A DNA stretch of 64,000 bases from Fonticula alba ATCC 38817. Its lineage: Eukaryota; Protista; Nucleariida. This document shows, piece by piece, positions 1 to 64,000 of the stretch. How positions within the stretch are numbered: position 1 is the stretch's first letter; each line of letters opens with the position of its first letter. Below the pieces are notes generated by a model. The model was given only the letters and a program-made list of their open reading frames with translations, searched no databases and was not told the DNA's origin. The stretch is taken from the NCBI GenBank assembly GCA_000388065.2, contig KB932206.1; one strand, 5' to 3'. Both the position numbers and the translations under genes were made by a program.

Positions 1-671
1 GTCAGTGTCGCGGGGGCGAGGCGCCTGTGAGAGAAGGCCGGCGGGGCAGGGCATGGGGGGGGCACATACCTCGCGGTACTTCTCAGCGCGAATGGCCAGC
101 TCACCGCGCACGGCATACTGGGCATCGCGCACGTGGCGGTTAATCGTGTCGAGGGTGAGGACCGGGGGGTGGTCTGCGAGAGATGACGGTAAGATGGGCG
201 GCGGAGGAGCGAGCAGCAGCGGCATCGATAGGGAGAGGAGGGCAAGAGAGGGAGGGAGGGAGAGAGAGAGAGGCACACAGACAAAAGGGCGGATGCATGG
301 GGCCGAGGCCTGGCAGGGAGGCCAGGTGAAAGGGGAGACGCACCGGCCTCGATGACAGCGCGGGTGGTAGGGGACATGGTGTCGTCGACGGGGATGGGCT
401 TTGGCTGGACCTTGCGGAAGGGGTGGACAAAGTGCTTGGAGAGGGAGTACTCTCGGGCCGGGGCCACGCCGGGAGGATTAAAATGGCCCTGGGATTGGGC
501 GACGATCTGGCCGAGGCCCATGGGCGATCGCGTTTGTGCACCCGGCCGGTAACCGCCGGCAGTGGACGTGTAGCCAGCCCCCCCGCGAGCAACTAAGACG
601 GCAGCGGCGGCGGCGGCGGTCCCGGCCGATCGGCCGAACCGAGAGTAGGCAGTCGCAAGACTCCCAAGCAT
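1..671 (-). CDS. GPT: Alanine aminotransferase (GPT/ALT1 family), 5' part only; runs off the window start
   Basis: ATG at 671. Exon 1 (671-~342) encodes MLGSLATAYSRFGRSAG..., followed by a GTGCGT..CAG intron. Exon ~173-70 encodes PVLTLDTINRHVRDAQYAVRGELAIRAEKYRE, the diagnostic ALT N-terminal motif (YAVRGE). A GTATGT..CAG intron follows. Confidence 0.88.
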   Translation of the reverse strand, partial: MLGSLATAYSRFGRSAGTAAAAAAVLVARGGAGYTSTAGGYRPGAQTRSPMGLGQIVAQSQGHFNPPGVAPAREYSLSKHFVHPFRKVQPKPIPVDDTMSPTTRAVIEAGASPLSPGLPARPRPHASALLSVCLSLSPSLPLLPSSPYRCRCCSLLRRPSYRHLSQTTPRSSPSTRLTATCAMPSMPCAVSWPFALRSTARYVPPPCPAPPAFSHRRLAPATL

Positions 672-2468
672 TTTTTCTCGCTTCAATTCGCAGGGAGTTG
701 GCCTTTTATTTTCGAGTCACGGCGATGGGGCTGATGCATGTTAGGGGCCGTTGAGCATCTCTCCGGGGAGCCGCGGCTCGGGGGCGTGCAGGGCGCAAGC
801 CAGGGCTGGCCGATTCCGAAGGGACGAAACGTGGCTCGTGGTGTGCCGGTCCACTGACCCATTCTGCCTCCCCCTCTCCTTGGGAGAGATAGGGCCGCGC
901 GGTGCACACACGCACGTCACACCGAGGCGCCCTCCCCCCCCCCCGCCCCCCCCGCAGAGAGAAGCCCCGGGGGTGCTTTGGGCCGGAATATTCCCCGCCT
1001 TCGGCTAGAGGCCCCCGTCTGAAAGCACGGCCAGGGAAGGGGGCCAAAAAAATCTGGGCACACATGTCCCCCCCTCTCCCCGTTCTCTCCCTGCTCGTCC
1101 ATCGCCCCGGACAGATGGCACACGGAGGCCGGGAGCGTGGGCTTGTCGGGGGGGGGGGGGGGGGGGGGGCGGAGGACCCTGACTCGGAGCGGAGAATGAC
1201 CTCCAAGTGTCCCCCCTGGCCAAGGACACACTCACATGATACATATGGAGGTAATGACATTTCGGCCATAATAACCCACAACCACTTCATCTGGGGCTGC
1301 GCCGCTTCCCTTCTCGTCCTTCTTCTTCTTCCTCCTCCTCGAGGATCGCAGCCTCTCTGTCACTGTCACTCATGCCTCTCCGTCACTGCCACTCATAATT
1401 CTACCCGTATTCTCACTCACTCGATCTTTCACTGAATCAGCCGCATGCCCCCCTTGTCCAGTTTTCGCAGAACAAACAATGATCTCTGGAGGACCCATGA
1501 TCCGAGCTTAGCGGCTCCCGGGGAAGGGGTCACCCGGCCGGATACTATCATGGTACGATGTGAAAATCCAACCAAAAGCTTGGCCCTCCCACAGCCCTAA
1601 TTCCGACCCAGTGCGTGGACGTTCGTACCTGAGGGAGGATGGGTATCGGGGAAGACAGGCAACCGGAGAGCAGGCGAGGCAAGGACGGATCGACTGACGA
1701 AAGGGACGGAGAACGCAGCGGCAAATGCGCCGCGGGAGAACAGGCGCTTAGAAAGGCGGGTGGGTTGGTTGTCAACTTCAAAAGCAATACCTGCGAAATG
1801 ATAAGTTGACATGCGTCATTCGGCTGCTCTCGAAAGCGCGAGGGGACGCAACAGCGCCGCACCCGAAGAGTACTTACTTCCAAGGAACTGAGGCAAGCAG
1901 CAGAGCGCTCGGCAAGGAGAGGTGGCCGTGACGGTGGCCTAGGGATGAGTAGGTGGCGTGGAACAGGAGAGGAGGGACGGGCAGGGATGTGGAAGTGAGT
2001 GCGAGCCTCGACTGTGTCCACTTCCAAATGAATATAACTCATGATGCCCCGCTGACGATTGCCTGGGCGGATGCAAAGAGGATGCAATGACTGGCCGCTG
2101 GCGATCGGCGGATCCATCCATAGATTAAGCCCCCCCCCCCCTCCCGCCCGCCCGCCCGCTCGCCCGCCCGCCCGCCCGCAGTAGCTGCCTGAGACATGAC
2201 ACACCCAGGAATGAAGAGGAGTCCCAGTGCCTGGGAACGAGGGGTGACACCCCGTGGCCGGAGAGCCCCCACTGTCATACAATTCATATTCTTCCGCCGG
2301 CCTTCCTGGCTCAACATACCCCCTTTGGCTGCCTGTCTGCGTGTCCCCGCCGCGATCCGTGGGGAACCCCCCCCCCCCCCCCCCGGAGGGGTGAGAAAAC
2401 AAAAACAAGACACCATGCCCCATTGAGGGTAAAGAAAGGCGCCAACACAATAGTCCCGATTCTGATAT

Positions 2469-4530
2469 TCAAACACCGGGTTCTATCCCGAGGAGAGTGA
2501 TCCGGAAAGGCGTCCGGATGTTGGTGATCGTTTCGGGGGCCTTCCAAAGGGAGCATACTTGGTTAGCTGCCAGCAGGGCAAGGTTGGCGGGATGTCATTG
2601 CCGCCTTGCCTCCAAGCCACCCCACCACAAAGCGGCCATACCATGCGGTTGGACTTCTCCACAGTGATAGCACCAAGAACTGGATCCTGCCTGGTCCCGC
2701 TATCCTGGCCGCCATGAGCAGGCCCGGGACTGGGTAGCATGACAATTCGTGTTGTGGCCGTTCGCCGCCAGGGGGCCCCGAGGCTGGGGCGCATTGTCCG
2801 ACCAATGCGCGGATGTTCCCACTTGTAGCCAGAGTTTGTCATCTATCGCGGGAGGGGCCGGTATGTTGGTGATTCCAAGGAAAGGCAAGACAGATGTGAG
2901 CAAGAGCCATGGAAATTGGCAGACGGCGAGAGGGAGAGACACAAAAGACCAGGAGGCAATCGCCAGGCGCACGAGAATCGAAAAGCGCCCTGTCAGCGCC
3001 AGGTCCTGAAGCAATGCCCCAACTGAGGAGGCCATGCCACTGTATTCCGCGTTGACTGTTGCGCCGAGTGCGCGCTGCAAATGCGGCACCTGGCTCGGCG
3101 GTGGGGCTTGCGAGCTGGTCCCCCCCGACAAGGAGGATGGTGCTCCCGTGCCGGCATCCAGGCCCAGCTGGATGCTATGGGGCCGCGTCAGCAGAGCCGC
3201 CGGCGAGTCAATCACCAGCAGCAGTGGCGATCCCGTGGAGGGGTGCGGGACATGCTGCCGGGCAAGCTGGTGCAGCAGCACAAGAAGAGCCCCCACATCC
3301 GACACACGAACACACTCGATCCGGTCCAAAGATGCCTGAACCAAGCGCCGACGGGCATCCGGCATCGTGCGCAGACCGCCGGTCAGCGGGTGCTTCGGGT
3401 GCAGGAGCTGGCCCATGCGTCGGAAGAGCAAGTCAGCCATGCGCTGGGCGCTAGGCTGTGTGCCGGTGTCGACAAACAGGACTGCCGGCTGTGGGGCCGG
3501 CTGGGCCTCCAATTGGTCGAGGGCCGCCCCGACGGAGGGGGCCTGCCCGGTGGCGAACGAAAGCTCGACATCACGCAGCGTAGCCAGGCCCCCGGCCACT
3601 GCGGCCACCTGTTGGCAGAGCTGCCGAGGGGGTGTTTTTCAGTCTGGAGTAGTCAGCGTCCGAGGGCCCAAAGGAAGAAGAGTGATCTCGAAGAGAGGGG
3701 GAGAGGCAAAGAGGAAGCGAGAGAGATAGAGAGAGAGAGAGGCCAGGCAGGCTCACGCACCTGAGACTTGCCGCAATTTGCCGGGCCGAGGACCTCAACA
3801 ATATCACCCCCAATCAGCCCCCCATCAAGGAGCTTGTCGAGCCTACGAAGCAAGACAGGCGGTTTCCGGGTTAGTTCTGGACAGGGAGAGGGGAGGGGGG
3901 GGGGGGGGAGGGGGGCGTTCCCCAGAGGTGAGGCATGGCATTTATCTTGCCATTGTGCGCGTACCCCGGCAGCAGTGTGGGGATGGCGTCTTTGGTGGCG
4001 AAGTCAGCCACTAACGGCCCCGGGTCAGGATCGCAAAACTCCTCATCCAGCATACTCATGAAGGCTCGCACGGCCGAGGACTGCCGAGGGAGCGAGTCCC
4101 CGGGGTCGGGTGGATGGCCGGCGGGCAGACGGCCAAAGAGCTCCGGACATAGTGCCTCAGGCTCGGTGGCATACTCATCAATGAGTGCCAGCTGCAGGGC
4201 CTCGACCGCCTGCCAGGGGTGTGTCAGGGAGGGGGCAGGTGTCAAAGAAGGGAGGCCGAGGAGCAAGAGGAGGAGAAGGAGTCGGCGCACGTCAGACGAC
4301 AGTTCGAAGCCCGATTGGCGAACAAGATGGTCAGGCTCCGAGAGGATGATGCTAAGATCTGAGATGGGGCCAGGGAGGAAGTCAGCAGGGGGGGGGGGGA
4401 GCAGGGGAGATTGGCGATCGCATGAAAAAGGAGGGGGACAAACAAAGGCAGAGAGTGGCTCCGGCGCACCGGAACGGATGCCGAGTGAGGCGAGGATTTC
4501 GGCGGTGCTGCGACGAGGCCATGTTCCCAT
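2469..4530 (-). CDS. RAD51D: RAD51 paralog, RAD51D-like (multi-exon; start uncertain)
   Basis: LDKLLDGGLIGGDIVEVLGPANCGKSQ (Walker A, ~3765-3845), VLFVDT, LLVIDS (Walker B), TRIVML...ITVEKSNR, and a terminal exon APETITNIRTPFRITLLGIEPGV* (TGA at 2469-2471). N-terminal exons EILASLGIRS / LSIILSEPDHLVRQSG / ALQLALIDEYA resemble the RAD51D N-domain. Confidence 0.75.
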
Positions 4531-5053
4531 GATCGCACACACGAAGCCGAGGCAGCGAGGGCCAATCGGGGGACGGACGGATGGACGGACGGGCAGGGAG
4601 GATGGGGTCGAGGATTGGGTTTGACGAATGCTGGATGCCCCCTTGCCCCCGCGAGCGGGTGCCATTTTCCCTGGGCAGCCGATCAGGGGTGGCGCCCCAC
4701 AGGTGCCCACGATAGTGCTGATCACATGCCCCCGCTCCATGTGTCTGTCGATCCGCCGCACTTCGCGCCCTCGCCGCCGGGCCCCGGCCGCACGGCCGCC
4801 CCCCTGGCCCCCCGACGTCGCCCATGAGGAAGGCCGCACGCGCGCGTGGGGGCAAATTTGTCCGACCATCTTCCCGTGAGGTTACCATCGTTGTGCATCC
4901 CACCCCACTGTCCCCTCCCCTCCCCTCCCCTTCCAGCCAGCTCTCCTTCTCTGCCTTCCTCCTCCCCCCCCCCCTCTTCGGCCCTCATCCATCTCCTTCC
5001 TCCTCCCTGTCCGCCCTGCACCCCCCCTCCCCCCCCACACACATCGACGCAGG

Positions 5054-7304
5054 ATGTCCGCTGTGAAGAGCCCCAAGGCCGCGGGGAAGATCGCGAGTCC
5101 GTCCCCGGCTGCCAAGTCCCCCAAGCCCCGCACTCCGAAGGCCAAGACCCCCGTGAAGGTGGCCTCCCCTGTGCAGCCCCATGAGGATGAGCATGATGAC
5201 GACCACGGGGCCATCTCCTTGTTTGCCGGGAGTGCGCCAATTGTCCTCAGCAAGCCGACCACCGGCGGCTCCTCCCCCGAGGCAGGCCTCAAGTCGGGCC
5301 AGACCAAGGACACTGCCGAGCCTCATGCGGCCGAGTCCGCGGCCAAGACTCCCTCGCTCTCGCCGGAGAAGCTTGTTGCCCGCGACCGGGCGCCGCTTGA
5401 GGCCAACATGGCCGAGCTGGCCAAGCAGCTCCAGCAGATTCGCGCGCACCTGGCTCCTCTGGCTGACCGGTGCGTTGGCGTGGCCTTCCCTGCCCTTCTT
5501 CCCTTTCGTCTTGTCCCTCTCTCTCCCTCTCCCTCGCTCTTCCTACCTCAGGATGGGCCTGGGTGAGCGTCGCACAAACACCCGAATGCCCTCTCCTCTG
5601 TTGCTGATGCCCGCTCCCCCCCCCTCCCAGCATCAAGCAGGGCGAGCTTGAGACTGCCAATGGCGTGGGCTTCCTCGACGCCAAGTACCGTATGTGACCT
5701 TTTACATATCCATACCTTTGTGGTCTTTTGTTTGTCGGTTCTCCTCTTGGATCTCTGGGCTCTTGCATGGGACGCCTCATCCCCCTGACTTCCTCCTCTT
5801 GCATGCGGTCCTCCCTCGCCGGCAAAAAAAAACAAACCCCCAACGAACAGAGCTCCTGCTGTCGTACTGCGCGGACCTTGTGCACTACATGTCTCACAAG
5901 GCGTCCGGCCGGTCGGTCGGCCCGGAGTCCGAGGACTTCGCCGAGACCCTGGCCTCGCTCATCAAGACCCGCATCTATCTGGAGAAGATCCGCCCGCTGG
6001 AGAACAAGTTCAAGTACCAGATTGACAAGTACATCAAGGCGGCCACCACGGGTGCCGGGTCCGGGGCCACTTCCAGCGCGGCAGGTGCGCACGCGGTCTC
6101 CTTTGTTTGGTGGGTTTTCCCTGGTCAAAGTGTTGACTCCCCCCCCCCCCCCCCCCCCNNNNNNNNNNNCCCCCCCCCGGGGCCCTGCCCATTCTCTGTG
6201 CTGTATTCTGCAGACGCTCTTGGCAGTCTGTCTGCCCGGCCGAATGTCATGAACCTGGATGACGGGGACTCGTCGGACGATGGTGGTGCGCTTGCTCCGG
6301 CTCCCTGTGGCCTTATGGTCACTCCCATTTCTAGTCGCCCTCCTTTTCCCCCTCACGCCGGCCTGTGGCACCGGCCTCCGTCACTCCTCCTTCCATCCCT
6401 AACCCCGATGGTGTAAACATCACTCCCCCGCCATGGTGGTCCGAAAGCCGCCGCCCGCTCGCGCGCTGGCAAGTCCGCCGCCCTGCAGTCTGCCACCAGC
6501 ATGGAGGCCGAGACCGGTGCGTTTTTGCCGCCTTTTCGCATCCCTGCCCTGGCCTTTGCTATGGCTGCCTCGTCGGGCACTGACCCGCTCATGTGTCGGA
6601 CGGGCATAGTCGATCGGTCCAAGCGCTCGGCCGACCGTCTGGTCAAGTCGCGTGAGCAGCGCAACATGCTGCAGGAGCTGCACCGGGAGTTCACCGATGC
6701 GCCGGAGGAGATCGCCGAGGAGCGTCCGGAGGAGGACGACCTGGAGCGCGCGCGCACCGAGCATGAGGAGGCCACCTTCACTCGTTTGCAGGTGACGCGC
6801 AAGGACCGCGCCCGCCTGAAGCGCAACACCGAGCGCTCCAGCGATCTGCGCGACCTGGAGGAGTTCTCCGATATCACCAGCCTACAGGTGACCAAGGAGT
6901 GCGTCCATTGCCTTCCTTTTGCCCTGTGTTTCCGCCCCCCGGCGGGCTGATGTCCTTTGTTGTTGCCAGCTGGTCGCGAGTATGTGTGGGTGGGTGGGTG
7001 GGTGAATCTAGGGGGAACATACTGCGGATGATAGCGTGCCCTGACTGATGGACTCCTGCTGCTGCTTGCCACCCGCCACTGGGCCAGGCGCTCCGACTTC
7101 GAGGACAGCCTGGCCGCACGGCGGCCCGTGGCACAAGTGGCCTCTGCGTACCACGAGCGCCGACGCCTGGCCAATGAGGCCGCCATCAATGAGCAGCGTC
7201 AGCATTCGCGCCCGATGAAGCGTCTGCGCGAGCAGATCCGCGAGACCGAGGCCAAGAAGAAGCCCTCTTCGGCGGCCGGTGGCAAGCGCCCCCGGCGCTC
7301 TTGA
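5054..7304 (+). CDS. NGDN: Neuroguidin/Lcp5 (Sas10/Utp3/C1D family; SSU processome)
   Basis: ELLLSYCADLVHYMSHK...LIKTRIYLEKIRPLENKFKYQIDK (Sas10/C1D domain) and LQELHREFTDAPEEI...HEEATFTRLQVTRKD...LEEFSDITSL (NGDN C-terminal motif). Multi-exon; stop TGA at 7302-7304; small N-gap in an intron. Confidence 0.88.
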
Positions 7305-10300
7305 GTGTACTGAGTCAGCTCGCGGTGTCCCTCCACGTGCTTTGCGCGAGAGTGCGTGTCTGTCACCCTGGCCGCCTCTGCCTCTCCCTCCGTCTCTCTT
7401 TCCCCCTTCTTCCAGGTATATGCCCTTGCTTTTGAGTGCGTGAATACGGGCTTGTGTGCGTGTATTGTATCAGTGTGAGCACATGTCCTCGTTGTCCCCC
7501 CCCCCCTCCGTGCAGGATAGATGTGCCTCCTTTGTCGTTGGCATGGCCTGTGTGGGTGCAGGGAGATGAGCGATGCGCGTTTGCACAGGCCCGCTGTGTT
7601 CGAAATCCGTCCGTCTTGCTTTTCCGTGTAAAATATAATTCCGTGTTTTTTTCCCCCCTCCTGCATGGTACTTTGTCGCGAGCTGCATCATGTCGGAGCC
7701 CGGCGCCGTTCGGTTTGGACACGGTCGTCGCGGTGGGGGGGGGGGTGGGGACAAGGAAGACATGGCGCACCAAGAGCACCCGTGTGCTCCGGTCGGAGAC
7801 TCCCACCGGGCAACCAAGAACGAGCCCCTCTTGGCTGTGCTTTATTTAACTCAGGCCGCGAGGAGCCACGAATGCCAACGATACCGCCAGGATGGATGTG
7901 TTGGCGGCTGCGCGGTGAGTGGGCAGCTTGTCAATGCCCCCGGTCCTGGCGTCTCTTTTACCCCTGCATGTTTTTTTTTGTACTCCCACGAGAGAGGCGC
8001 GGACTGGAACATGAGAGGGGACGCCCCATCGGACAGCTGATTCCCCTCCCCCCTCGGGCCCCGCTCTCCCGGGGACATTCTGTTGTGCAGGCCGCAGGGG
8101 GGGGGGGGGGGCGGGGTCTCTGATGATGCCGGAGGTTGATGCATTTAGCTTGTGCAGAATGGAGGCGGGCTGGGGCGGGAAGTTGAATATAAAAATAATC
8201 CAAGGCACATATATAACCCGGCATTGTCGTCGGGCACACCAGCACCCTAAATCATCACCAAGGTGGCCCGGCTTCGAGGGCCCGCGGTGTGCGTGTGTGT
8301 GTGTGTGTGTGTGTGCTGCTTCTGTTTTCCTCTCTCACTCCGGCCAGTCCCTCGTCCCTTCTGTCTCCGGCCCCCTGGCCCCGCGCTCCTCCCTTGTCGG
8401 GGGCGGAGCCTATCCCTGTGTAGCGCAGCGCGGGGGAGCTGCGTGCGTGCGCGCGTGTGTGCGTGTGTGTGCAGGGAGGGGGGTCTACGGAGGAGGAATG
8501 TCCTTTCAATTTGCACTGGGGCGCCCCTGCGTCCGGACGCTGGCCGACAGGAGGTTGTTTGGTGCCCCTCCCCCCCGGCAGGCTGGGTCAGGGGGTCTGG
8601 CGAATGCCTGCCTCGCTCGCGCTGCCTCGCCCCCCCTCCCCCCCCTCCGCACTCGAGAGGCATGAGCGGCGCGGGGGTGTAACCGCCAGCAATGGTTCCC
8701 GCAAGAGCATGTGGGGGGCGGAGGGGGCGGCGGCGGCGGCGGCGGCGACGGCGGCGGCCTGCCACCCGGCCGGCGGAGCAATGGCTGGGTGAGATGGGTT
8801 TACCACGGGCATGTATCCCCCCGTTGCCGGGCGCCCCCCCTGTGGCGGTGGGCGGGTGCGTAAGCGCGCGCGTGCGCCCACATGCCCTGCGGAGCGGGGT
8901 CAGGCAAGGTTCCCGGGCCGGGGGGCCGGGGCGCGGGGTACGGCGGCCGGGGACCCAGGCGCGCCCGGCGCTTGGAAGATGGGCAGATGATGCGAGAGGG
9001 CCCTCCCAAGCTCGCCCCGGGCTTGGGGGACGCCATGCGCGCCGGGCTTGGCCGGTTCGCACCTTGCCCGCCCGAGGGCGAGCATGAGCCTCGAGGGGCC
9101 ATCGTCAAGGGCCACGCCGTGTCGCCTCCGGGGGCGAGGGAGAGAGAGGGGGCATTTGCGCGAACTCGCGCCCCGGAGGCCGCGCGTGCGTGCGCGTGTG
9201 TGCGCCATCGACCAGGCGTTCCCACGAGCTGCCAGCGCGCCACCCCGCCGTTGACTGAAACAGCCGGCCTCCCGGGCATGACCCCTGCCCGGCCGGTTGC
9301 AGCCGACTGGTGTATGGGCCCCGAGCCGGCGGGCGTGTCTTCCGGCGTGCGCGCTCGAGCATCCCGCCTGCTCGAGGCCAAGCCCGAGCCGGTCGTCGGG
9401 CCGCGTCCGAGGGCGCCGCGTCGGCCGGGGATGGCTCATTTGTCTCCAAGGCCGCTGCCTGGGGGGGGGGGGCGCGCGGGCGGGCATGGGGCGGCGGAGC
9501 ACGCCAGGCCGAGGTTCGCCCATGCAGGGTCCGACCGTTTCCCCCCGCCGGGGCGTTTGTTGTTGGATGCGCCACAAGCCGCCCAGCAGCCTGGGGGCGG
9601 CGAGGCCATCACCCCCGGGGCACGGTGGGGATCCTGTGTCTTGGACTGAGGGTGGCGGCGGCCGGGGTGTGACTGGTCGCCGGACGTGGATGGCATTCCG
9701 GCGGTCGTCGCCCGACCCCCCTGCCGCCGCCGCCGCCCGGCCGCCCGGCCGCCGTCATCAGTTGGGGAAAGGGTGCCCCGGCACGCGAGCGCTCCCGCGG
9801 TGTCGAGGAGCGGGCAAGCGCGAGCGGCCGCGCAAGCAAGTACGAGCGCCGGCTTTGGCTGGGCCCCAGCGCGGGCCCGAAAAATGCCTTGTTTCATCTC
9901 GTTCACACCGGGAAAGCGGCTCGCAAGTTCTACGTTCCTCCCGCCGCCCGGGCCCCCAGGGTCCCGCTGGCTATCGGCTATGTATGGGCTTTGGCAGAGG
10001 CACACACATGCCTTCGGGCCACATACCGCGGAGCATGAGTGCAACACCGCCCCCCCCCCTTCACCCATACCGATTCGCATATGGGCTCGCTCGAGCTTGC
10101 TCGTTCTCCCCAACACCCGGCCTGGAGGCGCGGCCCTCGGCGGGGCCCAGTCGTCCGGCCTTCCGGCTGTGCCTGTNNNNNNNNNNNNNNNNNNNNNNNN
10201 NNNNNNNNNNNNNNNNNNNNNNNNNNNNNNNNNNNNNNNNNNNNNNNNNNNNNNNNNNNNNNNNNNNNNNNCCCCCCCCCCCTTCCCCCCGCCACCTCGC

Positions 10301-13300
10301 CTCGTAGCGCCCTGGGCCACAGCGCCTCATTTGCCGAGGGCGCGGGCGCGGGCGCGGGCGCGGGCCGGGGGGCCGGCCAGGCGGGGCGAGGGAGGCACAT
10401 GCGGGCTTGTGCGGTTTCTCACTTTGAAGGGCGGCGTATGGCCTCCCAGAGAGGCCCACCATCCTCTGACCCCCAGCCGAGGCTGGTCGGGGCCATCCCT
10501 GGAGCGTCCCCCCTGCCCCGGCCGTCGTACCCTTGTTGGCGGCTTGGCTGGCAGGCGGGGTCGGGGGAGGTTTTCCCCTCAGCTCATGTTGCCCGGAGGG
10601 GCGGGGGCACCGACACACCAGCATGTACCCCGGGGTCGCGGGCTCTCCCGCACCCTCGCCCTCCCCCGTGGTGTCAGCTTTTGCAGGGCCGACCTGCTTG
10701 CAGGGAGAGAGCCCGCGCCCGTGCCCGCGCCCGGGCCCGGGCCCGTGCCGTCCCCCCCCCCCTCTCCCGCCCTTTGTCCGGTCCCCGCGGTCGTTGCCCC
10801 CTGCGGGCCGGCGCACGCACCCTCCCCTGCCTTCTGTCCTTGTCTCACAGGTTCGGTGGGGGCTGGCGGGAGGACGGGGGCGGGGGGGGGGAGATCGAGG
10901 CGGGATGGTGCGCGCGCTATGGCCAGATCGGTTTCCCGTCACTTGGTCCGGCACCTGGGACATTGTCTTCCTCATCGGTGGGGGGTTCCTTAGTGTGCCC
11001 GCGCAAGCGGGCGCCGCCCCACTGGCCGTGTATCTATTGCGGGCCCTCGGCTCCGGCTTGTGTAGGTGTGCGCGTGGGTGTGGAAGTGCTTGCATGCGGT
11101 TCGGGCGTCGGCGCGCGCTTCCTCTGGCAGGGAGACCCATGCGGGTGGGCCGGCTGCTTCTTCGATAGCCCCTCGCGCGCGCGCGCTTTCATGGCTCGAG
11201 TGGTCCGGCTGTCAGTGGGACGGGAGTGCCAGCAATTTCGACCGCCGCGCTGCCGGCAGCGGGCCACCCCATCGTTCCCTCCCGGGCGTAGCCGGCGAGC
11301 ATGCACAGGGCGTTCACGAGCCGGGGGCAGGGCGCCGGCGGCGGGGGGGGGGGGGGGGGGCGGGCATGTTTCTCAGGCCCGTGCTGGCGGTTGGTGGCCG
11401 TCCGAGGAGGGCGCGTCGGTGATTAGCCACCGGTGGCGGTTTCCCGGAAGCGATGCTGGGCTGGACGCCCGCCCCCCCTGCCCCCGCCCCCCTCTCCGCC
11501 CTCCCGTGGGGGCTGGAGGCAGTTTCCCTGCCCCGGGGGTGTGATGCCCCCGGCCCCCTTGGGCGAGTAATCCGGCATGGGAGCCTATTTTCCATTGGTG
11601 TTGACCGGGCGCCCAGACACCGCCGGAGCGATGAGGCGACGGGGCGCCCTGTTCCACTGGTGCCGCCAGCGGGTTTGCTCGGTCTCGGCCGGGCAGCCCG
11701 TTCGACGGCCGGACAGGGGCTGGCGGGGGCGGCGGGGGCGGCGGGGGCGAGGGCCGTGCGAGAACGCGGCCGCCCGGCCCTCTTTCCACGCTCCCGCCCG
11801 GGGTCCGCCCCCCCCCCCCCTCCCTTTTCGGGGGGAGTTGGGAATCTCCCCCTCCTCCCGCGCCGACCGCCCACACCCAACAGCCGGGCCGGGCCGGGCC
11901 GGGCCGGGGGGCGGGGACGACAGTCATCACAGAGTGGTCTCCCGGGGCGGGTCAGGCGGGGGGGGGCCACACACACACACCCACACCCACAGGGGCCCTC
12001 CCACCCCCTCCTCGTTGTGACCCTTTCCCTGCTTAAGACACAGCGAGGGAGCGGGAGGGAGAAAGCCCGACCGCCAGCCGGGTAGCATGCAGGAAGCAAG
12101 GTGGAGGACGGGGGAGCGGCGGGAGGCGGCGAGCCGGACGAGTCAGCCCCCGTCAGGGCTCCGGGGCTGGTGGGCCCGGCCACGAGCCTCCCCGGCCCGG
12201 GGCACCTCACGCGCCCGTGGCCAGTGCTCCCGGGGTCCCAGGGGTGGACGCTTCACACTCGATTGTGCCCCTGACTCGCCATCTGTCCCGCCCTCGCCTT
12301 GCCCGCCGTTTGGCCTTCCTGTTCCCCCCTCCCCGGCCCCCGGCCCCCGGCCCCCAAGCCAGGACGATCTCTGCCAGGGAGCGCCGGGAGGTGTCACGCC
12401 CACTGGTTGCCCTCCCCACTCTTGTGATCCGCCCCCACACGATGGGGTGGGGACGCGCTCGCGCGCACGCGCGCTGTGATGCGCACACCGCGGGACGAGG
12501 CTCGAGCCCCCCCGCCCCCGACCCGCGCCCTCCGAGGACCCGCCACGCCCATCTCCCGGGGGGGGGCGGGGCCGGCCGTGTGCGGCCCGTCCGGCCAGGC
12601 GACCTCCTCCAAAAATGGGGCACATCGACCTCGGGGGGACTCCTGAGCTCGGCGAATGCATGCGGCCCGCCCGGGCCCCCCCCCCCCTCTCCCCCGGGGG
12701 GAGGGAGGCTGGTGGAGCTGCGCCCACTGTTCGCGCACTCCATTCCCCCCTCCTCCCCTCGACCCCCGGCTCGCAGACTGCCCCTTGCTCTATTTTCATT
12801 GCATTTTCACGTCCCAACCGGAGTGCACCTCCCGCAGCTACCCCTGCTGCCGGCCCGGCCCGGCCCGGCCCGTATCGGGCCCGGCGGTGTAGCTGGCTAG
12901 AAAGTCGACCTCGGCTCGATGACACACCGGGACCCGGAATTCAGCGCCGCCGTCCAGGCTCGCAAGACGTACCTGGGCCATATTTCACCGGGCCCAGCCG
13001 GCTCCTGGACGCGCATCTACCGCTGCCCCCGGCTCTCCGCGGGACAGCCACACGGCCTCCTCGTGCGAGAGGGCGGTCGCATGCCGCGGTGCTCCGCCTC
13101 CCTGCCCCGCTCCCCTGCGCACGGGGAGCTCTCGAGCCACAAGAGGCATCGGGCCCGCCCCAGTCACGGCGATTGCCTTGGGGTGGATGTGCGTGCGCCT
13201 GCCTGCCGGTGTTAATGGGTGTGTTTATAGTGGAAGTCAATAATATTTGTCCCTCCGCCCCCGCCCCCGCGCCTCATGTCTGGCCTGAGTCCTCACATGC

Positions 13301-14205
13301 CCGGGGCCAGGGGCCGTTTGCGCCCCGGCCGGCGGCTCCGGGCAAAAGGAAGACGGCAGCTGGAAAATGGGAAAGCGCGCGCGCGCGCCCGCGCGAATGT
13401 GCACGAAAAATGGAAGACGACGGCGCTGCAGAGCCCCAGAGCCAGAGACGCGGGGGGAGAGGCGGGGCGCGCGGGTGGGGGGGCGCGAAGGGAGCGGGAC
13501 CGGGAACCTGAGGCACAATGCGCGCCCCAGCCGGGGCCTAGTCTTGCGGTCCGGGGGACGAACCGGGCCAAAGGGCCCCCTTTTTCTCCCCCACACCCTT
13601 CTTGAGACCGCCCGGCCCCGGGTGCGGGTGCGTGTATGTGGTGCTTGCGCTCGCACAACCAAGGAATCAAGTTCGCGCATGCGCGCGCGTTCCCGCCCGT
13701 TCCCCCCCCCCCCGCCCGTCCCCCCGCCCGCCCTGGGCCCCCAGCATTGTCCGCGGGATGGCGACGGCACAGATTTCGGCCACGATATACGCCGACTTCC
13801 CCGGCCGCAGGGGGTGCCTTCACCCGTCCACCACTCATCCCCTGTTTCCCCCCTCCCTTCGGCTTTTTGCTCTCCCTCGCCACCGGCCGGGTCCACGCTC
13901 CCTCCTCCCCTCCCCCTCGCTCTCCTGTTTCTCCCCTCCCCTCTCCCTCCTTCATCCGTCTACCTCCTCGCTTCGCGCCTGCTCGCTTCCTGGTTCGTTG
14001 TTGGTCCACCCTTTCGCCTCGATCTCCCCCATCGCGGCATCGCCACTGACCCGCTGCTGTGAGACCAGCCCGCCGGCGCACCCTCGTCCTCCTCCTCCAC
14101 CCCCTCCGAGGGACTCCCCCTGCGGCCGCCGCCGCCGCCGCCGCCGCCGCCACTGCCCTCGATTTCCTGCTCCTCCCCCTGTCCTTCTCCCAGGACCCGG
14201 AAAGC

Positions 14206-15195
14206 ATGTCGCATCACCCACCGCCGCCCCCTCACCCGACCGTTCCGGGGCCGGCAGGTGCCGGGGCCAGCAGCATGCCCGACCACATGGCCACCGGCTT
14301 CCGGCATGCCGGTGGTCAGCAGCAGCCGCAGCAGCCGCAGCAGCCGCAGCCGCAACAGCCGCACCACTCGCACCATCACCACACGGCAGCACCATCACCC
14401 ATGCATTATCAGCAGCACGCCTCCGGGCCGCAGGCATCGCACCATCCCCTTCCCCACCACTCTGCGCAGGTCATGGGCCATGGTGGGCACCATGCGGGGC
14501 ATATGATGCCCGGTCAGCCAGGCGCCGGGATGGACATGCACCGGATGTCCATCCAGACGCCATCGGCTCCGGCCGGGGTACCAGCCAGAGGCCTTCCCCC
14601 TCCCGGCGCGCCTGGCTCCAGCATGCGTCCATACATGCCTTCCTCCTCGGGCCAAGGAGCTGCTCCATCGGCCGACATGCATGGCACACAGCTACAGCAT
14701 GCACCCGCTCACCATGCGCCTCCTGGGGCCGCACACCACCGTGCCACCTCCGCCACAGCTGCCGATGCCATGGCCGCGGCTGCGGTTGCTGCTCAATATC
14801 ATTCCTATGCCGGGCCTCCTTCGGCGGCGGCGGCCACGGCGGCTGCCGCTGCCGCCGCGGCGGCGGCCGCCGCCGCGGCCCAGCACCATTCGGCCCAAGC
14901 ACCGGCTGTGCATCATGGCCACCATTTTTCTCAATCCCCCTCGACGGTAGTCCACACGATGCAGCAATACCCCTCGGCTCAGGGACCTTCGCACAGTAAT
15001 CTGCACCTGCAGTCTAATGGGCAATTGCGTGGTGCCACGACCGTCGCCGACATGGTCTCGATGCAGGCACAAACGCAAGCTCAGGCACAAGCTCAAGCAC
15101 AGGCACAAGCACAGGCACAAGCACAGGCACAAGCGCAGGCACAAGCGCAGGCACATGCCCATGCCCATGCTCATGCCCAAGCGCATGCCCAAGCG

Positions 15196-15248
<53 letters not shown>

Positions 15249-18200
15249 CCAAGCACAGGCACATGCTCATGCCCAAGCACAAGCCCATGCCCAGGCTCAA
15301 GCCCATGCCCAAGCCCATGCCCAAGCCCATGCCCAGGCGCGTAGCCCGGAGGAGTACGCCGGTTTCGGCGCAGGCGCTGCTGGATCGACCGCCGGTGGGG
15401 CTCCCTCGGCCGCCGTCTCAGCCACAACGCATGCTCAGCGCCCATCGACCCACCACCAGCAGTCGCATCCGCCCCATCGCCCGATGCCGGGCCAAATGCC
15501 GCAGCAGGCTCACCAGCACCATGCGTCTCTGGCATCCAAGGGCCAGGCCTTCACCCAGCCAGGCCAGGGACATTCGGCACATGCTGCCGGGGCTCCGGTG
15601 CAGCATTCCCAGCAGCATCCTCACTCGCATTCCCAGCAGTCCTCCTCGGCAGGCATGGGATCCTACAATCAAAATGCGGCCCTCGGCGCACGAAAGGTGC
15701 CCCCCTCGCCGCAGCTTCATCCCTCCCACGGGGGTGTGACCCAGTCCGCGCCGGGGCCGGCGGTTGGAGGTCGACCAGGCCCGAGCCCCAGTCCGAGCCC
15801 TGGGCATAGCTACTCTGCAGCCGCCGCGGCGCCAGCCGTACCGGGGCACCATCCCCACGCCCATCCCCACCATCCTCATCTCCATCAGCATCAGCCGCAG
15901 CCGCAGCCGCAGCCGCAGCCGCAGCCGCAGCCGCAGTCGCAGCCTGGGCAGCAGGGCCAGCAGTCGCTGACGTCTCTACCTCTGCCGCACCAGGCGCCGC
16001 AGCAGCCGCAGCAGCCGCTCCCACCATTGCCCCCGGGTCAGCAGCTGAATCGAGCCGGCCCGGGCTCCCGGGTGCCCGGACCAGTTGGCAGCTCGCCCCA
16101 TCCGCAGCAGCCGCCCTCGCCCTTTGGTCCGGCAGGGGACATGCCCACCGGTTCTCTGCCTGGCACATACCCGGGCCAGGTGCCGGCCCAGCCGCAGCCG
16201 CAGCCGCAGCCGCAGCAGCCGCAGCAGCCGCAACAGCAGCCGCAACAGCAGCCGGCTCCCTCGCCAAGCGGATATCCGTACGGGGCCGGAGGCGGCGCGG
16301 TTCTGGCCGGTTCAGCTCCGGGTAGCTCTCCGCACTTCCCGAGCCCCATGCCACCGGTCGACCCGCAGGCTCTGCCGGGTGCAACCCCGGCTGCTGGGGC
16401 CGCGGGAATGGGCTTTTTGCCAGGTCGGTCCCCGGCCCAGCCGGGCTCTCATCTTCCCTCCCCTTCGCAGGGGGTCTACGGGGGGGCCGATTCGACCGCC
16501 GGCCCGGCCGGGGGTGGTCTCCTGCCGCGTGGTGCCCAGCCAGCCATGAATCCCTCGTCGTATGCCTCGTACTTGGTTTCACCGGCGGCCTCGGCCCCCG
16601 GGCCCGGGGTCCTGCCGACCCCCCCTCAGCCGGGGCACGCCTTGGCGGGCTCTCATGCACCGGGAGGGGGGCCTGTTGCTCCCGGATCCGGATATGGCCA
16701 GCCGGTGGCCTCGGGTGCTGGCTATGGCGGCTTATCGGTGGCCGGTACTCCGGGGGGCATGTCACCGGCTCGGCCGGGCAGCTCCCCGCATCCGGGATCT
16801 GGCGTGGGTTCGGCTGGCTCGGTCCTGCCGTCCCCCTCGCCGGGCCAATCTCCCGCGCACCCGGGGCTTGAGTATGGCCCTCTTCGGTCGCCGCACCCTG
16901 GGCCGCCGGGGGCCACTTCGGCTCCCGGAATGGGGTCTTCACGCCCTGGGGCCGACTTCCCTCGGCCAGTGGCCCCGGGTGATGGGCCTGGCGGGCAGTC
17001 GGCTGTTTCCAGCCCGGGCCATGTTATTCAGCCCTCCCCTCGACAGCTGCCGTATGGCGCGGCCGGCGGGCCAGCTGCTCCGACATATCCCCATGCTCCG
17101 GGTGTTTCGTCGGCGCAGCAACAGGCCCAGGCTGCGGGGCCTCCGTCGTCATCCTCCTCTTCCTCGTCGCAGTCGTTTGCTCGGAAGACCCCTTCACATC
17201 AACAGCCGCAGCCGCAGCCGCAGCCGCAGCCGCAGCCGCAGCCGCAGCCGCAGCCGCAGCCGCAGCCCTCACACCCACATCATCCACCGCACCACATGCA
17301 ACCGCCATCGCCCATGCAGCAGCCATCGCCCATGCAGCAGCCATCGCCCATGCAGCAGCCATCGCCCATGCAGCAACCGTCGCCCATGCAGCAGTATCAT
17401 CCACAGGCCGGTCCTTCGGCAGTGCCTCCGACTGCCGGCGCGGTGGCCGGGCCCCGCCATCCGAGCGTGCCCCCGGGAGCGGGTGCCGCGACTGGGCTTG
17501 TGCCATCACACCAGTCACCTGGTGGGTTCCGCCCTGGCGATCGTCCCCCCGCTGCCGGGCAATTGGTCGGCAGCGTGCGTCCTGGCTCGACCAGTGGCTT
17601 CCCCGAGCATGAGCATGTCGGCTATCTGCCACGCTCGGCGGCCTCCGCCCCGGCAAGTCAGCTGCACCATGTCCCCTCGCAGCCGATGCCTCCGGTGGCA
17701 CAGCACCCATCGCAGCTTCCCTCTCCCCACCAACGAGACATGGGTTCCTCGCTGACGGCCCCCAGCCCTGGCTCGATGTCCGTCCCGCATGGGCATCTGC
17801 CAGGCAGCATGGGAGTTGGTGGCACTGGTCATGGGCCTTCTTCCTCCATGGTTGTGGGTCCAGTGTCCCAGCAGCCCCATGTGCAACAGTCGCCTGCAGG
17901 GGGAGGTCCCTTGGTTTCGGCCCATGCTGCTCCCTCGCCGTATCAGCCGCCCACTTCGGGCGCTGTGGACCCGAACACTGGGTATCCGGTTTCGGCCGAT
18001 GGCCGGCCCTTCCTCCCAGGACAGTCGCCCATGTCAGCCCAGGCTGCGCAGCATGTGAACTTCCCACAGCCGCAGCCCGGACATCCCCAGCGGCAGCCCC
18101 ACCCGAATCCATCCGACCCGCAATCTTTCCAGCATCATCCCCATCAGCGGCAACCTCAACCGATGCCGCCGTCGTCGCAGCAGCTCCAGCACCCGCAGCA

Positions 18201-18872
18201 TCCGCAGCAGCTCCAGCATCCGCAGCAGCTCCAGCATCCGCAGCAGCTCCAGCATCCGCAGCAGCTTCAGCATCCGCAGCAGCTTCAGCACCCGCAGCAC
18301 CTGCAGCACCCGCAGCACCCGCAGCACCCGCAGCACCCGCAGCACCCGCAGCACCCGCAGCACCCGCAGCATCCGCAGCACCCGCAGCACCCGCAGCACC
18401 CGCAGCACCCGCAGCACTCGCAGCACTCGCAGCACTCGCAGCACGCACAACACCCGCAACAGCGTTCACAGCATCCACAGCACTCGCAGCACGCACAGCA
18501 CATGCAGCATCTGCACCGCACGCATCCGCAACACCCACAGCAGCAGCATCCACAGCAGCAGCATCCACAGCAGCAGCATCCACAGCAACAACATCCACAG
18601 CAACAGCATCCACAGCACCTGCAACATCCACAGCATTCGCAGCACGCACAGCACCCACAGCAACACAAGTTCCCCCCCCACATGGCTGCTGGCTCGTCTG
18701 TGCCGGGATCTTCCTCTGCGATGCCATCACACCTGCATCAGCAACCGGGCCTGGCACATTCCGAGGGGTTCACCACCAGGCCAGGGAATGTCCCTTCGCA
18801 AGGTCCATTCCCTGGAGGCTCACTTGCTGGGAGCTTGACTCCAGCTGAGGGACCTCTCTCGCCAGCGCTTGG

Positions 18873-18932
<60 letters not shown>

Positions 18933-21315
18933 GCAGCAACAACAGCAGCAACAGCAGCAGCAACAGCAGCAGCAACAGCAGCACCACCAGCAGCAGCAGC
19001 ACCACCACCACCAGCAGCAGCACCACCACCAGCAGCACCCGCAACACAAGCAGCAGCAGGTGCAGAAGCAGCAGCCGCATCCAACTTCGTCAATCCCCAT
19101 CCAATCCCCTCCAGCCGGGGCCGGACCAGTGTCACATTCCTCACACCCACAGGCTCCACCTGATCAGATGGCCATGCAGGGCGGCTCACGGGCGCAATCT
19201 CCCTCAACAATTGCACACGATGGTGCTGGCCGAATGCCGGCCATTCGCGCGGTCCGGCAGTCGCCGATGGCTGCGTCCCCTGGAGGCCTCCCCCCGGGGA
19301 TGATGCATCCTTCGGCCGGAGGCCCAGCTGGCGTGTCCGGCCCCCCCGCCGGAGTGATGGTTCACCCGCCGGCGATGGCCCCCCCGTCGGTGGGTCCGTC
19401 GGCCGTACCTCCTCGAGTGCAGCACAGTGCCCTGACCGCTGGAAGTCCGCACATCCAGGCATCCGGCCCGGAGTCCATCAGCGACATGGTCCAGGCGGAT
19501 CCGACCACCGCCGTGTCAAGTTACGACTCGAGCCTCTCCTCGGCGCACCGGGTGTTTATCACGCGCCCCAGCGAGCTCGGGGTTGTGACGCCGGCTCTCA
19601 CGGTCCCGCCCCATGCCCCGGCACAGGCTTCCCCCTTCCAGAATGAGCTCCGAAACATCCTGGCTGCCTTCAGCATTCAGCTGTCCACTCTGCCACTGGC
19701 CCCGGGCTTGGAGCCTTGGGGCAGCGGCGGCTGGAGCAATGGCGGCTGGGGCGACAGCAAGATGGACATTCCGTCCGATGCGGCCAGCAAAGTGGAGAAG
19801 ATTGTCCAGGACCACATCTGTTCTCTGGTGCGTAGGTGCCTCGCGCCGTCTTCTTTTTCCTCGTCTGAGTTTGCCTCCCCCCCCCCCCCCCGGATATTCC
19901 CCCAGCCCTGGCCCCCTTCGTCGCCCCCTGATCTAACCTCGCTTCCTCGTTTGTGCCCTCCTCCTCGGCTGATCGCGCCCTGCTCGGGTCTTCCTCCCTC
20001 GGCTTCCCAGATTTCTTCCGTCATCCAGGACAACCAGTCGCTTCATATCTCCCCTTCGGACATCATTCGCGCGGTCGACGCCTCGTCGAATGATCTCTTC
20101 ATGAACATCAGCCTTTCGCAACGCCTGCGGCATTTCCTGACCTTCGCCCAGTCGGACATGTCCAATCTTCAGACTCACCTGCTCATGTGCCATCTTCTGT
20201 GCACGCCGCTTCCGCCGAACCTTTTCTCCCACGGGGCCGATCTCAGCTTCGGTCACCAGGGCCCTGCATCGGCATCGGCATCGGCATCGGCAGCCAGCCC
20301 GGGTTCGGGGTCCGACGCAGGTAGCCCGCCCGGTAGGGTGCCACGTTCCACCGCCGCCGCCATGGCGGCCACTACCACCGCCAGCATGCTGGGCCTGGAA
20401 TTGAACTCCGGCGGGGTTTCGTCGGCCGGGCCGGCCGGTGCCGAGCTTGGGGTTGCCTTCTTCCCCGGGGCCAGCGACCGGCGGCGGCCGCGCTACCCTC
20501 CCCAAGGGTCCATTTCGGAAGATCTCCTTGGGGGTCTGGGGCTGGAGGAGGAATCCCAGCCCCGGCGCATGCGCTTTGCCCCCGAGTCGGGTGCCCCGGC
20601 GTTTGGCTCCTCGGTCGGATGCCTGCAAGCCCCGCGCGACTCCGAGGCCAAGTTCTGCCGATCATGCAGTGCTCTGATTGAGCGCTTCACGCTGGAAGAT
20701 GTGTCACTCACCATGGGCAAGGCCACGAAGTTGGACGCCTGGCTGAAGATCAACTTCGATCCGCAGCCCTTTGTGCTGGATATGCTTGGCATCATTGTCA
20801 CCGATGCCATCCGGCGAATTGCCCTGACTGCTCTGTTCATTCGTGTGCGTATGCCCTCTCTGCTGATCATTGGGGCCCTTTTTTTTGTCCTTCCCCCCTC
20901 GCTCTGCCGGGCCCCGTGTCTGTGGCTCTTCCCCTCTACACGCCCATCGTCCGGCTTTCACAGTGCATTGACTTGCTGGCAAATGCCTCCCCATTGGGCC
21001 CTATCCTCGCTCCCTCCCCCCTTTCCCTCCCCTCCTCCCCCCCCCCTCTCTCTCCCCTCCTCCCCCGATTTCTGTCTCCAGCGCGAGGCCGTTCAAAACT
21101 CCATCGTTCGAGGCACCCGGCGGAATGAGCTGCGTCCTGAGCCCCTTGCTTCGAGCATGATCGACGAGTCTTATCGGAAGCTGTCCATCAAGCCGCCCGC
21201 TCCCCTGCCACTATTCCATTCAATGGGCTCGGCGCTGCATGTGCCTTCCTCCAACCATTGGTCGCCTTTCTGTGTGCCTTTCCCCGCTTTGGTGGAAGCC
21301 CCGCCACCGCGGTAG
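14206..21315 (+). CDS. SPT3: SAGA subunit Spt3/SUPT3H-like double histone fold at the C-terminus, preceded by ~1800 aa of Q/H/P/A-rich low-complexity sequence
   Basis: Motifs FQNELRNILAAFS, IPSDAASKVEKIVQDHICSL, HISPSDII, QRLRHFL, DSEAKFCRS, KATKLDAWL, PQPFVLDMLGIIVTDAIRRIALTALFIR and PLASSMIDESYRKL occur in the order of the Spt3/SUPT3H motifs as I recall them. Introns at 19828-20010 and 20845-21081 (GTGCGT..CAG, phase 0). An upstream coding exon at 12919-13188 is possible. Confidence 0.75.
15077..15337 (+). repeat. Coding (AQ)n/(AH)n dipeptide repeat, including a perfect (GCTCAG)n run
   Basis: Visible gcacaggcacaa and gctcaggctcag tandem units encode QAQAQAQAHAHA. Confidence 0.95.
17299..17388 (+). 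repeat. Five 18-bp coding tandem units encoding Q(P/Q)PSPM
   Basis: cagcagccatcgcccatg repeated with minor variation. Confidence 0.95.
18184..18660 (+). repeat. Coding 9-bp/18-bp/15-bp minisatellite encoding (QHP)n, (QHPQQL)n, (QHS)n and (QQQHP)n
   Basis: cagcacccg and cagcatccgcagcagctc arrays are visible in the sequence. Confidence 0.95.
18874..19030 (+). repeat. CAG/CAA polyglutamine tract (~35 Q) followed by Q/H runs
   Basis: Long (CAG)n run directly visible. Confidence 0.95.
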
Positions 21316-21715
21316 AGCATACCCATTTTTCCGTTGTCCTTGTGTCTACTGAGCGAGTGCGTGCGTGCGCGCCGTAAATCATGCCGCCCGTATGCCGCTC
21401 CTTCCGTCCTCCCTTCCGGCTTTGCGCCCCCTTTTTGTCCCTCCTCCTTTCTCTCCCCCCCCCCCCCCTCTATCTCCATCTATCCCTCCCTCCCGCTCCC
21501 CTTTCCTTTCTCCACTCCCTCCGGGAATATACACTCCCCTTCATGTTTCTTGCTTCCTCCATCACCTTCTCACTGGCCAGCTAGCCGGTTGCTTCTATGG
21601 ATGTATTTGCATCACACTTGGGCACGGCACTGAGGGGGGCCCGCCCAAATGCCCCAAGGGTTCAACATGGGTCTTTTTTTTTTGCCCTTTTCCTCCCCCT
21701 TCAACGGAGGCGCCT

Positions 21716-24700
21716 TCACCCGGTGGCCGCATTGCTGTTGCCATCACTGCTGCCACTGGTGCTAACGAGAGAGGGCGATCCGGGTGCCGGAGGCTGGAGC
21801 AGTCGCGCCACATCCAGCATCGCAGCTGCAAGACAGTCGCGATCATTGGCCGAGAGGTGTCGCGCGGAAAAGTAAAGCAGCGCATGTGCCAGACCGCCGG
21901 CGGCCGGGGTGCCGCGACGGAAAGACCCGCCAGGGGTCTCCCCAAGCATGTGGCATGTCAGCCAAATGCCTCGTAGCAAATCCCCCAGCTGAGACCCGGG
22001 AGCCCGAAGGAGAAGCAACAGTCGACCAAGGGTGTCATCCAGTTGCAGGGTCAGGAGCAGTTCCAGCGAGCGGTCCGGTGCCCGAGCTGGCGGAAGGAAG
22101 CCCGCCACCGGGGCGGCAAATTCGTCGCCCTCCTGTCGGGACAGAATGCAAAGGCGTTGGATCAGGGCCCCGGCGGCCCCCTCCCCGGCCTCCGGGAGGA
22201 GGGCCTCCACCGCATGTCCCAGGGACTCCAGGGCACCGGGGGGGCCATTGCCGGGGTCCGCGCCGTCAAGGAGGGTCCACAAGAGCGGCAAGCAAGCCAA
22301 GGCCAGGTGCTGCTGGAGCTGCTGTTGCAACAGTGGGGCTTGCTCCTGGCAGAAGTCCCGCGAAACGGCCATGTCGCCGGGGTCGGTCATCTGGATGCCT
22401 GGCGTGGCGGCCAGCAGGTGCTCGAGCCCAGCAGCCGCCGGGCGGAAAAGCCAATTGAACGGACTGTCGCCGGCCGCCGGCGGGACCAGCGTTCCAGGGC
22501 CCGGGACCCCCGGCCGCCGAGGGCTGAAGGACTCCTGGCCCGAGGGACGGGGAGAACCGGCAGCCGAGGGGCCCACCGAAGTTGGCGACATCGACGGAGC
22601 CACGCCCTCGGGAGATCCTGGCGTGGTGGGGGTGCCGCGATCGATGGACAAATCAATGGCAGCAAGGGGGTCCACCGAAGTGCCAATGCGCCGGCGTCGC
22701 CGGGCAGGTCCGGCCCCATCGTCCGGATCGTCCGCATGCGGACGCTTGCCGGCACCCGGCGTGTCGGGCCTCGCATCCGACCAGTCCCCGGTGTCCGGGG
22801 AGCTGGGCGGCGGAGTGGCGGGAGCCACGGCGTCCGGTAGCTGTGTATCTGCCATGCCAGTGGTAGTTGCAGCTGTGGCAGCCGGAGCAGCAGCCGAGGC
22901 GGGCGCAGCAGCAGTGGTTCCCGGCGGGGCAGCGGCAGTGCCGCCGCCTCCGGAAGATACGCTGGAACGCCGGCGCGAATGCCGGGACTCCGACATGCCA
23001 CGCGAGTCGGGCCCCAGGCCCCGACGAAGGGCGCCCCCCTCGTCGGCCTCATCATCGACCGCCACATCGCGATTGCGATAGGGATTGCCGAAGTAATTGC
23101 GCCGGCCGGTTTGTCCGGAGCCGCCAGGGGCCAGTGCCTCCTCGACCGGCCGAAGCGACCGGGTGCTGGCGAGGATGGCCTGGTAATTGCCCATTTCCCC
23201 GATGGGTGCGCTATTTCGGGCGCCTGTTCGGGCCGAGATCAGCCGGAGAGCCGAGTCAGCAACACGGGCAGCGGGGCCGGGAAAGGGAAGGCGAAAGTGG
23301 GATATATCGAGCGAGGCTGCCTCCCCCCCCCCCCCCCCCCCCTCCCCCCCCACTTGCAAATGGCGTATGCTAGCTCGTACCGGACAAGATATCCAACAGG
23401 TCCGGCGCGAAGAGGGTCCCGCGCATGAGCGACAGTGACTGAAGGAGGTGCTTGCGACTGAGGGGCGGGCCGCCAGCCGGGCCGGCCGTGGCGGTGGGCG
23501 AGAGGTTGCCCGCCGGGCCGGCCGCCGGGCCGGCCAAGCCCCGCTGCTGGGCCCACAAGCGCCGGGCCTCGGTCAGATTGATCACGGACGAGGAAAAGGC
23601 GAACGTGGCCACCAGCAGCGAGGAAAAGGGATCCAAGATGGCTGGCGGGGTGACCGAGTCCAGGTTGGTCAGGTGCTCGGAGGCATGCTTGCGCAGCCGT
23701 TGCAGCCGGTGATGGAGGCTGGCTCCGGGGATGGTGTCCACGCGTGCCGACAGCAGGTGTCCGAAGCCCGCGTCCTTGAGGATGGTGTGGATGGACTGCA
23801 GGAGATGGGATGGAAGGGGGAGATGGTGAGACCGGGAGGGGAGCGGCAATCGAGGGAAGCAGGGCAGGGCGAGGAGGCGGCAGGGAGGCCGGTGAGTTGG
23901 TGCGCAGGGATCAGGTTGCGCGAGCGCTTGAAGGGGTGACGAAAAGAGTCGGATCAGGGGGTCCGAAGCAGGAGATGCCAATGGCGCACCGGCTGGAGGG
24001 ACATCGGGACAGAGGCCAAGTAGTCCTTGACAAATGTGGCCGTCGTGTCGGAGTTGATGGCATTTGAGAGGGAGCACACTGCATCAACGAGGGGAAGGGG
24101 GAGAGAGGCGGGCAGAGAGGCAACGGAGAGGATCCGAGTCAGGACATGTGGGAAGACCGACAGCAGGGAGGAAGGAGGCATCAGCAGCAAGGGGACGGGT
24201 CGGACCGATATGCTGGAGCATCGGAAAGTTGTAGGGCATGATGCAGAGCCGCAAGCGGCCAGCATCAAAGCGCAGGTAGCCAAAGGGCCGGCTGAGTGCG
24301 GGATCGGCGCCAGAACCACCGCCCGGGCCTGACGCGGGGGAGGCCCCGCCCTCGGGATCCAAAAAGTTACCCTCAGGATCGCAGCGCCGAGTCGATCCGC
24401 GGAGGAAGACATACCAGCACTTGTGGGAGGTGGCATAGTGCACCAGCGGGAAGGTCAAGGCACAGGTGGATATCTCATACTCGTCGGGCGTCACACCTGG
24501 GATGATGGGGATGCTGCGGAATTGGGAGTTGGTCGATAGCAGAGGGTGCGCAGTGCGCGGAGGCTAAGCCCGGAGGGTAGAGAGCGGGGTACAGGGGAGG
24601 GGGGAGGGGGGGAGGAGGAAGGAAAGGCAACCGGCCAAGCATCCCGGGTCAGATGGATCGGAGTGAGCAAGAGAGAGAGCGAGAGAGCGAGAGAGAGAGA

Positions 24701-26147
24701 GAAAGGCAAGCAGGTGGCCCATGGACCAAGGGAGGGCGAGCGTACAAAGGAGTTGTGCGAGGCTTCCGGGAGGAAGGACTCGGGGATCGGCCAGGCTGCG
24801 CTATTTCGACTGGGATCCGCCTTCAGATAGACATAGGCCGAGTGCCGGAGGTTGGGATGGCCTGGGCGCGGGAGACATCGCAAGGGACAGCATATTGGAG
24901 CCGGGTGAGGAAGTGCACATGCATGCATACGCGCGCGATCACCACCATACTAAAACACAAGGAGAGGGCAGGCAGGAGCAAGAGAGGCACGCGTGTCCAG
25001 GGGCGGCGGCCCAACGCACGGACGGGGTCCTCGAGGAGGACGCGAAAGCTGGGCCGAGTGAAGAAGGGCTCCGCCGCGCCGGCCGACTCGACAATCGGCA
25101 CGGCGGCCAGCGCCTGGGTCGAGGCAGCCGTAGGCCCCGTGGGAGAGACGAGCCCCGGAAGCTCGGCCACCAGGCCGGCCAGGGTCTTGGCCGACAGGGC
25201 CTGGGTAGAGGGGGCCAGGCCGAGGAGCTCGTCCACGGCCTGTTGCACGCGGCGCAGGGTCGGGGCCAGGAAGGCCCGGCCGCCGGAGGACCGAACCAAG
25301 CGCGACAGGTTGCCCCCATTCACCGGGGGAGCCATGGGGCTGGGACGTGCGGAGCCCGCGGCAGCCGGGATCGGCGCTTGCCGGGCCAGCCGAAGTGCAC
25401 GTGCCAGCCGTTGGGTGGACCCGGCAGCCATGCCGGCGGTGCCGGGCCCGGTGCCTTCCGCGGCCAGGCAAATGTGGTACACCCGGTGATCCCACCGGAG
25501 GCAAGTGTCGAACAGTTGACTGTGAATGGAACCCTGCGAGTAGCCGACACCGGTTGAGGGGCAGGAAAAGTCCACCGGGCTGGCGACCAGCGGCGGTCGG
25601 TCGCCCAGCTCCGACCGAGCGCCGGTGACTGGGCCCGGGCCGCCGCCGGCCGAGAAGACCACAACCGCTGCCGGCTCGGTGAAGGTCAGATTCCGGCCAT
25701 GGCCAACGGTGTCGGTGTTGATCTGCGCGCGGAAGGAGGCAATCATGTTGAAGGCGAAGTCCAGCGCATGCGTCGGGTCCGAGGGGCCGGTATGCGTGGC
25801 CCGCAATCCACGCAAGGCCGCCTGAAGCTGGGACAAGTTGTTCCGATAGCCGGTCTTCAGACACTCGGCTCCGGGTTCGAAGGTCATCAAAATGAAGCGG
25901 TCCGCCTCCTTGCGCTGCTGGGTGGTTCGCTGAGAAAGCGGGCATCGGGTGAGCTGGGGCGAATTCCCCTCGACAGGGAGGCGGACGGGCAGACCGCCGG
26001 GCGGGCGGGCGGGCGGGCGGGCGGGGGTCAGCGCACCTTCTTGATGAAGTATTCAACTCCGGATTTGGCGTGGTCCAGGAAGGAAAGGTCGCCGCTCAGC
26101 CGGGCGCCCATCGCCACGTTGGTGTCGACGATGAAGAAAATGAGCAT
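21716..26147 (-). CDS. INTS6: Integrator complex subunit 6 (INTS6/DDX26B), multi-exon
   Basis: VWA start MLIFFIVDTNVAMGAR...FLDHAKSGVEYFIK, then DRFILMTFE, DTVGHGRNLTFTEPAAVVV, LRWDHRVY, AWPIPESFLP, RPFGYL...CIMPYNFPML, APIGEMGNYQ...YFGNPY...DEADE and a C-terminal LLLLRAPGSQ helix. All are collinear with INTS6. Confidence 0.9.
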
Positions 26148-27175
26148 CGTGGCAAAGGGGGAGGGGAAGCAGCAGGTAGGCGAAGCGACGGGTCACCGAA
26201 GAATGAGGCTCCGCCCTCCCCTCGCGCGGTTGACGGAGGGGTGCCGGGAGGGGACGGAGAAGGAACAAAGGCCCGCCAAAGAGAGAGAGAGAGCCCCAAA
26301 GGGAAAAACGTGAGTAGGGGGAGGAGTGGGGGAGGGGGGGGGGGAGGGCAGTGGACGGGGATCTAGGCTGCCTTGCAGTCTGCGCGCGGGCTCTTAGCCA
26401 GAGGGGGCCCCTCTCTCCCAGAGCTACAAAAAGGCGTCCTGATCGGTGGCAAATGCGCCTGGCCTCGGAGCCTGCCGCGGGCATCGGCTGGCAGTGCGCA
26501 AGACGCGAATGACGCCGCGAGTCCATTGGGACGTAGCGTGTACCAACGCATTACCATATTACCTATCTGGCGCGTGATCCGCCAATTCACGTATGGCTCC
26601 GATCGGGGGGTGGTCGGGCGGTGGACACGGGCAGAGGAAAACAAAAAAACACCCTCGAAGTGCGTGTAGTTCCGGCCAAGAGCCCGGGGCCGGTGTGCCT
26701 GGAGCCGTATGTGCCCTCCTCTGGGGCCTTTCTCAAGGGGCCCCCGGGACGGGGGGAGGGCATATGGAACCCGGAAGGGACATGGCTTTGAGCTTGGTAC
26801 CCGCGGGCGTCACCCAGCGCGGGGGCGGAAAGACTGTTGGAATGGAGAGACACGGAGAGGGAGAGAGAGAGAGAGAGAGGCCGCGGTCTTTCGATCGACA
26901 AATCGGTCAATGGCCGCCCGCCTTCTGGGCGAGCGAGCACCCCCCCCCCCCCCCCCTCGCCGCCGCATCTAAGAGCTGCGAGCACCCCCGAGAGCCAGCA
27001 CCCCGGAGCTGCTGGCACCCTGCCCTACCCTCCTCGCTCCATCCTCCCTGTTTTGCTCCGCCTCATCCGCTGATCCAGCCGGCACGGACGCTCACGACCG
27101 CCGCCCGCGGGATCCCCTCCCCCCCACCCCTTCTCTTCTTTTCCTCCCTCTTGCTCCTTCGCTCCTCTCGACGCC

Positions 27176-30100
27176 ATGGCGCGCTCCGAGGCCGGTGCAC
27201 CTACGGTCTCCTTCTTCCAGCAATTCCGAGCACTGGTCCGTTCAGCTTACTGTGATTGTCTGGATTTCAACTTACACCTGCCTGCCCCTCCTGCCTGCTC
27301 CTCCTGCCTGCTCCTCCTGCCTGCCCCTCCTGCCTGCCCCTCCTGCCTGCCCCCCCCCCCCCTGCCCCCCTGACCTCCTTCTCGTGTAGTTTTTGAAAAA
27401 TGCCTCGCTCTTCTTGTCGCGCAAGTCGACGGTCGTCGTGCAGTTGGTCATCCCGATCTTGCTGCTGAGCTTGATTGGCGGTTTGACCATCCTGATTGAC
27501 CGTGCTCTGGATGAAGCCAACCAGACGGGCTACGTCGAGCGGTACCAGCCCTTCGACGCGTCCAATCCCTTTGTTCTGACGGAATTGGAACGCCCCTCGT
27601 GCGCCTGCCCTCCCTCCTGCGCCCATCCCACTGCCTGTTGCCAGCGCCTTGCTGGCTCGTCCAGCCGCCCACTCACACGATCTTCCCTTCTTGATGGCAC
27701 AGCTGGCGGTCCATGTTCAATAGTCCGCCCTTCTTCCACGTGTCCTTCAATTCCGACGATGCGATTGGCAACGAGCTCGGGTTCTTGACCTTCCTGGGAG
27801 AGCGTTTCGGTGCGTTTGGCACGCACATCCTCTTTGCCACACCCAACCAGCGGCTCATCGCGCCACGCTCAAATGTTTCCGCATGCCCGGCGGCCACACT
27901 CACACGACCATACTCGCACGGCGCACGGCGCACGGCGCACACCCACCCACACCCACACCCACACACACGCGCATGCGCGGCGCACACTCTCAAAGGCGTC
28001 CTCGGTACCATTGAGCAGGAGGTTCAGCCGGAGATTGGCATGGTCCCTGAGACACACTACCCCTTCTTTGTGGAGCACGCCAATCACACATCGGTCAATT
28101 CGGCCCTGTTTGATGTGTATGCCCTGTGGAAGGACCTGCTGAATGACAGTGGCCTGGGCCCGCAGCCTGCCCCCGATGACTACTGGCAGATTACCAACCA
28201 GACCATCGAGTGGCATGCCGCGCGTGAGTATGAAAAGCTCCTGCCCTATGGCGCCCTGCTGGTGGACGACCTCCACCTGCCGGTTGCCGTGCCCGGGGAG
28301 AGTCTCTCGCCGCGGGATTTCCACCTCAACTACACATCCATGGCGGCCACTCGGTATGGTGGTTTGCGCATTCTCGGTCGGGACATCCGGACATCGCCCC
28401 GCGATCCGCCACCCACGGCCTTGAGTGCTGCCCCGGGAGCCTCGGCCCCACGGGCCGCGCTCATTGTGCGTGCTCTGACCCAGGCCTTGCTGCCGAGGAT
28501 GCTATCGAGGGCGGCCAATCCCCCAGTAGCTGGCCCTCAGGAGGGGCTCTCCGCCTGTGCGCATGCCTACCAGGAGAATGACCCCCTGCTGCCGGTGTCC
28601 TACCTGTCGACCATCTTCCCGGAAACCGACCGCCGGATCAACCTGCAGAATATCTTCCACAATGCCTTCCGTGCGTAGCCTGCACTCCTTTCCCCCCTCC
28701 CGGCCCGTCTGGCGTCGTCTCATCTCCGCTGACCGTGTGTCTGCCCCATCTGGGATCTCTTTGCTCCTTTCCTTGCTCCCTGCTTTACCGGTGCTTTGGC
28801 TTTGTCCCCCNNNNNNNNNNNNNNNNNNNNNNNNNNNNNNNNNNNNNNNNNNNNNNNNNNNNNNNNNNNNNNNNNNNNNNNNNNNNNNNNNNNNNNNNNN
28901 NNNNNNNNNNNNNNNNNNNNNNNNNNNNNNNNNNNNCCCCCCCCCATTCAGACCTATACTCAGGGCATGCCCGAGCGCCCGTTCTACCAGTTGGACCTGG
29001 CCTCCCTGTCTGGGCTCTTTACCTACGGCCTGCTGTTGAGTCTCCTGCTGCCGGTCTTTGTCAATAACATTGTCCACGACAAGCAGGTGCGCTCCGGGCG
29101 GTCCACCATGCCCCGCTTGCTTGGCTCCTGCTCGGCTCCCTGACAGTGGTTACCTCTTCTCTTGGGCCGCAGGAGCGCCTGCTGTCGCTCATGCGCATGA
29201 GTGGTCTGCGCATGCGCGTGTACTGGATTGTCAACTACCTGTTCAACTATTCGCTCTACTGCCTTGTGCTGCTGATTACGGTGCTGGTGTCGGTGTCGTT
29301 CGGCATGAAGATGTTTACCGAGACCAGGTGCGCGTGCATCGGTGTCCTCCTACTTGTCCCCCTCGTCCCCCCCCCCCTCCCCCGGCAGGTGCTAACCTCT
29401 TTGCGTCCTCTCGTCCCCCTTGGGGGTCTTCCCCAGTCCGGTCGTCTACCTGACGATCTACCTCCTCTGGGGCCATGCGCTGGTCTGCTTGTCCTTCCTC
29501 TTCTCCACGCTGCTGACCAATTCCAAGACCGCCACGATGATCGGCTATCTGATTGTGATTATTGGTGTCAGCTCGTCCAACCTCCTGAACTTGACTGTCT
29601 TCCTCGAGACCAGCCCGCCTTTCCTGTGCGTTTGCCCGCTTCCTCCCCCCCCCCCCTCTCTCCTGGCGGCGATCGCTTGATCGGCCCTTCTACTTGGTGT
29701 GCCGGGCTGGGGCGTGGCCTGGTTTTTTTTTTCGCCCTGACGTCGAAACCTATTCACCCTCCCTGACCGTTTCTCCTCCCTCATCTCCCCCCCCCTCTCT
29801 GTCTACCCCTCTTTCTCCCCCCGTCCTTTTGCCCCTTGCTTTCCTTCTCGATGCTTTTAGCTACTTCCTGTACCCGCCCTTTGCTTTCTACCGGTCGGTG
29901 TACCTCATGGGCCTGGCGTGTATTGAGCTCCGGTGCATGCCGACCAGCACCTTGACCGAGGTATATGCTGGGGGGCCATTTCCCTATCCTCCCCTGCCGG
30001 TCTTCTTCCCTTTTCCCGCCGACAGCTTGCCCCGTGGCTCCCATCTAACCCCCTCCCCCCCCCCCCCCCCCTCGCCACGTGTGCCTGCCCGCATGCAGTT

Positions 30101-32620
30101 CAATGAAATTTGGCAGATCATCATCTGCCTGACCCTGCAATGCTTTGTCATGTTCGGCCTGACGGTGTATCTGGACCGCGTCTTGCCCGATCAGCATGGC
30201 ACCCGCCGCGATCATCCGCTTTTCATTGTCGACACCCTCCTGCGGCCGTTCGGCCTCGGGCCCTACTTCTCGACTGAGGAGCCAGGTGGTGCGTATCGCA
30301 GTGCACCCTCGCTTGCTTGCCAAGTCGCGCGCGCACGCACATGCACCCTGGCCATACATGTATTGACCTGGCTCTCTCTCTCCCCCTCTCTTTCTCTCTC
30401 CCTCGCTCTCCCTCGCTCTCTTTCTCTCTCTCCCTCGCTCTCTTTCTCCCCCTCGCTCTCTCCCTCTCCCTCCCTCGCTCTCTCCCTCTCCCTCCCTCGC
30501 TCTCTTTCTCCCCCTCACTCTCTTTCTCCCCCTCACTCTCTTTCTCCCCCTCGCTCTCTCCCTCTCCCTCCCTCGCTCTCTCCCTCTCCCTCCCTCGCTC
30601 TCTTTCTCTCTCTTTCTCTCTCTCCGACTCATGCCGAATTGTTCCGCACCTTGGAAAGCCCCCACCAAGAGCTCCACTCTGGGAGCCGATGCCAGTGTCA
30701 ACTCCTCGGCCGAGGCGCTCCTTGGCGGGCAGGCGGACGAGGACAATGATGAGGAGGCCTTCGGCGGCGAGGATGCCCCTCTTCTGGCTGGGCAGCCCGG
30801 CGCCTCGCGGCAGTCAGCCAGTCTCTTTGGCATCAGCCTGCCTGGAGGGGGCGCCGGGGCCGCCGGGCGGCCGCTGACCCCGCGTGAGCTGCGCATTCTC
30901 GCCGAGGCGTCAGCCAGCCGTCCCTTCGAGGATCCGGACTGCCGGGCCGAGCGTGCCACCGCTCTGGCGGCTGCCGGGTCCCCAGCTGGCCCGGGCGAGT
31001 TCCCGATCCTGCTGGCCGGCGTGGGGAAGACCTACTACCCGACCCCGGGCCTGTCGATGGCTGGCCTGCGGGAGTGCTTCGGTCTGGCCACGTCGGGCGA
31101 TGTGCCAGCCGCCGCCGGGCCGAAGGTCGCCGTGGCTGATCTCTTCCTGGCCGTGCCAAATGGCCAGTGCTTCGGCCTGCTTGGTCCCAATGGCGCGGGC
31201 AAGACATCGCTCATCAGCGTGCTTACCGGCCTGGCTCCTGCCTCGCAGGGGGCCGGGCACTGCTTTGTCGCCGGGTTCCCGCTCACATCGATCGACGCCG
31301 TGCAGGTACCCCATTGGCCTGGCCTTGCCGCCTGTATTGCGTTTCTCTTCCACCCCCTTCCGGGGGGAGGGGCTTTCCGTGTACTAATTCGATGGTCCAA
31401 TCCGTCCTCCTCGCCTTCCCTCCCCACCCCCCCGCCCCCACCCCTGTCAGCGTCACATCGGTGTGTGCCCGCAGTTTGACATCTACTATCCGGATTTGAC
31501 GGTGGAGGACCATTTGCTGTTCTTCGCCCGGCTCAAGTGCTCGGCTTCCGACATCTCCACCGTCATGACCATGCAGGCCACACAGCAGAGCTCGCCCTTC
31601 CATGCCTTGGCCGTCAGCGCGGCCCAATCGGTGGAGCTATATCCGGAGCACTATGGCAAGCGGGCGTCCGAGTTGTCTGGCGGCATGCGCCGGCGACTGT
31701 CCCTGGCGATCGCCCTGCTCGGAGACCCGCGCGTGGTCATTCTCGACGAGCCGACCGGCGGCCTGGACCCCTCGACCCGGCGCGAAGTCTGGAAGACCAT
31801 TCGCCATATCTCACGCAACCGTGTCATCCTTCTAACCACGGTACTGTTGCGGCTTGGCTCTCTTTCTCCGGCTCTTCCGGCTCCCCCCCCCTCCTTCTTT
31901 TTTTTTTTTGTTTTTCTCGCCCAGCCCCCCACTGTTCCCTCCCTTTGCTGACGGTTGGTCCACCTGTCCCTGGCGCCCGGGGGGCTTCTTCTTCCGGGGC
32001 TTTGCCCGTTTCTTCAGCATTCCATGGAGGAGGCCGAGGCCCTGTGTGGCCGGGTGGGTGTCCTGTCCCATGGCAGCCTTCGCGCGATCGGCACGCCGGT
32101 GCACCTGAAGCGCCGCTACGCCAGCTCCTATGCGCTGACCCTCTCGCTGGTGGGCGCTGTCGACTTGGCCCGCAAGAGCCGGTCCAACATGGACCTGGAC
32201 AGTGAGGTGTCCCCGATGGCGGTTCTTTCCGATGAGGAGATCCGCGAGCGTGTGCTCCTTTGGGTGGCCGGCAATTTCCCGACGGCGGTCCCCCTGCCGG
32301 AGGAGTCCCTCAACCGGACACTCTGTTTTGAGGTTCGGGCCTGCCTGCCAGCCCCCGAGCCGGAGGGGGACGCCTCCGCGAATGGCCCGCCGGCTGCCTC
32401 GCCGACCACCGGTCCTGATGGGGAATTCGTCCTGAGCAAGGCCTTCCATTTGTTGACGCAATTGTCCTCCCTCGGGCCCGGTGGGGTGTCTGGCGACTCC
32501 CCGCGCGACACGGCCCTGGCTTCGGTCATGGGTCTGGTGCAGGACTGGAACCTCTCGCCGGCCTCACTGGAGGAGGTGTTCATGCGTATCGTCCGCCAGG
32601 AAGGCCACTTCCGGGCATAG
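27176..32620 (+). CDS. ABC transporter subfamily A, half-size (one TMD plus one NBD)
   Basis: N-terminal [15 protein letters not shown]1 ([21 protein letters not shown]), [29 protein letters not shown], Walker A GPNGAGKT (31183-31206), signature LSGGMRRRL (~31673), Walker B VILDEPT (~31736) and C-terminal SLEEVF. N-gap at 28811-28936. Confidence 0.92.
30375..30625 (+). repeat. Intronic pyrimidine-rich minisatellite (ctctccctcgctct-type units) in the ABCA gene
   Basis: Repeated ctctc/ccctcgctctc units. Confidence 0.85.
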
Positions 32621-32665
32621 TCTTCCTCCATGGGCGTGGGGGGATCTTTCGTCCGATTGGTCCGA

Positions 32666-32696
<31 letters not shown>

Positions 32697-32916
32697 TGCC
32701 TTGCACCCGGGGAACGGGAGAGGCCCACGTACATCAGGCGACCCCCCCCCCCCCTCCTTCCCCGCTCTGTGTGCCATCCAACAAAGTGTGCTGCTACTAG
32801 ACGCGCAAATGGTTCTGTGTGTATGTTCATCACATGGTTTTGGTGGGAAGAAACTCAAGGACAAGAAAGGGAGCAATGGGAGCAGGTACATGGGGGTGAA
32901 AAAAAAGGCGTGCCCA

Positions 32917-35900
32917 TTATTGGTGGTTGAGGGCATGGAAGTGATGGAGACCCGGGGAGGTGGATGAGGCATTCTGGTGGGGGAAGGCCCGGATGGAGTG
33001 GAGCTGACACTCAAACTCGAAGACGCTGGAGGGGAGAGCATGCACCGGTAGATCGCATGGGCAGGACAAAAAAAAACACACGGAGGAGGGGAGGAGAAAA
33101 TCGTCAAAGTCAGTGGACGGCCGGCCGAAAGGGAGCAGGGGGAAGGGAAGGAAGAGAGAGGGAGAAAGAGCGAGAAAGAGCATCACCCCAAAGAGCCATG
33201 GAAAGGGTAGCCACATGCTGACACATACCCGGCATGGTCATTGAAGAGGAACTTCATCATCGGCGGGCCGGGAGAAACGCCAGAGGCACCGGGGCCGGCG
33301 GACGAGTGGACGAGCGGCACCAACTGCCTGCCCCGGGGAGCAGTACCATCGCCATCATCCATGCGCTCCTCCCCGTCGGGGGTGCTGAAGAAGGCGTCAA
33401 CCGAGGGGGCATGCAAATCCCCCGCCATGAGGAGGTCCTCCGGGGTGGTCTGGGAGCCGCCAGGCGCCTGGCCCGTGCCCGATGGCTGAATCGGCACGAA
33501 GGTCAAACCGCCGGCCGGGGCCACGGCATAGATCGTGGGCCTGGCGCATGCAGGGGTGGTGGTGGTGGGCCCCTCGTTGCTGGGCATCCCGGTCGGCTGC
33601 TGGCCATTCACCAGGGAAAGAACATGCGCCGGGGGGTTGTCCGCTCCGGTGGCCGGCAGGGAAGAGGTGAAGGAAGCCCACAGACCATTGGCACCCACCT
33701 GGCCATCGGTGCCCATTTCGGCCGACATGTTCCGGCCGGCGAACCAGCCAAACAGCTCGGTCATGGAGAGGGCCGCATGCGGCCGGCCGAAGGAGGCGCC
33801 TCCGGTCGCCGGCTGGGGCGGCAGCGACCCGGTGCTGGCGGCAGCGAGCCCCGGCAGGGCGAGGGCTCGCGTGCCGGGCGGCGCTGGCAGTGCCAGGCTC
33901 CGGCCGCCGGCGACATCGCTGGCATTGCCCGGCAGCGTGGCCATCGCCGCGTCCAGGCCAGACGCCCCGAGGAAGAGGTCCGTGGCCAGTTGCTCGCCGG
34001 CGGCCGAAAGGGTGAGCCCGCCTACCAGCGAGCCGGGACCGCCCTCGGGAATCCCGAGCGCCATGGAGCCGGAAGGCCCGGGCCCGATGGACCCGAGCGG
34101 GGTCGGCAGGCCCTGCTGGATGAGCTCCACACAGGCCGCCGAGCAGACACACCCCTGGTCGCAGAGCAGAGGCTCCGACAGGTTGGCCTGGAATGCCGAC
34201 AGGTAGGACTGCATGGTGTCATAGGCGGTGATCCCGGCTCCGGGAGAGCCATACACCGAGTTGGCCAATGCAGCATCGGCATCATCCGCCGGATGCCCGG
34301 GGAGCAGCTTGGCCGAGGGCCGGTGCGGGGCATTCACCCGGGGATCCAGCGGCAGGGGGCCAGGCCGGTAGGGCATCACCGCCGACACGTCGCCCCTGCC
34401 CGGGCCGCCACTGGCCAGGGTGTTGGCCGGAAGCGAGGCCAGCATGCCGGCCGGCGCGCCCGGCACCCCCCCCGGGCCGGAGGACAAGTTCCCGGCCCAG
34501 GGAAGCAGCAGCGATGCAAAGGCGAAGAGCGACACCACATAGAAGCCCTGCTTCCAGCCGGAGAAGTAGCCATCCGACTCCGGAGACATGGAGGAGGAGG
34601 AGGAGAGTCCCGAAGCCGAGGAGGACCCATCGTCCGAGGCGGTAGAGTGCAAGTCCTCCGGGAGCGTGCCCATGCGCGGCACCGCCGAGGGGGGAGCGGC
34701 GGCCGACGGTGCGCCGGACAGGGCGGCAGCCGCCTCGGCAGCCGGTGCATACTCCGCCCGGGGAGGGGCGCCACCGCGTGCCATCGGGCCCGGCAGCGGC
34801 CCGGGAGCCGGGCCCACGGCGGCACGACACCCGGGCCCGCCGGGACAGGCGGCCGCCCGCAAGCTCGCACACTCGGCCTCCAGATCCTGGATGCGCTGTC
34901 GGGCGGCGGCCAGATCGGCCAGGAGCTCGGCAATGCGCGTGGCTCGGGCGGCACTCTCGCGGGCGGCGCGGGCCGTGGCCTCGGCCTTGCGCGCGCGTGA
35001 TGCCTCGGCCGAGGCGCGATTGCGCAGTCGCCGCAGCGTGGCCGGATCGCTGACCGCCGCCGAGGAAATCGGCGTCGGGGCCGAGCCGCTCCCCCCGCCG
35101 GTGGACAGCACACGGTCCGAAGCCTTCTTGGCCTGGAGGAGGGGAAGCGCCCCCCGGGGGCCACCGGCACCGGGGCCGCCAATGCCACCGGCACCGGACA
35201 CCACGCGGATGGCAGCCACCACGGCATCGGCCACCAGCTCGGCGGTGCTGCTGGAAATGCTGCCGGCAGCCGCCGGCGGGGAGAGGCTCGACGACCGGCC
35301 GGCCCCCTGCCCCAGCGAGGGGGTCGGTGGGCTGGAGCCACTCGGGCTGTCGGACCCGGATGGGGGGGAGCCGCTGGCGGCCGATCCGGCCGCAGGGGGG
35401 AGCGAGTGTTGCTGGCCGGCCGGGGCCGGGCCCGGGGCCACCGGGTGCCAAGCATCCGAGCTCGACGGGGCTGCGGCCGGGATGGGCTCCGCGCCCGGCA
35501 CGGTGGCGGCAGGCGCCGGCCCCTTGGGGGGGATGCTCACCCGGTGCGGACCCACCATCAGGTGCGCCGGCAGGGGGATCGGCGGGAGACTCGGCGGCAC
35601 CGATGGCAGAAGCGGGGTCAAGGCCACGCCCGTGGCCGGGGAGAAGTGCCCTGCTGGGGGGCTGTGCCCGGGCGAGGCGGACATGTGCCCGGAGCCCGGG
35701 TGCCCGGAGACATCGGACGATGATGGCGACCCGTAGGAGTGCCCTGCACTGGGCGAGCCACCGTAGTAGGCGCCCTCCGAAGGGTCGTGCATGGCATTCG
35801 GGGCCGCACTTGGCGGGAAGTACGTCTGCGTGGTGTAGCCTTGTGACGGAGCCGGGGCACTGGCCCGGGGGGATTCGTCTTTCCGGGGGGGGGGGGAAGA

Positions 35901-36775
35901 GGGAGGGCGGGTCAGTGACAAGCCACAGATGGGAGGGGAGGGGGGGGGGGGGGAAGCGGGGGAAAGAGGACTCGAGGGGGGGGATCCTGCGCACCGGAGC
36001 TGAAATAGGACCCAGGCGAAGAGCCAGCCGGCGCGAAGCTGGAATCGCTTTCATATGAAGAGGGGGTCATGAGCGCATAGTGTCCGCCTGTGCCCGCGGC
36101 CGGGGGCGGCGGGTATGAGGGCTGCGAAGGATGTGGCGGCGGTTGCTGCGGGGTCGATGACTGGTGGGAGTGCGGGTACGACTGGGAGGGGAGTGTGGCC
36201 TTGGCGTCGGCGCCCGACGACACGGGATTCTCGGGCATCGGCAGATTGAAGGGCGACGCGATGCCGGTGCCAAGCTCGGAGTAGGACGACCCCCCGGCAT
36301 ACGGGTGCTGCTGGGGATAATGCCCCGGCGCCGGGGGGGAATAGTGGCCCATCATGTGCTGGGAGTACTGCTGGCCCGGCTGATGGGGATACTGGGCAGG
36401 CGGGGCCGCTGGGTGATGGTCGGCCGCCGGGCCGGCATAATAGTTGGGATACTCGGGAGCAGGCCCGGGGGTGCCGATGGCGTAGGCACCGGCGCCGGGG
36501 ACCGGCGAGGCCGGCACCGAGGGCAGCAACTGCGGCACCGAGGGCACTGACGCCATGTCCGGCTCCGACATGGCCGGGTACTCCGGCGCATAGTGCCCAG
36601 GGTGCATGGAGGCCTGGTATGGCGGCTGCTGCGTCGGGTGAGAGTAGCTGTGGCCCGAGCGTGCCGGGGCCGATGCCTGTTGCTGGTAGTAGGAGTATTG
36701 GCTCTCATCGGCCCAGGCGCCGCCGTGAATCGGCGATGGGGGCACGACGGTGGGGAGGGCCGCACTGGTGGACAT
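32917..36775 (-). CDS. ATF6: ATF6-like ER membrane-tethered bZIP transcription factor (3 exons: 36775-35995, 35878-33229, 33025-32917)
   Basis: Contains a P/S/Y-rich N-terminus, a bZIP (RRLRNRASAEASRARK...IAELLADLAAARQRIQDLEAECASL), a hydrophobic segment FYVVSLFAFASLLLPWAG, and RSLA/RALA S1P-like sites. Lumenal blocks PTIYAVAP, PPMMKFLF and, after an in-frame splice, VFEFECQLHSIRAF resemble ATF6 DTFYVVSF, PKMSIVLP and MMQIDCQVMDTRIL. Confidence 0.65.
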
Positions 36776-38196
36776 GGTGCAATTGCGGGAGGAGGAAAGA
36801 CAGGCCAGCGCTGGCGGGCGGTCCCATCAAGGGGTGGCAAGCAGCGCGGCAGGCGAGGAGGAGGGGGAGGGAGGGGGGAGGAGGCAAGGAGCAAGGGGGG
36901 GGGGAACGGGGGGGAGAGGAGGGGAATGGTGGTGGCCACATTCGGAGGGGGCCCCCACACAGCGGGGAGCCGGAAAAAAGTCCCCCACGATGGAGGCCAG
37001 ATCGCGCGGAAAACACCCCAGGCATGATGGGCGCACTCCGCTTTCCTTGCTCCTCGAGCGCCGATTCGCCGCCAACTCCCCCCCCNNNNNNNNNNCCCCC
37101 CCCCTCCCCCCCCCGTCCAACGTGGTTGAGGGCGTCTTGCTTGCATTGTGGACATGGTCGTTGGTGTTCTCCCCCTGCCCCAAGCGAGCTGTGATGGCAC
37201 GCACGGCCGATCGTCCCACACCGATCAATGAAAATGCTAGAAGCCCGGTATTATTCGGCGGGGCACAAAAACCACGGGCGCGTCATCCGGCTGCACCGCC
37301 GGCAGGGGGTTTTCGCCGGTCCACGCTCACCCTGCTCTGGGGGGGGACCGGCCGCGGCACGCTCGGCGATCGGGCTCTATCTGCCCCCTGGACGGCGAGC
37401 AGGCGAAAACCGGGGAGATACACACGACGGGCCCGGCCGGCCCCTCGACCCGGCCCCGGAGAAGGCCCCGGGTCCCCCTCGCCCGGGGGGGGGGGGACCC
37501 GGGGCGGGGCAGCGGGCCTGGGATCCGGACGACCGCGCCACCGACGAGACGCACCGTCGCACCGGGGGGACACTCGCCACCCGCCACCGGGGCCACCGTG
37601 TGCGAGGCAGCAGGAGGCGGCCCCGTATTTAACAGAGAGGACCAATGGCCGGCGTCCAAATGTTCGAGTCACGTGTTGTCCATTACCCGCTGGGCCAATT
37701 GTTGGCCGCCACCGGCCTCCGTCCGGAGGACCGGCGGCCGTGGGGTCCCGCGCTCGTGGCGGCGAAGAAGCAGGGGTTGAGGGGAGATCTCTGGCTTTCT
37801 CCCCTCCCCCGGCCAACTGATCGAGAACCACCACTCGAACGGAGGGCAGACTCCCAGGTGGCCACCTGGGCCTCGTCCCCTCCTCCCCCTTCTCCCCGAC
37901 ACACACACACACACACACAGACACACTTGAGCACTCGCCACACCTGCCGGCATGTCGCCTGCATCCCGTCCTGTGGGCCTGTCCATAGCCGACCCTGGCC
38001 CCCCACGTATGGGCGTGCAAACACACCACACCCGAGCATGTTTGCGCAGGTGCATTGTCACTGAAATGCACACATGTGCGCGCGTCGCATGCGGGAAGAG
38101 GGACATTCCCCGGGCAATGCCACGGCCGATGGAGCTACCGTGAGACAGGCGCGGAGGAGAAAAGGGCCAGCAGGACTGGGCGCCCCGCATGGGACA

Positions 38197-40069
38197 CTAG
38201 TCAGACTTCAATGGGGCCGTCGGGGCCTGGCCAAAACCCGGGGCATCGGCCGCCGAGGCGGTGTTGTGGCGGCGACTGTGGCTGGTGACACAGAAGTCGA
38301 AGTAGCGGGCCACGATCTCGGTGACCACCTGGACGTGCGGGTCGCAGGAACGCAGGACACCCGCATATGTATATATATATATATATATCCCGAAATGAGA
38401 GGGGAGAGAGAGAGAGAGAGAGAGGGAGAGTCAGCATGAGGAATCCCACACGCAAGGCGAGAAGGAGAGGGGGAGGGGAAATGGCCAAGAAGAAGCAAGA
38501 GGGCCCGCGGAGCCGGCCAGCCCCCTGAGCATGTACGCACCGTGAGGATGGGCGCCAAGACCAGCTCCATGACCGGATTCGAGCGGGGAACCACCCCGTT
38601 GGCGGACATGCGCACCAGCGACGTGAGCAGATCCATGGAGATCTGGTACTCACCCCGGTGGAGGGCGGCGTCGAGGATGAGTCGCGCACATGTGGAAGGC
38701 TGCATGGCGTCCACCGAGCCCTCAATTTGCCGGGTGATCTCCGGCTTGGTGAGGTTCTCGATCTCGAAGCCCTCGGTCTGCATGTTCGGCGGGTAGGCCA
38801 TGTGCACCTCGATCGCGCGGTTGGTGTCGCACGCAAGCTCATTGCGCAGGGCATCCGCAAAGGCTGGGCACAATCGGGTCAGGGATCACCGGGCGGAGTG
38901 CGGGGCAGGGTGGGGAAAAAAAGGGCGGGTCGGCAGGGCGCACCGCGAACGGCGAACTTGCTCGGTGCATAGCCCGAGTAGCCGGCAAAGGAAATGAGCG
39001 CCGCCGTGGAGGAGATCAGGATGACATTGCCCTTGCGGCTGGGTGTGGCATCGATCCGACGGAGACCTTCCTGTGAACATGTACACAAGGTTGCATAAAT
39101 GGCCATGCGCCAGTGCGCGTGCAGGGGCCAGTGGGGGGGGGGGGGATGGATGTGATCCGTGGGCGAGGGGAGTTGTGTGTGTATGTTAGAGAGAGAAAGA
39201 AAGAGAGAGAGAGAGAGAGATCAAGAAATTCGGGGAGGGCTGCTTCGCTTGCTTCGGCGCGCAATTTTAGGTGAACGGCGGGCGGCCTGATGACGAGACC
39301 GCCACTCGATGCGACAACGTACGTGCACAACATTCAGCATGCCGAAGTAGTTGAGATTCATCATGGTGTTGAAGGCCTTCAGCTCCATGTCCAGAAAGAG
39401 GCCCGGGATAGCCACGCCTGGCAGCAGCCGCGAAAGCAAAAGGCCAAACATGCCGCACAGTGGTCAGCACCATGCGGGAGGGACATCCGGCGAGATCGAC
39501 GCAATGTCACGCACCGGCACAAGGGATCAGCACATCCGGCACGCTGCCGGTTTCGGCCTCGGCCTTGGCAAAGAGGGCGGCCACCTGCTCGGGCGAGGTG
39601 ACATCGCAGGAAGCCCCGCAGAACCGCTGATCCGGCGACACGGCCACCTTTCGCAGGGCGGCCACGGCCGCTCGACATCAGCCGCCCCGCGGGCGGCAAC
39701 GGTCACCGACGCCCCGCGCCGGGCCAGCTCGAGGGCCAGCTCTCGACCGAGACCCTTGGTGCCTCCGGTCACAAGCGCATGCTTCGGAGGTTACCACGAA
39801 AGGAAGGCCCCGGGGGAGGTGGGTGGTACAGAGAGAGGGGGAGGGGGAGGGGGAGGGGGGGAGGGAGGGAAAGAGGAGGGGAAGAGATATGCACGAGCGG
39901 ATGCAGGGTGCGTGTAAATGATCGGCCAGCGGAAGGGGGCGAAGCAGGCGCGGGCAGGACGCACCATCGAGCTGTAGTCGACAGCGCGCAGTTGCGGCCG
40001 GAGGAAGCGCTGCACGAGGTGCACCAAGGCACCGATGGCCAGGAGGGAGAAAAAGCCAAGGACAAACAT
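38197..40069 (-). CDS. KDSR: 3-ketodihydrosphingosine reductase (KDSR/FVT-1/Tsc10), SDR family
   Basis: N-terminal TM MFVLGFFSLLAIGALVHLV, NAD(P)-binding TGGTKGLG, PGLFLD...MMNLNYFG, catalytic YAPSK, YPPNMQTEGFEIENLTKPEIT and C-terminal ELVLAPILT. Multi-exon; TAG at 38197-38199. Confidence 0.9.
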
Positions 40070-40923
40070 GGGTGTGGCAGAGCCGGCGCAGACAGGGACA
40101 AAGCGAGACCAGCCGGAGCAGGGAGGGGGGGGGGGGGNNNNNNNNNNNNNNNNNNNNNNNNNNNNNNNNNNNNNNNNNNNNNNNNNNNNNNNNNNNNNNN
40201 NNNNNNNNNNNNNNNNNNNNNNNNNNNNNNNNNNNNNNNNNNNNNNNNNNNNNNNNNNNNNNNNNNNNNNNNNNNNNNGGGGGTGGCGGCGGCGAAACAC
40301 GCGTGTTTGCTCACGGATGCCGGAAGTCTTGCGGCAGATCGCCGGCCAATGAGCGCGCGGTTCGACGGCAGACAGCCAAAGCGTTGGGACCTGGTTGGGA
40401 GCTGGCCCGCCCAGCTGGTTGTGACATTCCCTGGTGCCCGGGGGGGGGGGTGACCTGGCAGGGAAGCCCTTCTCTAGCCGGTTCCCCGACGAGAACCCGG
40501 GCCCGAGACCGTGACAATCGGGGGCGGACATGCTCAGAGGGCGATCGTACCCAGGGGATCGGTCCACGCATCGGTGTTGCGCACTCTCGACCGGCCCCGC
40601 CCTGCCCCCTCAGGGCAGATCGGCGACGGCTGGCGGTGTCGGCCGATGCTGCCTGGTCGCTCCGAGGGTGCTCGGGCATCTTCGCTGTCCCGGACCTCGC
40701 CCCTGTCTCTCCCACTCTCGCTCGCTCTGCCATTCGCGCCCTCTCCCAGTTCTCTCCCTCTCGCGGTGTCCTGATGCCAAGAGACCCCGGCACGGCGCCT
40801 GCCGCGCCGACGAACGCAGGATCATCGGCCCCCCCCCCCACCCCCCCCCCCCCCCTATCCTGCCCTCCATCCCCTCCTGCCTCACTGCTGCCCTGTCCCC
40901 GGTAGCATCTTCGCCTCGCTGCC

Positions 40924-42402
40924 ATGTCCATCCACCTCCGCGGCGACCCCCGGGTGTATACCGTCCTCTTGCGGGCCCGGTCAATGCGGGAAAGCAAGCA
41001 CCTGAAGGCCAATGAATTTGAGAACGCCGGGAAAGGTGCGCCCCCTGTCCCGGCCATGGTGACTGATTAATTGCCCGGCATGCCCCCTTACCCGACCTGC
41101 CCACTCGTCGGCGCCTCGGTCTAGTCATCCTGCCGAGCCTGGTTCTGCAAGAGCTGTCCCACCATCTGGTCACCTACCCGATGGTTTTCTCCTTCTCCTA
41201 TGGCGATCGAATCACCCATGGGGGTGTGGCCGACTTCGACCAGTGCCCAGGCAACGTGTACTTCCCCTCCTGGGTTCGTGCCGCCCAATGTCCTTCGGGC
41301 CATTGCTTGCCGAAGTCCACATCTGCGCGCCTCCTTCGTGCTGTGCCCGCCCCCTCCGCTCCTGCCGTGCTTTTGTTTGTGGCCACATGCGCGGCCACGC
41401 ATGGGCATGCAGCTGCGCATGCGCATCCCCTTGCTAACCCCTCTGGCCCCGGCCTCTCCTCCTCCCCCAACCGCCAGATGATGGACCAGCTGGGCATCAC
41501 GTCCGGTGACAATGTCGTCGTTCGCAATGTCAACCTCCCCCTGGGCAACTTTGTGCGGCTACAGCCGCTGACCGAGGACTTCCTGCAAATCCACAACCAT
41601 CGAGCCACTCTGGAGCATGGCCTCGTCCAGTATGGCGCCCTGACCAAGGGCGATGTCATCACCATCCCCTACGGCGACGATCGGGTGTACAGACTCCGGG
41701 TGCTGGACACCAAGCCGGCCCCGGCCATCGCCATCACTGAGACCGATCTCGAGGTGGACTTCGCCCCGCCGGCCGATGTGGAAGCTCGTGAGCGGGCTGA
41801 GGCCGAGCGCCGCGAAGCCGAGGCGGCCCGCCAGGAGCGCGAACGCCAGGCCCTGGAGGCCGCGCGCCTGGCCGCCGCCACGGCCGAAGCTCGCCGGGTC
41901 AACTTCGTTCCCTTCTCCGGGTCCGGGACGCGCGTGCGCTCCGGCACGGCCGGGCCTTCGGGCTCTCGATCGGGCCATGACCCGGCCCTTGAGGCGGTGC
42001 GCATCGCCCACTGGCGCCCGCTGTCCTCCTCTTCGCGCGCTTTCCCCCCCCCCCCCCACACACACACACCACGCCTTGCCCAATGTCTGACCCCCTTCAT
42101 CGCAGATCCTTGCCGAGGCTGCTGCCCAGAAGCCCGTCGTCCGGCCCTTCCTCCATGGCGTCAACCCGGCCGCCGTGGTCCCGCTGGACCTGGGCCCGGT
42201 CGGTGCCATTGTCATCGGGTCACCGCAGCGGCTGGCCGACCCCGAGCAGCTGAAGGCCGCCAGCCAGGGGCTCCTTTCCTCCGGGGCTTCCTCTTCGGAC
42301 ACAGCCCTGCCCGGCGGGGCGCCAATCTTCTCCGGGACCAGTGCCACACTCAAGAAGAAGAAGCGCTCGAAAAAGGCCAAGTCCAGTGTCGACGCGCCAT
42401 AG
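40924..42402 (+). CDS. UFD1: Ubiquitin fusion degradation protein 1 (Cdc48/p97 adaptor)
   Basis: Spliced GK|VILPS..TYPMVF..THGGVADF..VYFPSW|MM, then LQPLTEDFLQIHNHRATLE..LTKGDVITI..VLDTKP..IAITETDLEVDFAPP, and a SHP box FVPFSGSGTRV. Confidence 0.9.
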
Positions 42403-42884
42403 ATCGAGCGCGTCGCCGGCCTAGCCCGGCCCTGCCTCTTCCCGGGAGCTCCCCCCCCCTCGCTTCTGCCCCCCTTCCCCCCCCCCTCTCCCTGTCCCTC
42501 TGTCCCAAGCTTTTGGGTGCGATCCTGGTTGTCGATTTGCGAATTTGAAAACCTGCACTCTTTCCTTACGTGTCCCTGCTTCTGTGCCTTTGTGTGCAGG
42601 TGAGTCTATTCCTGCGAAGTCGGCCCCAAAGGGAGGTGATGGGGAGGGGAGGAGGGAGGGGAGGGAGCGGGCGAACAGGGGGCAGGACAATGCGAGGCCG
42701 GGGGAGGAATGCGCCCACCGGAGGGCGGGGCGCAAGTAGCCCGACACTTGCCGCCTGTGCGTGCGCGCGTGGGCACACGAAAGACACACAGACACACACA
42801 CACATCCATGTATGAATATATAAATATATATCTGTGTGCACATGTGTGATAGGGCGGCACGCGTGGATGTGCATGGGCCCATAA

Positions 42885-44507
42885 TCAGAACAGCGAGTCC
42901 ATCGACACCGTGGCCTGAACGGGGAAGGTGATGTGGCTGCCACCACTGCCATCGGCACTTTGCGCGCTCAGGCGCATGGGCAAAATACTGCGAAAACATG
43001 CGCACACACACACACACATAGGCCCGGATGCCCAGAAGGCAGGGCGGGAGAACACAAATAGACACAGGGGCGAGAGTGTGAACAGTGTCAGCGCAAAGTC
43101 CAGCGAACAGGTGAAGGGACAGGGGGAAGGGAAAGCAAGGGGCAGCGCCCGGCACAGGCACGCACCGGAAGGCAAACACCCCCTCGATCAGACGGCCGTC
43201 GACCACCAAATCGAAAGGACGCCCGTTGGCCGTCTCCACCGTGGCATTGCTCACATGGAAGGAGTGCCCCTCCTCGGCCTGATCGGTCAGCCAGCCAGCC
43301 GTCGACTGCCGAAGCGATGCCCCCACCACCGGGGCCAAGCTGTCGGCCAGATCCCGCGGCAGAGGGCTGGTACCCCCGCCGGGGGTGCCGGAATCGGCCG
43401 ACTGACCCGAGGCCGGGAGCGCCGCGGCGCCCGGGCCCACGGGCACTCCGGCCGGCGAGGAAAGGAGATTCGAATCGAGCACGACCGCCTGCGATGATGA
43501 CAAGTCCAACAGCTGGGGGAAGGCCAGCGGGGCAGGGGCCGGCTGGAGTTGAGACACCGCCAGAGCCGTGGCCTGGGTGACCTTGTTGCGCGAGCGACGA
43601 GACTGCGCATGTCCCAAAGCCGGGAGGGGGAAAGAAAAAAAAGGAAAAGCCAAAGGCCGAACGAGGGCAATCAGCCTGTCAGCAGAGCGAAGCCCCTCCT
43701 CCCTCGCCAAGTGAGATGCTTTTCAGCCGGGATCCAGCAAGGCGCCACAGCGATGGCTCACGCACCGGGTCCGCCTCGAACATGTACAGCTCCACACAAT
43801 CGGAGAAAGGGTGCACCAGGTGCCCATGATCGGCTGTCCGGGGCAAACTGCTGACCTGGACCGAGTGGTACGACCGAGAAGGAAGGGTCCGGCGCATTCC
43901 AAAGCCACCGCCCACCGAGAGGTCCGTGTAGGAGATGGCCAGCTCCGGCGCCGTGTGCTTCAGCTGCCGGATAACCGAGGCAGAGGGGCCGGACCCGGAG
44001 CTGGACCCGGACCCGGAGCCTGCCCCGGAGCCTGCCCCGGCCCCGGCCCCGGCCCCGGCCCCGGTAGCCGAGAGGGCGCTCGTGGCCCCGGCCCCGGTGG
44101 CCGAGGAAATGCGTGCCCGACGCAAGCGCGACACGGACAAACCACCGGCACAAAGGCTGGCCGCCGGCTGAGTGAAGTTTGTCGTGACAAATGCCCCAAA
44201 GGCGGTGGTCAGCTGGCCGAGCACCGCCGGCGAGGTGGTCTGGGCCGGGCGCTCGGCCCCGGCCAGCGATCCGTCACCCCCGGCGAAGGCGCCGGGGTCG
44301 CTGCCCGGCATGCCCAGCGACGAGGTCACCTCCGAGGCGAAGGCCACCGCCGTCGACACATGGCTGCCCACCTCGACCGATCCCATGAAGGGGATGACCA
44401 CGCCGCCGGAGAAGTCCTCCTTGCTGTCGCGTGCCTTCTGCCAGTACTGCACTTGGAAGACCTTCCACTGTCACAGGTCCAACAACAGCAACAGCAACAG
44501 CAACAGC

Positions 44508-44541
<34 letters not shown>

Positions 44542-45209
44542 GGCCGTATGGGCGGTGAGAAGGGGGGGGAGGGGGGGGCGGAGGCATGGATCAAGAAGAC
44601 AAGGATGAACGAGGCACACGCACATGCATCGTGGAGGTGGCTGTCCGGAAGTGCTGGTCCAGCAGGGACCGGGTATAGGCAATCGGCGACATGACCGCAT
44701 TGCGCGACGCGTCAAAGTAGCCACCCTGGCCGTGTGCAAGCCAGTCGGCAAGAGGAAGGAGGAGAAGCAGGAGGAGGAGAAAAGCAAGGAACACCGTCAG
44801 AGGGGGGGCGGGGGGCGGGGGAAAGAGAGGCAAGGGAAGGGGGGCAGGACCCAGCAGAAAAGCATGCCCATGGGGGAGGGTTGCCAAGGGGGAGGCAGAG
44901 CCGGGGCTCGTACCATGTCCGTGACGGCATTCAAGGACCGCAGTGACAAGACCGCATCAAGGTCGCCGATGAGGTCCGACCGGCCATGGCGACTGCATAC
45001 CTCCGGATCGTCAACCGCCGGCAGGACCGAGAGGGCCGACCGAAGGGGGTGCAAAAGGTATCGCCCATAGAAGGGATCATACAGGGAGATGGCATGGGCG
45101 AACTTCAAGGACCGGCCAATCGGCACGATGTAGAAGACGGGGGCTGCGTGTCCGGCGCGGGGAGGGAAACCGGGAATGAGCAACGCGTGATATGGAGGGC
45201 GGAGGGAAC

Positions 45210-45259
<50 letters not shown>

Positions 45260-47761
45260 GGGGTGACACGGGGAGTGAGGCACGCACCGACACGCGCCAG
45301 CAGATCCGGCCGGGCCACATGCAGGCGAGCGTATGCCAGCAGCACGGCCTGCACCATGGAATCGCCGCCAGCGATGGCCACACGCACGCGGAACACACTG
45401 CGAGCCGGGGCCTCGCCGGGGGCGGTGGAGTTTGAAGCACCGCCGGTGGTGCCACCGGTGGCGGGGGTGCCGGAAGAGGCCCCGGCACTCGAAGCACCGG
45501 CAGCATTGGCCGCCGAGGGCTTGGCCGTCGATTGCAGCGACGTGGCGTTGGCAGCCGCCGCATCTGGCAGGTGCCGCTCGAGGATCCGCTCCAGCGCCGA
45601 GTATGCTCCGGAAGTGGCCATCTGTGAACCCTCGGCCGAGGGCGAGGGCACCGAGGCCGGCCCGAAGCCGGGCTTCCCGCCAATCGGCGTGAAGGCCCCG
45701 GGCTCCACCTCGTGCAGCTCAAGTGTATGGTAGCTGCAGTGGACGCAGGAGGGGACGAATCAGCGAGAAGACGGACCAGGGAGGAGAGGGAGAGGGGGGA
45801 GGGGGGGGGGAGTGGGACACAGAGGAGCAAGTCAGCAGGGGGCAGTGGCAACCATGGCCACGCATAAGTGCACAAATGGGCCGATGGGCGGAACATACTC
45901 GGAGAAGCAGGAAAGCAGACTATCCAGGTCGATGTCGGCATAGTCGTCCTCCGTCTCGCCCGGAACCAGGGCCGGCCGGGTGGCCAAGATCTTCTGGTAC
46001 AACACATCAAAGAGCCGGGTGATCTTCTCGCCATTGTACTCGGGGGCCGCATGGGACCGGGCCCCGCGACCGGATGTCGGCGATCCGGGGGTCCCGGACC
46101 CGACCCCGGACCCGGCGGCGCTGGCCGATGGCGGCGCGAAGGTCGCCACGATCTGCGTCGCCGCACTGAAGTAGGCATTGACGTGGGCCGGGCTGTACCG
46201 ATCCAGCCGGGGACATGTCTCCACACCGAGGATGGTCCGGAAGCAGACTGGAAAAGGGAGCGGGGGAGGCCCAGCGGGTGGCGTCAGAGGGGCGGGAGGG
46301 GGGGGGGGGGGGNNNNNNNNNNAGAGAGAGAGAGAGAGAGATTGATGGAGAGACAGGGAAGAAGGGAGCGGCAGGCAAATGAGGAGGGGAAGAGATACAC
46401 GCACCACACGTGCGATCGACACGTAGAGCTCGCCATCAGAGGCGGTGGAAGATGTGCTGGTGTTGATTGGGTCTACGTTGGTGGTTGGAGCGCTGGGCGG
46501 CTGCTCGCCGCCGACGCGGGTGGCCTGAGTGGTAACAGCGGCGGCGCTCGAACTCATGGCCGGGAGCATCACACGGGACGAAGCAAGCCGAGAAGGGGGG
46601 GGAAGAAGAAGGGGGCGATCGAGGGCGAGGGCGGTGCGGGGGGGGGGGCACCAGACCTGATGCTGGGCAGGGGGCAGGGCGGCGCAAGACCGGCGGCCGA
46701 CGCACGATAGAGGAAGTACAGCCGCGGCTCCGGGTCGAAGGGGATCTGCCGCGCGGCCAGGTAGAAGCGCAGCACATGCGCAGAAGCTGACCCGGGCGCG
46801 GTCAGCACATGGACCGAACGCGAAGTGCGCGACGCAGGCAGCAATTCCGGATGCCGCTCAAGGAACTCGGCCGCTCGCCAGAGAAGTGGCTTGGCCAGCC
46901 GCCGCCGGCACATGCGGATCAGGCCCAAAGCCACAGTGCTGGCCGGCCGCGGGACCACCGTGAAGGGCCGCAGGTGGTCGCAAATGGCCCCGAGCAGAGC
47001 CGGCGGGAGGTGATCCGACTGCCCAAAAGAGAGAGAGAGAGAGAGAGAGGCAGCTCAGAAGGTCAGAGCTTGCAGCAGGGAGGGGGAGGGGAAAAACAGC
47101 AGCAGCCGAAAAGGAGAAGCCCGGCGCACCGCTTCGACACTCTCGCGCATGAGAAGCATCAGCAGGAAGGCATGCTCGTCGCTGGAGTCCACGCCCTGGG
47201 GCGAGGTGGAGCCGGCCGCGGCGCGGTCTTGCTCAATGGCCCGCAACCGCGTCAGCAGCTTCATGAAGGTCAGCAGCACCTCGCGCACGTGGATGTTCTT
47301 CATCAGGACCGAGCCCAGGGCGGTCTCTCCCACTGTGATGCGTTCGCGGGGGAGGAGAGGCGGGAGGGGATTAGCGCCGGAATGGGCATGCACCTGGAGG
47401 TAGGCATGTTGATGGGTGGGTGCAGAGGGCCCTTTGGCGCAACGCACTCAGTCGGCTCTCAAGGCCGGAGAGAGATGACAGGAAGCCACCGGTGTTGTAG
47501 CCGTCCGCCAGGGACAAGCGATACTCGTTGAAGGCCATCTGCCGGAGAGCCAAGTGCCGGAGGTGGGAGATGTGCTCGAAGAAGTCATTGGCAATCAGGA
47601 TGTTGCAGAACTACCCGGGGCAATGTGTCGCCCGGATTCAAGGGGTCAGCGAGTGTGTGCGCGTGGGTGTGCGTGTGGGCGTGCGTGGTGGTGGGAGGGG
47701 GGGGGAGGCAGACGAGTGATTGTGTGTGCATACGCATGCACATGCACAGATGTGATCCCCT

Positions 47762-47806
<45 letters not shown>

Positions 47807-49122
47807 CGAAACAAGTGGCGCACAGTGCGGCCCATGAAAGGATCAGTGTGTAGAGCTCCGGGTGACGGGCCGGAGGCGGACTCCGAGGACTGGAGCTCGT
47901 CGCGCCAGAGCCGCGCGGCCGTCAGGACACCGTGGTCACGTAGTGAGGAGCCATAGTTCAGGGTCACGAAGTAGAAAGTATGGATCAGGCGCTGGCGCAG
48001 GTGACGTATGGAAGGACAAGAAAGTGGGGTTAAGGCAGAACACCGGGGGAAGAGGGTGGCGGAGGACGACAGGGAGACCAGAGGAGGCAGAGGGAGGCAG
48101 AGGGAGGCAGAGGGAGGGAGGGAGGGAGACAGCTGGGCAAATGTAGGCCTAGCGTCGAGGGGAGAGGAGGGGCAGAAGCACAGGAAGGATATTAATCCAG
48201 GGCAGGTCATGCCGAGGGGGGGAGATGTAGTTCGATGTGCCGGGCAGGGCGTCCGGCGAACCGGGCATGTCGCCATTGATCGAGAAGGAGGTGACCGCCG
48301 AGGGAGCTCGCTCATTCATGATGAAGGCCACAAGCTGGCCGCGGATCCCAGAAGAGACAAATATCCGCCGGGGGGGAGGGGGGTGGAAGAAGGTAAATGA
48401 TGGGCCAAAGAGGGGGGGAAGAGAGGGGGCCGGTGAGAGGGGGCTGGCATACGTCGCTGGGGTCGCGCCAGGAGTCCGCCAGACCACCGAGGCTGATGAG
48501 TTTCGCCATCAAGGTGACCACCACCGCGGCAATTACCCCGCGATGGGCCACCATGGTGTCATAGAAGCTTTGGTGATGGTTGAAGGTCACAGGCTTCAGG
48601 TCGGGAGACAGGTGGCGCGCCAGCTGGATGTGGGCACACGGAGGCAGATGGCCGCGGAGGAATACAAGTGTCAGCAGTGCGAGTTGGGGAAGGGGACAGC
48701 GGGGACAGGGGAGACGCGGAGAGAGAGAGAGAGAGAGGGAGAGAGAGAGAGGAGGGAGAGGGAGGGACAGCGGGGACATAGGAGACGCGGAGAGAGAGAG
48801 AGAGAGAGGGAGAGAGAGAGAGGAGGGAGAGGGAGGGACAGCGGGGACATAGGAGACGCGGAGAGAAAGAGAAAGAGAGAGAGAGAGAGAGAGATTGATG
48901 GAGAGACAGGGAAGAAGGGAGCGGCAGGCAAATGAGGAGGGGAAGAGATACACGCACCACACGTGCGATCGACACGTAGAGCTCGCCATCAGAGGCGGTG
49001 GAAGATGTGCTGGTGTTGATTGGGTCTACGTTGGTGGTTGGAGCGCTGGGCGGCTGCTCGCCGCCGACGCGGGTGGCCTGAGTGGTAACAGCGGCGGCGC
49101 TCGAACTCATGGCCGGGAGCAT
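42885..49122 (-). CDS. p101/p84 (PIK3R5/6)- and PACS-C-terminal-like protein, multi-exon
   Basis: N-terminal helical exons (SFYDTMVAHRGVIAAVVVTLMAKL; LIHTFYFVTL; spliced LYFLY-LCFRTILG..LDRYSPAHVNAYFSAA), then RVRVAIAGGDSMVQAVLLAY, VFYIVPIG..AISLYDPFY, VIPFMGSVEVG, LAISYT, YHSVQVSSLP, ANGRPFDLVVDG and terminal HITFPV. The order matches recalled p101 and PACS C-terminal motifs. Confidence 0.6.
44480..44540 (+). repeat. (CAA)n/(CAACAG)n microsatellite in an intron
   Basis: aacaacagcaacagc...caacaacaac is directly visible. Confidence 0.9.
46323..46638. repeat. 316-bp direct duplicate of 48876-49191, flanking the N-gap at 46313-46322
   Basis: Appears base-for-base identical by eye; offset 2553 bp. 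Confidence 0.9.
48695..48880 (+). repeat. ~71-bp tandem repeat (~2.5 copies), GA-rich, intronic
   Basis: The unit gggacagcggggacataggagacgcggagagag... recurs. Confidence 0.85.
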
Positions 49123-50670
49123 CACACGGGACGAAGCAAGCCGAGAAGGGGGGGGAAGAAGAAGGGGGCGATCGAGGGCGAGGGCGGTGCGTGTGTATGC
49201 GTGTGTATGTGGGGGGGGGAGGGGCAAGGAGAAGAGACGTTGTCGGCCGGCGTCAGGGGCGGATAGTTGCCAGGCTGCAGATCAGTCAGTCTACTTGTCG
49301 CACATTGGCCGGAGCGCCGGCGGCACCAACGCGCGTCAGGCCAAGGCGCAAGCTGTGAGGGTGGGGGAGAGAACAATCGCACCTCCTCGCACACGAATTC
49401 GCCCACACGCACGCGTGCGCGCACATGCTCCTCCCCACACACACGCACACACTCGTCCCGATGGTTGGCCACGATCCGAGCCGTACACCAGCCGCGAGGA
49501 GCCGTCGCCCCATTGCGGCCCGCCGCATGTGTTTCGGAGGTGAGCCTGCCATGCCGAGACCATCAGCGCGGCCTGATCCCCCTCCCCGCGGCCCGCAATA
49601 ACAAACGGCGAAGGGCGCGGCCCGTTCGGAATCCGGACCGCCGCAGGGGGGGGGGGGGCCGGATCGCCCAGGTCGAGGCACTCTTGAGAGTGGGGACCTG
49701 CCGGGGCCTGGGTTCGCCGCCCTGACCCATCCCCTTTTTGTGTTCCCCCCCCCCCCCCGCCCGGCCGCCCCGTTCACGCCCCGCCCCGGCTTCTCCCTTT
49801 GACCGGACACCGGCAGGGGGGAGGGGGAGAACGCGCCTTCCCCGCTCCCAACAGCACGGGGGCCCGGGAGGGCATTTTCCGAGCCACCCCGCTTGTTGTT
49901 ATTTTCACGAGTGCTGGCCGGCCGGCCGGCCCGGATGTGTCCGATGCCCGACCCCCGGTGGGGCCTCCAGGGGCGCGCGGCTTTCGGCGGACCTGCCCAG
50001 CAGCCTCCACCGGCGACACCTCATGCCCACCAGGCACATTCTCCCGCCGGAAGAGGAAGATGCCCAGGGGAAAGGCCCCCCCCCCCCCCCCCGCCCGCTG
50101 CCGCCGGGTGCGTCCGCCTCGGGCCGAGAGCACGCCGCCAAGCATGCGATTGCAAACGTGAGTGTGTTATTTCCCAGCAATGCGCGCACGTAGGGCCCCG
50201 CCGGCCTTCGGTCGGTCTCGCCTGCGCTCTTGCCGCCAGCCCAGTGTCGCCGCGCCCCCTGCCGAGCCCCGTCCGGCGGCGCCTCGCACGCTGGCATGCC
50301 TCCGTTGGGACGCGGATGCGGTGGAATTTCTCCTCTGGAATGTTATTATTTGTGATCACGGGCACCTCGGAGAAACCCACAACTCCGGATCGTGGGCTAT
50401 GCATTGGCCCTCTGGATCGGGCCCCCGGCCCGTAACTCGAGCGTGGTCGACACAGTGGCAGAGGTGGCCGGAGGTGGCCGGGGGTGGCCGGGGGTGGCCG
50501 GAGGTGGCCGGGGCCCGGCCGGGGCCCGGCCGGGGAGGGGTGCCGTCTACCAGACCGGGGGCCGGAGCGCGGGACAATCCGGCCGCGGCCCAGGCCCCCT
50601 TGGCTGTTTGCGCCATTTTTATTCCCGCGACCTCGCGCGCACTGGCGGCTCCTCCAGCCGGCGTCCCACC

Positions 50671-52173
50671 TCAACGCCGGGCCAGATGCGACATCTGGCA
50701 CACGGCCTCGGTCAGGCAGTGGTTGCTTTCGAAACTCGGGTGCCCAAGGAGCAAGTGCCCGGAGGAGAGATTGTAGATCACGGTGTGGATCCTCAGCGAC
50801 CGGCCTACCTCCCAGGCCCTTTGGACCACGACGCTGGTGGCCACGGCCACGGCCTGGGCCACGGCATTCGACAGGACGGCGTAGGCCTCGAGCTGGATGT
50901 GGTCCTGGGAGCGGGCCGCGGCCAGGACCTGCTCATCGCGGCGCAGCTGATTCCGGATGGGCTCCGTGTAGTAGTCCAGCACGCCCAGGCGCGAGCGCAG
51001 CAGGGCCGCCCGCACCCCGCCGCAGTTGGTGTGACAGCAGACGATGATGTTTTCCACATGCAGCCCCTCGACAGCGTACTCCAGGATGGACATGGTGCTC
51101 AGGCACATGGGGTTGAAGATGTTGGCGATGGTCCGCATTTCGAAGACCGATCCCGGCAGCTGGCCCGACACGGTGGAGCCCTGTTTGGCCGGGGAGGCGA
51201 GCCGGGCCGCGGGGCCGGTGTCGAGCCGGGCCGGAGCATCGCCGACCACGGGCCGGGGCCGAGCCCCGGGTAGGAAGGTCAGGACACCGGCAGGGGGCGA
51301 GTGGAAGAGGGTGGTGCCGGGGAGCGGGGCGGGGGGGGGGGGGGTTTGGCGCACCGGCGACCGGCTATCACAACAGCCGATCCAAAGGAAGTTGGGCATC
51401 TGCGGCCCACGGCGATTGAAGAAGGCCGGATCATCCCGGCGCATGGAAGCCGCCCACATGTAATTGTCCTTGAGGAGCTGCTCGAAAGACTTCCGGTAGA
51501 TGACTGGCACGGGGGCGGGCTGCTGCCCGGCGTCTGGCGGCGAGGGCGCCTTCGGCTTGGGCGGTGCCTGCCAGGTGCCGCGCATCGAGAACCGTCTTGA
51601 GGGTTAGTGGGGCGGAGAAACCCCCGGAGGAAGCGGCGCGGCAGTGGGGATCAGAGGGGGAGAGAGAGAGCGCGCGCGCGAGCCTGGGGCCGAGCGTGCG
51701 GGGTCGGGCGGTCTCGGTACCTGCTCTAGGTCCGTGCGCTTTTCCTTCGGCGGCGGGGCCGGGCCCGGGGGGGTGGCCTGCTTGCTCTTCTTCTTTTTCT
51801 TCTGGATGGCCATCTCGCCGCCTGGGCCATCGGCGCCGGCGTCATCGGCGTCCGCATGACTGGTGACCACCCACCCGGGAGACAGCGGCGAGGGCGGGCC
51901 CTCGGTCGGCATTGCCGAGAGGTCCTTCTGCAGCAGAGACAGGGAGCCTAGCAGCTCGGTCATCTGGGCCGCAGGCCCCGCGTCGGAGGCCAGGGAACTG
52001 TCGGGCACCGTGCGCTGGAGCTCTTCAAAGCGCTCGGACACCTGCTCGGGGTGCTCGGTGGACCCGCTGCACACCACGCTGGCCAGGTAACGGAGAGCCT
52101 CATCGGTGTAGTCGAACCAGGCCTCCGGGCTGTAGTCGACCGTGAAGTCGGGGATCTTGGTGTCGGGACGCAT
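50671..52173 (-). CDS. Beta-class carbonic anhydrase (copy B) with N-terminal extension
   Basis: FLWIGCCDSRSP (CxDxR zinc motif), FEMRTIAN, SILEYAVEGLHVENIIVCCHTNCGGVRAAL (HxxC) and VQRAW..IHTVIYNLSSG. Exon 1 (52173-51721) is probably joined in phase 0 to ...GGCAG|GCACCG. Confidence 0.88.
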
Positions 52174-52360
52174 TTTCCCGGGAGAAGGGCCGCGCGAGGC
52201 TGCTCAAAGGTAGGGCGGATGGAATGAGGGAACAAAGGACCGGTGGACCTGTGAGGCAGAGCTGGGTTCCGTCTTGGCCGGGCCGCCAAATGAATCTCCC
52301 CTCCTGCTGCCGGCCCACCCGGCGTGCCCGTCCGCCTCGCCGGTGCCGCCCCCCCCCCCC

Positions 52361-52416
<56 letters not shown>

Positions 52417-52745
52417 GACCATAACCTCCGGGTGAGATCGGGCACGGGGCGGAATTTACGGAATCCATGCCCGGACGCCATTTGGCATGCGTTGCGTGCG
52501 GGCGCCCCCGCTAATCTACACCCTCCGATTAGGGCCAATCCGGCGCTGGCCAGCTGCATGGAGATCGCCAGGATCCCCGACGGAGCGCGCGAGCGCGCTC
52601 GACTTCCACACACGGAGCTTCACAGAACCCCGGGCCAGCTTGGGGGGGGGGGGGGAGGGGGGTGGGGTGCAGGGGGCAAAGGGCGTGAAAAGCCCGCAGC
52701 CGGAGGATACGTATTCGGGGCTAGTGCTCAGGGGCGCACGCATGC

Positions 52746-52752
52746 ACCCACG

Positions 52753-52801
<49 letters not shown>
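52746..52801 (+). repeat. Long poly-C homopolymer (~55 nt); poly-G on the minus strand
   Basis: Directly visible between the two carbonic anhydrase genes. Confidence 0.9.
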
Positions 52802-52802
<1 letters not shown>

Positions 52803-53192
52803 TGGAGCAGCGCCCCCCACCAAGCCCCCTGCGAGCGCGCAGCACTCGGAAAAATACTCCGCGTTCGGGGGGCGGTTTATTGATCATCTGAAGTCGTAGA
52901 ATGGAGCTCCAGCACGGTGATTGTGGGGGCAAGACTGTCCCCCCTCTACCGCGCCAGGCCTCGCTGGCCGCCCGCCGAAGGCAGGGAGAGGGGGGCAGGC
53001 ATCTTCCCCCATGATGGCCGCATAGGTGCGTGTGTGCGGTCGCACGCGCGGCCGCTTGCGGCCCTTCCCCCGCCCCGCCCTGCCCGGCGCCGGCCCTTTC
53101 GCTGAAGGGAGAGTTGTAGCGCCGGAGACCGGCCCCGGAAGGTGCTCGGCCCCCCGGCTTGCCCTCCTCCGTCTCCGCCCGCGCCCCTCTCC

Positions 53193-54448
53193 TCAGGCCT
53201 TCGGGCAGTTGGGATTCCGCAGGACATCTTTCGAGACCACCATCTTGCCGGTGGAGAGGTTGTACATGACGCAGTGGATGTTGAGCTCGCGAGTGGGGTC
53301 CTTCCAGGCGTTCTTGACGGTGACACTTCGAGCCAGGCTCTTGGCCTGCTCCAGGACATTGGAGATGACGGCCGTGGCCTCGGCGATGCCCTCCGAGTCG
53401 TGCTTAATGGACTCGGGGGCTTTTTCCGACGCTTCAACAGCCGCCAGCACATGCTTGTCGCTGTACAGCTGGGCACGAAGGGGCTCAAGGTAGAAGTCCA
53501 AGACCCCGCCAAGAGGCGGGCCATCCTTCTTCAGGGCCGCGCGAATGCCCCCGCAATTGGAGTGGCAGCACACCACAATGTTTTCCACCTGCAGGGCATT
53601 GACCGCATACTCGAGGGCCGACATGGAGCTCATGCAGCTGCTTTGGAAGACATTGGCAATCGAGCGCATTTCGAAGATCTGCCCAAGCTGCTGCTTGGTA
53701 ATGAGGATGGCCTGCGCGCAGGCGTGTCCACGCCGGCGCACCGGCAAGGACCGAAGGCATGGACATGGCCGGGGGGAGAGAGGGGCCGATCCCGGAAGTC
53801 ACCCAGTCAGACAAGCGGCCCGGGCCAGGAGACCCGCAATGGCAGGCAAAGGGGGCGGGGGCGGGACCGGAAGAACGGGCAGGGAGGGCGGGGCAAAGAG
53901 GCACGAACCGGAGTCCGGCTGTCACAGCAGCCAATCCACAGGAAATTGGGCTTCTGATCGCCACGGATGAGGAAGTACTCGGACCCCTTCTCCTTGAGGA
54001 CCTTCACCCACTGAGTGTTGCCAGCCTCGAGATCCTGGAAATTCTTCTTCCGCTCGGGCGCCGGCGGCGGGTCAGACGACCCCTCGCCCGGCGAGGCGCC
54101 GATCGGCAGGGCGGTCTTCGGCTTGGACCGGTCAAATAGAATGTCCTCCAGGAAGTCCCCGAGGGCGGACGACCGGGTACTAGGGGCGGCCGGGGGCAGG
54201 CCGCTTGAGCCCGCCTTCTCGAGGGCGACATCTTCCACGCCATCTGCATTCGGGTGGCTGGTGTTGGGCGACGCCGGGGCCGTCTCCTGGTCCGCTGTCG
54301 GGCTGTCGGTCGGGGGCGGATCATTCGATGCCGTGGTCAAGCAAGTGGGCGGATCACCCTTTCCGGCGAGGAGGTCGAAGATCACCTCGAGGGTGACATC
54401 GCTGTAGTCATACCAGATGGGGCCGGGTGACTTGTTGCTGAGACCCAT
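53193..54448 (-). CDS. Beta-class carbonic anhydrase (copy A) with N-terminal extension
   Basis: LEAGNTQWV..DQKPNFLWIGCCDSRTP, an intron, then FEMRSIAN, SALEYAVNALQVENIVVCCHSNCGGIRAAL and VKNAW..IHCVMYNLSTG. Confidence 0.9.
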
Positions 54449-54844
54449 GGTGGATGTCCCGGGGCTGTGTAGGGCGAGCGAGGCGGGGAAGACAGAACGG
54501 GGGAAGCTGCGAGCGGGGCCAGGTTGGTGTGGCACAGGCGGGAGGATGCCAACACCGGGGCCGGCTTTTAAACACCCACCACGAGGGCACGACGCCAACC
54601 GGGGCGGGAGAGGGGGGCGGGGCCTGACCGGGGCCGTGGTCTAGCGAACCCTCCAGAGAGGGGACCTCCAGACCAGCCGAGTTAGGCGACCTCCCCTGAT
54701 CGGAGTCCCCATTCGAGCCCCTGGTTAGGGCGAGGGGAGGGCGAACCGCGCGGCATTTGTGCCTGACACACGCAAACCACCCTGGCCGCTAGCTCGCTTG
54801 TTGGGAGGAGGCGTGCGCCTGAAAGCCACCGCGACGGCAGCATT

Positions 54845-54853
54845 CAGAGACAG

Positions 54854-54893
<40 letters not shown>

Positions 54894-54925
54894 AGAGAGA
54901 GAGAGAGAGAGAGCGAGAGCGAGCG
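54845..54925 (+). repeat. (GA)n microsatellite
   Basis: Directly visible. Confidence 0.9.
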
Positions 54926-55782
54926 AAAGTCCGAGGATACCCGATGGGCAGGGAGGGGTTGAAAGGGAGAGGGGAAGAAAGACATGCGCACACTCAGGGC
55001 CAAGGCGTAAAAAAAAAAGGATGCAAGCGAGTGGAGGGGCAAACTCCTGGCCGGGTGGAACAACACAGGGAGCATACACGCCCCTGACACACTCCCGCCC
55101 CTCCGACCCATGGTTTCCCGATTCACCTACGCCCCGCGAGCGGGCACCTATATTCCGATTTCGGGGGAGCGCCATCCGGCGCGCTCAAGGGGCTCGAACA
55201 CTTGGCTCACACTTAAAAATGACCCCGCGCCCCGGCGCCAGGGCGACCCGGCTTCCCTGGTGGCTTCCTTCGGACGCCCTTCTGTGCCGAAAGACACACG
55301 GCAGGTGCAGGTGGGCGGGGGGGGGGGGGGGGGCGAGGAGCCCGGGACCCCCCCACGGCAGCCGGACAATCCACACACGCTCAATTCTCACGCCCCCTTC
55401 GCTCGGGCGCTGGGAAATAGCGGAGAGAGCCGCGCCGCCCGCCCTCCCCCCCCCCCCCCCATGTCGGGTGGTGCAACCACGACCAAGTGCCAATGCCCGG
55501 GAGAAGCCAACCCAGCTCCCGGAGGGCATCCCCTCGCGCCGCTCGCCCGCCTGCCGCTCCGGCTCCTGGCCCCGCTGGTGGTCCCCTTCAGCTCGGCCGC
55601 GGGCCACGCACAGCAAGAGCGCGCGCGACTCATTACCATGCTGGCTTCTGCTTCTTTTTTTATTTTTCACTCGCGTACATCAAATATCCGGAAACGCAGG
55701 GGCCGCAGCCAACAAACACCCGCCATGGGGACCGGGCATCGGCCGCGCCAGGCCTCCCACGGTACCCCGGGGCTGCTGCCTT

Positions 55783-58700
55783 TCAGCCAAATAGCAGTGC
55801 CAAGAGCAGCTCCCGCCCGGGGCCACTTCCCTCCAGCAGGGCCGCCGTCGCTGGGAAGCGCTCCAGGAAGGCCTCCACGGCCGCGTAGCCGACGGCCAGG
55901 CGCACCAGCGGCTGACCGGCCTCCGGGAAGTCGATATCCAGCCCGCGCAAGAGGGGCGACGAGGAGGTCGGCACATGGAAGTGCCGCAACACATGGCGCT
56001 CCTCACTGATATACAGCCGACACCGGTCGCAGGCTGGGCAATCTTGCCCGGGTTCCAACAAGTGCCGGCAAAAGTGCCCGGCTGCCAGGGCAACGACGGA
56101 TGGCAAACGGGCGGAGGGGGAGAAAGGGAAGAGGGGCGAATGCGTCGAAGGTCAGAGGGGTTGGGGGGGGGGAGAGAAAAAGGCACGGCATGCTCGCGGG
56201 GCCCCGGGACAGGGCTGGCGATTGCGTACCAGCCACCGGCTGCCGGCACAGGTAGCAGCTCTTGGTCCCGCAGATGGGGCAGGTCATCTCGTTGCAGCCC
56301 TGCTCCTTGACGAAGGGGCTCTGACATCGAGGGCATGTTCGAATCAGGGTCGCCGAGAAGATGCTCTCAACGAACAGGCGCAGCTGGTCCAGGGACCCGG
56401 CATCCGGCCGGGCCGGCGGGTGGCGAAGATCCACCGAGCCGCCGGCCGCCGGCGAGGCAGACGCCGAGGCCATCTCGGCCGCCGCGGCTGCCGCGACCAC
56501 CTGCGCCGCCAAGGTCCCGGCCGAGCGGCAGGGCAGCCCGCCATGCGCCGGCTCCCCGCAACCGGCACATGTGGCCGCCAGGCAGTGAATATTCCGGCAG
56601 ATAAAGGGCTCGCTGCCGGAAGAGCCGCGCGTGGGGAACCCGGCGAAGTCCCCGGCCCGTGGAGCTGGCCCGATGTCTCGCGCCACCAGCTGCCGAACGG
56701 CCACATCGATGCGCCTGGCCGGCAGGAAGGTCAGATCGACCAGCGGCTGGCTGAAGCCCAGAAGCAGCAAAATGCCGGACCCCAGCCGGGCCCCATGGTG
56801 CGCGGCCGCCAGGAGCCCGGCACCGGGCGGCGGCGCGGGCCCAGTGATGCGACCTGGCGAGGGGGGTTGGCCACGGCGCCCGGCGTCGAGGGAATGATGG
56901 TCAAGGCTGTCAGATGGGAGGGACGGGGTTGGGGGGGGGAGAGGGAGGAAGAACGCGAAAGGGGCCGCCAGTGGCATCCAACCGGGAAGGGGGCAGGGGC
57001 AGCGGCGACAATGTGACAAGCACACGCACCGTCCAGGAGGAAGACCACCGGCGCCACAAGCAAGACCGCCCAGAAGAGGAGAGACCGCGAATCATTGGTC
57101 AGCAGCAGCCCGAGCAGCAGCAGGACCGGCATGCTCGCAGCCAGCAGCAGGATCAGCCGGCCGAGCAGGGCGCGATACACCACCAAACGCTCAAAGTGCC
57201 CCGGTGGCCAGGCGGCGCTCGGGTTGGCCGGAGGTGAGACGCCCACCATGGCCCGCCAGCGGTCGCGCCAGGACTGATACTCCAAACGGAATTCGGCCGG
57301 CTGGGCCTCGGGATCCGGGCCCAGTGGCCCCGGCCCCGGGTCCGACACTTCCTCAAAGTAGCCGCACAGGCCGCACGCCCGGGTGGCGGGCAGAACCCCG
57401 GACAGAGCGCGCGCCATGAACCGCTGGCCCTCATCCGGGGCCAGGCACCGGCCAATGACATCCTCCAGACGGATCTGGCCACTGGCGCATGGGGGCTCGG
57501 CCGTGGCGGCAAAGCATCCCAATGCCAGAGGCCCATTGCCCGGTGGCCGGTCCAGGGCCAGCCCGGCAGCCGATCGCACACAGGACACACACAAAGCATG
57601 CTGGCTTGGCCCGGTGCAGCGGACCACCTCCCCGGCCGGGAAGTCCCCGAAGCAGCACTGGCACTCGGCCGGCGGCCCGACGGGGGCCGCCCCGGCCGCG
57701 GCGGCCTCGGCCTCGGCCGTCGCCCGGGCCGCCGCCTTCCAGCCGTGCAGCTTCAGCACATCCAGCACGAGATCCGGGTCGAAGTAGCGTGCTGGCCGCG
57801 GGGCGGCCGGACCGCCGGGCGCACTTCGGAGCAGGCTACGCAAGCCCCACCATGTCAGTCGCCGGAAGCCGGTCGGCATGGGAGCCGGGCCACCGGCGAT
57901 CACCTCCAGCGCTGGCCGCCGCTGTGTCGAGTTGAAGAGAGACATGAACTTCTCGGCAAACCGATGCGACCCGGTGGTCACCGTATTGGTCAGGTGAATG
58001 AATGCCAGGCCATAATCCCCCTGGAAGCTGGTCAGTGCATGGCTGACGGGGGGGGGGAGGCGACGAAGGGAATGTCAGAAGGCGAGCCCCAGTTGACAGG
58101 GCCGAACGAGAGGGAGGCAGGCGATGGAGAGCAGAGACGGAGAGAGGGAGAGAGAGAGAGAAAGAGGGGCGGGGAGGGGGTGGACACGGGAGGGAAGGGG
58201 GGACACGCACCCGATTGAGCTGCCCATGAGGAAGGGGAACTCCAAGGCCAGGAGCTCGTGTGCCTGGCTCAGGTACTCGGCCGTTCGGAAGCGCAGGGTC
58301 GACGCCACGGTGAATGCCTCATCCAGGCAATGGACCCCCCCGCCGAGGCAGGGCGCCACATCGATCAGATGCCCGGGTGGGGGCAGCGCGCACAGGTGCG
58401 ATGGTGGGGGGGACCCCGGGGTGGGGCCGGCGCCGGTCGGAGGCCTGGCCGCGCGACAGGCAGCCAACAGGTCCAATGGCGGCCGCAAGGCCAGCAGCCG
58501 GTGATGCCGGTGCTCGGTGAGGGCCACATCGACAATGGACAGGCGCGCCCCCGGGGCCGGACCGGCCAGGAACCCGGGCAGCCCGGGCCGCGGGAGCCAT
58601 TGAGCCTGGGCCCGGAAGGGGCCGCCCTCGGCACCGGCTGCAGCCGCGGCCGCCTGGCGCTCGACAAAATCCCCCAGCAGACGACGAAGCTCACGACCAA

Positions 58701-59679
58701 AGTCCCCGGCCGACTGGCCATGGATGTGCAGCGGCCGAGATCCAGGCAGCGGGGCCAGGGGAACCGGCGCCCCGGCTCCGGCGGCCCCAACGCCTCCGGT
58801 CTCGGCGAGGCGGGCCCGGCGCTCCAGCTCCCTCTGGTCCTTGGCCAGGGCGTCCAGCACGGTGTCCACGGCGGTAATCACCAACGACCGGAAGTGCCAC
58901 TGCCGGCCAACCAGATGCGTCAAGTCGGCCGAGCGCTCCAGATCCCGGGCCGCCTGTGCCAGTACCTGATGCAGGTACCCCGGGTCCAGCAGGGGGAAGA
59001 GCCGGATCAGCCGACCAAGGGCTCGATTGCGGGCCTGCGTCACCAGCCTCTCGAGGGCCACATCCGGCCCGGGCCCAGGGAGGGTTTGCTGCAAGGCCGC
59101 TGCCCGGCGAAGCAGGCCACACGCATTGTCACCCTCGAGACCGGTGCGACAGATGAGCGGGGCCCCATCGCCCGGGTCATCCGGGCGCGCCAGCAGCCGG
59201 ATGATTTTCCCCAATGAAAGGAGAAAAACCCGGTTCAACAGGCGCCCCGAACAGGGAATGGCCATCGGAGTGGCATCCGGCGTGTGTTGAGGGGGATCCT
59301 CGGGGCGTTGCTCGACCGGGCGCTTTTCCAGCAGCCCAAGCTCTCGAACAACGCATCGCCGGAGGAAGTCCCGCTGTCGGGGGATCCGGCCGCTGGGGGG
59401 GAGGGCGCGCGCACGGCTGGCCACTCGGTGGCAAACGCCACACCGACAGAGGAGCCGACGCTGGGGATTCCACCCGGGCAGGGGCCCGCGCCGGGCGGCC
59501 GGGCGGAGGTCCACCTTGGATGGCTCGATGCCAAGCACCGCCGCCGTCATATGCCGGCAGACCGTGCGCAGGAACTCATTATCGGCCTCGGGGATCGCGG
59601 TGCCTAGCGCCGTCACCACGGATTCCAACGCGCAAGGGAGGTTGCCAGCCGGCCGAGGCACAGGGTGCTGCCGAAGCAT
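55783..59679 (-). CDS. RNF216: RBR E3 ubiquitin ligase, RNF216/TRIAD3-like, with a hydrophobic insert in the IBR domain
   Basis: RING1 CQCCFGDF..C..HALCVSC..C..C; IBR split into CGLCGYF and FICRNIHC..TCAGCGEPAH..LPC; RING2 CPRCQSPFVKEQGCNEMTCPICGTKSCYLC; then the RNF216-specific zinc tail HFCRHLLEPGQDCPACDRCRLY. Confidence 0.82.
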
Positions 59680-60126
59680 GATGCCTGGCTTGGCAGGAGT
59701 GGAGAGGGGGAAGGAGAGAGGGGGAGAAGGGGAGAAGGGGAGAAGGAGGGGGGGAGAGAGAAAGCGGGGATCCGGCGGGGGGGGGCCGGAAGCGGGCTGG
59801 GTGGGGGGGAGAGAGGGATAGGAAGAGAGAGGGAGAGAGAGAGAGAGGAAGGCAGAGGAAAAAGCGGGGCAGCAGATTCAGAGGCGATTGGCGAGGACCG
59901 AAGGGCTGGGTGCAGCGGCCCCTGGCTCATTTGAAGATCCTTCCCTCCGCGTCTCCGCGCGCCGAGCCGGCAGGCAGTCGAGTCGAGGGGACGCATCATC
60001 TGCAGGGGAAAACTGANNNNNNNNNNGCTCATTTGAAGATCCTTCCCTCCGCGTCTCCGCGCGCCGAGCCGGCAGGCAGTCGAGTCGAGGGGACGCATCA
60101 TCTGCAGGGGAAAACTGATCGCCCCG

Positions 60127-60162
<36 letters not shown>

Positions 60163-60862
60163 TGGGTTGGTGGAGGTGGCGCGCGGGCGCCGCCCCCGCG
60201 CCCACCGCCGCACCGGCCCCCGGCCCCACACCCGATGCCCCCCCCGCGCGCCCTGGGTTGGTGGAGGTGGGGAGAACATGCAGGCCACACACGAGTTGCA
60301 TCCCCACCAGCCCAGGTCCCTGGGATGCCCAGGCGCGCCGGCCCGATCGGGGCGGGGATGCCGCGCACAAAAAAAAAAGAGCGGGCGATCAGCCCGAGAC
60401 GACGGCGCTCAGCTGGGCAACCACCACGTGCTGGGGTTCCAGAATTTGACGGGAGGGCTAATGGTGGCCTGGGGCTGGATCATATGCCTCGGCGCACGTG
60501 TGCGATCGGGCCAACGCCGTGGGCCAGACCATACAACGCCGCGAGGGAGCCGCTCGCACGGCGCACGCGGCCCCCCCCCCAAGGATGGCCACCATCCGGG
60601 CTGGCGGTTCGTGCTGCCGGAGCACACGCGCAAGAACCCGGGCACCTCGCAGATCCCAAGGGACCGACTTCACCAAGCCCCGTATTCGCGAGCTATGTTG
60701 CCTCGCACACATGCGCGAGCATGCCCTTCTCCTCTCCGCTCCTGGAAAACGCGGAACCGCGCCCGCCCTCCCCCCCCCTCCCACTGCACATACACCCACG
60801 CAAGAGGCCCCTAGGTAAAGGTAGCTGGCACCAGCGGCCCGCCTCGGCTCCTTTCCCCTCCC

Positions 60863-61272
60863 NNNNNNNNNNNNNNNNNNNNNNNNNNNNNNNNNNNNNN
60901 NNNNNNNNNNNNNNNNNNNNNNNNNNNNNNNNNNNNNNNNNNNNNNNNNNNNNNNNNNNNNNNNNNNNNNNNNNNNNNNNNNNNNNNNNNNNNNNNNNNN
61001 NNNNNNNNNNNNNNNNNNNNNNNNNNNNNNNNNNNNNNNNNNNNNNNNNNNNNNNNNNNNNNNNNNNNNNNNNNNNNNNNNNNNNNNNNNNNNNNNNNNN
61101 NNNNNNNNNNNNNNNNNNNNNNNNNNNNNNNNNNNNNNNNNNNNNNNNNNNNNNNNNNNNNNNNNNNNNNNNNNNNNNNNNNNNNNNNNNNNNNNNNNNN
61201 NNNNNNNNNNNNNNNNNNNNNNNNNNNNNNNNNNNNNNNNNNNNNNNNNNNNNNNNNNNNNNNNNNNNNNNN
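60863..61272. other. Largest assembly gap (~410 N), in the divergent RNF216/NSUN2 upstream region
   Basis: Run of N. Other gaps are at 6159-6169, 10177-10271, 28811-28936, 37086-37095, 40138-40278, 46313-46322 and 60017-60026. Confidence 0.95.
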
Positions 61273-61354
61273 NCCTCTCCCCACACACACACTCACACAC
61301 ACACACACACATACGCATCAGAGCGCGCCTGTCCCCGCATACTACACTCCAAAC

Positions 61355-64000
<2,646 letters not shown>

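What the first reader, a model, noticed from the sequence alone, without database searches (positions are those of the whole stretch)
32917..36775. ATF6-type membrane-tethered bZIP with a conserved lumenal domain, hidden by a terminal intron
Seen: bZIP (~35050-34850), then a TM-like segment (~34548-34495), RSLA/RALA motifs (~33900-33855), PTIYAVAP and PPMMKFLF. A GTATGT..CCAG intron (33228-33026) joins in frame to VFEFECQLHSIRAF. Known: ATF6 is cleaved by S1P (RxxL/RxLx) and S2P, its lumenal domain has DTFYVVSF..PKMSIVLP..MMQIDCQVMDTRIL, and yeasts use only Ire1/Hac1. Inference: an ATF6 arm of the UPR outside animals, implying an older origin than usually assumed.
Basis: partly seen in the sequence, partly recalled or inferred. 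Interest (0 to 1): 0.75.

Follow-up and report, generated by a model that had tools for sequence, protein, structure and literature searches.

The report
Membrane-tethered bZIP candidate in Fonticula
An expressed gene of the slime-mould-like protist Fonticula alba encodes a bZIP DNA-binding protein with one probable membrane anchor, so it may work like the ER-stress sensor ATF6; its supposed ATF6-like lumenal domain could not be confirmed, and the gene model is already public.

Summary
The three-exon gene on the minus strand (32917-36775) is real. RNA-derived contigs from two samples carry both splice joints exactly, including the terminal intron 33228-33026. The product is the public Fonticula alba protein XP_009495912.1 (1179 aa, "BZIP domain-containing protein"), so the terminal intron is not hidden.

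It has a divergent but in-register bZIP (aa 543-600). It has one hydrophobic, uncharged segment (aa 705-725) that is the only membrane-span candidate. A 454-aa C-terminal part follows.

The "conserved ATF6 lumenal domain" is not supported. An exhaustive HMMER search, word searches, Pfam, PDB, Atlas and metagenome scans find no relative. Two of the three quoted motif matches are at chance level. The basic region lacks the ATF6/OASIS KKKEY signature, and no S1P site lies near the membrane. I could not obtain an ATF6 lumenal sequence by reference, so the direct profile comparison remains undone.

Best reading: a type II membrane-tethered bZIP factor that works like ATF6, CREB3 or bZIP28, with unresolved ancestry (about 0.5). 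ATF6-like factors outside animals are already reported. Interest is modest.

The parts
35995..36775 (-). Exon 1: ATG at 36775-36773, codes aa 1-260 plus the first base of codon 261. Pro/Gln/Tyr/Ser-rich low-complexity N-terminus.
   Evidence: ORF and sequence. RNA-derived contigs cover 36025-36529 and 36648-36861. Identical to the public protein P0001.
35879..35994 (-). Intron 1, 116 nt: donor GTGCGC, CTGAC branch-like site, poly-C tract, AG acceptor. Joins the 287-aa and 912-aa ORFs in frame.
   Evidence: Read. The joint 35878|35995 (CT..AC on the + strand) is present in contigs of X1 and X3.
33229..35878 (-). Exon 2: aa 261-1144 (part). Holds the bZIP, the linker, the membrane-span candidate and most of the C-terminal part.
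   Evidence: GC3 of 0.72-0.90 in this frame along the whole length. Contigs with 0 differences.
34986..35033 (-). bZIP basic region, aa 543-558 (RRLRNRASAEASRARK). Carries the N-x2-SA-x2-SR invariants.
   Evidence: for coordinates. Pfam bZIP_2, bZIP_Maf and bZIP_1 at E 0.024-0.037 on the isolated piece. Aligns to the GCN4 basic region.
34860..34985 (-). Leucine zipper, aa 559-600, in canonical register with the basic region. The first two heptads are Ala/Arg-rich. Then a = I, L, I, C and d = L, A, L, L.
   Evidence: Heptad count by eye on the sequence. Pfam alignments span this stretch.
34485..34547 (-). Hydrophobic uncharged segment, aa 705-725 (GFYVVSLFAFASLLLPWAGNL). The only membrane-span candidate. 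Trp/Tyr at both ends; Pro719 and Asn724 at the C-terminal end.
   Evidence: Kyte-Doolittle 1.64 over 19 residues. Lowest summed insertion cost in the protein, 1.44 against 5.12 for the next best. Lies in a 51-residue stretch with no D, E, K, R or H. Shuffle fraction 0.04-0.08.
33231..34484 (-). C-terminal (putative lumenal) part coded by exon 2, aa 726-1143. Gly/Pro/Ala-rich stretches, 5 of its 6 Cys, sequons at 826, 912 and 977, RSLA/RALA at 920/931.
   Evidence: No relative found in any search.
33026..33228 (-). Intron 2 (terminal), 203 nt, GTATGT...CCAG, 56% GC.
   Evidence: The joint 33025|33229 is present in contigs of X1 (222 nt on the short side) and X3 (128 nt). GC content.
32917..33025 (-). 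Exon 3: last 35 aa (VFEFECQLHSIRAF..., with Cys1150 and sequon N1162) and the TAA stop at 32919-32917.
   Evidence: The 14-residue match to the ATF6 string quoted in the finding scores 21, reached by 0.6% of shuffles.
32804..32916 (-). 3' untranslated region, at least this far.
   Evidence: X1 contig record 1 runs from 34412 across the joint to 32804.

Best explanation
The gene encodes a 1179-residue transcription factor of Fonticula alba that is probably made as a type II membrane protein. Residues 1-704 would face the cytosol: a low-complexity activation-type region followed by a divergent bZIP at 543-600. Residues 705-725 would span the ER membrane, and residues 726-1179 would lie in the lumen. 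By analogy with ATF6, CREB3/OASIS and plant bZIP17/28, the DNA-binding half would be held out of the nucleus until a cut in or near the membrane span releases it. Pro719 and Asn724 at the lumenal end of the span are the kind of helix-breaking residues that site-2-type intramembrane proteases need.

What is shown: the gene model, its expression and splicing, the bZIP signature, and the single hydrophobic segment.

What is inferred: membrane insertion, topology, proteolytic release, and any link to ER stress.

The C-terminal part is an orphan sequence. Whether it descends from the ATF6 lumenal domain is unresolved and, on present tests, unsupported.
For: - Both introns and 0 differences in RNA-derived contigs from two samples.
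- The product is identical to public XP_009495912.1 / A0A058Z743.
- The coding frame is upheld by GC3 of 0.72-0.90 through the C-terminal part.
- bZIP: three Pfam bZIP models at E 0.02-0.04; the GCN4 basic region aligns as SDPAxLxRxRNxxxAxxSRARK; the heptads are in canonical register.
- Membrane span: the unique minimum of summed insertion cost, inside a 51-residue stretch with no D, E, K, R or H, with aromatic residues at both ends.
- A 700-residue N-terminus with no signal-like segment can only stay cytosolic (inference).
- All five N-x-S/T sequons and 6 of the 9 Cys lie at or after the span.
- 16% of vertebrate bZIP-domain proteins pair with a membrane span, and ATF6's own span is weakly predicted: 2 of 4 programs in an early screen (PMC13294678).
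Against: - The hydrophobic segment is marginal.
- No dedicated membrane-span predictor was available.
- The excess of sequons and Cys is not statistically significant.
- There is no canonical S1P site within about 30 residues of the span.
- No orthologue was found anywhere, so conservation of the layout cannot be checked.
- AlphaFold2 on the single sequence gave pLDDT 35-38, which is unusable.
- The bZIP is below Pfam's gathering scores.
Confidence: 0.5

Rival explanations
1. A soluble nuclear bZIP factor. The hydrophobic stretch at 705-725 is not a membrane span but part of a folded or aggregation-prone C-terminal region. The resemblance to ATF6's layout is coincidental.
For: - The hydrophobic segment is only marginal, and 4-8% of shuffles reach it.
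- Kyte-Doolittle ranks a clearly non-membrane segment (475-493, which holds D and R) even higher.
- The C-terminal part has the same Gly/Pro/Ala/Ser low complexity as the N-terminal part.
- There is no relative and no lumenal-domain family match.
- The basic region looks GCN4-like rather than ATF6-like.
Against: - On an insertion-cost scale the segment is by far the best in the protein (1.44 against 5.12). It sits in a 51-residue stretch without D, E, K, R or H, with Trp/Tyr belts about 18 residues apart.
- All the sequons and most of the Cys lie after it.
Confidence: 0.3
2. One reading: a true ATF6 orthologue whose lumenal domain descends from that of animal ATF6. It would be cleaved by S1P at RSLA/RALA and then by S2P, implying an ATF6 arm of the UPR in the opisthokont ancestor.
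For: - The layout is the same.
- The C-terminal 14-residue match (xFEFECQLxxIRAF against the MMQIDCQVMDTRIL quoted in the finding) scores 21, reached by 0.6% of shuffles. It sits near the C-terminus and holds a Cys, as one of ATF6's two conserved lumenal Cys is said to.
- Strands are predicted over TIYAV, MMKFLFND and VFEFECQL, though at very low confidence.
- Pro and Asn lie in the span.
Against: - An exhaustive phmmer search of aa 701-1143 against 1.84 billion representatives finds only the protein itself and a spurious bacterial repeat protein.
- There is nothing at E<=10 for aa 1030-1179.
- Pfam, PDB, Atlas and metagenome scans are blank.
- The other two motif matches are at chance level, and one ATF6 string fits the membrane span better.
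- With about 250 possible 14-mers in an ATF6 lumenal domain, one match at 0.6% is expected by chance.
- The basic region lacks the ATF6/OASIS KKKEY and Tyr27.
- RSLA and RALA lie about 200 residues from the span, whereas S2P cutting of ATF6 depends on S1P first shortening the lumenal part (Shen & Prywes 2004, as cited). RxLx motifs are at chance frequency.
Confidence: 0.12
3. An Ire1-dependent factor of the bZIP60/XBP1u kind. The unspliced mRNA encodes a bZIP with a hydrophobic anchor, and Ire1 removes a short unconventional intron, shifting the frame and dropping the anchor.
For: Only the layout (bZIP followed by a hydrophobic segment), together with the fact that Ire1/Hac1 is the UPR arm known on the fungal side (general knowledge; PMC4736632 groups ATF6 with HAC1).
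Against: - Exon 2 holds one CNGNNGN hairpin loop with a stem of 4 or more pairs, against 3.3 expected. There is no pair of them 15-400 nt apart that would shift the frame.
- No small deletion is seen in the RNA contigs (tables 4 and 5), though those samples were not known to be stressed.
Confidence: 0.03

Closest known systems
ATF6 alpha/beta (animals; orthologues reported in unicellular holozoans)
   Same: The same order of parts: activation region, bZIP, one weakly hydrophobic type II span with Pro/Asn, and a long C-terminal part with Cys and N-glycosylation sequons. There is one 14-residue C-terminal resemblance around a Cys.
   Different: - No detectable sequence relation of the C-terminal part.
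- The basic region lacks the KKKEY/Tyr27 signature.
- The span lies about 105 residues after the zipper rather than about 10 (the ATF6 figure is from memory).
- No RxxL site next to the membrane.
- The C-terminal part is about 455 aa and largely low complexity.
- The lineage is Holomycota.
Plant bZIP17/bZIP28
   Same: A type II membrane-tethered bZIP whose lumenal tail holds intrinsically disordered stretches; BiP binds those stretches in bZIP28 (PMC3935173). A helix-breaking residue lies in the span.
   Different: bZIP28 has a canonical RRIL S1P site in its lumenal domain. No sequence match was found here, and a direct comparison was not possible.
CREB3/OASIS family
   Same: Membrane-tethered bZIPs released by regulated intramembrane proteolysis. 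They are present in Capsaspora.
   Different: OASIS basic regions read NKxSAxxSRxKKKEY with Tyr27. This protein does not.
GCN4/Jun-type soluble bZIPs
   Same: They are the best, though non-significant, solved-structure matches to the basic region: SDPAxLxRxRNxxxAxxSRARK, E 0.4.
   Different: Those proteins have no hydrophobic segment and no long C-terminal extension. The match covers 27 residues only.

Membership tests
bZIP superfamily | Basic region with N-x7-R/K (NxxSAxxSR) followed in register by heptad Leu/hydrophobic repeats | tested here: met
   NRASAEASR is present. The d and a positions from +18 to +42 are I/L/I/C and L/A/L/L. Three Pfam bZIP models match at E 0.02-0.04, below their gathering scores. 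The GCN4 basic region aligns.
ATF6 | ATF6/OASIS-type basic region (…KNRESAxxSRKKKKEY, Tyr at position 27) | tested here: not met
   ATF6 rows of PMC4736632 Table S1 were compared with RNRASAEASRARKAEA. The generic invariants are kept, but KKKEY and the Tyr are absent.
ATF6 | Single type II membrane span after the bZIP | tested here: inconclusive
   There is a unique hydrophobic uncharged segment at 705-725. It is marginal, reached by 4-8% of shuffles. No dedicated predictor was available.
ATF6 | Lumenal domain homologous to that of ATF6 | tested here: inconclusive
   Every sequence search was blank. The motif test shows 2 of 3 matches at chance level and 1 at 0.6% uncorrected. A direct profile-profile comparison could not be run because no ATF6 lumenal sequence could be obtained by reference (one search failed). 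The models were too poor for fold comparison.
ATF6 | S1P site (RxxL/RxLx) a short distance into the lumen from the span | tested here: not met
   The nearest candidate is RGDV at 755, which has Asp at P2. RSLA and RALA lie at 920 and 931, about 195-206 residues out. The frequency of such motifs is at chance.
ATF6 | Helix-destabilising Asn/Pro in the span, needed for S2P | tested here: met
   Pro719 and Asn724 are present. The requirement itself is recalled from the ATF6/SREBP literature and was not checked here.
ATF6 | S1P and S2P present in the genome; cleavage and nuclear entry on ER stress | not testable with these tools
   Only this 64-kb window is readable. The scan's notes on this genome name no S1P, S2P or Ire1. 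No stress RNA or protein data are available.
HAC1/XBP1/bZIP60 (Ire1-spliced bZIPs) | Twin hairpins with CNGNNGN loops flanking a short frame-shifting intron | tested here: not met
   One such loop against 3.3 expected by chance, and no pair.

The most novel reading that the evidence does not exclude
Fonticula, on the fungal side of the opisthokonts, keeps a genuine ATF6-type sensor whose lumenal domain has diverged almost beyond recognition; only the C-terminal Cys-containing strand is still visible. The membrane-tethered bZIP arm of the UPR would then predate the animal-fungal split and have been lost in true Fungi, which kept only Ire1/Hac1.
Probability: 0.12. Interest if true: 0.6.

Novelty: new member of a known kind. 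Interest (0 to 1): 0.3.

Why it matters
If the anchor is real, this would be the first membrane-tethered bZIP noted on the fungal side of the opisthokonts. It would give a handle on when the proteolytic (ATF6-like) way of signalling from the ER arose and when fungi lost it.

The gain is limited. ATF6-like factors are already reported in unicellular relatives of animals. Plants have working equivalents. A common ATF6/OASIS-HAC1-plant bZIP ancestor has already been proposed (PMC4736632). The protein is a public, if uncharacterised, record.

As it stands, the finding is a candidate with an untested membrane span and an orphan C-terminal part.

Tried and rejected
1. Pfam on the whole ORFs gave no bZIP and no lumenal family. 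Only the isolated bZIP piece gave weak hits.
2. Exhaustive phmmer of aa 701-1143 found only the protein itself and P0002. P0002 is a bacterial repeat protein that matches the FFSTPDGEE stretch, which I judged spurious.
3. Word-index searches of aa 1030-1179 and aa 525-730 found only the protein itself.
4. I tried to fish real ATF6 proteins out of the database with an alignment of the C-terminal part plus the 14-residue ATF6 string quoted in the finding. Nothing came back at E<=10.
5. ESM Atlas by features gave no usable hit.
6. The PDB by sequence gave nothing for the C-terminal part.
7. The metagenome scan found no relative.
8. AlphaFold2 on single sequences (aa 780-1179 and aa 1030-1179) gave pLDDT 35 and 38. 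The Atlas fold search on the second model gave TM <= 0.36 to unrelated bacterial clusters, which is meaningless.
9. Raw RNA runs X12 and X13, filed under 'organism B', gave 3-4 partial reads at low-complexity places only. They are not this organism's transcripts.
10. The Ire1-type twin hairpin scan was negative.
11. The joint 33169|35941 and the 24 foreign letters between 35181 and 36094 are probably contigs of other loci that share low-complexity words. The 24-mer is absent from the window.
Full report
**What is in the sequence.** The window is GC-rich eukaryotic DNA, 57-74% GC in most 2-kb windows. On the minus strand, a 287-aa ORF (36775-35912) and a 912-aa ORF (35921-33183) lie in different frames. 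Reading the junction shows a 116-nt intron, 35994-35879. It has the donor GTGCGC, which fits the GTNCGY donor habit another reader noted for this genome. It also has a CTGAC branch-like site, a poly-C tract and an AG, and it joins the two ORFs in frame. The three exons add up to 3540 nt, or 1179 codons with the stop codon excluded.

**Is the model real?** Yes. Logan contigs of two small 2012 runs (X1 and X3; two samples, one study) match the window with no differences. They carry both joints exactly: 33025|33229 skipping 203 nt, and 35878|35995 skipping 116 nt, both CT..AC on the plus strand. Contigs that lack introns must come from RNA, so the gene is expressed and spliced as modelled, and the 3' UTR reaches at least 32804. 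GC at third codon positions is 0.72-0.90 in this frame along the whole length, including the C-terminal part. That matters in a genome where long chance ORFs abound on both strands. For one search I joined the exons inside a script, only to count GC by codon position. Nothing joined by me was sent to a search tool. I searched exon by exon by reference until the database returned its own full-length record.

**Identity.** The exhaustive HMMER search returned a 1179-aa protein identical to the model (P0001). It is KCV69347.1 / XP_009495912.1, H696_03779, 'hypothetical protein' of Fonticula alba. UniProt A0A058Z743 calls it 'BZIP domain-containing protein'. Fonticula alba is an opisthokont of the order Rotosphaerida, so it is not an animal. 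The terminal intron and last exon are therefore already in the public annotation, and nothing is hidden.

**The bZIP.** Pfam does not report a bZIP on the whole ORF. On the isolated piece, bZIP_2, bZIP_Maf and bZIP_1 match at E 0.024-0.037, below their gathering scores. Against solved structures, the best basic-region matches are GCN4 chains, sharing SDPAxLxRxRNxxxAxxSRARK at E about 0.4. The invariant NxxSAxxSR is intact as NRASAEASR. Counting from the basic region, the heptads are in canonical register. The first two are Ala/Arg-rich, and then a = I, L, I, C and d = L, A, L, L. I accept it as a genuine but divergent bZIP.

It is not ATF6-like in its diagnostic residues. ATF6 rows in the data table of Jindrich & Degnan read KRQQRMIKNRESACLSRKKKKEY. 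OASIS rows read ...RNKISAxESRKRKKEY, with a family-specific Tyr at position 27. This protein reads ...LRNRASAEASRARKAEAT.

**The membrane-span candidate.** Residues 705-725 (GFYVVSLFAFASLLLPWAGNL, 34547-34485) score 1.64 on Kyte-Doolittle over 19 residues. The segment sits in a 51-residue stretch with no D, E, K, R or H, with Trp/Tyr at both ends and Pro719/Asn724 at the far end. The value is marginal, though, and 4-8% of shuffles of this Ala/Leu-rich protein reach it. All five N-x-S/T sequons (724, 826, 912, 977, 1162) and six of the nine Cys lie at or after the segment. Expected counts show this is not significant. A 700-residue N-terminus holding a DNA-binding domain can only be cytosolic, so if the segment spans the membrane the topology is type II (inference).

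**The 'conserved lumenal domain'.** This is the weak point of the finding.
- Pfam finds nothing on aa 701-1143 or aa 1000-1179, even at E 10.
- phmmer of aa 701-1143 against 1.84 billion representative proteins finds only the protein itself and a bacterial repeat protein that matches one short acidic stretch.
- The word-index searches of aa 1030-1179 and of aa 525-730 find only the protein itself at E<=10.
- Atlas features, PDB sequences and a metagenome scan are blank.

The protein is an orphan by every sequence test available here.

I then scored the three ATF6 strings quoted in the finding against the C-terminal part, with 20,000 shuffles.
- DTFYVVSF against PTIYAVAP scores 12, which 30% of shuffles reach. 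The best match to that string in the whole protein is the membrane segment QGFYVVSL (score 23), which is also where MAFFT placed it.
- PKMSIVLP against PPMMKFLF scores 6, which every shuffle reaches.
- MMQIDCQVMDTRIL against VFEFECQLHSIRAF scores 21, which 0.6% of shuffles reach.

All three in order occur in 0.05% of shuffles, but that figure is driven by the 14-mer alone. The strings were also chosen after the fact from a domain with about 250 possible 14-mers, so one such match is roughly what chance gives. The position of the 14-mer near the C-terminus and its Cys keep homology possible. ATF6's lumenal domain is said to have two conserved Cys. This does not make homology shown.

AlphaFold2 without an alignment gave pLDDT 35 and 38. 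Strands were predicted over TIYAV, TFVPI, RQLVPLV, MMKFLFND and VFEFECQL. The Atlas fold search on the second model returned only TM <= 0.36 matches to unrelated bacterial clusters.

The decisive comparison is a profile of ATF6 lumenal domains against this part. I could not run it because no ATF6 lumenal sequence could be obtained by reference. My one attempt to retrieve one failed, and I did not type one in.

**Protease sites.** RSLA (920) and RALA (931) fit R-x-L-x, but such motifs occur 4 times against 2.4 expected. They lie about 195-206 residues from the span. The nearest R-x-x-hydrophobic site, RGDV at 755, has Asp at P2. In ATF6, S2P cutting depends on S1P first shortening the lumenal part (Shen & Prywes 2004, as listed). 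Plant bZIP28 carries a canonical RRIL. So the S1P step is not supported here. The Pro and Asn in the span are compatible with an S2P-type or another intramembrane protease. Whether Fonticula has S1P or S2P cannot be tested from one window, and the scan's notes on this genome mention neither.

**Alternatives.**
- The hydrophobic segment may not be a span, in which case this is a soluble bZIP factor with long disordered flanks. I give that 0.3.
- An Ire1-spliced factor of the bZIP60/XBP1u kind would also have a bZIP followed by an anchor. Exon 2 holds only one CNGNNGN hairpin loop against 3.3 expected, and no frame-shifting pair. I give that 0.03.

**What is known.** No paper in the library pairs ATF6 with Fonticula, and the single paper that pairs Fonticula with the unfolded protein response is on an unrelated subject. 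Jindrich & Degnan (PMC4736632) report ATF6 with an ATF6-specific domain in unicellular holozoans. They found none of those domains in fungal orthologues. They recover a cluster of animal OASIS-ATF6, fungal HAC1, plant proto-B and heterokont bZIPs, which they take as ancestral. Their support values for ATF6 in Monosiga and Capsaspora are low. Plant bZIP28 is an established type II, BiP-retained, S1P/S2P-processed equivalent. One paper states that amoebae have no ATF6, S1P or S2P (PMC8507491). So 'ATF6 outside animals' and 'an older origin' are not new ideas. A membrane-tethered bZIP in Holomycota would be a new instance.

**Verdict.** The ATF6 interpretation holds only for the layout. I file the protein as a probable membrane-tethered bZIP factor that would work like ATF6, CREB3 or bZIP28 (0.5). 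It is not filed as a member of the ATF6 family, because two defining features tested here were not met (the basic-region signature and a juxtamembrane S1P site) and the key one, lumenal homology, is unproven. Interest is 0.3.

**Operating notes.** No step touching harmful sequence arose.

Noticed in passing
window 41181-42548 (+): An ORF with a strong UFD1 N-terminal subdomain match (Pfam UFD1_N2, E 1.7e-26). UFD1 is the Cdc48 cofactor used in ER-associated degradation. It lies about 4.4 kb upstream of the bZIP gene, which is probably coincidence.
   Followed up: no
window 30631-32620 (+): A convergent neighbour: an ABC transporter (Pfam ABC_tran, E 2e-7) whose last ORF ends at 32620. Its 3' end lies about 180-300 nt from the bZIP gene's 3' UTR, with a (GA)n microsatellite at about 32664-32692 between them.
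   Followed up: partly
window about 37086-37095: An assembly gap of ten N between poly-G runs, just upstream of the gene's 5' UTR. The promoter region is therefore incomplete.
   Followed up: no
window 35181 and 36094: Contigs in both RNA-derived runs touch these two places with 24 foreign letters between them. The 24-mer is absent from the window. They are most likely contigs of another locus that shares GC-rich low-complexity words. The removed-minus-inserted length (888 nt) would be in frame, so an isoform or allele is not strictly excluded.
   Followed up: partly
window 35879-35994 (-): Intron 1 uses the donor GTGCGC, which fits the GTNCGY donor habit another reader noted for this genome. 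The terminal intron uses the more usual GTATGT.
   Followed up: partly
runs X5-X24 ('organism B'): Raw RNA runs offered as 'same species label' do not contain this organism's transcripts. Two of them gave only 3-4 partial reads at low-complexity places. The label link looks unreliable for this genome.
   Followed up: partly

What the first reader, a model, noticed from the sequence alone, without database searches (positions are those of the whole stretch)
42885..49122. Class IB PI3K adaptor (p101/p84)-like protein that also matches the PACS C-terminal domain
Seen: a helical N-region followed by RVRVAIAGG (~45390), VFYIVPIG..AISLYDPFY (~45140-45060), VIPFMGSVEVG (~44390), LAISY (~43940), YHSVQVSS (~43860), ANGRPFDLVVDG (~43230) and HITFPV. 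Recalled alignments: p101 RVVVFGSD / FFYVPV..LGMLDPWY / IFIHSLELG / LQIIY / GSNSCPFAVCLD / LCLPI, and PACS VKVAVAG / FLVIPLG / FIPFVGVVKVG / FRSLQVSRLP / VLIDG / HFPI. Known: p101/p84 are generally described as metazoan/vertebrate G-beta-gamma adaptors of PI3K-gamma. Inference: an ancestral p101/PACS-fold protein, possibly linking GPCR signalling to PI3K in an amoeboid protist, and evidence that the two families share a fold.
Basis: inference. Interest (0 to 1): 0.75.

Follow-up and report, generated by a model that had tools for sequence, protein, structure and literature searches.

The report
Pre-animal p101/p84-type PI3K adaptor
This gene of the amoeboid protist Fonticula alba encodes a very divergent relative of p101/p84, the G-protein-sensing partner subunits of PI3K-gamma that were thought to be a vertebrate invention, and its rear half has the dead-lipid-kinase fold that the PACS sorting proteins also appear to share.

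Summary
On the minus strand, 49122-42885 holds one 14-exon gene of 1235 codons. Spliced transcript contigs from four public runs confirm most junctions. It is the public protein H696_03782 of Fonticula alba, annotated "hypothetical", with no Pfam domain.

The assembly gap (46313-46322) and a 300-nt exact repeat beside it lie inside intron 7. Transcripts join 46706 to 46247 in frame, so the gap does not touch the coding sequence.

Alone, the protein matches nothing, either exon by exon or at full length. With its few relatives (Capsaspora CAOG_08646, an unnamed protist, three metagenome lineages) the picture is clear:
- A family profile hits only p101 (3e-17) and p84 (7e-15) in the PDB. Without Capsaspora it still does (1.7e-5, 6e-4).
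- The Capsaspora member passes Pfam's p101 threshold (74.8 bits).
- The AlphaFold model of the Fonticula protein matches only p84/p101 significantly in Foldseek, then YegS, NAD-kinase and sphingosine-kinase folds.

The PACS link is weaker but real at fold level. Sequence matches are sub-threshold and limited to about 60 residues around the GGD motif. A relative's C-terminal model aligns equally well to PIK3R5, PACS2 and PACS1 models (TM 0.58-0.60).

Verdict: a new, deep-branching member of the p101/p84 family. Its role as a PI3K adaptor is inferred, not shown.

The parts
42885..49122 (-). Whole coding region, start codon to stop codon: 14 exons, 3708 nt, 1235 codons. It is H696_03782 of Fonticula alba.
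48958..49122 (-). Exon 1 (residues 1-55): Ser/Thr-rich and disordered, then the first helix.
   Evidence: The joint from the exon 1 end to 48623 appears as a 'goes back' joint onto the repeat copy at 46405 in X1 and X2. Start phase 0.
47130..48623 (-). Exons 2-6 (48623-48453, 48334-48193, 48005-47824, 47610-47448, 47332-47130; residues 56-342): N-terminal helical region. The first ~200 residues are conserved among the protist relatives but have no counterpart in p101.
   Evidence: Joints. Alignment A1/A5. The model is helical here.
48006..48192 (-). Intron 3: AT-AC, U12-type. Donor ATATCCTT, CCTTAAC box at 48035-48029.
   Evidence: The joint 48193->48005 with ends AT..AC is seen in X1, X3 and X4. 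Sequence read.
46706..47018 (-). Exon 7 (residues 343-447): the best-conserved helical stretch (LLMLLMRE...PF.V.P.P), equivalent to the p101 solenoid, plus strand VHVLTAPGS, a relic of the kinase NPxSG loop.
   Evidence: Profile alignment to p101 residues 54-150. Pfam p101 positions 72-260 in Capsaspora and 97-161 in L007 and L002. pLDDT 70-92.
46248..46705 (-). Intron 7. It contains the assembly gap 46313-46322 and repeat copy 46323-46622. Its true length is unknown.
   Evidence: Joint 46706->46247 in X1, X2 and X3. Repeat.
45899..46247 (-). Exon 8 (residues 448-563): helices plus a low-complexity linker.
45288..45733 (-). Exon 9 (residues 564-712): a disordered Ala/Ser/Gly linker, then strand RVRVAIAGGDS (678-688), the relic of the lipid-kinase GGDG motif. 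The linker sits where p101 has its unresolved 311-512 linker.
   Evidence: pLDDT 87-91.
44914..45143 (-). Exon 10 (residues 713-788): FYIVPIGRSLKFA...YDPFYGR, the relic of the PxGTGNDxA motif and equivalent to p101 FFYVPV...LDPWY.
43766..44725 (-). Exons 11-12 (44725-44624, 44467-43766; residues 789-1056): first strands of the beta-sandwich (IPFMGSVEVG, PELAISY, YHSVQVSSLPR), interrupted by a ~120-residue Gly/Ala/Ser low-complexity insert.
42885..43602 (-). Exons 13-14 (43602-43166, 42987-42885; residues 1057-1235): a disordered linker, then the last beta-sandwich strands (FHVSNATVE, RPFDLVVDG, HITFPVQ), equivalent to p101 CPFAVCLD...LCLPIMTF.
   Evidence: pLDDT 81-94.

Best explanation
The gene encodes a deep-branching, highly diverged member of the p101/p84 (PIK3R5/PIK3R6) family. 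The architecture has three parts. An N-terminal helical solenoid comes first. It is followed by an alpha/beta domain that is a degenerate diacylglycerol-kinase-type catalytic domain, keeping GGD and P-x-G...F-A relics but lacking the glycine-rich ATP loop. A C-terminal beta-sandwich closes the protein. Long disordered low-complexity linkers are inserted between these parts, one of them (before the GGD strand) where p101 has its unresolved 311-512 linker.

Shown here: the gene structure, its transcription and splicing, homology to p101/p84, and the fold.

Inferred by analogy with p101: the protein has no lipid-kinase activity. The solenoid plus alpha/beta part would hold the single class I PI3K catalytic subunit that has been reported for Nucleariidae. 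The beta-sandwich would touch the membrane and G-beta-gamma, recruiting and orienting the kinase after receptor activation.

The C-terminal region of PACS proteins appears to be another non-catalytic offshoot of the same lipid-kinase fold.
For: Gene and expression:
- Spliced contigs of four runs confirm the 14 exons and the in-frame join across the gap.
- The protein is identical to public P0001.

Family membership:
- BLASTP of P0001 against P0002 gives 7e-32, collinear over ~800 residues; against Capsaspora P0006, 1e-15.
- An HMM of the relatives without P0001 finds it at 1e-101 in four collinear pieces.

Link to p101/p84:
- Capsaspora P0006 scores 74.8 bits on PF10486 (cut-off 23).
- Profile A1 against the PDB hits only p101 (3e-17) and p84 (7e-15), with four collinear stretches.
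- A profile without Capsaspora still hits only p101 (1.7e-5) and p84 (6e-4) below E 0.1.
- 7 of 19 family rows hit PF10486.
- The Atlas feature neighbours are p101, PIK3R5 and PIK3R6.

Structure:
- Foldseek with the P0001 model finds p84 at 1e-8 and p101 at 4e-6 to 3e-4; the next hit is at 0.11.
- The domain model of P0002 (pLDDT 72, pTM 0.74) finds p84 at 3e-15 (TM 0.51), p101 at 1e-13, then SphK1, YegS and DgkB.
- This matches the published description of p101 (PMC8397274).

Possible partner: one class I catalytic sequence is reported in Nucleariidae (PMC4617754).
Against: - P0001 on its own has no hit to PF10486 at E<=1, and no p101 hit by phmmer against the PDB. The link is transitive, through few relatives.
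- The full-length model is poor overall (mean pLDDT 50.7, pTM 0.35). TM-scores to p101/p84 are 0.1-0.2 with rmsd near 17-20 A, so only the local elements and their order are supported.
- The compact domain model is of a relative with 29% identity, not of the Fonticula protein itself.
- The beta-sandwich aligns weakly to the p101 G-beta-gamma-binding domain (6.7 bits). Conservation of binding residues for p110 or G-beta-gamma was not tested.
- No Fonticula PI3K catalytic, G-beta or G-gamma sequence was examined here.
- The protist proteins carry ~200 extra N-terminal residues that p101 lacks.
Confidence: 0.82

Rival explanations
1. It is an orthologue or ancestral form of PACS sorting adaptors, using its C-terminal region as PACS1/2 do.
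For: - Pacs-1 (PF10254) is the only named non-repeat Pfam hit of P0001 itself (E 0.069, residues 678-739).
- 5 of 19 family rows hit Pacs-1, the best at 4.4e-4.
- The PACS C-terminal cluster is the fourth Atlas feature neighbour (0.84).
- The domain model aligns to PACS2 and PACS1 models at TM 0.60 and 0.58 over 307-314 residues.
Against: - All Pacs-1 hits are below the 25-bit cut-off and cover only profile positions 70-135.
- There is no hit to the PACS C2 domain (PF25332). The N-terminal 560 residues are helical and align to the p101 solenoid.
- Sequence-level matches to p101 are stronger and fall in several separate regions.
- The fold match to an archaeal YegS-type kinase is equally good (TM 0.55/0.66), so the fold match does not single out PACS.
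Confidence: 0.05
2. It is an active lipid kinase of the diacylglycerol, sphingosine or ceramide kinase type with an N-terminal helical extension, not an adaptor.
For: - DAGK_cat (PF00781) is hit by three family rows (best 5.5e-4) on the GGD segment.
- The aspartate of GGD is kept in every member.
- P0002, L007, L002 and L005 keep P-x-G-x-x-N-x-F/L-A, and L002 keeps NPxS on strand 1.
- YegS, SphK1, DgkB and NAD kinase are the next structural matches.
Against: - In P0001 the glycine-rich ATP loop is absent (TAPGSAS) and the Asn of the second motif is Leu.
- All DAGK_cat hits are below threshold and cover under half of the domain.
- p84 and p101 beat the kinases by about six orders of magnitude in Foldseek E-value.
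- p101, the closest solved relative, is reported to lack the catalytic residues (PMC8397274).
Confidence: 0.08
3. It is a p101-fold scaffold that does not work with PI3K at all: a lineage-specific protein with some other partner.
For: - Identity to p101 is very low.
- The protist proteins carry an extra ~200-residue N-terminal region and huge disordered inserts.
- No interface residue was tested.
- PACS shows that this fold can serve unrelated adaptor roles.
Against: - The region best conserved between the protist family and p101 is the solenoid, part of the region p101 uses to bind p110-gamma.
- The named members come from lineages reported to have class I PI3K: Fonticula (Nucleariidae) per PMC4617754. 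The same is assumed for Capsaspora from general knowledge and was not checked here.
Confidence: 0.25

Closest known systems
p101 (PIK3R5), regulatory subunit of PI3K-gamma (PDB 7MEZ_B, 8SO9_B)
   Same: - The order of parts is collinear: helical solenoid, degenerate lipid-kinase alpha/beta domain, beta-sandwich.
- The motifs are shared: R-V-x-V-x-G-x-D, F-[FY]-x-V-P, DPWY, [LV]E[LV]G and L-P-[IV]-x-T-F at the C-terminus.
- There is a long disordered linker directly before the GGD-equivalent strand.
- It is the only significant PDB family by profile and by Foldseek.
   Different: - Pairwise similarity is undetectable.
- The Fonticula protein is 1235 aa, against 880 for p101.
- It has ~200 extra N-terminal residues and different low-complexity inserts.
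- The P-x-G...F-A and GGD relics are closer to active kinases.
- There is no insert between the VPIG and DPFY motifs, where p101 has an unresolved 560-603 linker.
- Binding of p110 or G-beta-gamma is untested.
p84/p87 (PIK3R6) (PDB 8AJ8_B)
   Different: The same differences as for p101 apply. The data do not say whether the protist family is closer to p101 or to p84; it probably predates their split.
Capsaspora owczarzaki CAOG_08646 (P0006)
   Same: It is the nearest named relative: collinear, BLASTP 1e-15, with the same motifs. It passes the Pfam p101 threshold and so bridges Fonticula to the vertebrate family.
   Different: It has GTD instead of GGD, an insert in the P-x-G motif, and a stronger p101-like N-terminal region. 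It is annotated only as a hypothetical protein.
PACS1/PACS2 C-terminal region (Pfam Pacs-1, PF10254)
   Same: The predicted two-domain fold is the same (TM 0.58-0.60, ~310 residues aligned). There is sub-threshold sequence similarity around the GGD strand. The span from ~80 residues before GGD to the C-terminus is of similar length (about 430 against 413 profile positions).
   Different: PACS has an N-terminal C2-type cargo-binding domain and a disordered middle region instead of a helical solenoid. No Pacs-1 hit reaches the cut-off. The function of the PACS C-terminal region is unknown (PMC13022394; bioRxiv 10.1101/2025.11.05.686565).
DAGK/YegS/sphingosine-kinase/NAD-kinase fold (DAGK_cat + YegS_C)
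   Different: The ATP-binding glycine loop is lost and other catalytic motifs are degenerate. A large N-terminal solenoid and disordered inserts have been added.

Membership tests
p101/p84 (PI3K_1B_p101, PF10486) | The protein itself scores above the Pfam gathering cut-off (23 bits). | tested here: not met
   P0001 has no PF10486 hit at E<=1, whole or exon by exon. Its relative P0006 scores 74.8 bits. P0002 scores 19 bits, and pieces of L002 and L007 score 17-20 bits.
p101/p84 (PI3K_1B_p101, PF10486) | Significant, specific and collinear profile-level similarity to solved PIK3R5/PIK3R6. | tested here: met
   Profile A1 gives p101 3e-17 and p84 7e-15, with no other PDB hit at E<=10. Without Capsaspora it gives 1.7e-5 and 6e-4, with the next hit at 0.59.
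p101/p84 (PI3K_1B_p101, PF10486) | Architecture of helical solenoid, then alpha/beta domain, then beta-sandwich, with disordered linkers. | tested here: met
   Secondary structure and confident islands of the model. VIA alignment of model 253-1175 to p84 48-716. Domain model of the relative. Compared with PMC8397274.
p101/p84 (PI3K_1B_p101, PF10486) | Forms a heterodimer with a class IB-type p110 catalytic subunit through the C2 domain and its flanking linkers. | not testable with these tools
   No Fonticula catalytic sequence was available. The literature reports one class I sequence in Nucleariidae.
p101/p84 (PI3K_1B_p101, PF10486) | The beta-sandwich binds G-beta-gamma and membrane. | not tested
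   The alignment to the p101 G-beta-gamma-binding domain is too weak (6.7 bits) to map contact residues.
PACS (Pacs-1 PF10254 + C2_PACS_N PF25332) | The C-terminal region scores above the Pacs-1 cut-off (25 bits). | tested here: not met
   P0001 scores 12.6 bits (E 0.069). The best family row scores 19.8 bits. Only profile positions 70-135 are covered.
PACS (Pacs-1 PF10254 + C2_PACS_N PF25332) | An N-terminal C2-type furin-binding region. | tested here: not met
   No C2_PACS_N hit. The N-terminal 560 residues are predicted helical.
PACS (Pacs-1 PF10254 + C2_PACS_N PF25332) | Same fold as the PACS C-terminal region. | tested here: met
   TM 0.60 to PACS2 and 0.58 to PACS1, by query, with 307-314 residues aligned at rmsd 4.3. 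Both sides are predicted models, and the query is the relative P0002:425-859.
Active DAGK-type lipid kinases (DAGK_cat PF00781) | Intact NPxSG ATP loop, GGDG and PxGTGNDxA motifs. | tested here: not met
   P0001 has TAPGSAS, AGGDS and PIGRSLKFA. DAGK_cat hits in relatives stay below the cut-off (best 20 bits against 23.6). The motif definitions come from general knowledge of the family.

The most novel reading that the evidence does not exclude
The p101/p84 adaptor is not a vertebrate invention. It would date back at least to the common ancestor of animals and fungi, because it occurs in Fonticula on the fungal side and Capsaspora on the animal side. It would have arisen from a diacylglycerol-kinase-type enzyme that lost catalysis, alongside the class I PI3K catalytic subunit it serves. 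In Fonticula it would couple G-beta-gamma to PIP3 production during amoeboid movement or aggregation. The enigmatic C-terminal region of PACS proteins would be a sister pseudo-kinase module of the same origin.
Probability: 0.4. Interest if true: 0.75.

Novelty: new member of a known kind. Interest (0 to 1): 0.62.

Why it matters
The one dedicated study of PI3K subunit evolution found here (PMC4617754) concluded that p101 and p87 arose in vertebrates, while the class IB catalytic subunit goes back to the opisthokont ancestor. It left open how that kinase is regulated in other lineages. A p101-type protein in a nucleariid and in a filasterean offers a concrete candidate for that missing regulator, and it makes the question testable in culturable protists.

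The protist members also keep clearer relics of the lipid-kinase motifs than vertebrate p101 does. That documents the path from enzyme to adaptor.

As a by-product, the PACS C-terminal region, still described in 2025-2026 papers as having unknown structure and function, is predicted to have the same dead-kinase fold. This gives PACS1/PACS2 syndrome research a structural hypothesis.

One limit applies. Pfam already tags the Capsaspora protein, so part of this is visible in databases, although no paper in the searched library mentions it.

Tried and rejected
- Pfam exon by exon (14 pieces) found nothing relevant.
- phmmer of exons 9, 10 and 12 and of the whole protein against the PDB gave only Gly/Ser-linker and chance hits.
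- An Atlas feature search with exon 12 gave no usable hit.
- Three word-index protein searches (alignment A1, P0002 C-terminal half, P0006 420-1143) returned only the queries. The first and third were capped at the 8000 candidates sharing most words, probably swamped by low-complexity words.
A closer 4-row alignment then gave four metagenome loci.
- Two-gene model (exon 1 copy at 46569-46405 starting a second gene): rejected. Transcripts join exon 7 to exon 8 across it, and exon 1 is spliced to exon 2.
- My first guesses for the exon 7 donor (46657 or 46652), the exon 3 donor (GT at 48181) and the exon 4 acceptor (47991) were wrong. The transcripts corrected them.
- Searches of this scan's earlier notes for PI3K or p101 in this genome gave nothing useful.
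- Literature searches for p101 outside vertebrates, or for a lipid-kinase fold in PACS, found no paper.
- I did not type or join the exons into a protein. The identical public sequence P0001 came back from the representative search and was used by reference.
Full report
**Gene structure and the gap**

The region is GC-rich, and the long open frames lie on the minus strand, separated by CT- or GT-rich spacers. I derived a 14-exon model from splice signals and phases. I then laid the contigs of four small public runs (X1-X4, two samples, one study) on 42880-48875.

These runs are labelled only as "RNA?", but their contigs skip every predicted intron with GT..AG ends, so they are transcript assemblies. 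They confirmed eleven of my junctions and corrected three:
- Exon 7 ends at 46706 (donor GTGCGT), not further downstream.
- Exon 3 ends at 48193.
- Exon 4 starts at 48005.

The exons are 49122-48958, 48623-48453, 48334-48193, 48005-47824, 47610-47448, 47332-47130, 47018-46706, 46247-45899, 45733-45288, 45143-44914, 44725-44624, 44467-43766, 43602-43166 and 42987-42885. They sum to 3708 nt, or 1235 codons.

The assembly gap (46313-46322) lies inside intron 7. Directly beside it, 46323-46622 is a 100% identical copy of 48876-49175, the stretch that carries exon 1. Three runs join 46706 to 46247, and the frame is kept, so the gap does not affect the protein.

Exon 1 is spliced to exon 2. In one search this shows as a joint that "goes back" from 48623 to 46405, because only the second repeat copy was in the stretch I laid. 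Whether the intronic copy is real or a scaffolding artefact cannot be told from RNA contigs.

**Identity of the protein**

Pfam, exon by exon, found nothing. A full HMMER search of 1.84 billion representatives with exon 12 returned six proteins. The best is a 1235-aa protein (P0001) that is letter for letter my spliced model. It is named "hypothetical protein H696_03782 [Fonticula alba]" and has no precomputed Pfam domain. From there on I used P0001 by reference and did not join exons myself.

The other hits were:
- P0006, Capsaspora owczarzaki CAOG_08646.
- P0002, an 859-aa protein from an unnamed run.
- Two short fragments.

Contig look-ups and one metagenome scan added three more environmental lineages: L001-3, L004-6 and L007.

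P0001 aligns collinearly with P0002 (7e-32, about 800 residues) and with P0006 (1e-15). An HMM built from the relatives without P0001 recovers it at 1e-101 (the columns came from an alignment that had included it). The family is sparse: three word-index searches found only the queries.

**Relation to p101/p84**

Several independent lines agree:
- The Capsaspora member passes Pfam's PI3K_1B_p101 threshold (74.8 bits, E 4e-21). P0002 is just below it at 19 bits.
- Seven of 19 family rows hit that model in two separate regions, profile positions about 97-161 and 487-546.
- A profile of P0001+P0002+P0006 searched against all PDB sequences finds only p101 (3e-17) and p84 (7e-15), in four collinear stretches.
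- Without Capsaspora the profile still finds only p101 (1.7e-5) and p84 (6e-4) below E 0.1.
- Language-model features of the C-terminal half of P0002 are nearest to p101, PIK3R5 and PIK3R6 clusters (0.86-0.89).

P0001 alone detects none of this. That explains its annotation.

**Structure**

AlphaFold2 on P0001:36-1235, with a 19-row alignment, gave a model with poor global confidence (mean pLDDT 50.7, pTM 0.35). It does have confident islands in the conserved segments.
- Foldseek against the PDB found eight matches at E<=0.001, all p84 or p101 chains (1e-8 to 3e-4). The next hit is at 0.11, and TM-scores are low.

A compact model of the relative P0002:425-859 was better (pLDDT 72.3, pTM 0.74). 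It gave p84 at 3e-15 (TM 0.51) and p101 at 1e-13, then SphK1 at 6e-9, YegS, acylglycerol kinase, DgkB and NAD kinase.

**Relation to PACS**

By sequence the link is weak. Pacs-1 hits occur in P0001 (E 0.069), P0006 (0.0016), L007 (4.4e-4) and L002 (0.014). All are below the cut-off, and all fall on the same ~60 residues around the GGD strand. That segment also matches p101 (profile 487-546) and DAGK_cat (profile 56-102).

By shape the link is good. The P0002 domain model aligns to ESM Atlas models of the following:

| Atlas model | TM by query | Residues aligned |
|---|---|---|
| PIK3R5 | 0.59 | 300 |
| PACS2 | 0.60 | 314 |
| PACS1 | 0.58 | 307 |
| Archaeal YegS-type lipid kinase | 0.55 (0.66 by target) | 291 |
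| Eukaryotic DGK | 0.53 | 284 |

The fold is the known DAGK/YegS/NAD-kinase fold.

The window's protein is not a PACS. It has no C2-type N-terminal domain, and its helical N-terminal half aligns to the p101 solenoid. Recent PACS papers still call the C-terminal region structurally and functionally undefined (bioRxiv 10.1101/2025.11.05.686565; PMC13022394). I found no paper that links it to lipid kinases or to p101.

**Enzyme or adaptor**

The family keeps the aspartate of GGD. In several members it also keeps P-x-G-x-x-N-x-F-A, and in one member NPxS on the first strand. These are relics of the lipid-kinase motifs as I know them from the DAGK and SphK families.

In P0001 the ATP loop is TAPGSAS and the second motif is PIGRSLKFA. 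Loss of catalysis is therefore likely but untested. I give an active-kinase reading about 8%.

**Function**

Nothing here shows a partner. The inference rests on three points:
- Homology to p101/p84.
- The solenoid, part of p101's p110-binding domain, being the most conserved part shared with p101.
- The report of one class I catalytic PI3K in Nucleariidae, for which that study's database held a single proteome (PMC4617754).

[quoted passage not shown] This family is a candidate answer. I put the homology at about 0.8-0.85 and the PI3K-adaptor function at about 0.5.

**Limits**
- The alignments are shallow, with six or seven lineages, several of them in pieces.
- The full-length model is poor.
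- The good domain model is of a relative, not of the Fonticula protein.
- No PACS or p101 sequence could be aligned directly.
- The taxonomic range is unknown, because the one full database search used a single divergent exon.

Noticed in passing
window 48006-48192 (minus strand): Intron 3 of the gene is an AT-AC, U12-type intron. It has the donor ATATCCTT, a CCTTAAC branch-site-like box at 48035-48029, and AC at 48007-48006. The splice is confirmed in contigs of three runs, so Fonticula alba appears to use the minor spliceosome.
   Followed up: partly
window 46323-46622 and 48876-49175: A 300-nt, 100% identical direct repeat carries the end of the 5' leader, exon 1 and the start of intron 1. 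The second copy sits in intron 7, directly against the assembly gap 46313-46322. This is probably a scaffolding or gap-filling artefact, but only RNA contigs were available, so it is unresolved.
   Followed up: partly
window 44083 (exon 12): Contigs of runs X2 and X3 carry a 12-nt in-frame insertion (GGCCCCGGCCCC on the + strand) that X1 and the assembly lack. It is a length variation of the Gly-Ala repeat in the low-complexity insert.
   Followed up: no
L001 3812-6221; L002 1-1897; L005 482-1975; L007 195-2425; P0002: Environmental and unnamed protist relatives of the family keep clearer relics of the lipid-kinase catalytic motifs than Fonticula, Capsaspora or vertebrate p101: GGD, P-x-G-x-x-N-x-F-A, and NPxS in L002. 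Their taxonomy is unknown.
   Followed up: partly
model of P0002:425-859 against the ESM Atlas: The PACS1 and PACS2 C-terminal regions, described in current papers as having unknown structure and function, are predicted to have the DAGK/YegS two-domain lipid-kinase fold (TM 0.58-0.60 to the family model). The same region of the model matches an archaeal YegS-type kinase at 0.55/0.66.
   Followed up: partly
window 41181-42548 (+ strand): The neighbouring convergent gene is a UFD1 homologue (UFD1_N2 1.7e-26, UFD1_N1 weak). The long ORF probably reads through an intron or into the 3' region.
   Followed up: partly

Follow-up and report, generated by a model that had tools for sequence, protein, structure and literature searches.

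How does the IBR of an RBR ubiquitin ligase accommodate a long hydrophobic insertion within its own zinc-binding site? RBR ligases have been much studied, among them parkin, HOIP and, in Gordon Holmes syndrome, RNF216, and the IBR is usually viewed as a spacer, compact and rigid, to which allosteric ubiquitin binds. The question is raised by H696_03785, a gene on the minus strand of the 64,000-nucleotide window of the Fonticula alba genome that we analysed. A sequence-only reading of this DNA had proposed an RBR ligase whose IBR is split by an insert of about 190 residues containing transmembrane-like helices; we count 196 residues from the second IBR ligand (C2, Cys716) to the third (C3, Cys913), approximately 180 of them extra.

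The coding sequence of H696_03785 (named by NCBI) runs from 59679 to 55783, stop included, in four exons (59679–58211, 58042–57030, 56853–56230 and 56081–55783) separated by three introns (58210–58043, 57029–56854 and 56229–56082), all of which are GT..AG. The deposited 1,134-residue protein (P0001), annotated as a 'hypothetical protein', is 100% identical to the exon-by-exon translations. One uninterrupted exon holds RING1, the first pair of IBR ligands and both hydrophobic helices described below. The intron that interrupts the insert (57029–56854, 176 nt) had been placed one base off at 57030–56854, but the splice itself is as in the deposited protein, which is joined exactly as ..VVFLLD-G-RITGP... 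In the genome of Fonticula alba, H696_03785 is the only RNF216/TRIAD3-type RBR gene, present as a single copy.

The assignment of H696_03785 as an RNF216-type RBR is supported by its sequence, and RNF216 is the best solved relative both by sequence and by fold. RING1 (Cys617 to Cys675, 57487..57663) has the pattern ECQCC..C..H..C..C..C..C, aligns to residues 3–69 of RNF216 (PDB 7m4m) with an E value of 2e-3 in phmmer, and has ligand columns that are invariant in our homologue alignments; it is modelled by AlphaFold2 (AF2) with a pLDDT of about 90, and its fold matches RING1 of parkin and HOIL-1 (Z 7–8). The first two IBR ligands lie in CGLC (Cys713 and Cys716, 57364..57375), which is followed by GYFEEVSDP, resembling CPFC-SYAEVDP of ascomycetes. 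The second part of the IBR (56528..56605) reads F-I-C913 x4 C918 x4 C923 x2 C926 x4 H931 x4 C936 and aligns to RNF216, completing a C6HC ligand set of C713, C716, C913, C918, C923, C926, H931 and C936. Both motifs were thus present as first read, although their positions, given as about 57376–57365 and 56605–56525, needed slight correction. RING2, or Rcat (C1001 to C1030), together with an extra zinc motif extending to Cys1056, occupies 56017..56335 and is split by intron 56229–56082; the catalytic Cys1014 sits within GCNEMTC (codon at 56296–56294), and the RNF216-type motif after RING2 reads HFC1040..C1050..C1053..C1056. The RING2 region matches RNF216 with an E value of 1.5e-8, PF26200 (Rcat_RNF216) is on record for the protein, and Pfam IBR and IBR_1 also match. 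Every zinc ligand of RING1, IBR and RING2 is therefore kept, as is the catalytic cysteine, and the identification as an RNF216-type ligase with a split IBR holds.

Human RNF216/TRIAD3 (PDB 7m4m and 8eb0) shares with the Fonticula protein the ECxCC of RING1 and the IBR pattern F-x-C-x-N-x-x-C..C..C..H..C, as well as GCNxM(S/T)C plus CYLCR in RING2 and the additional HFC..C..C..C, a zinc motif specific to RNF216 that has been described after RING2 (PMC7458406). Biochemically, the RNF216 family is known for forming chains specifically of the K63 type and for being activated by K63 di-ubiquitin (PMC7458406, PMC9834252). Human RNF216 also has an N-terminal tandem CUE/UBA pair of ubiquitin-binding domains, which is faintly detectable in the Fonticula protein as a Pfam CUE match under the cut-off (E 0.24); PF26112 (UBA_RNF216) has been recorded for relatives but not for the Fonticula protein. 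The two proteins differ in the IBR: human RNF216 is soluble and has 14 residues between C2 and C3 (not about 10, as had been stated), compared with 196 residues and two helices of transmembrane grade in Fonticula. The compact spacing of approximately 14–17 residues seen in solved and basidiomycete RNF216 members is not found here.

The insert (residues 717–912, 56600..57363, interrupted by intron 57029–56854) contains the three hydrophobic stretches that had been quoted, correctly, from the sequence, two of them of transmembrane grade. Hydrophobic helix 1 (LILLLAASMPVLLLLGLLL, residues 786–804, 57100..57156) is a 19-residue run without a polar residue, with a Kyte–Doolittle (KD) value of 2.8 and an approximate Hessa dGapp of −3, and hydrophobic helix 2 (SLLFWAVLLVAPVVFLL, residues 810–826, 57034..57084) has a KD of 2.1–2.2; the polar turn TNDSR links the two. 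The third, weaker stretch (ILLLLGFSQPLVDLTFLPA, residues 855–873, 56717..56773), with a KD of 1.61 and an approximate dGapp of +7, is probably an amphipathic helix, not one of transmembrane grade. No segment with KD>1.6 occurs in the 1,134 residues outside 776–873, and none follows RING2. The two helices exceed chance expectation, being the sole segments of this KD>1.6 class in the protein and without counterpart in 118 of 120 basidiomycete homologues. We found no Pfam domain in the insert, and a phmmer search with exon 2 against 1.84 billion representatives recovered, as sequence relatives of the insert, only the protein itself; the same search also gave two weak RING1 matches.

Such an insert could arise from annotation if an unannotated intron removed most of it and left a near-canonical IBR, and an in-frame GT..AG pair that would do so does exist: a donor at 57280 (GGA/GTATCAGT) and an acceptor at 56613 would leave a 35-residue loop. 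That intron, however, would be 667 nt long, compared with 148–176 nt for the three introns of the gene; its donor is unlike the GTGCGT or GTACGC used elsewhere in H696_03785, and the acceptor is without a CTGAC-like branch site upstream. Codon usage inside the insert is moreover of exon grade in the annotated frames, fitting the flanking exons and unlike the introns. GC3 exceeds GC2 all along the insert, a coding periodicity seen here in a genome of 65–70% GC, and codon log-odds in the annotated frame amount to +0.41 and +0.40 bits per codon, with +0.70 across the two helices; the other frames score −0.3 to −0.7, the three introns about 0 and the training exons 0.44 ± 0.12 (where exon 3 ends, 8 bases of intron entered the training set, a negligible contribution). 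Part of this score reflects leucine codon bias, because the helices are rich in CTG. In ascomycete-type homologues, finally, the insert lies in an uninterrupted open reading frame. We therefore consider an artefact of this kind improbable, and after enumeration alternative in-frame splice pairs in H696_03785 are likewise unlikely.

We modelled the protein with AF2, which is blind to membranes, from an alignment (A6) of three insert-bearing rows and C-terminal fragments of basidiomycete homologues; A6 was used because MAFFT had misaligned the Fonticula CGLC with many basidiomycete rows in alignments A2, A3 and A5. The model has a helix at 772–804 (model residues 165–197, pLDDT 83–86) that includes hydrophobic helix 1, a helix at model residues 201–223 (pLDDT 74–79) corresponding to hydrophobic helix 2, and helices at model residues 233–253 and 255–280 (pLDDT 61–74) around the weak third stretch. 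The second part of the IBR forms strands at model residues 303–305 and 314–316 (pLDDT 76–81). A helix-turn-helix is predicted between the IBR strands flanking the insert in the models of both the Fonticula protein and an ascomycete-type homologue (P0005). As to whether the IBR zinc sites might reassemble around the insert, the Fonticula model has strands on either side of it and a pLDDT of only about 60 near CGLC.

The best matches of the C-terminal half of the Fonticula protein are ascomycete-type RNF216 homologues, a set comprising Rhinocladiella mackenziei Z518_08235 (P0004), the JGI protein P0005 and 32 metagenome loci. These homologues (P0004, P0005, loci L002–L035 and L041) resemble the Fonticula protein in carrying a hydrophobic insert in the same C2–C3 loop, in C-x2-C-[GS]-Y-[AF]-E at C2, in a basic and aromatic juxta-membrane stretch and in HFC..C..C..C. 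Their C2–C3 spacing is 76–93 residues and includes one hydrophobic run of 29–53 residues with basic flanks, in all cases within a single uninterrupted open reading frame. The P0004 and P0005 inserts share homology (E 2e-5), and an Ascomycota-labelled Atlas cluster aligns with P0005 across 233 of 241 residues, a stretch that takes in the insert (TM 0.75). The two groups differ in that the ascomycete-type insert of 76–93 residues is one run kinked by prolines, in the style of a monotopic hairpin, whereas that of Fonticula has 196 residues, two separate helices of about 20 residues joined by a polar turn, and further helices. Basidiomycete RNF216/TRIAD3-like proteins (for example, Exidia glandulosa P0003 and Psilocybe P0014) have the same RBR core at 30–34% identity but a spacing of only 15–17 residues in 118 homologues, no hydrophobic segment anywhere in 118 of 120, and no post-RING2 zinc cysteine ligands (HFDQ.. 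in place of HFC..). As ascomycete-type homologues carry a shorter insert in the same loop, the hydrophobic-insert architecture is recurrent.

These comparisons bear on two further explanations. The insert may be translated without serving as an anchor, as a lineage-specific low-complexity expansion driven by GC and CTG content in a tolerant surface loop, where it might be a hydrophobic helical bundle, an oligomerisation module or near-neutral baggage. Expansions of low complexity are frequent in this protein (14% Ala, 14% Leu, 10% Pro, 10% Gly); a further one, rich in Ala, lies in the IBR–RING2 linker, which is about 40 residues longer than in human RNF216 and places GCN 76 residues past the IBR end, compared with 35–43 in relatives. 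The insert is an orphan in sequence, and AF2 packs five helices together. Yet the unbroken apolar run of residues 786–804, with its KD of 2.8, is unexpected for a soluble helix, and in 34 independent fungal sequences the same loop conserves a hydrophobic run flanked by basic residues, which speaks for selection acting on the hydrophobicity of this site. We regard a non-anchoring insert as unlikely, if a less remote prospect than a splicing artefact. Much the same low standing as the artefact falls to a broken IBR, in which the insert would prevent formation of zinc site I and leave a degenerate, non-catalytic RBR or one with RING1 and RING2 uncoupled. Insertion of about 180 residues within an IBR zinc site has no known precedent, and the first IBR half is modelled at a pLDDT of about 60; against this, all eight IBR ligands, those of RING1 and RING2 and the catalytic cysteine are retained in what is the sole RNF216-type gene of the genome, and the ascomycete-type clade keeps its ligands together with the insert at identities down to 34%.

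The explanation we favour, and hold to be probable, is that the IBR insert forms a helical membrane hairpin that anchors an RNF216-type ligase while leaving the IBR able to close. Helices 786–804 and 810–826, joined by a polar turn of 5–6 residues, would enter and leave the membrane on the same, cytosolic side. The two IBR halves would then be able to enclose their first zinc ion as before, and RING1 (which binds E2) and RING2 (with Cys1014) would stay cytosolic, at the membrane surface. That this very isoform is translated, inserts into a membrane with such a topology and keeps its ligase activity is inferred here, as is the membrane that it targets. If this is correct, a membrane hairpin passes through the first zinc site of the IBR, which would mean that the IBR tolerates a large topological insertion, and RBR ligases would have a third route to the membrane, beside C-terminal transmembrane helices and recruitment by partners.

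RNF19A/B and RNF217 are membrane-anchored RBRs with transmembrane segments C-terminal to RING2. The sequence-only reading had noted this placement for known membrane RBRs, and it holds for RNF144A/B (PMC7458406), which, as proposed here for Fonticula, have an RBR catalytic module tethered to the membrane through hydrophobic helices. The Fonticula protein differs from RNF144A/B in that its candidate anchor lies inside the IBR, with no hydrophobic segment past RING2, and in belonging to the RNF216 family; among PDB entries it is closest to RNF216 and not to RNF144. In the literature that we searched, we found no description of a transmembrane segment or hairpin inside an IBR and no work on fungal RNF216 homologues. 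The insert thus looks like an undescribed mode of membrane anchoring for RNF216-type ligases, new in the sense of undescribed in searchable literature, not of absent from databases: the novelty first claimed stands to that extent, but the feature is standard in ascomycete-type homologues and not unique to Fonticula.

A broader and considerably more tentative proposal is that the IBR hairpin marks an old, undescribed membrane-bound branch of RNF216 in Holomycota, in which ubiquitin chains carried by membrane proteins might contribute to activating the ligase. That branch would comprise Fonticula and Ascomycota, the hairpin having been lost or never gained in Basidiomycota. The Fonticula and ascomycete-type inserts are not significantly similar by BLASTP (E 0.56), and a profile of the 34 ascomycete-type inserts scores the Fonticula insert at −0.7 bits, no better than shuffled sequences, so the recurrence may reflect either shared ancestry or convergence; a short motif, QSWRDR in one and SWRLKR in the other, aligns in A6 and is at most suggestive of a link. 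In RNF216, allosteric ubiquitin pairs with a β-strand of the IBR (PMC9834252), so a hairpin at this position would keep the allosteric site pressed to the bilayer, where ligase activation could become linked to the ubiquitin chains of membrane proteins. Because orthologues occur in culturable ascomycetes, they would offer a tractable fungal system for the membrane roles of RNF216-type K63 ligases. With regard to annotation, H696_03785 is probably an RNF216 orthologue bound to a membrane, and the same probably holds for many fungal 'RING-type domain-containing proteins'.

H696_03785 lies on the minus strand at 59679–55783 and comprises four exons (59679–58211, 58042–57030, 56853–56230 and 56081–55783) separated by three GT..AG introns (58210–58043, 57029–56854 and 56229–56082). 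Searching 1.84 billion representatives with exon 2 (phmmer) recovered the 1134-residue product, named 'hypothetical protein H696_03785 [Fonticula alba]' by NCBI, as a 100% identical match. Our exon-by-exon reading agrees with this sequence, also across the junctions ..VVFLLD-G-RITGP.. and ..CRQPVA-A-GHFC... Only one copy of the gene occurs in the assembly (31.3 Mb, 214 contigs; E ≤ 0.001). The sequence-only reading had located the IBR motifs to within one base (CGLC at 57375–57364; FIC to Cys936 at 56605–56528), and the intron it called is present, with GT..AG borders and the frame found in the protein, but starts at 57029 rather than 57030.

The protein keeps every RING1, IBR and RING2 ligand and the catalytic cysteine (GCNEMTC, Cys1014), together with the HFC..C..C..C motif described as specific to RNF216 (PMC7458406). 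Its precomputed Pfam matches include PF26200, named Rcat_RNF216 in the Atlas table. The best match of exon 3 among solved structures is human RNF216 (7m4m; E 1.5e-8 over RING2), with a weaker alignment pairing GFPTRGSSGSEPFICRNIHCLAATCAGC..H..C with a 29-letter RNF216 stretch ending ..C, and RING1 in exon 2 aligned to RNF216 residues 3–69 (E 2e-3). A CUE/UBA pair was sought at the N terminus, where Pfam CUE gave a weak match (E 0.24); that pair aside, a compact IBR is the sole scored family feature missing. The ligands, catalytic cysteine, HFC motif, PF26200 and RNF216 matches therefore place the protein in the RNF216 family, and, judged by its sequence, it is, and probably works like, an RNF216-type RBR ligase. 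The linker between IBR and RING2 is also enlarged (56336–56527, residues 937–1000), with 76 residues from the end of the IBR to GCN compared with 35–43 in 119 relatives; the added sequence is Ala/Ser-rich and of low complexity (AAQVVAAAAAAEMASASASPAAGG), and AF2 still predicts the helix preceding RING2.

Between the second and third successive IBR zinc ligands (C2, Cys716; C3, Cys913) lie 196 residues, where human RNF216 has 14 and each of 118 basidiomycete homologues has 15 or 17. A Kyte–Doolittle (KD) scan with a 19-residue window found three segments above 1.6 in the entire protein, all within this insert, and no hydrophobic segment after RING2. The first, residues 786–804 (LILLLAASMPVLLLLGLLL), reaches KD 2.8 with an approximate Hessa dG of about -3, and the next, residues 810–826 (SLLFWAVLLVAPVVFLL), reaches 2.1–2.2, with dG available only for overlapping 19-mers (+1.8 to +5.9). 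These values bear out the earlier description of an IBR split by an insert with transmembrane-like helices. TNDSR links the two strong helices, and the stretches on either side of them contain Arg, an arrangement that would suit a hairpin with both ends on the same side of a membrane. Residues 855–873 (ILLLLGFSQPLVDLTFLPA) were rejected as a transmembrane segment, as KD 1.6 and an approximate dG of +7 are not of transmembrane grade.

Because an in-frame donor (57280) and acceptor (56613) pair exists, most of the insert might be removed by an unannotated intron, a reading we consider quite improbable. Such an intron would span 667 nt, compared with 148–176 nt for the real introns of the gene, its splice signals are poor, and it would excise sequence of exon-grade codon usage. 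RING1, CGLC and both hydrophobic helices share one uninterrupted exon, and across the insert GC3 is 0.82–0.84 and GC2 0.36–0.62 in the annotated frames. Under codon log-odds derived from the conserved portions of H696_03785 (training windows, 0.44 ± 0.12 bits per codon; held-out exon 4, +0.59), the exon 2 and exon 3 parts of the insert scored +0.41 and +0.40 in the annotated frame and the two helices alone +0.70, whereas the other two frames gave -0.3 to -0.7. The insert thus scores at exon level and the three introns near zero (-0.27 to +0.05).

Further support for a coding insert comes from fungal homologues, where a search for a comparable insert succeeded. The best matches of the C-terminal half, Rhinocladiella mackenziei Z518_08235 (P0004, Ascomycota) and a JGI protein (P0005), each have a C2–C3 spacing of 78 residues that includes one 39–40-residue hydrophobic stretch (KD 2.6–3.0) that is the sole hydrophobic segment of each protein. 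The two inserts show homology (E 2e-5) and occupy the same loop as the Fonticula insert (alignments A1 and A6), with agreeing flanks (CGLC-GYFEEVSDP versus CPFC-SYAEVDP; SEPFIC-RN versus SQRFSC-RN). Scanning metagenomes with a pattern from the ascomycete IBR returned 40 loci; in all 32 analysed, CPFC through RING2 forms one contiguous ORF (34–76% identity) with C2–C3 spacings of 76–93 residues and a hydrophobic run of 29–53 residues (best KD 2.0–3.3) between Arg/Lys-rich flanks. The scan pattern derives from insert-bearing sequences and is uninformative on the number of ascomycetes without an insert. In addition, 233/241 residues of P0005, including the insert, align structurally with an Atlas cluster of 51 members that is labelled Ascomycota (TM 0.75). 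The hydrophobic insert is therefore a conserved trait of an ascomycete-type RNF216 clade, where it cannot be a splicing artefact. Two further features recur in metagenome loci L002–L035 and L041, a proline-rich kink at the centre of the hydrophobic run, (I/L)P(F/L)LLP, and, directly before C3, a strongly basic exit motif, R-[RK]-R-R-x-G-L-[KR]-F-x-C; these are candidate hairpin-turn and positive-inside signals.

AF2 models of both forms contain IBR strands on either side of the insert. For P0005 (residues 319–639; 57-row alignment A4; mean pLDDT 75.5), strands at 113–115 and 122–124 precede it and strands at 195–197 and 206–208 follow, with helices at 144–171 and 173–190 between them (pLDDT 73–90 by block over 141–190, down to 70 at 181–190). 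For Fonticula (residues 608–1075; alignment A6, the three insert-bearing rows with C-terminal fragments of basidiomycete homologues; mean pLDDT 70.5), RING1 has a pLDDT of about 90, strands at 103–105 and 112–114 (about 60) and at 303–305 and 314–316 (76–81) flank the insert, and the hydrophobic helices fall at model positions 165–197 and 201–223 (residues 772–804 and 808–830; pLDDT 74–86). The top match of each model is the RNF216 transthiolation complex 8eb0 (P0005, Foldseek E 7e-11; Fonticula, Z 8.6 over 183 residues). At the level of secondary structure, both IBR halves are thus modelled as strands either side of a helix-turn-helix. The hydrophobic run of the ascomycete insert is modelled as a single long helix with an amphipathic helix after it; within a membrane this insert would more probably form a monotopic hairpin kinked at prolines, and that of Fonticula is nearer a classical two-helix hairpin.

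The common site, common flanks and a short aligned basic/aromatic motif (QSWRDR with SWRLKR) are only suggestive of a shared origin of the inserts, which may instead be convergent. By BLASTP, the Fonticula and P0005 inserts show no significant similarity (E 0.56), and an HMM from 34 fungal inserts scored the Fonticula insert at -0.7 bits, no better than shuffles (equalled or exceeded by 153/500 global and 266/500 windowed shuffles). The first 111 insert residues, in exon 2, had no relatives among 1.84 billion representatives (phmmer). Little can be learned about the ancestral state from basidiomycete homologues, a derived group in which the insert is absent and the post-RING2 zinc motif lacks its cysteine ligands. 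In these proteins (P0003, P0006–P0124) HFDQ..KC.LWD replaces HFC..C..C..C.LY, and the cysteine ligands are kept in Fonticula, ascomycete-type and human proteins.

The split-IBR architecture with a hydrophobic insert is real and recurrent. The IBR zinc ligands would be used sequentially, with C1–C4 forming site I and C5, C6, H and C8 site II, as in the parkin IBR structure; the insert would therefore replace the hairpin tip within site I. If its two hydrophobic helices enter and leave the membrane from the cytosolic side, the IBR could close just above the bilayer, which would leave RING1, the RING1–IBR helix and RING2 available for E2~Ub binding and transthiolation. More speculatively, the anchor may place the allosteric site beside the membrane. 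The split IBR and predicted membrane helices distinguish H696_03785 from every described RNF216 member, and it resembles RNF144A/B only as a membrane RBR, by predicted location; the C-terminal transmembrane segment of RNF144A/B (PMC7458406) has no counterpart in its KD scan. Neither a transmembrane segment or hairpin inside an IBR nor fungal RNF216 homologues were described in the non-subscription literature searched. Of the proposal of a new way to membrane-anchor an RBR ligase, the architecture stands and anchoring through the insert is well motivated and plausible, but 'new' needs qualification, as the trait is shared with ascomycete-type homologues.

Around the gene, a long (CT)n/(GA)n microsatellite lies downstream (~54780–54990), reading SLSLSL.. 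or RERERE.. by frame, and the introns are also filled with CT-rich tracts. About 250 bp upstream of the start codon is an assembly gap (~59900–60100; a run of N, read as XXXX) with the same ~30-codon sequence (..SFPLQMMRPLDSTACRLGARRRGGKDLQMS..) on both sides, which suggests a scaffolding artefact in which the gap edges were duplicated.
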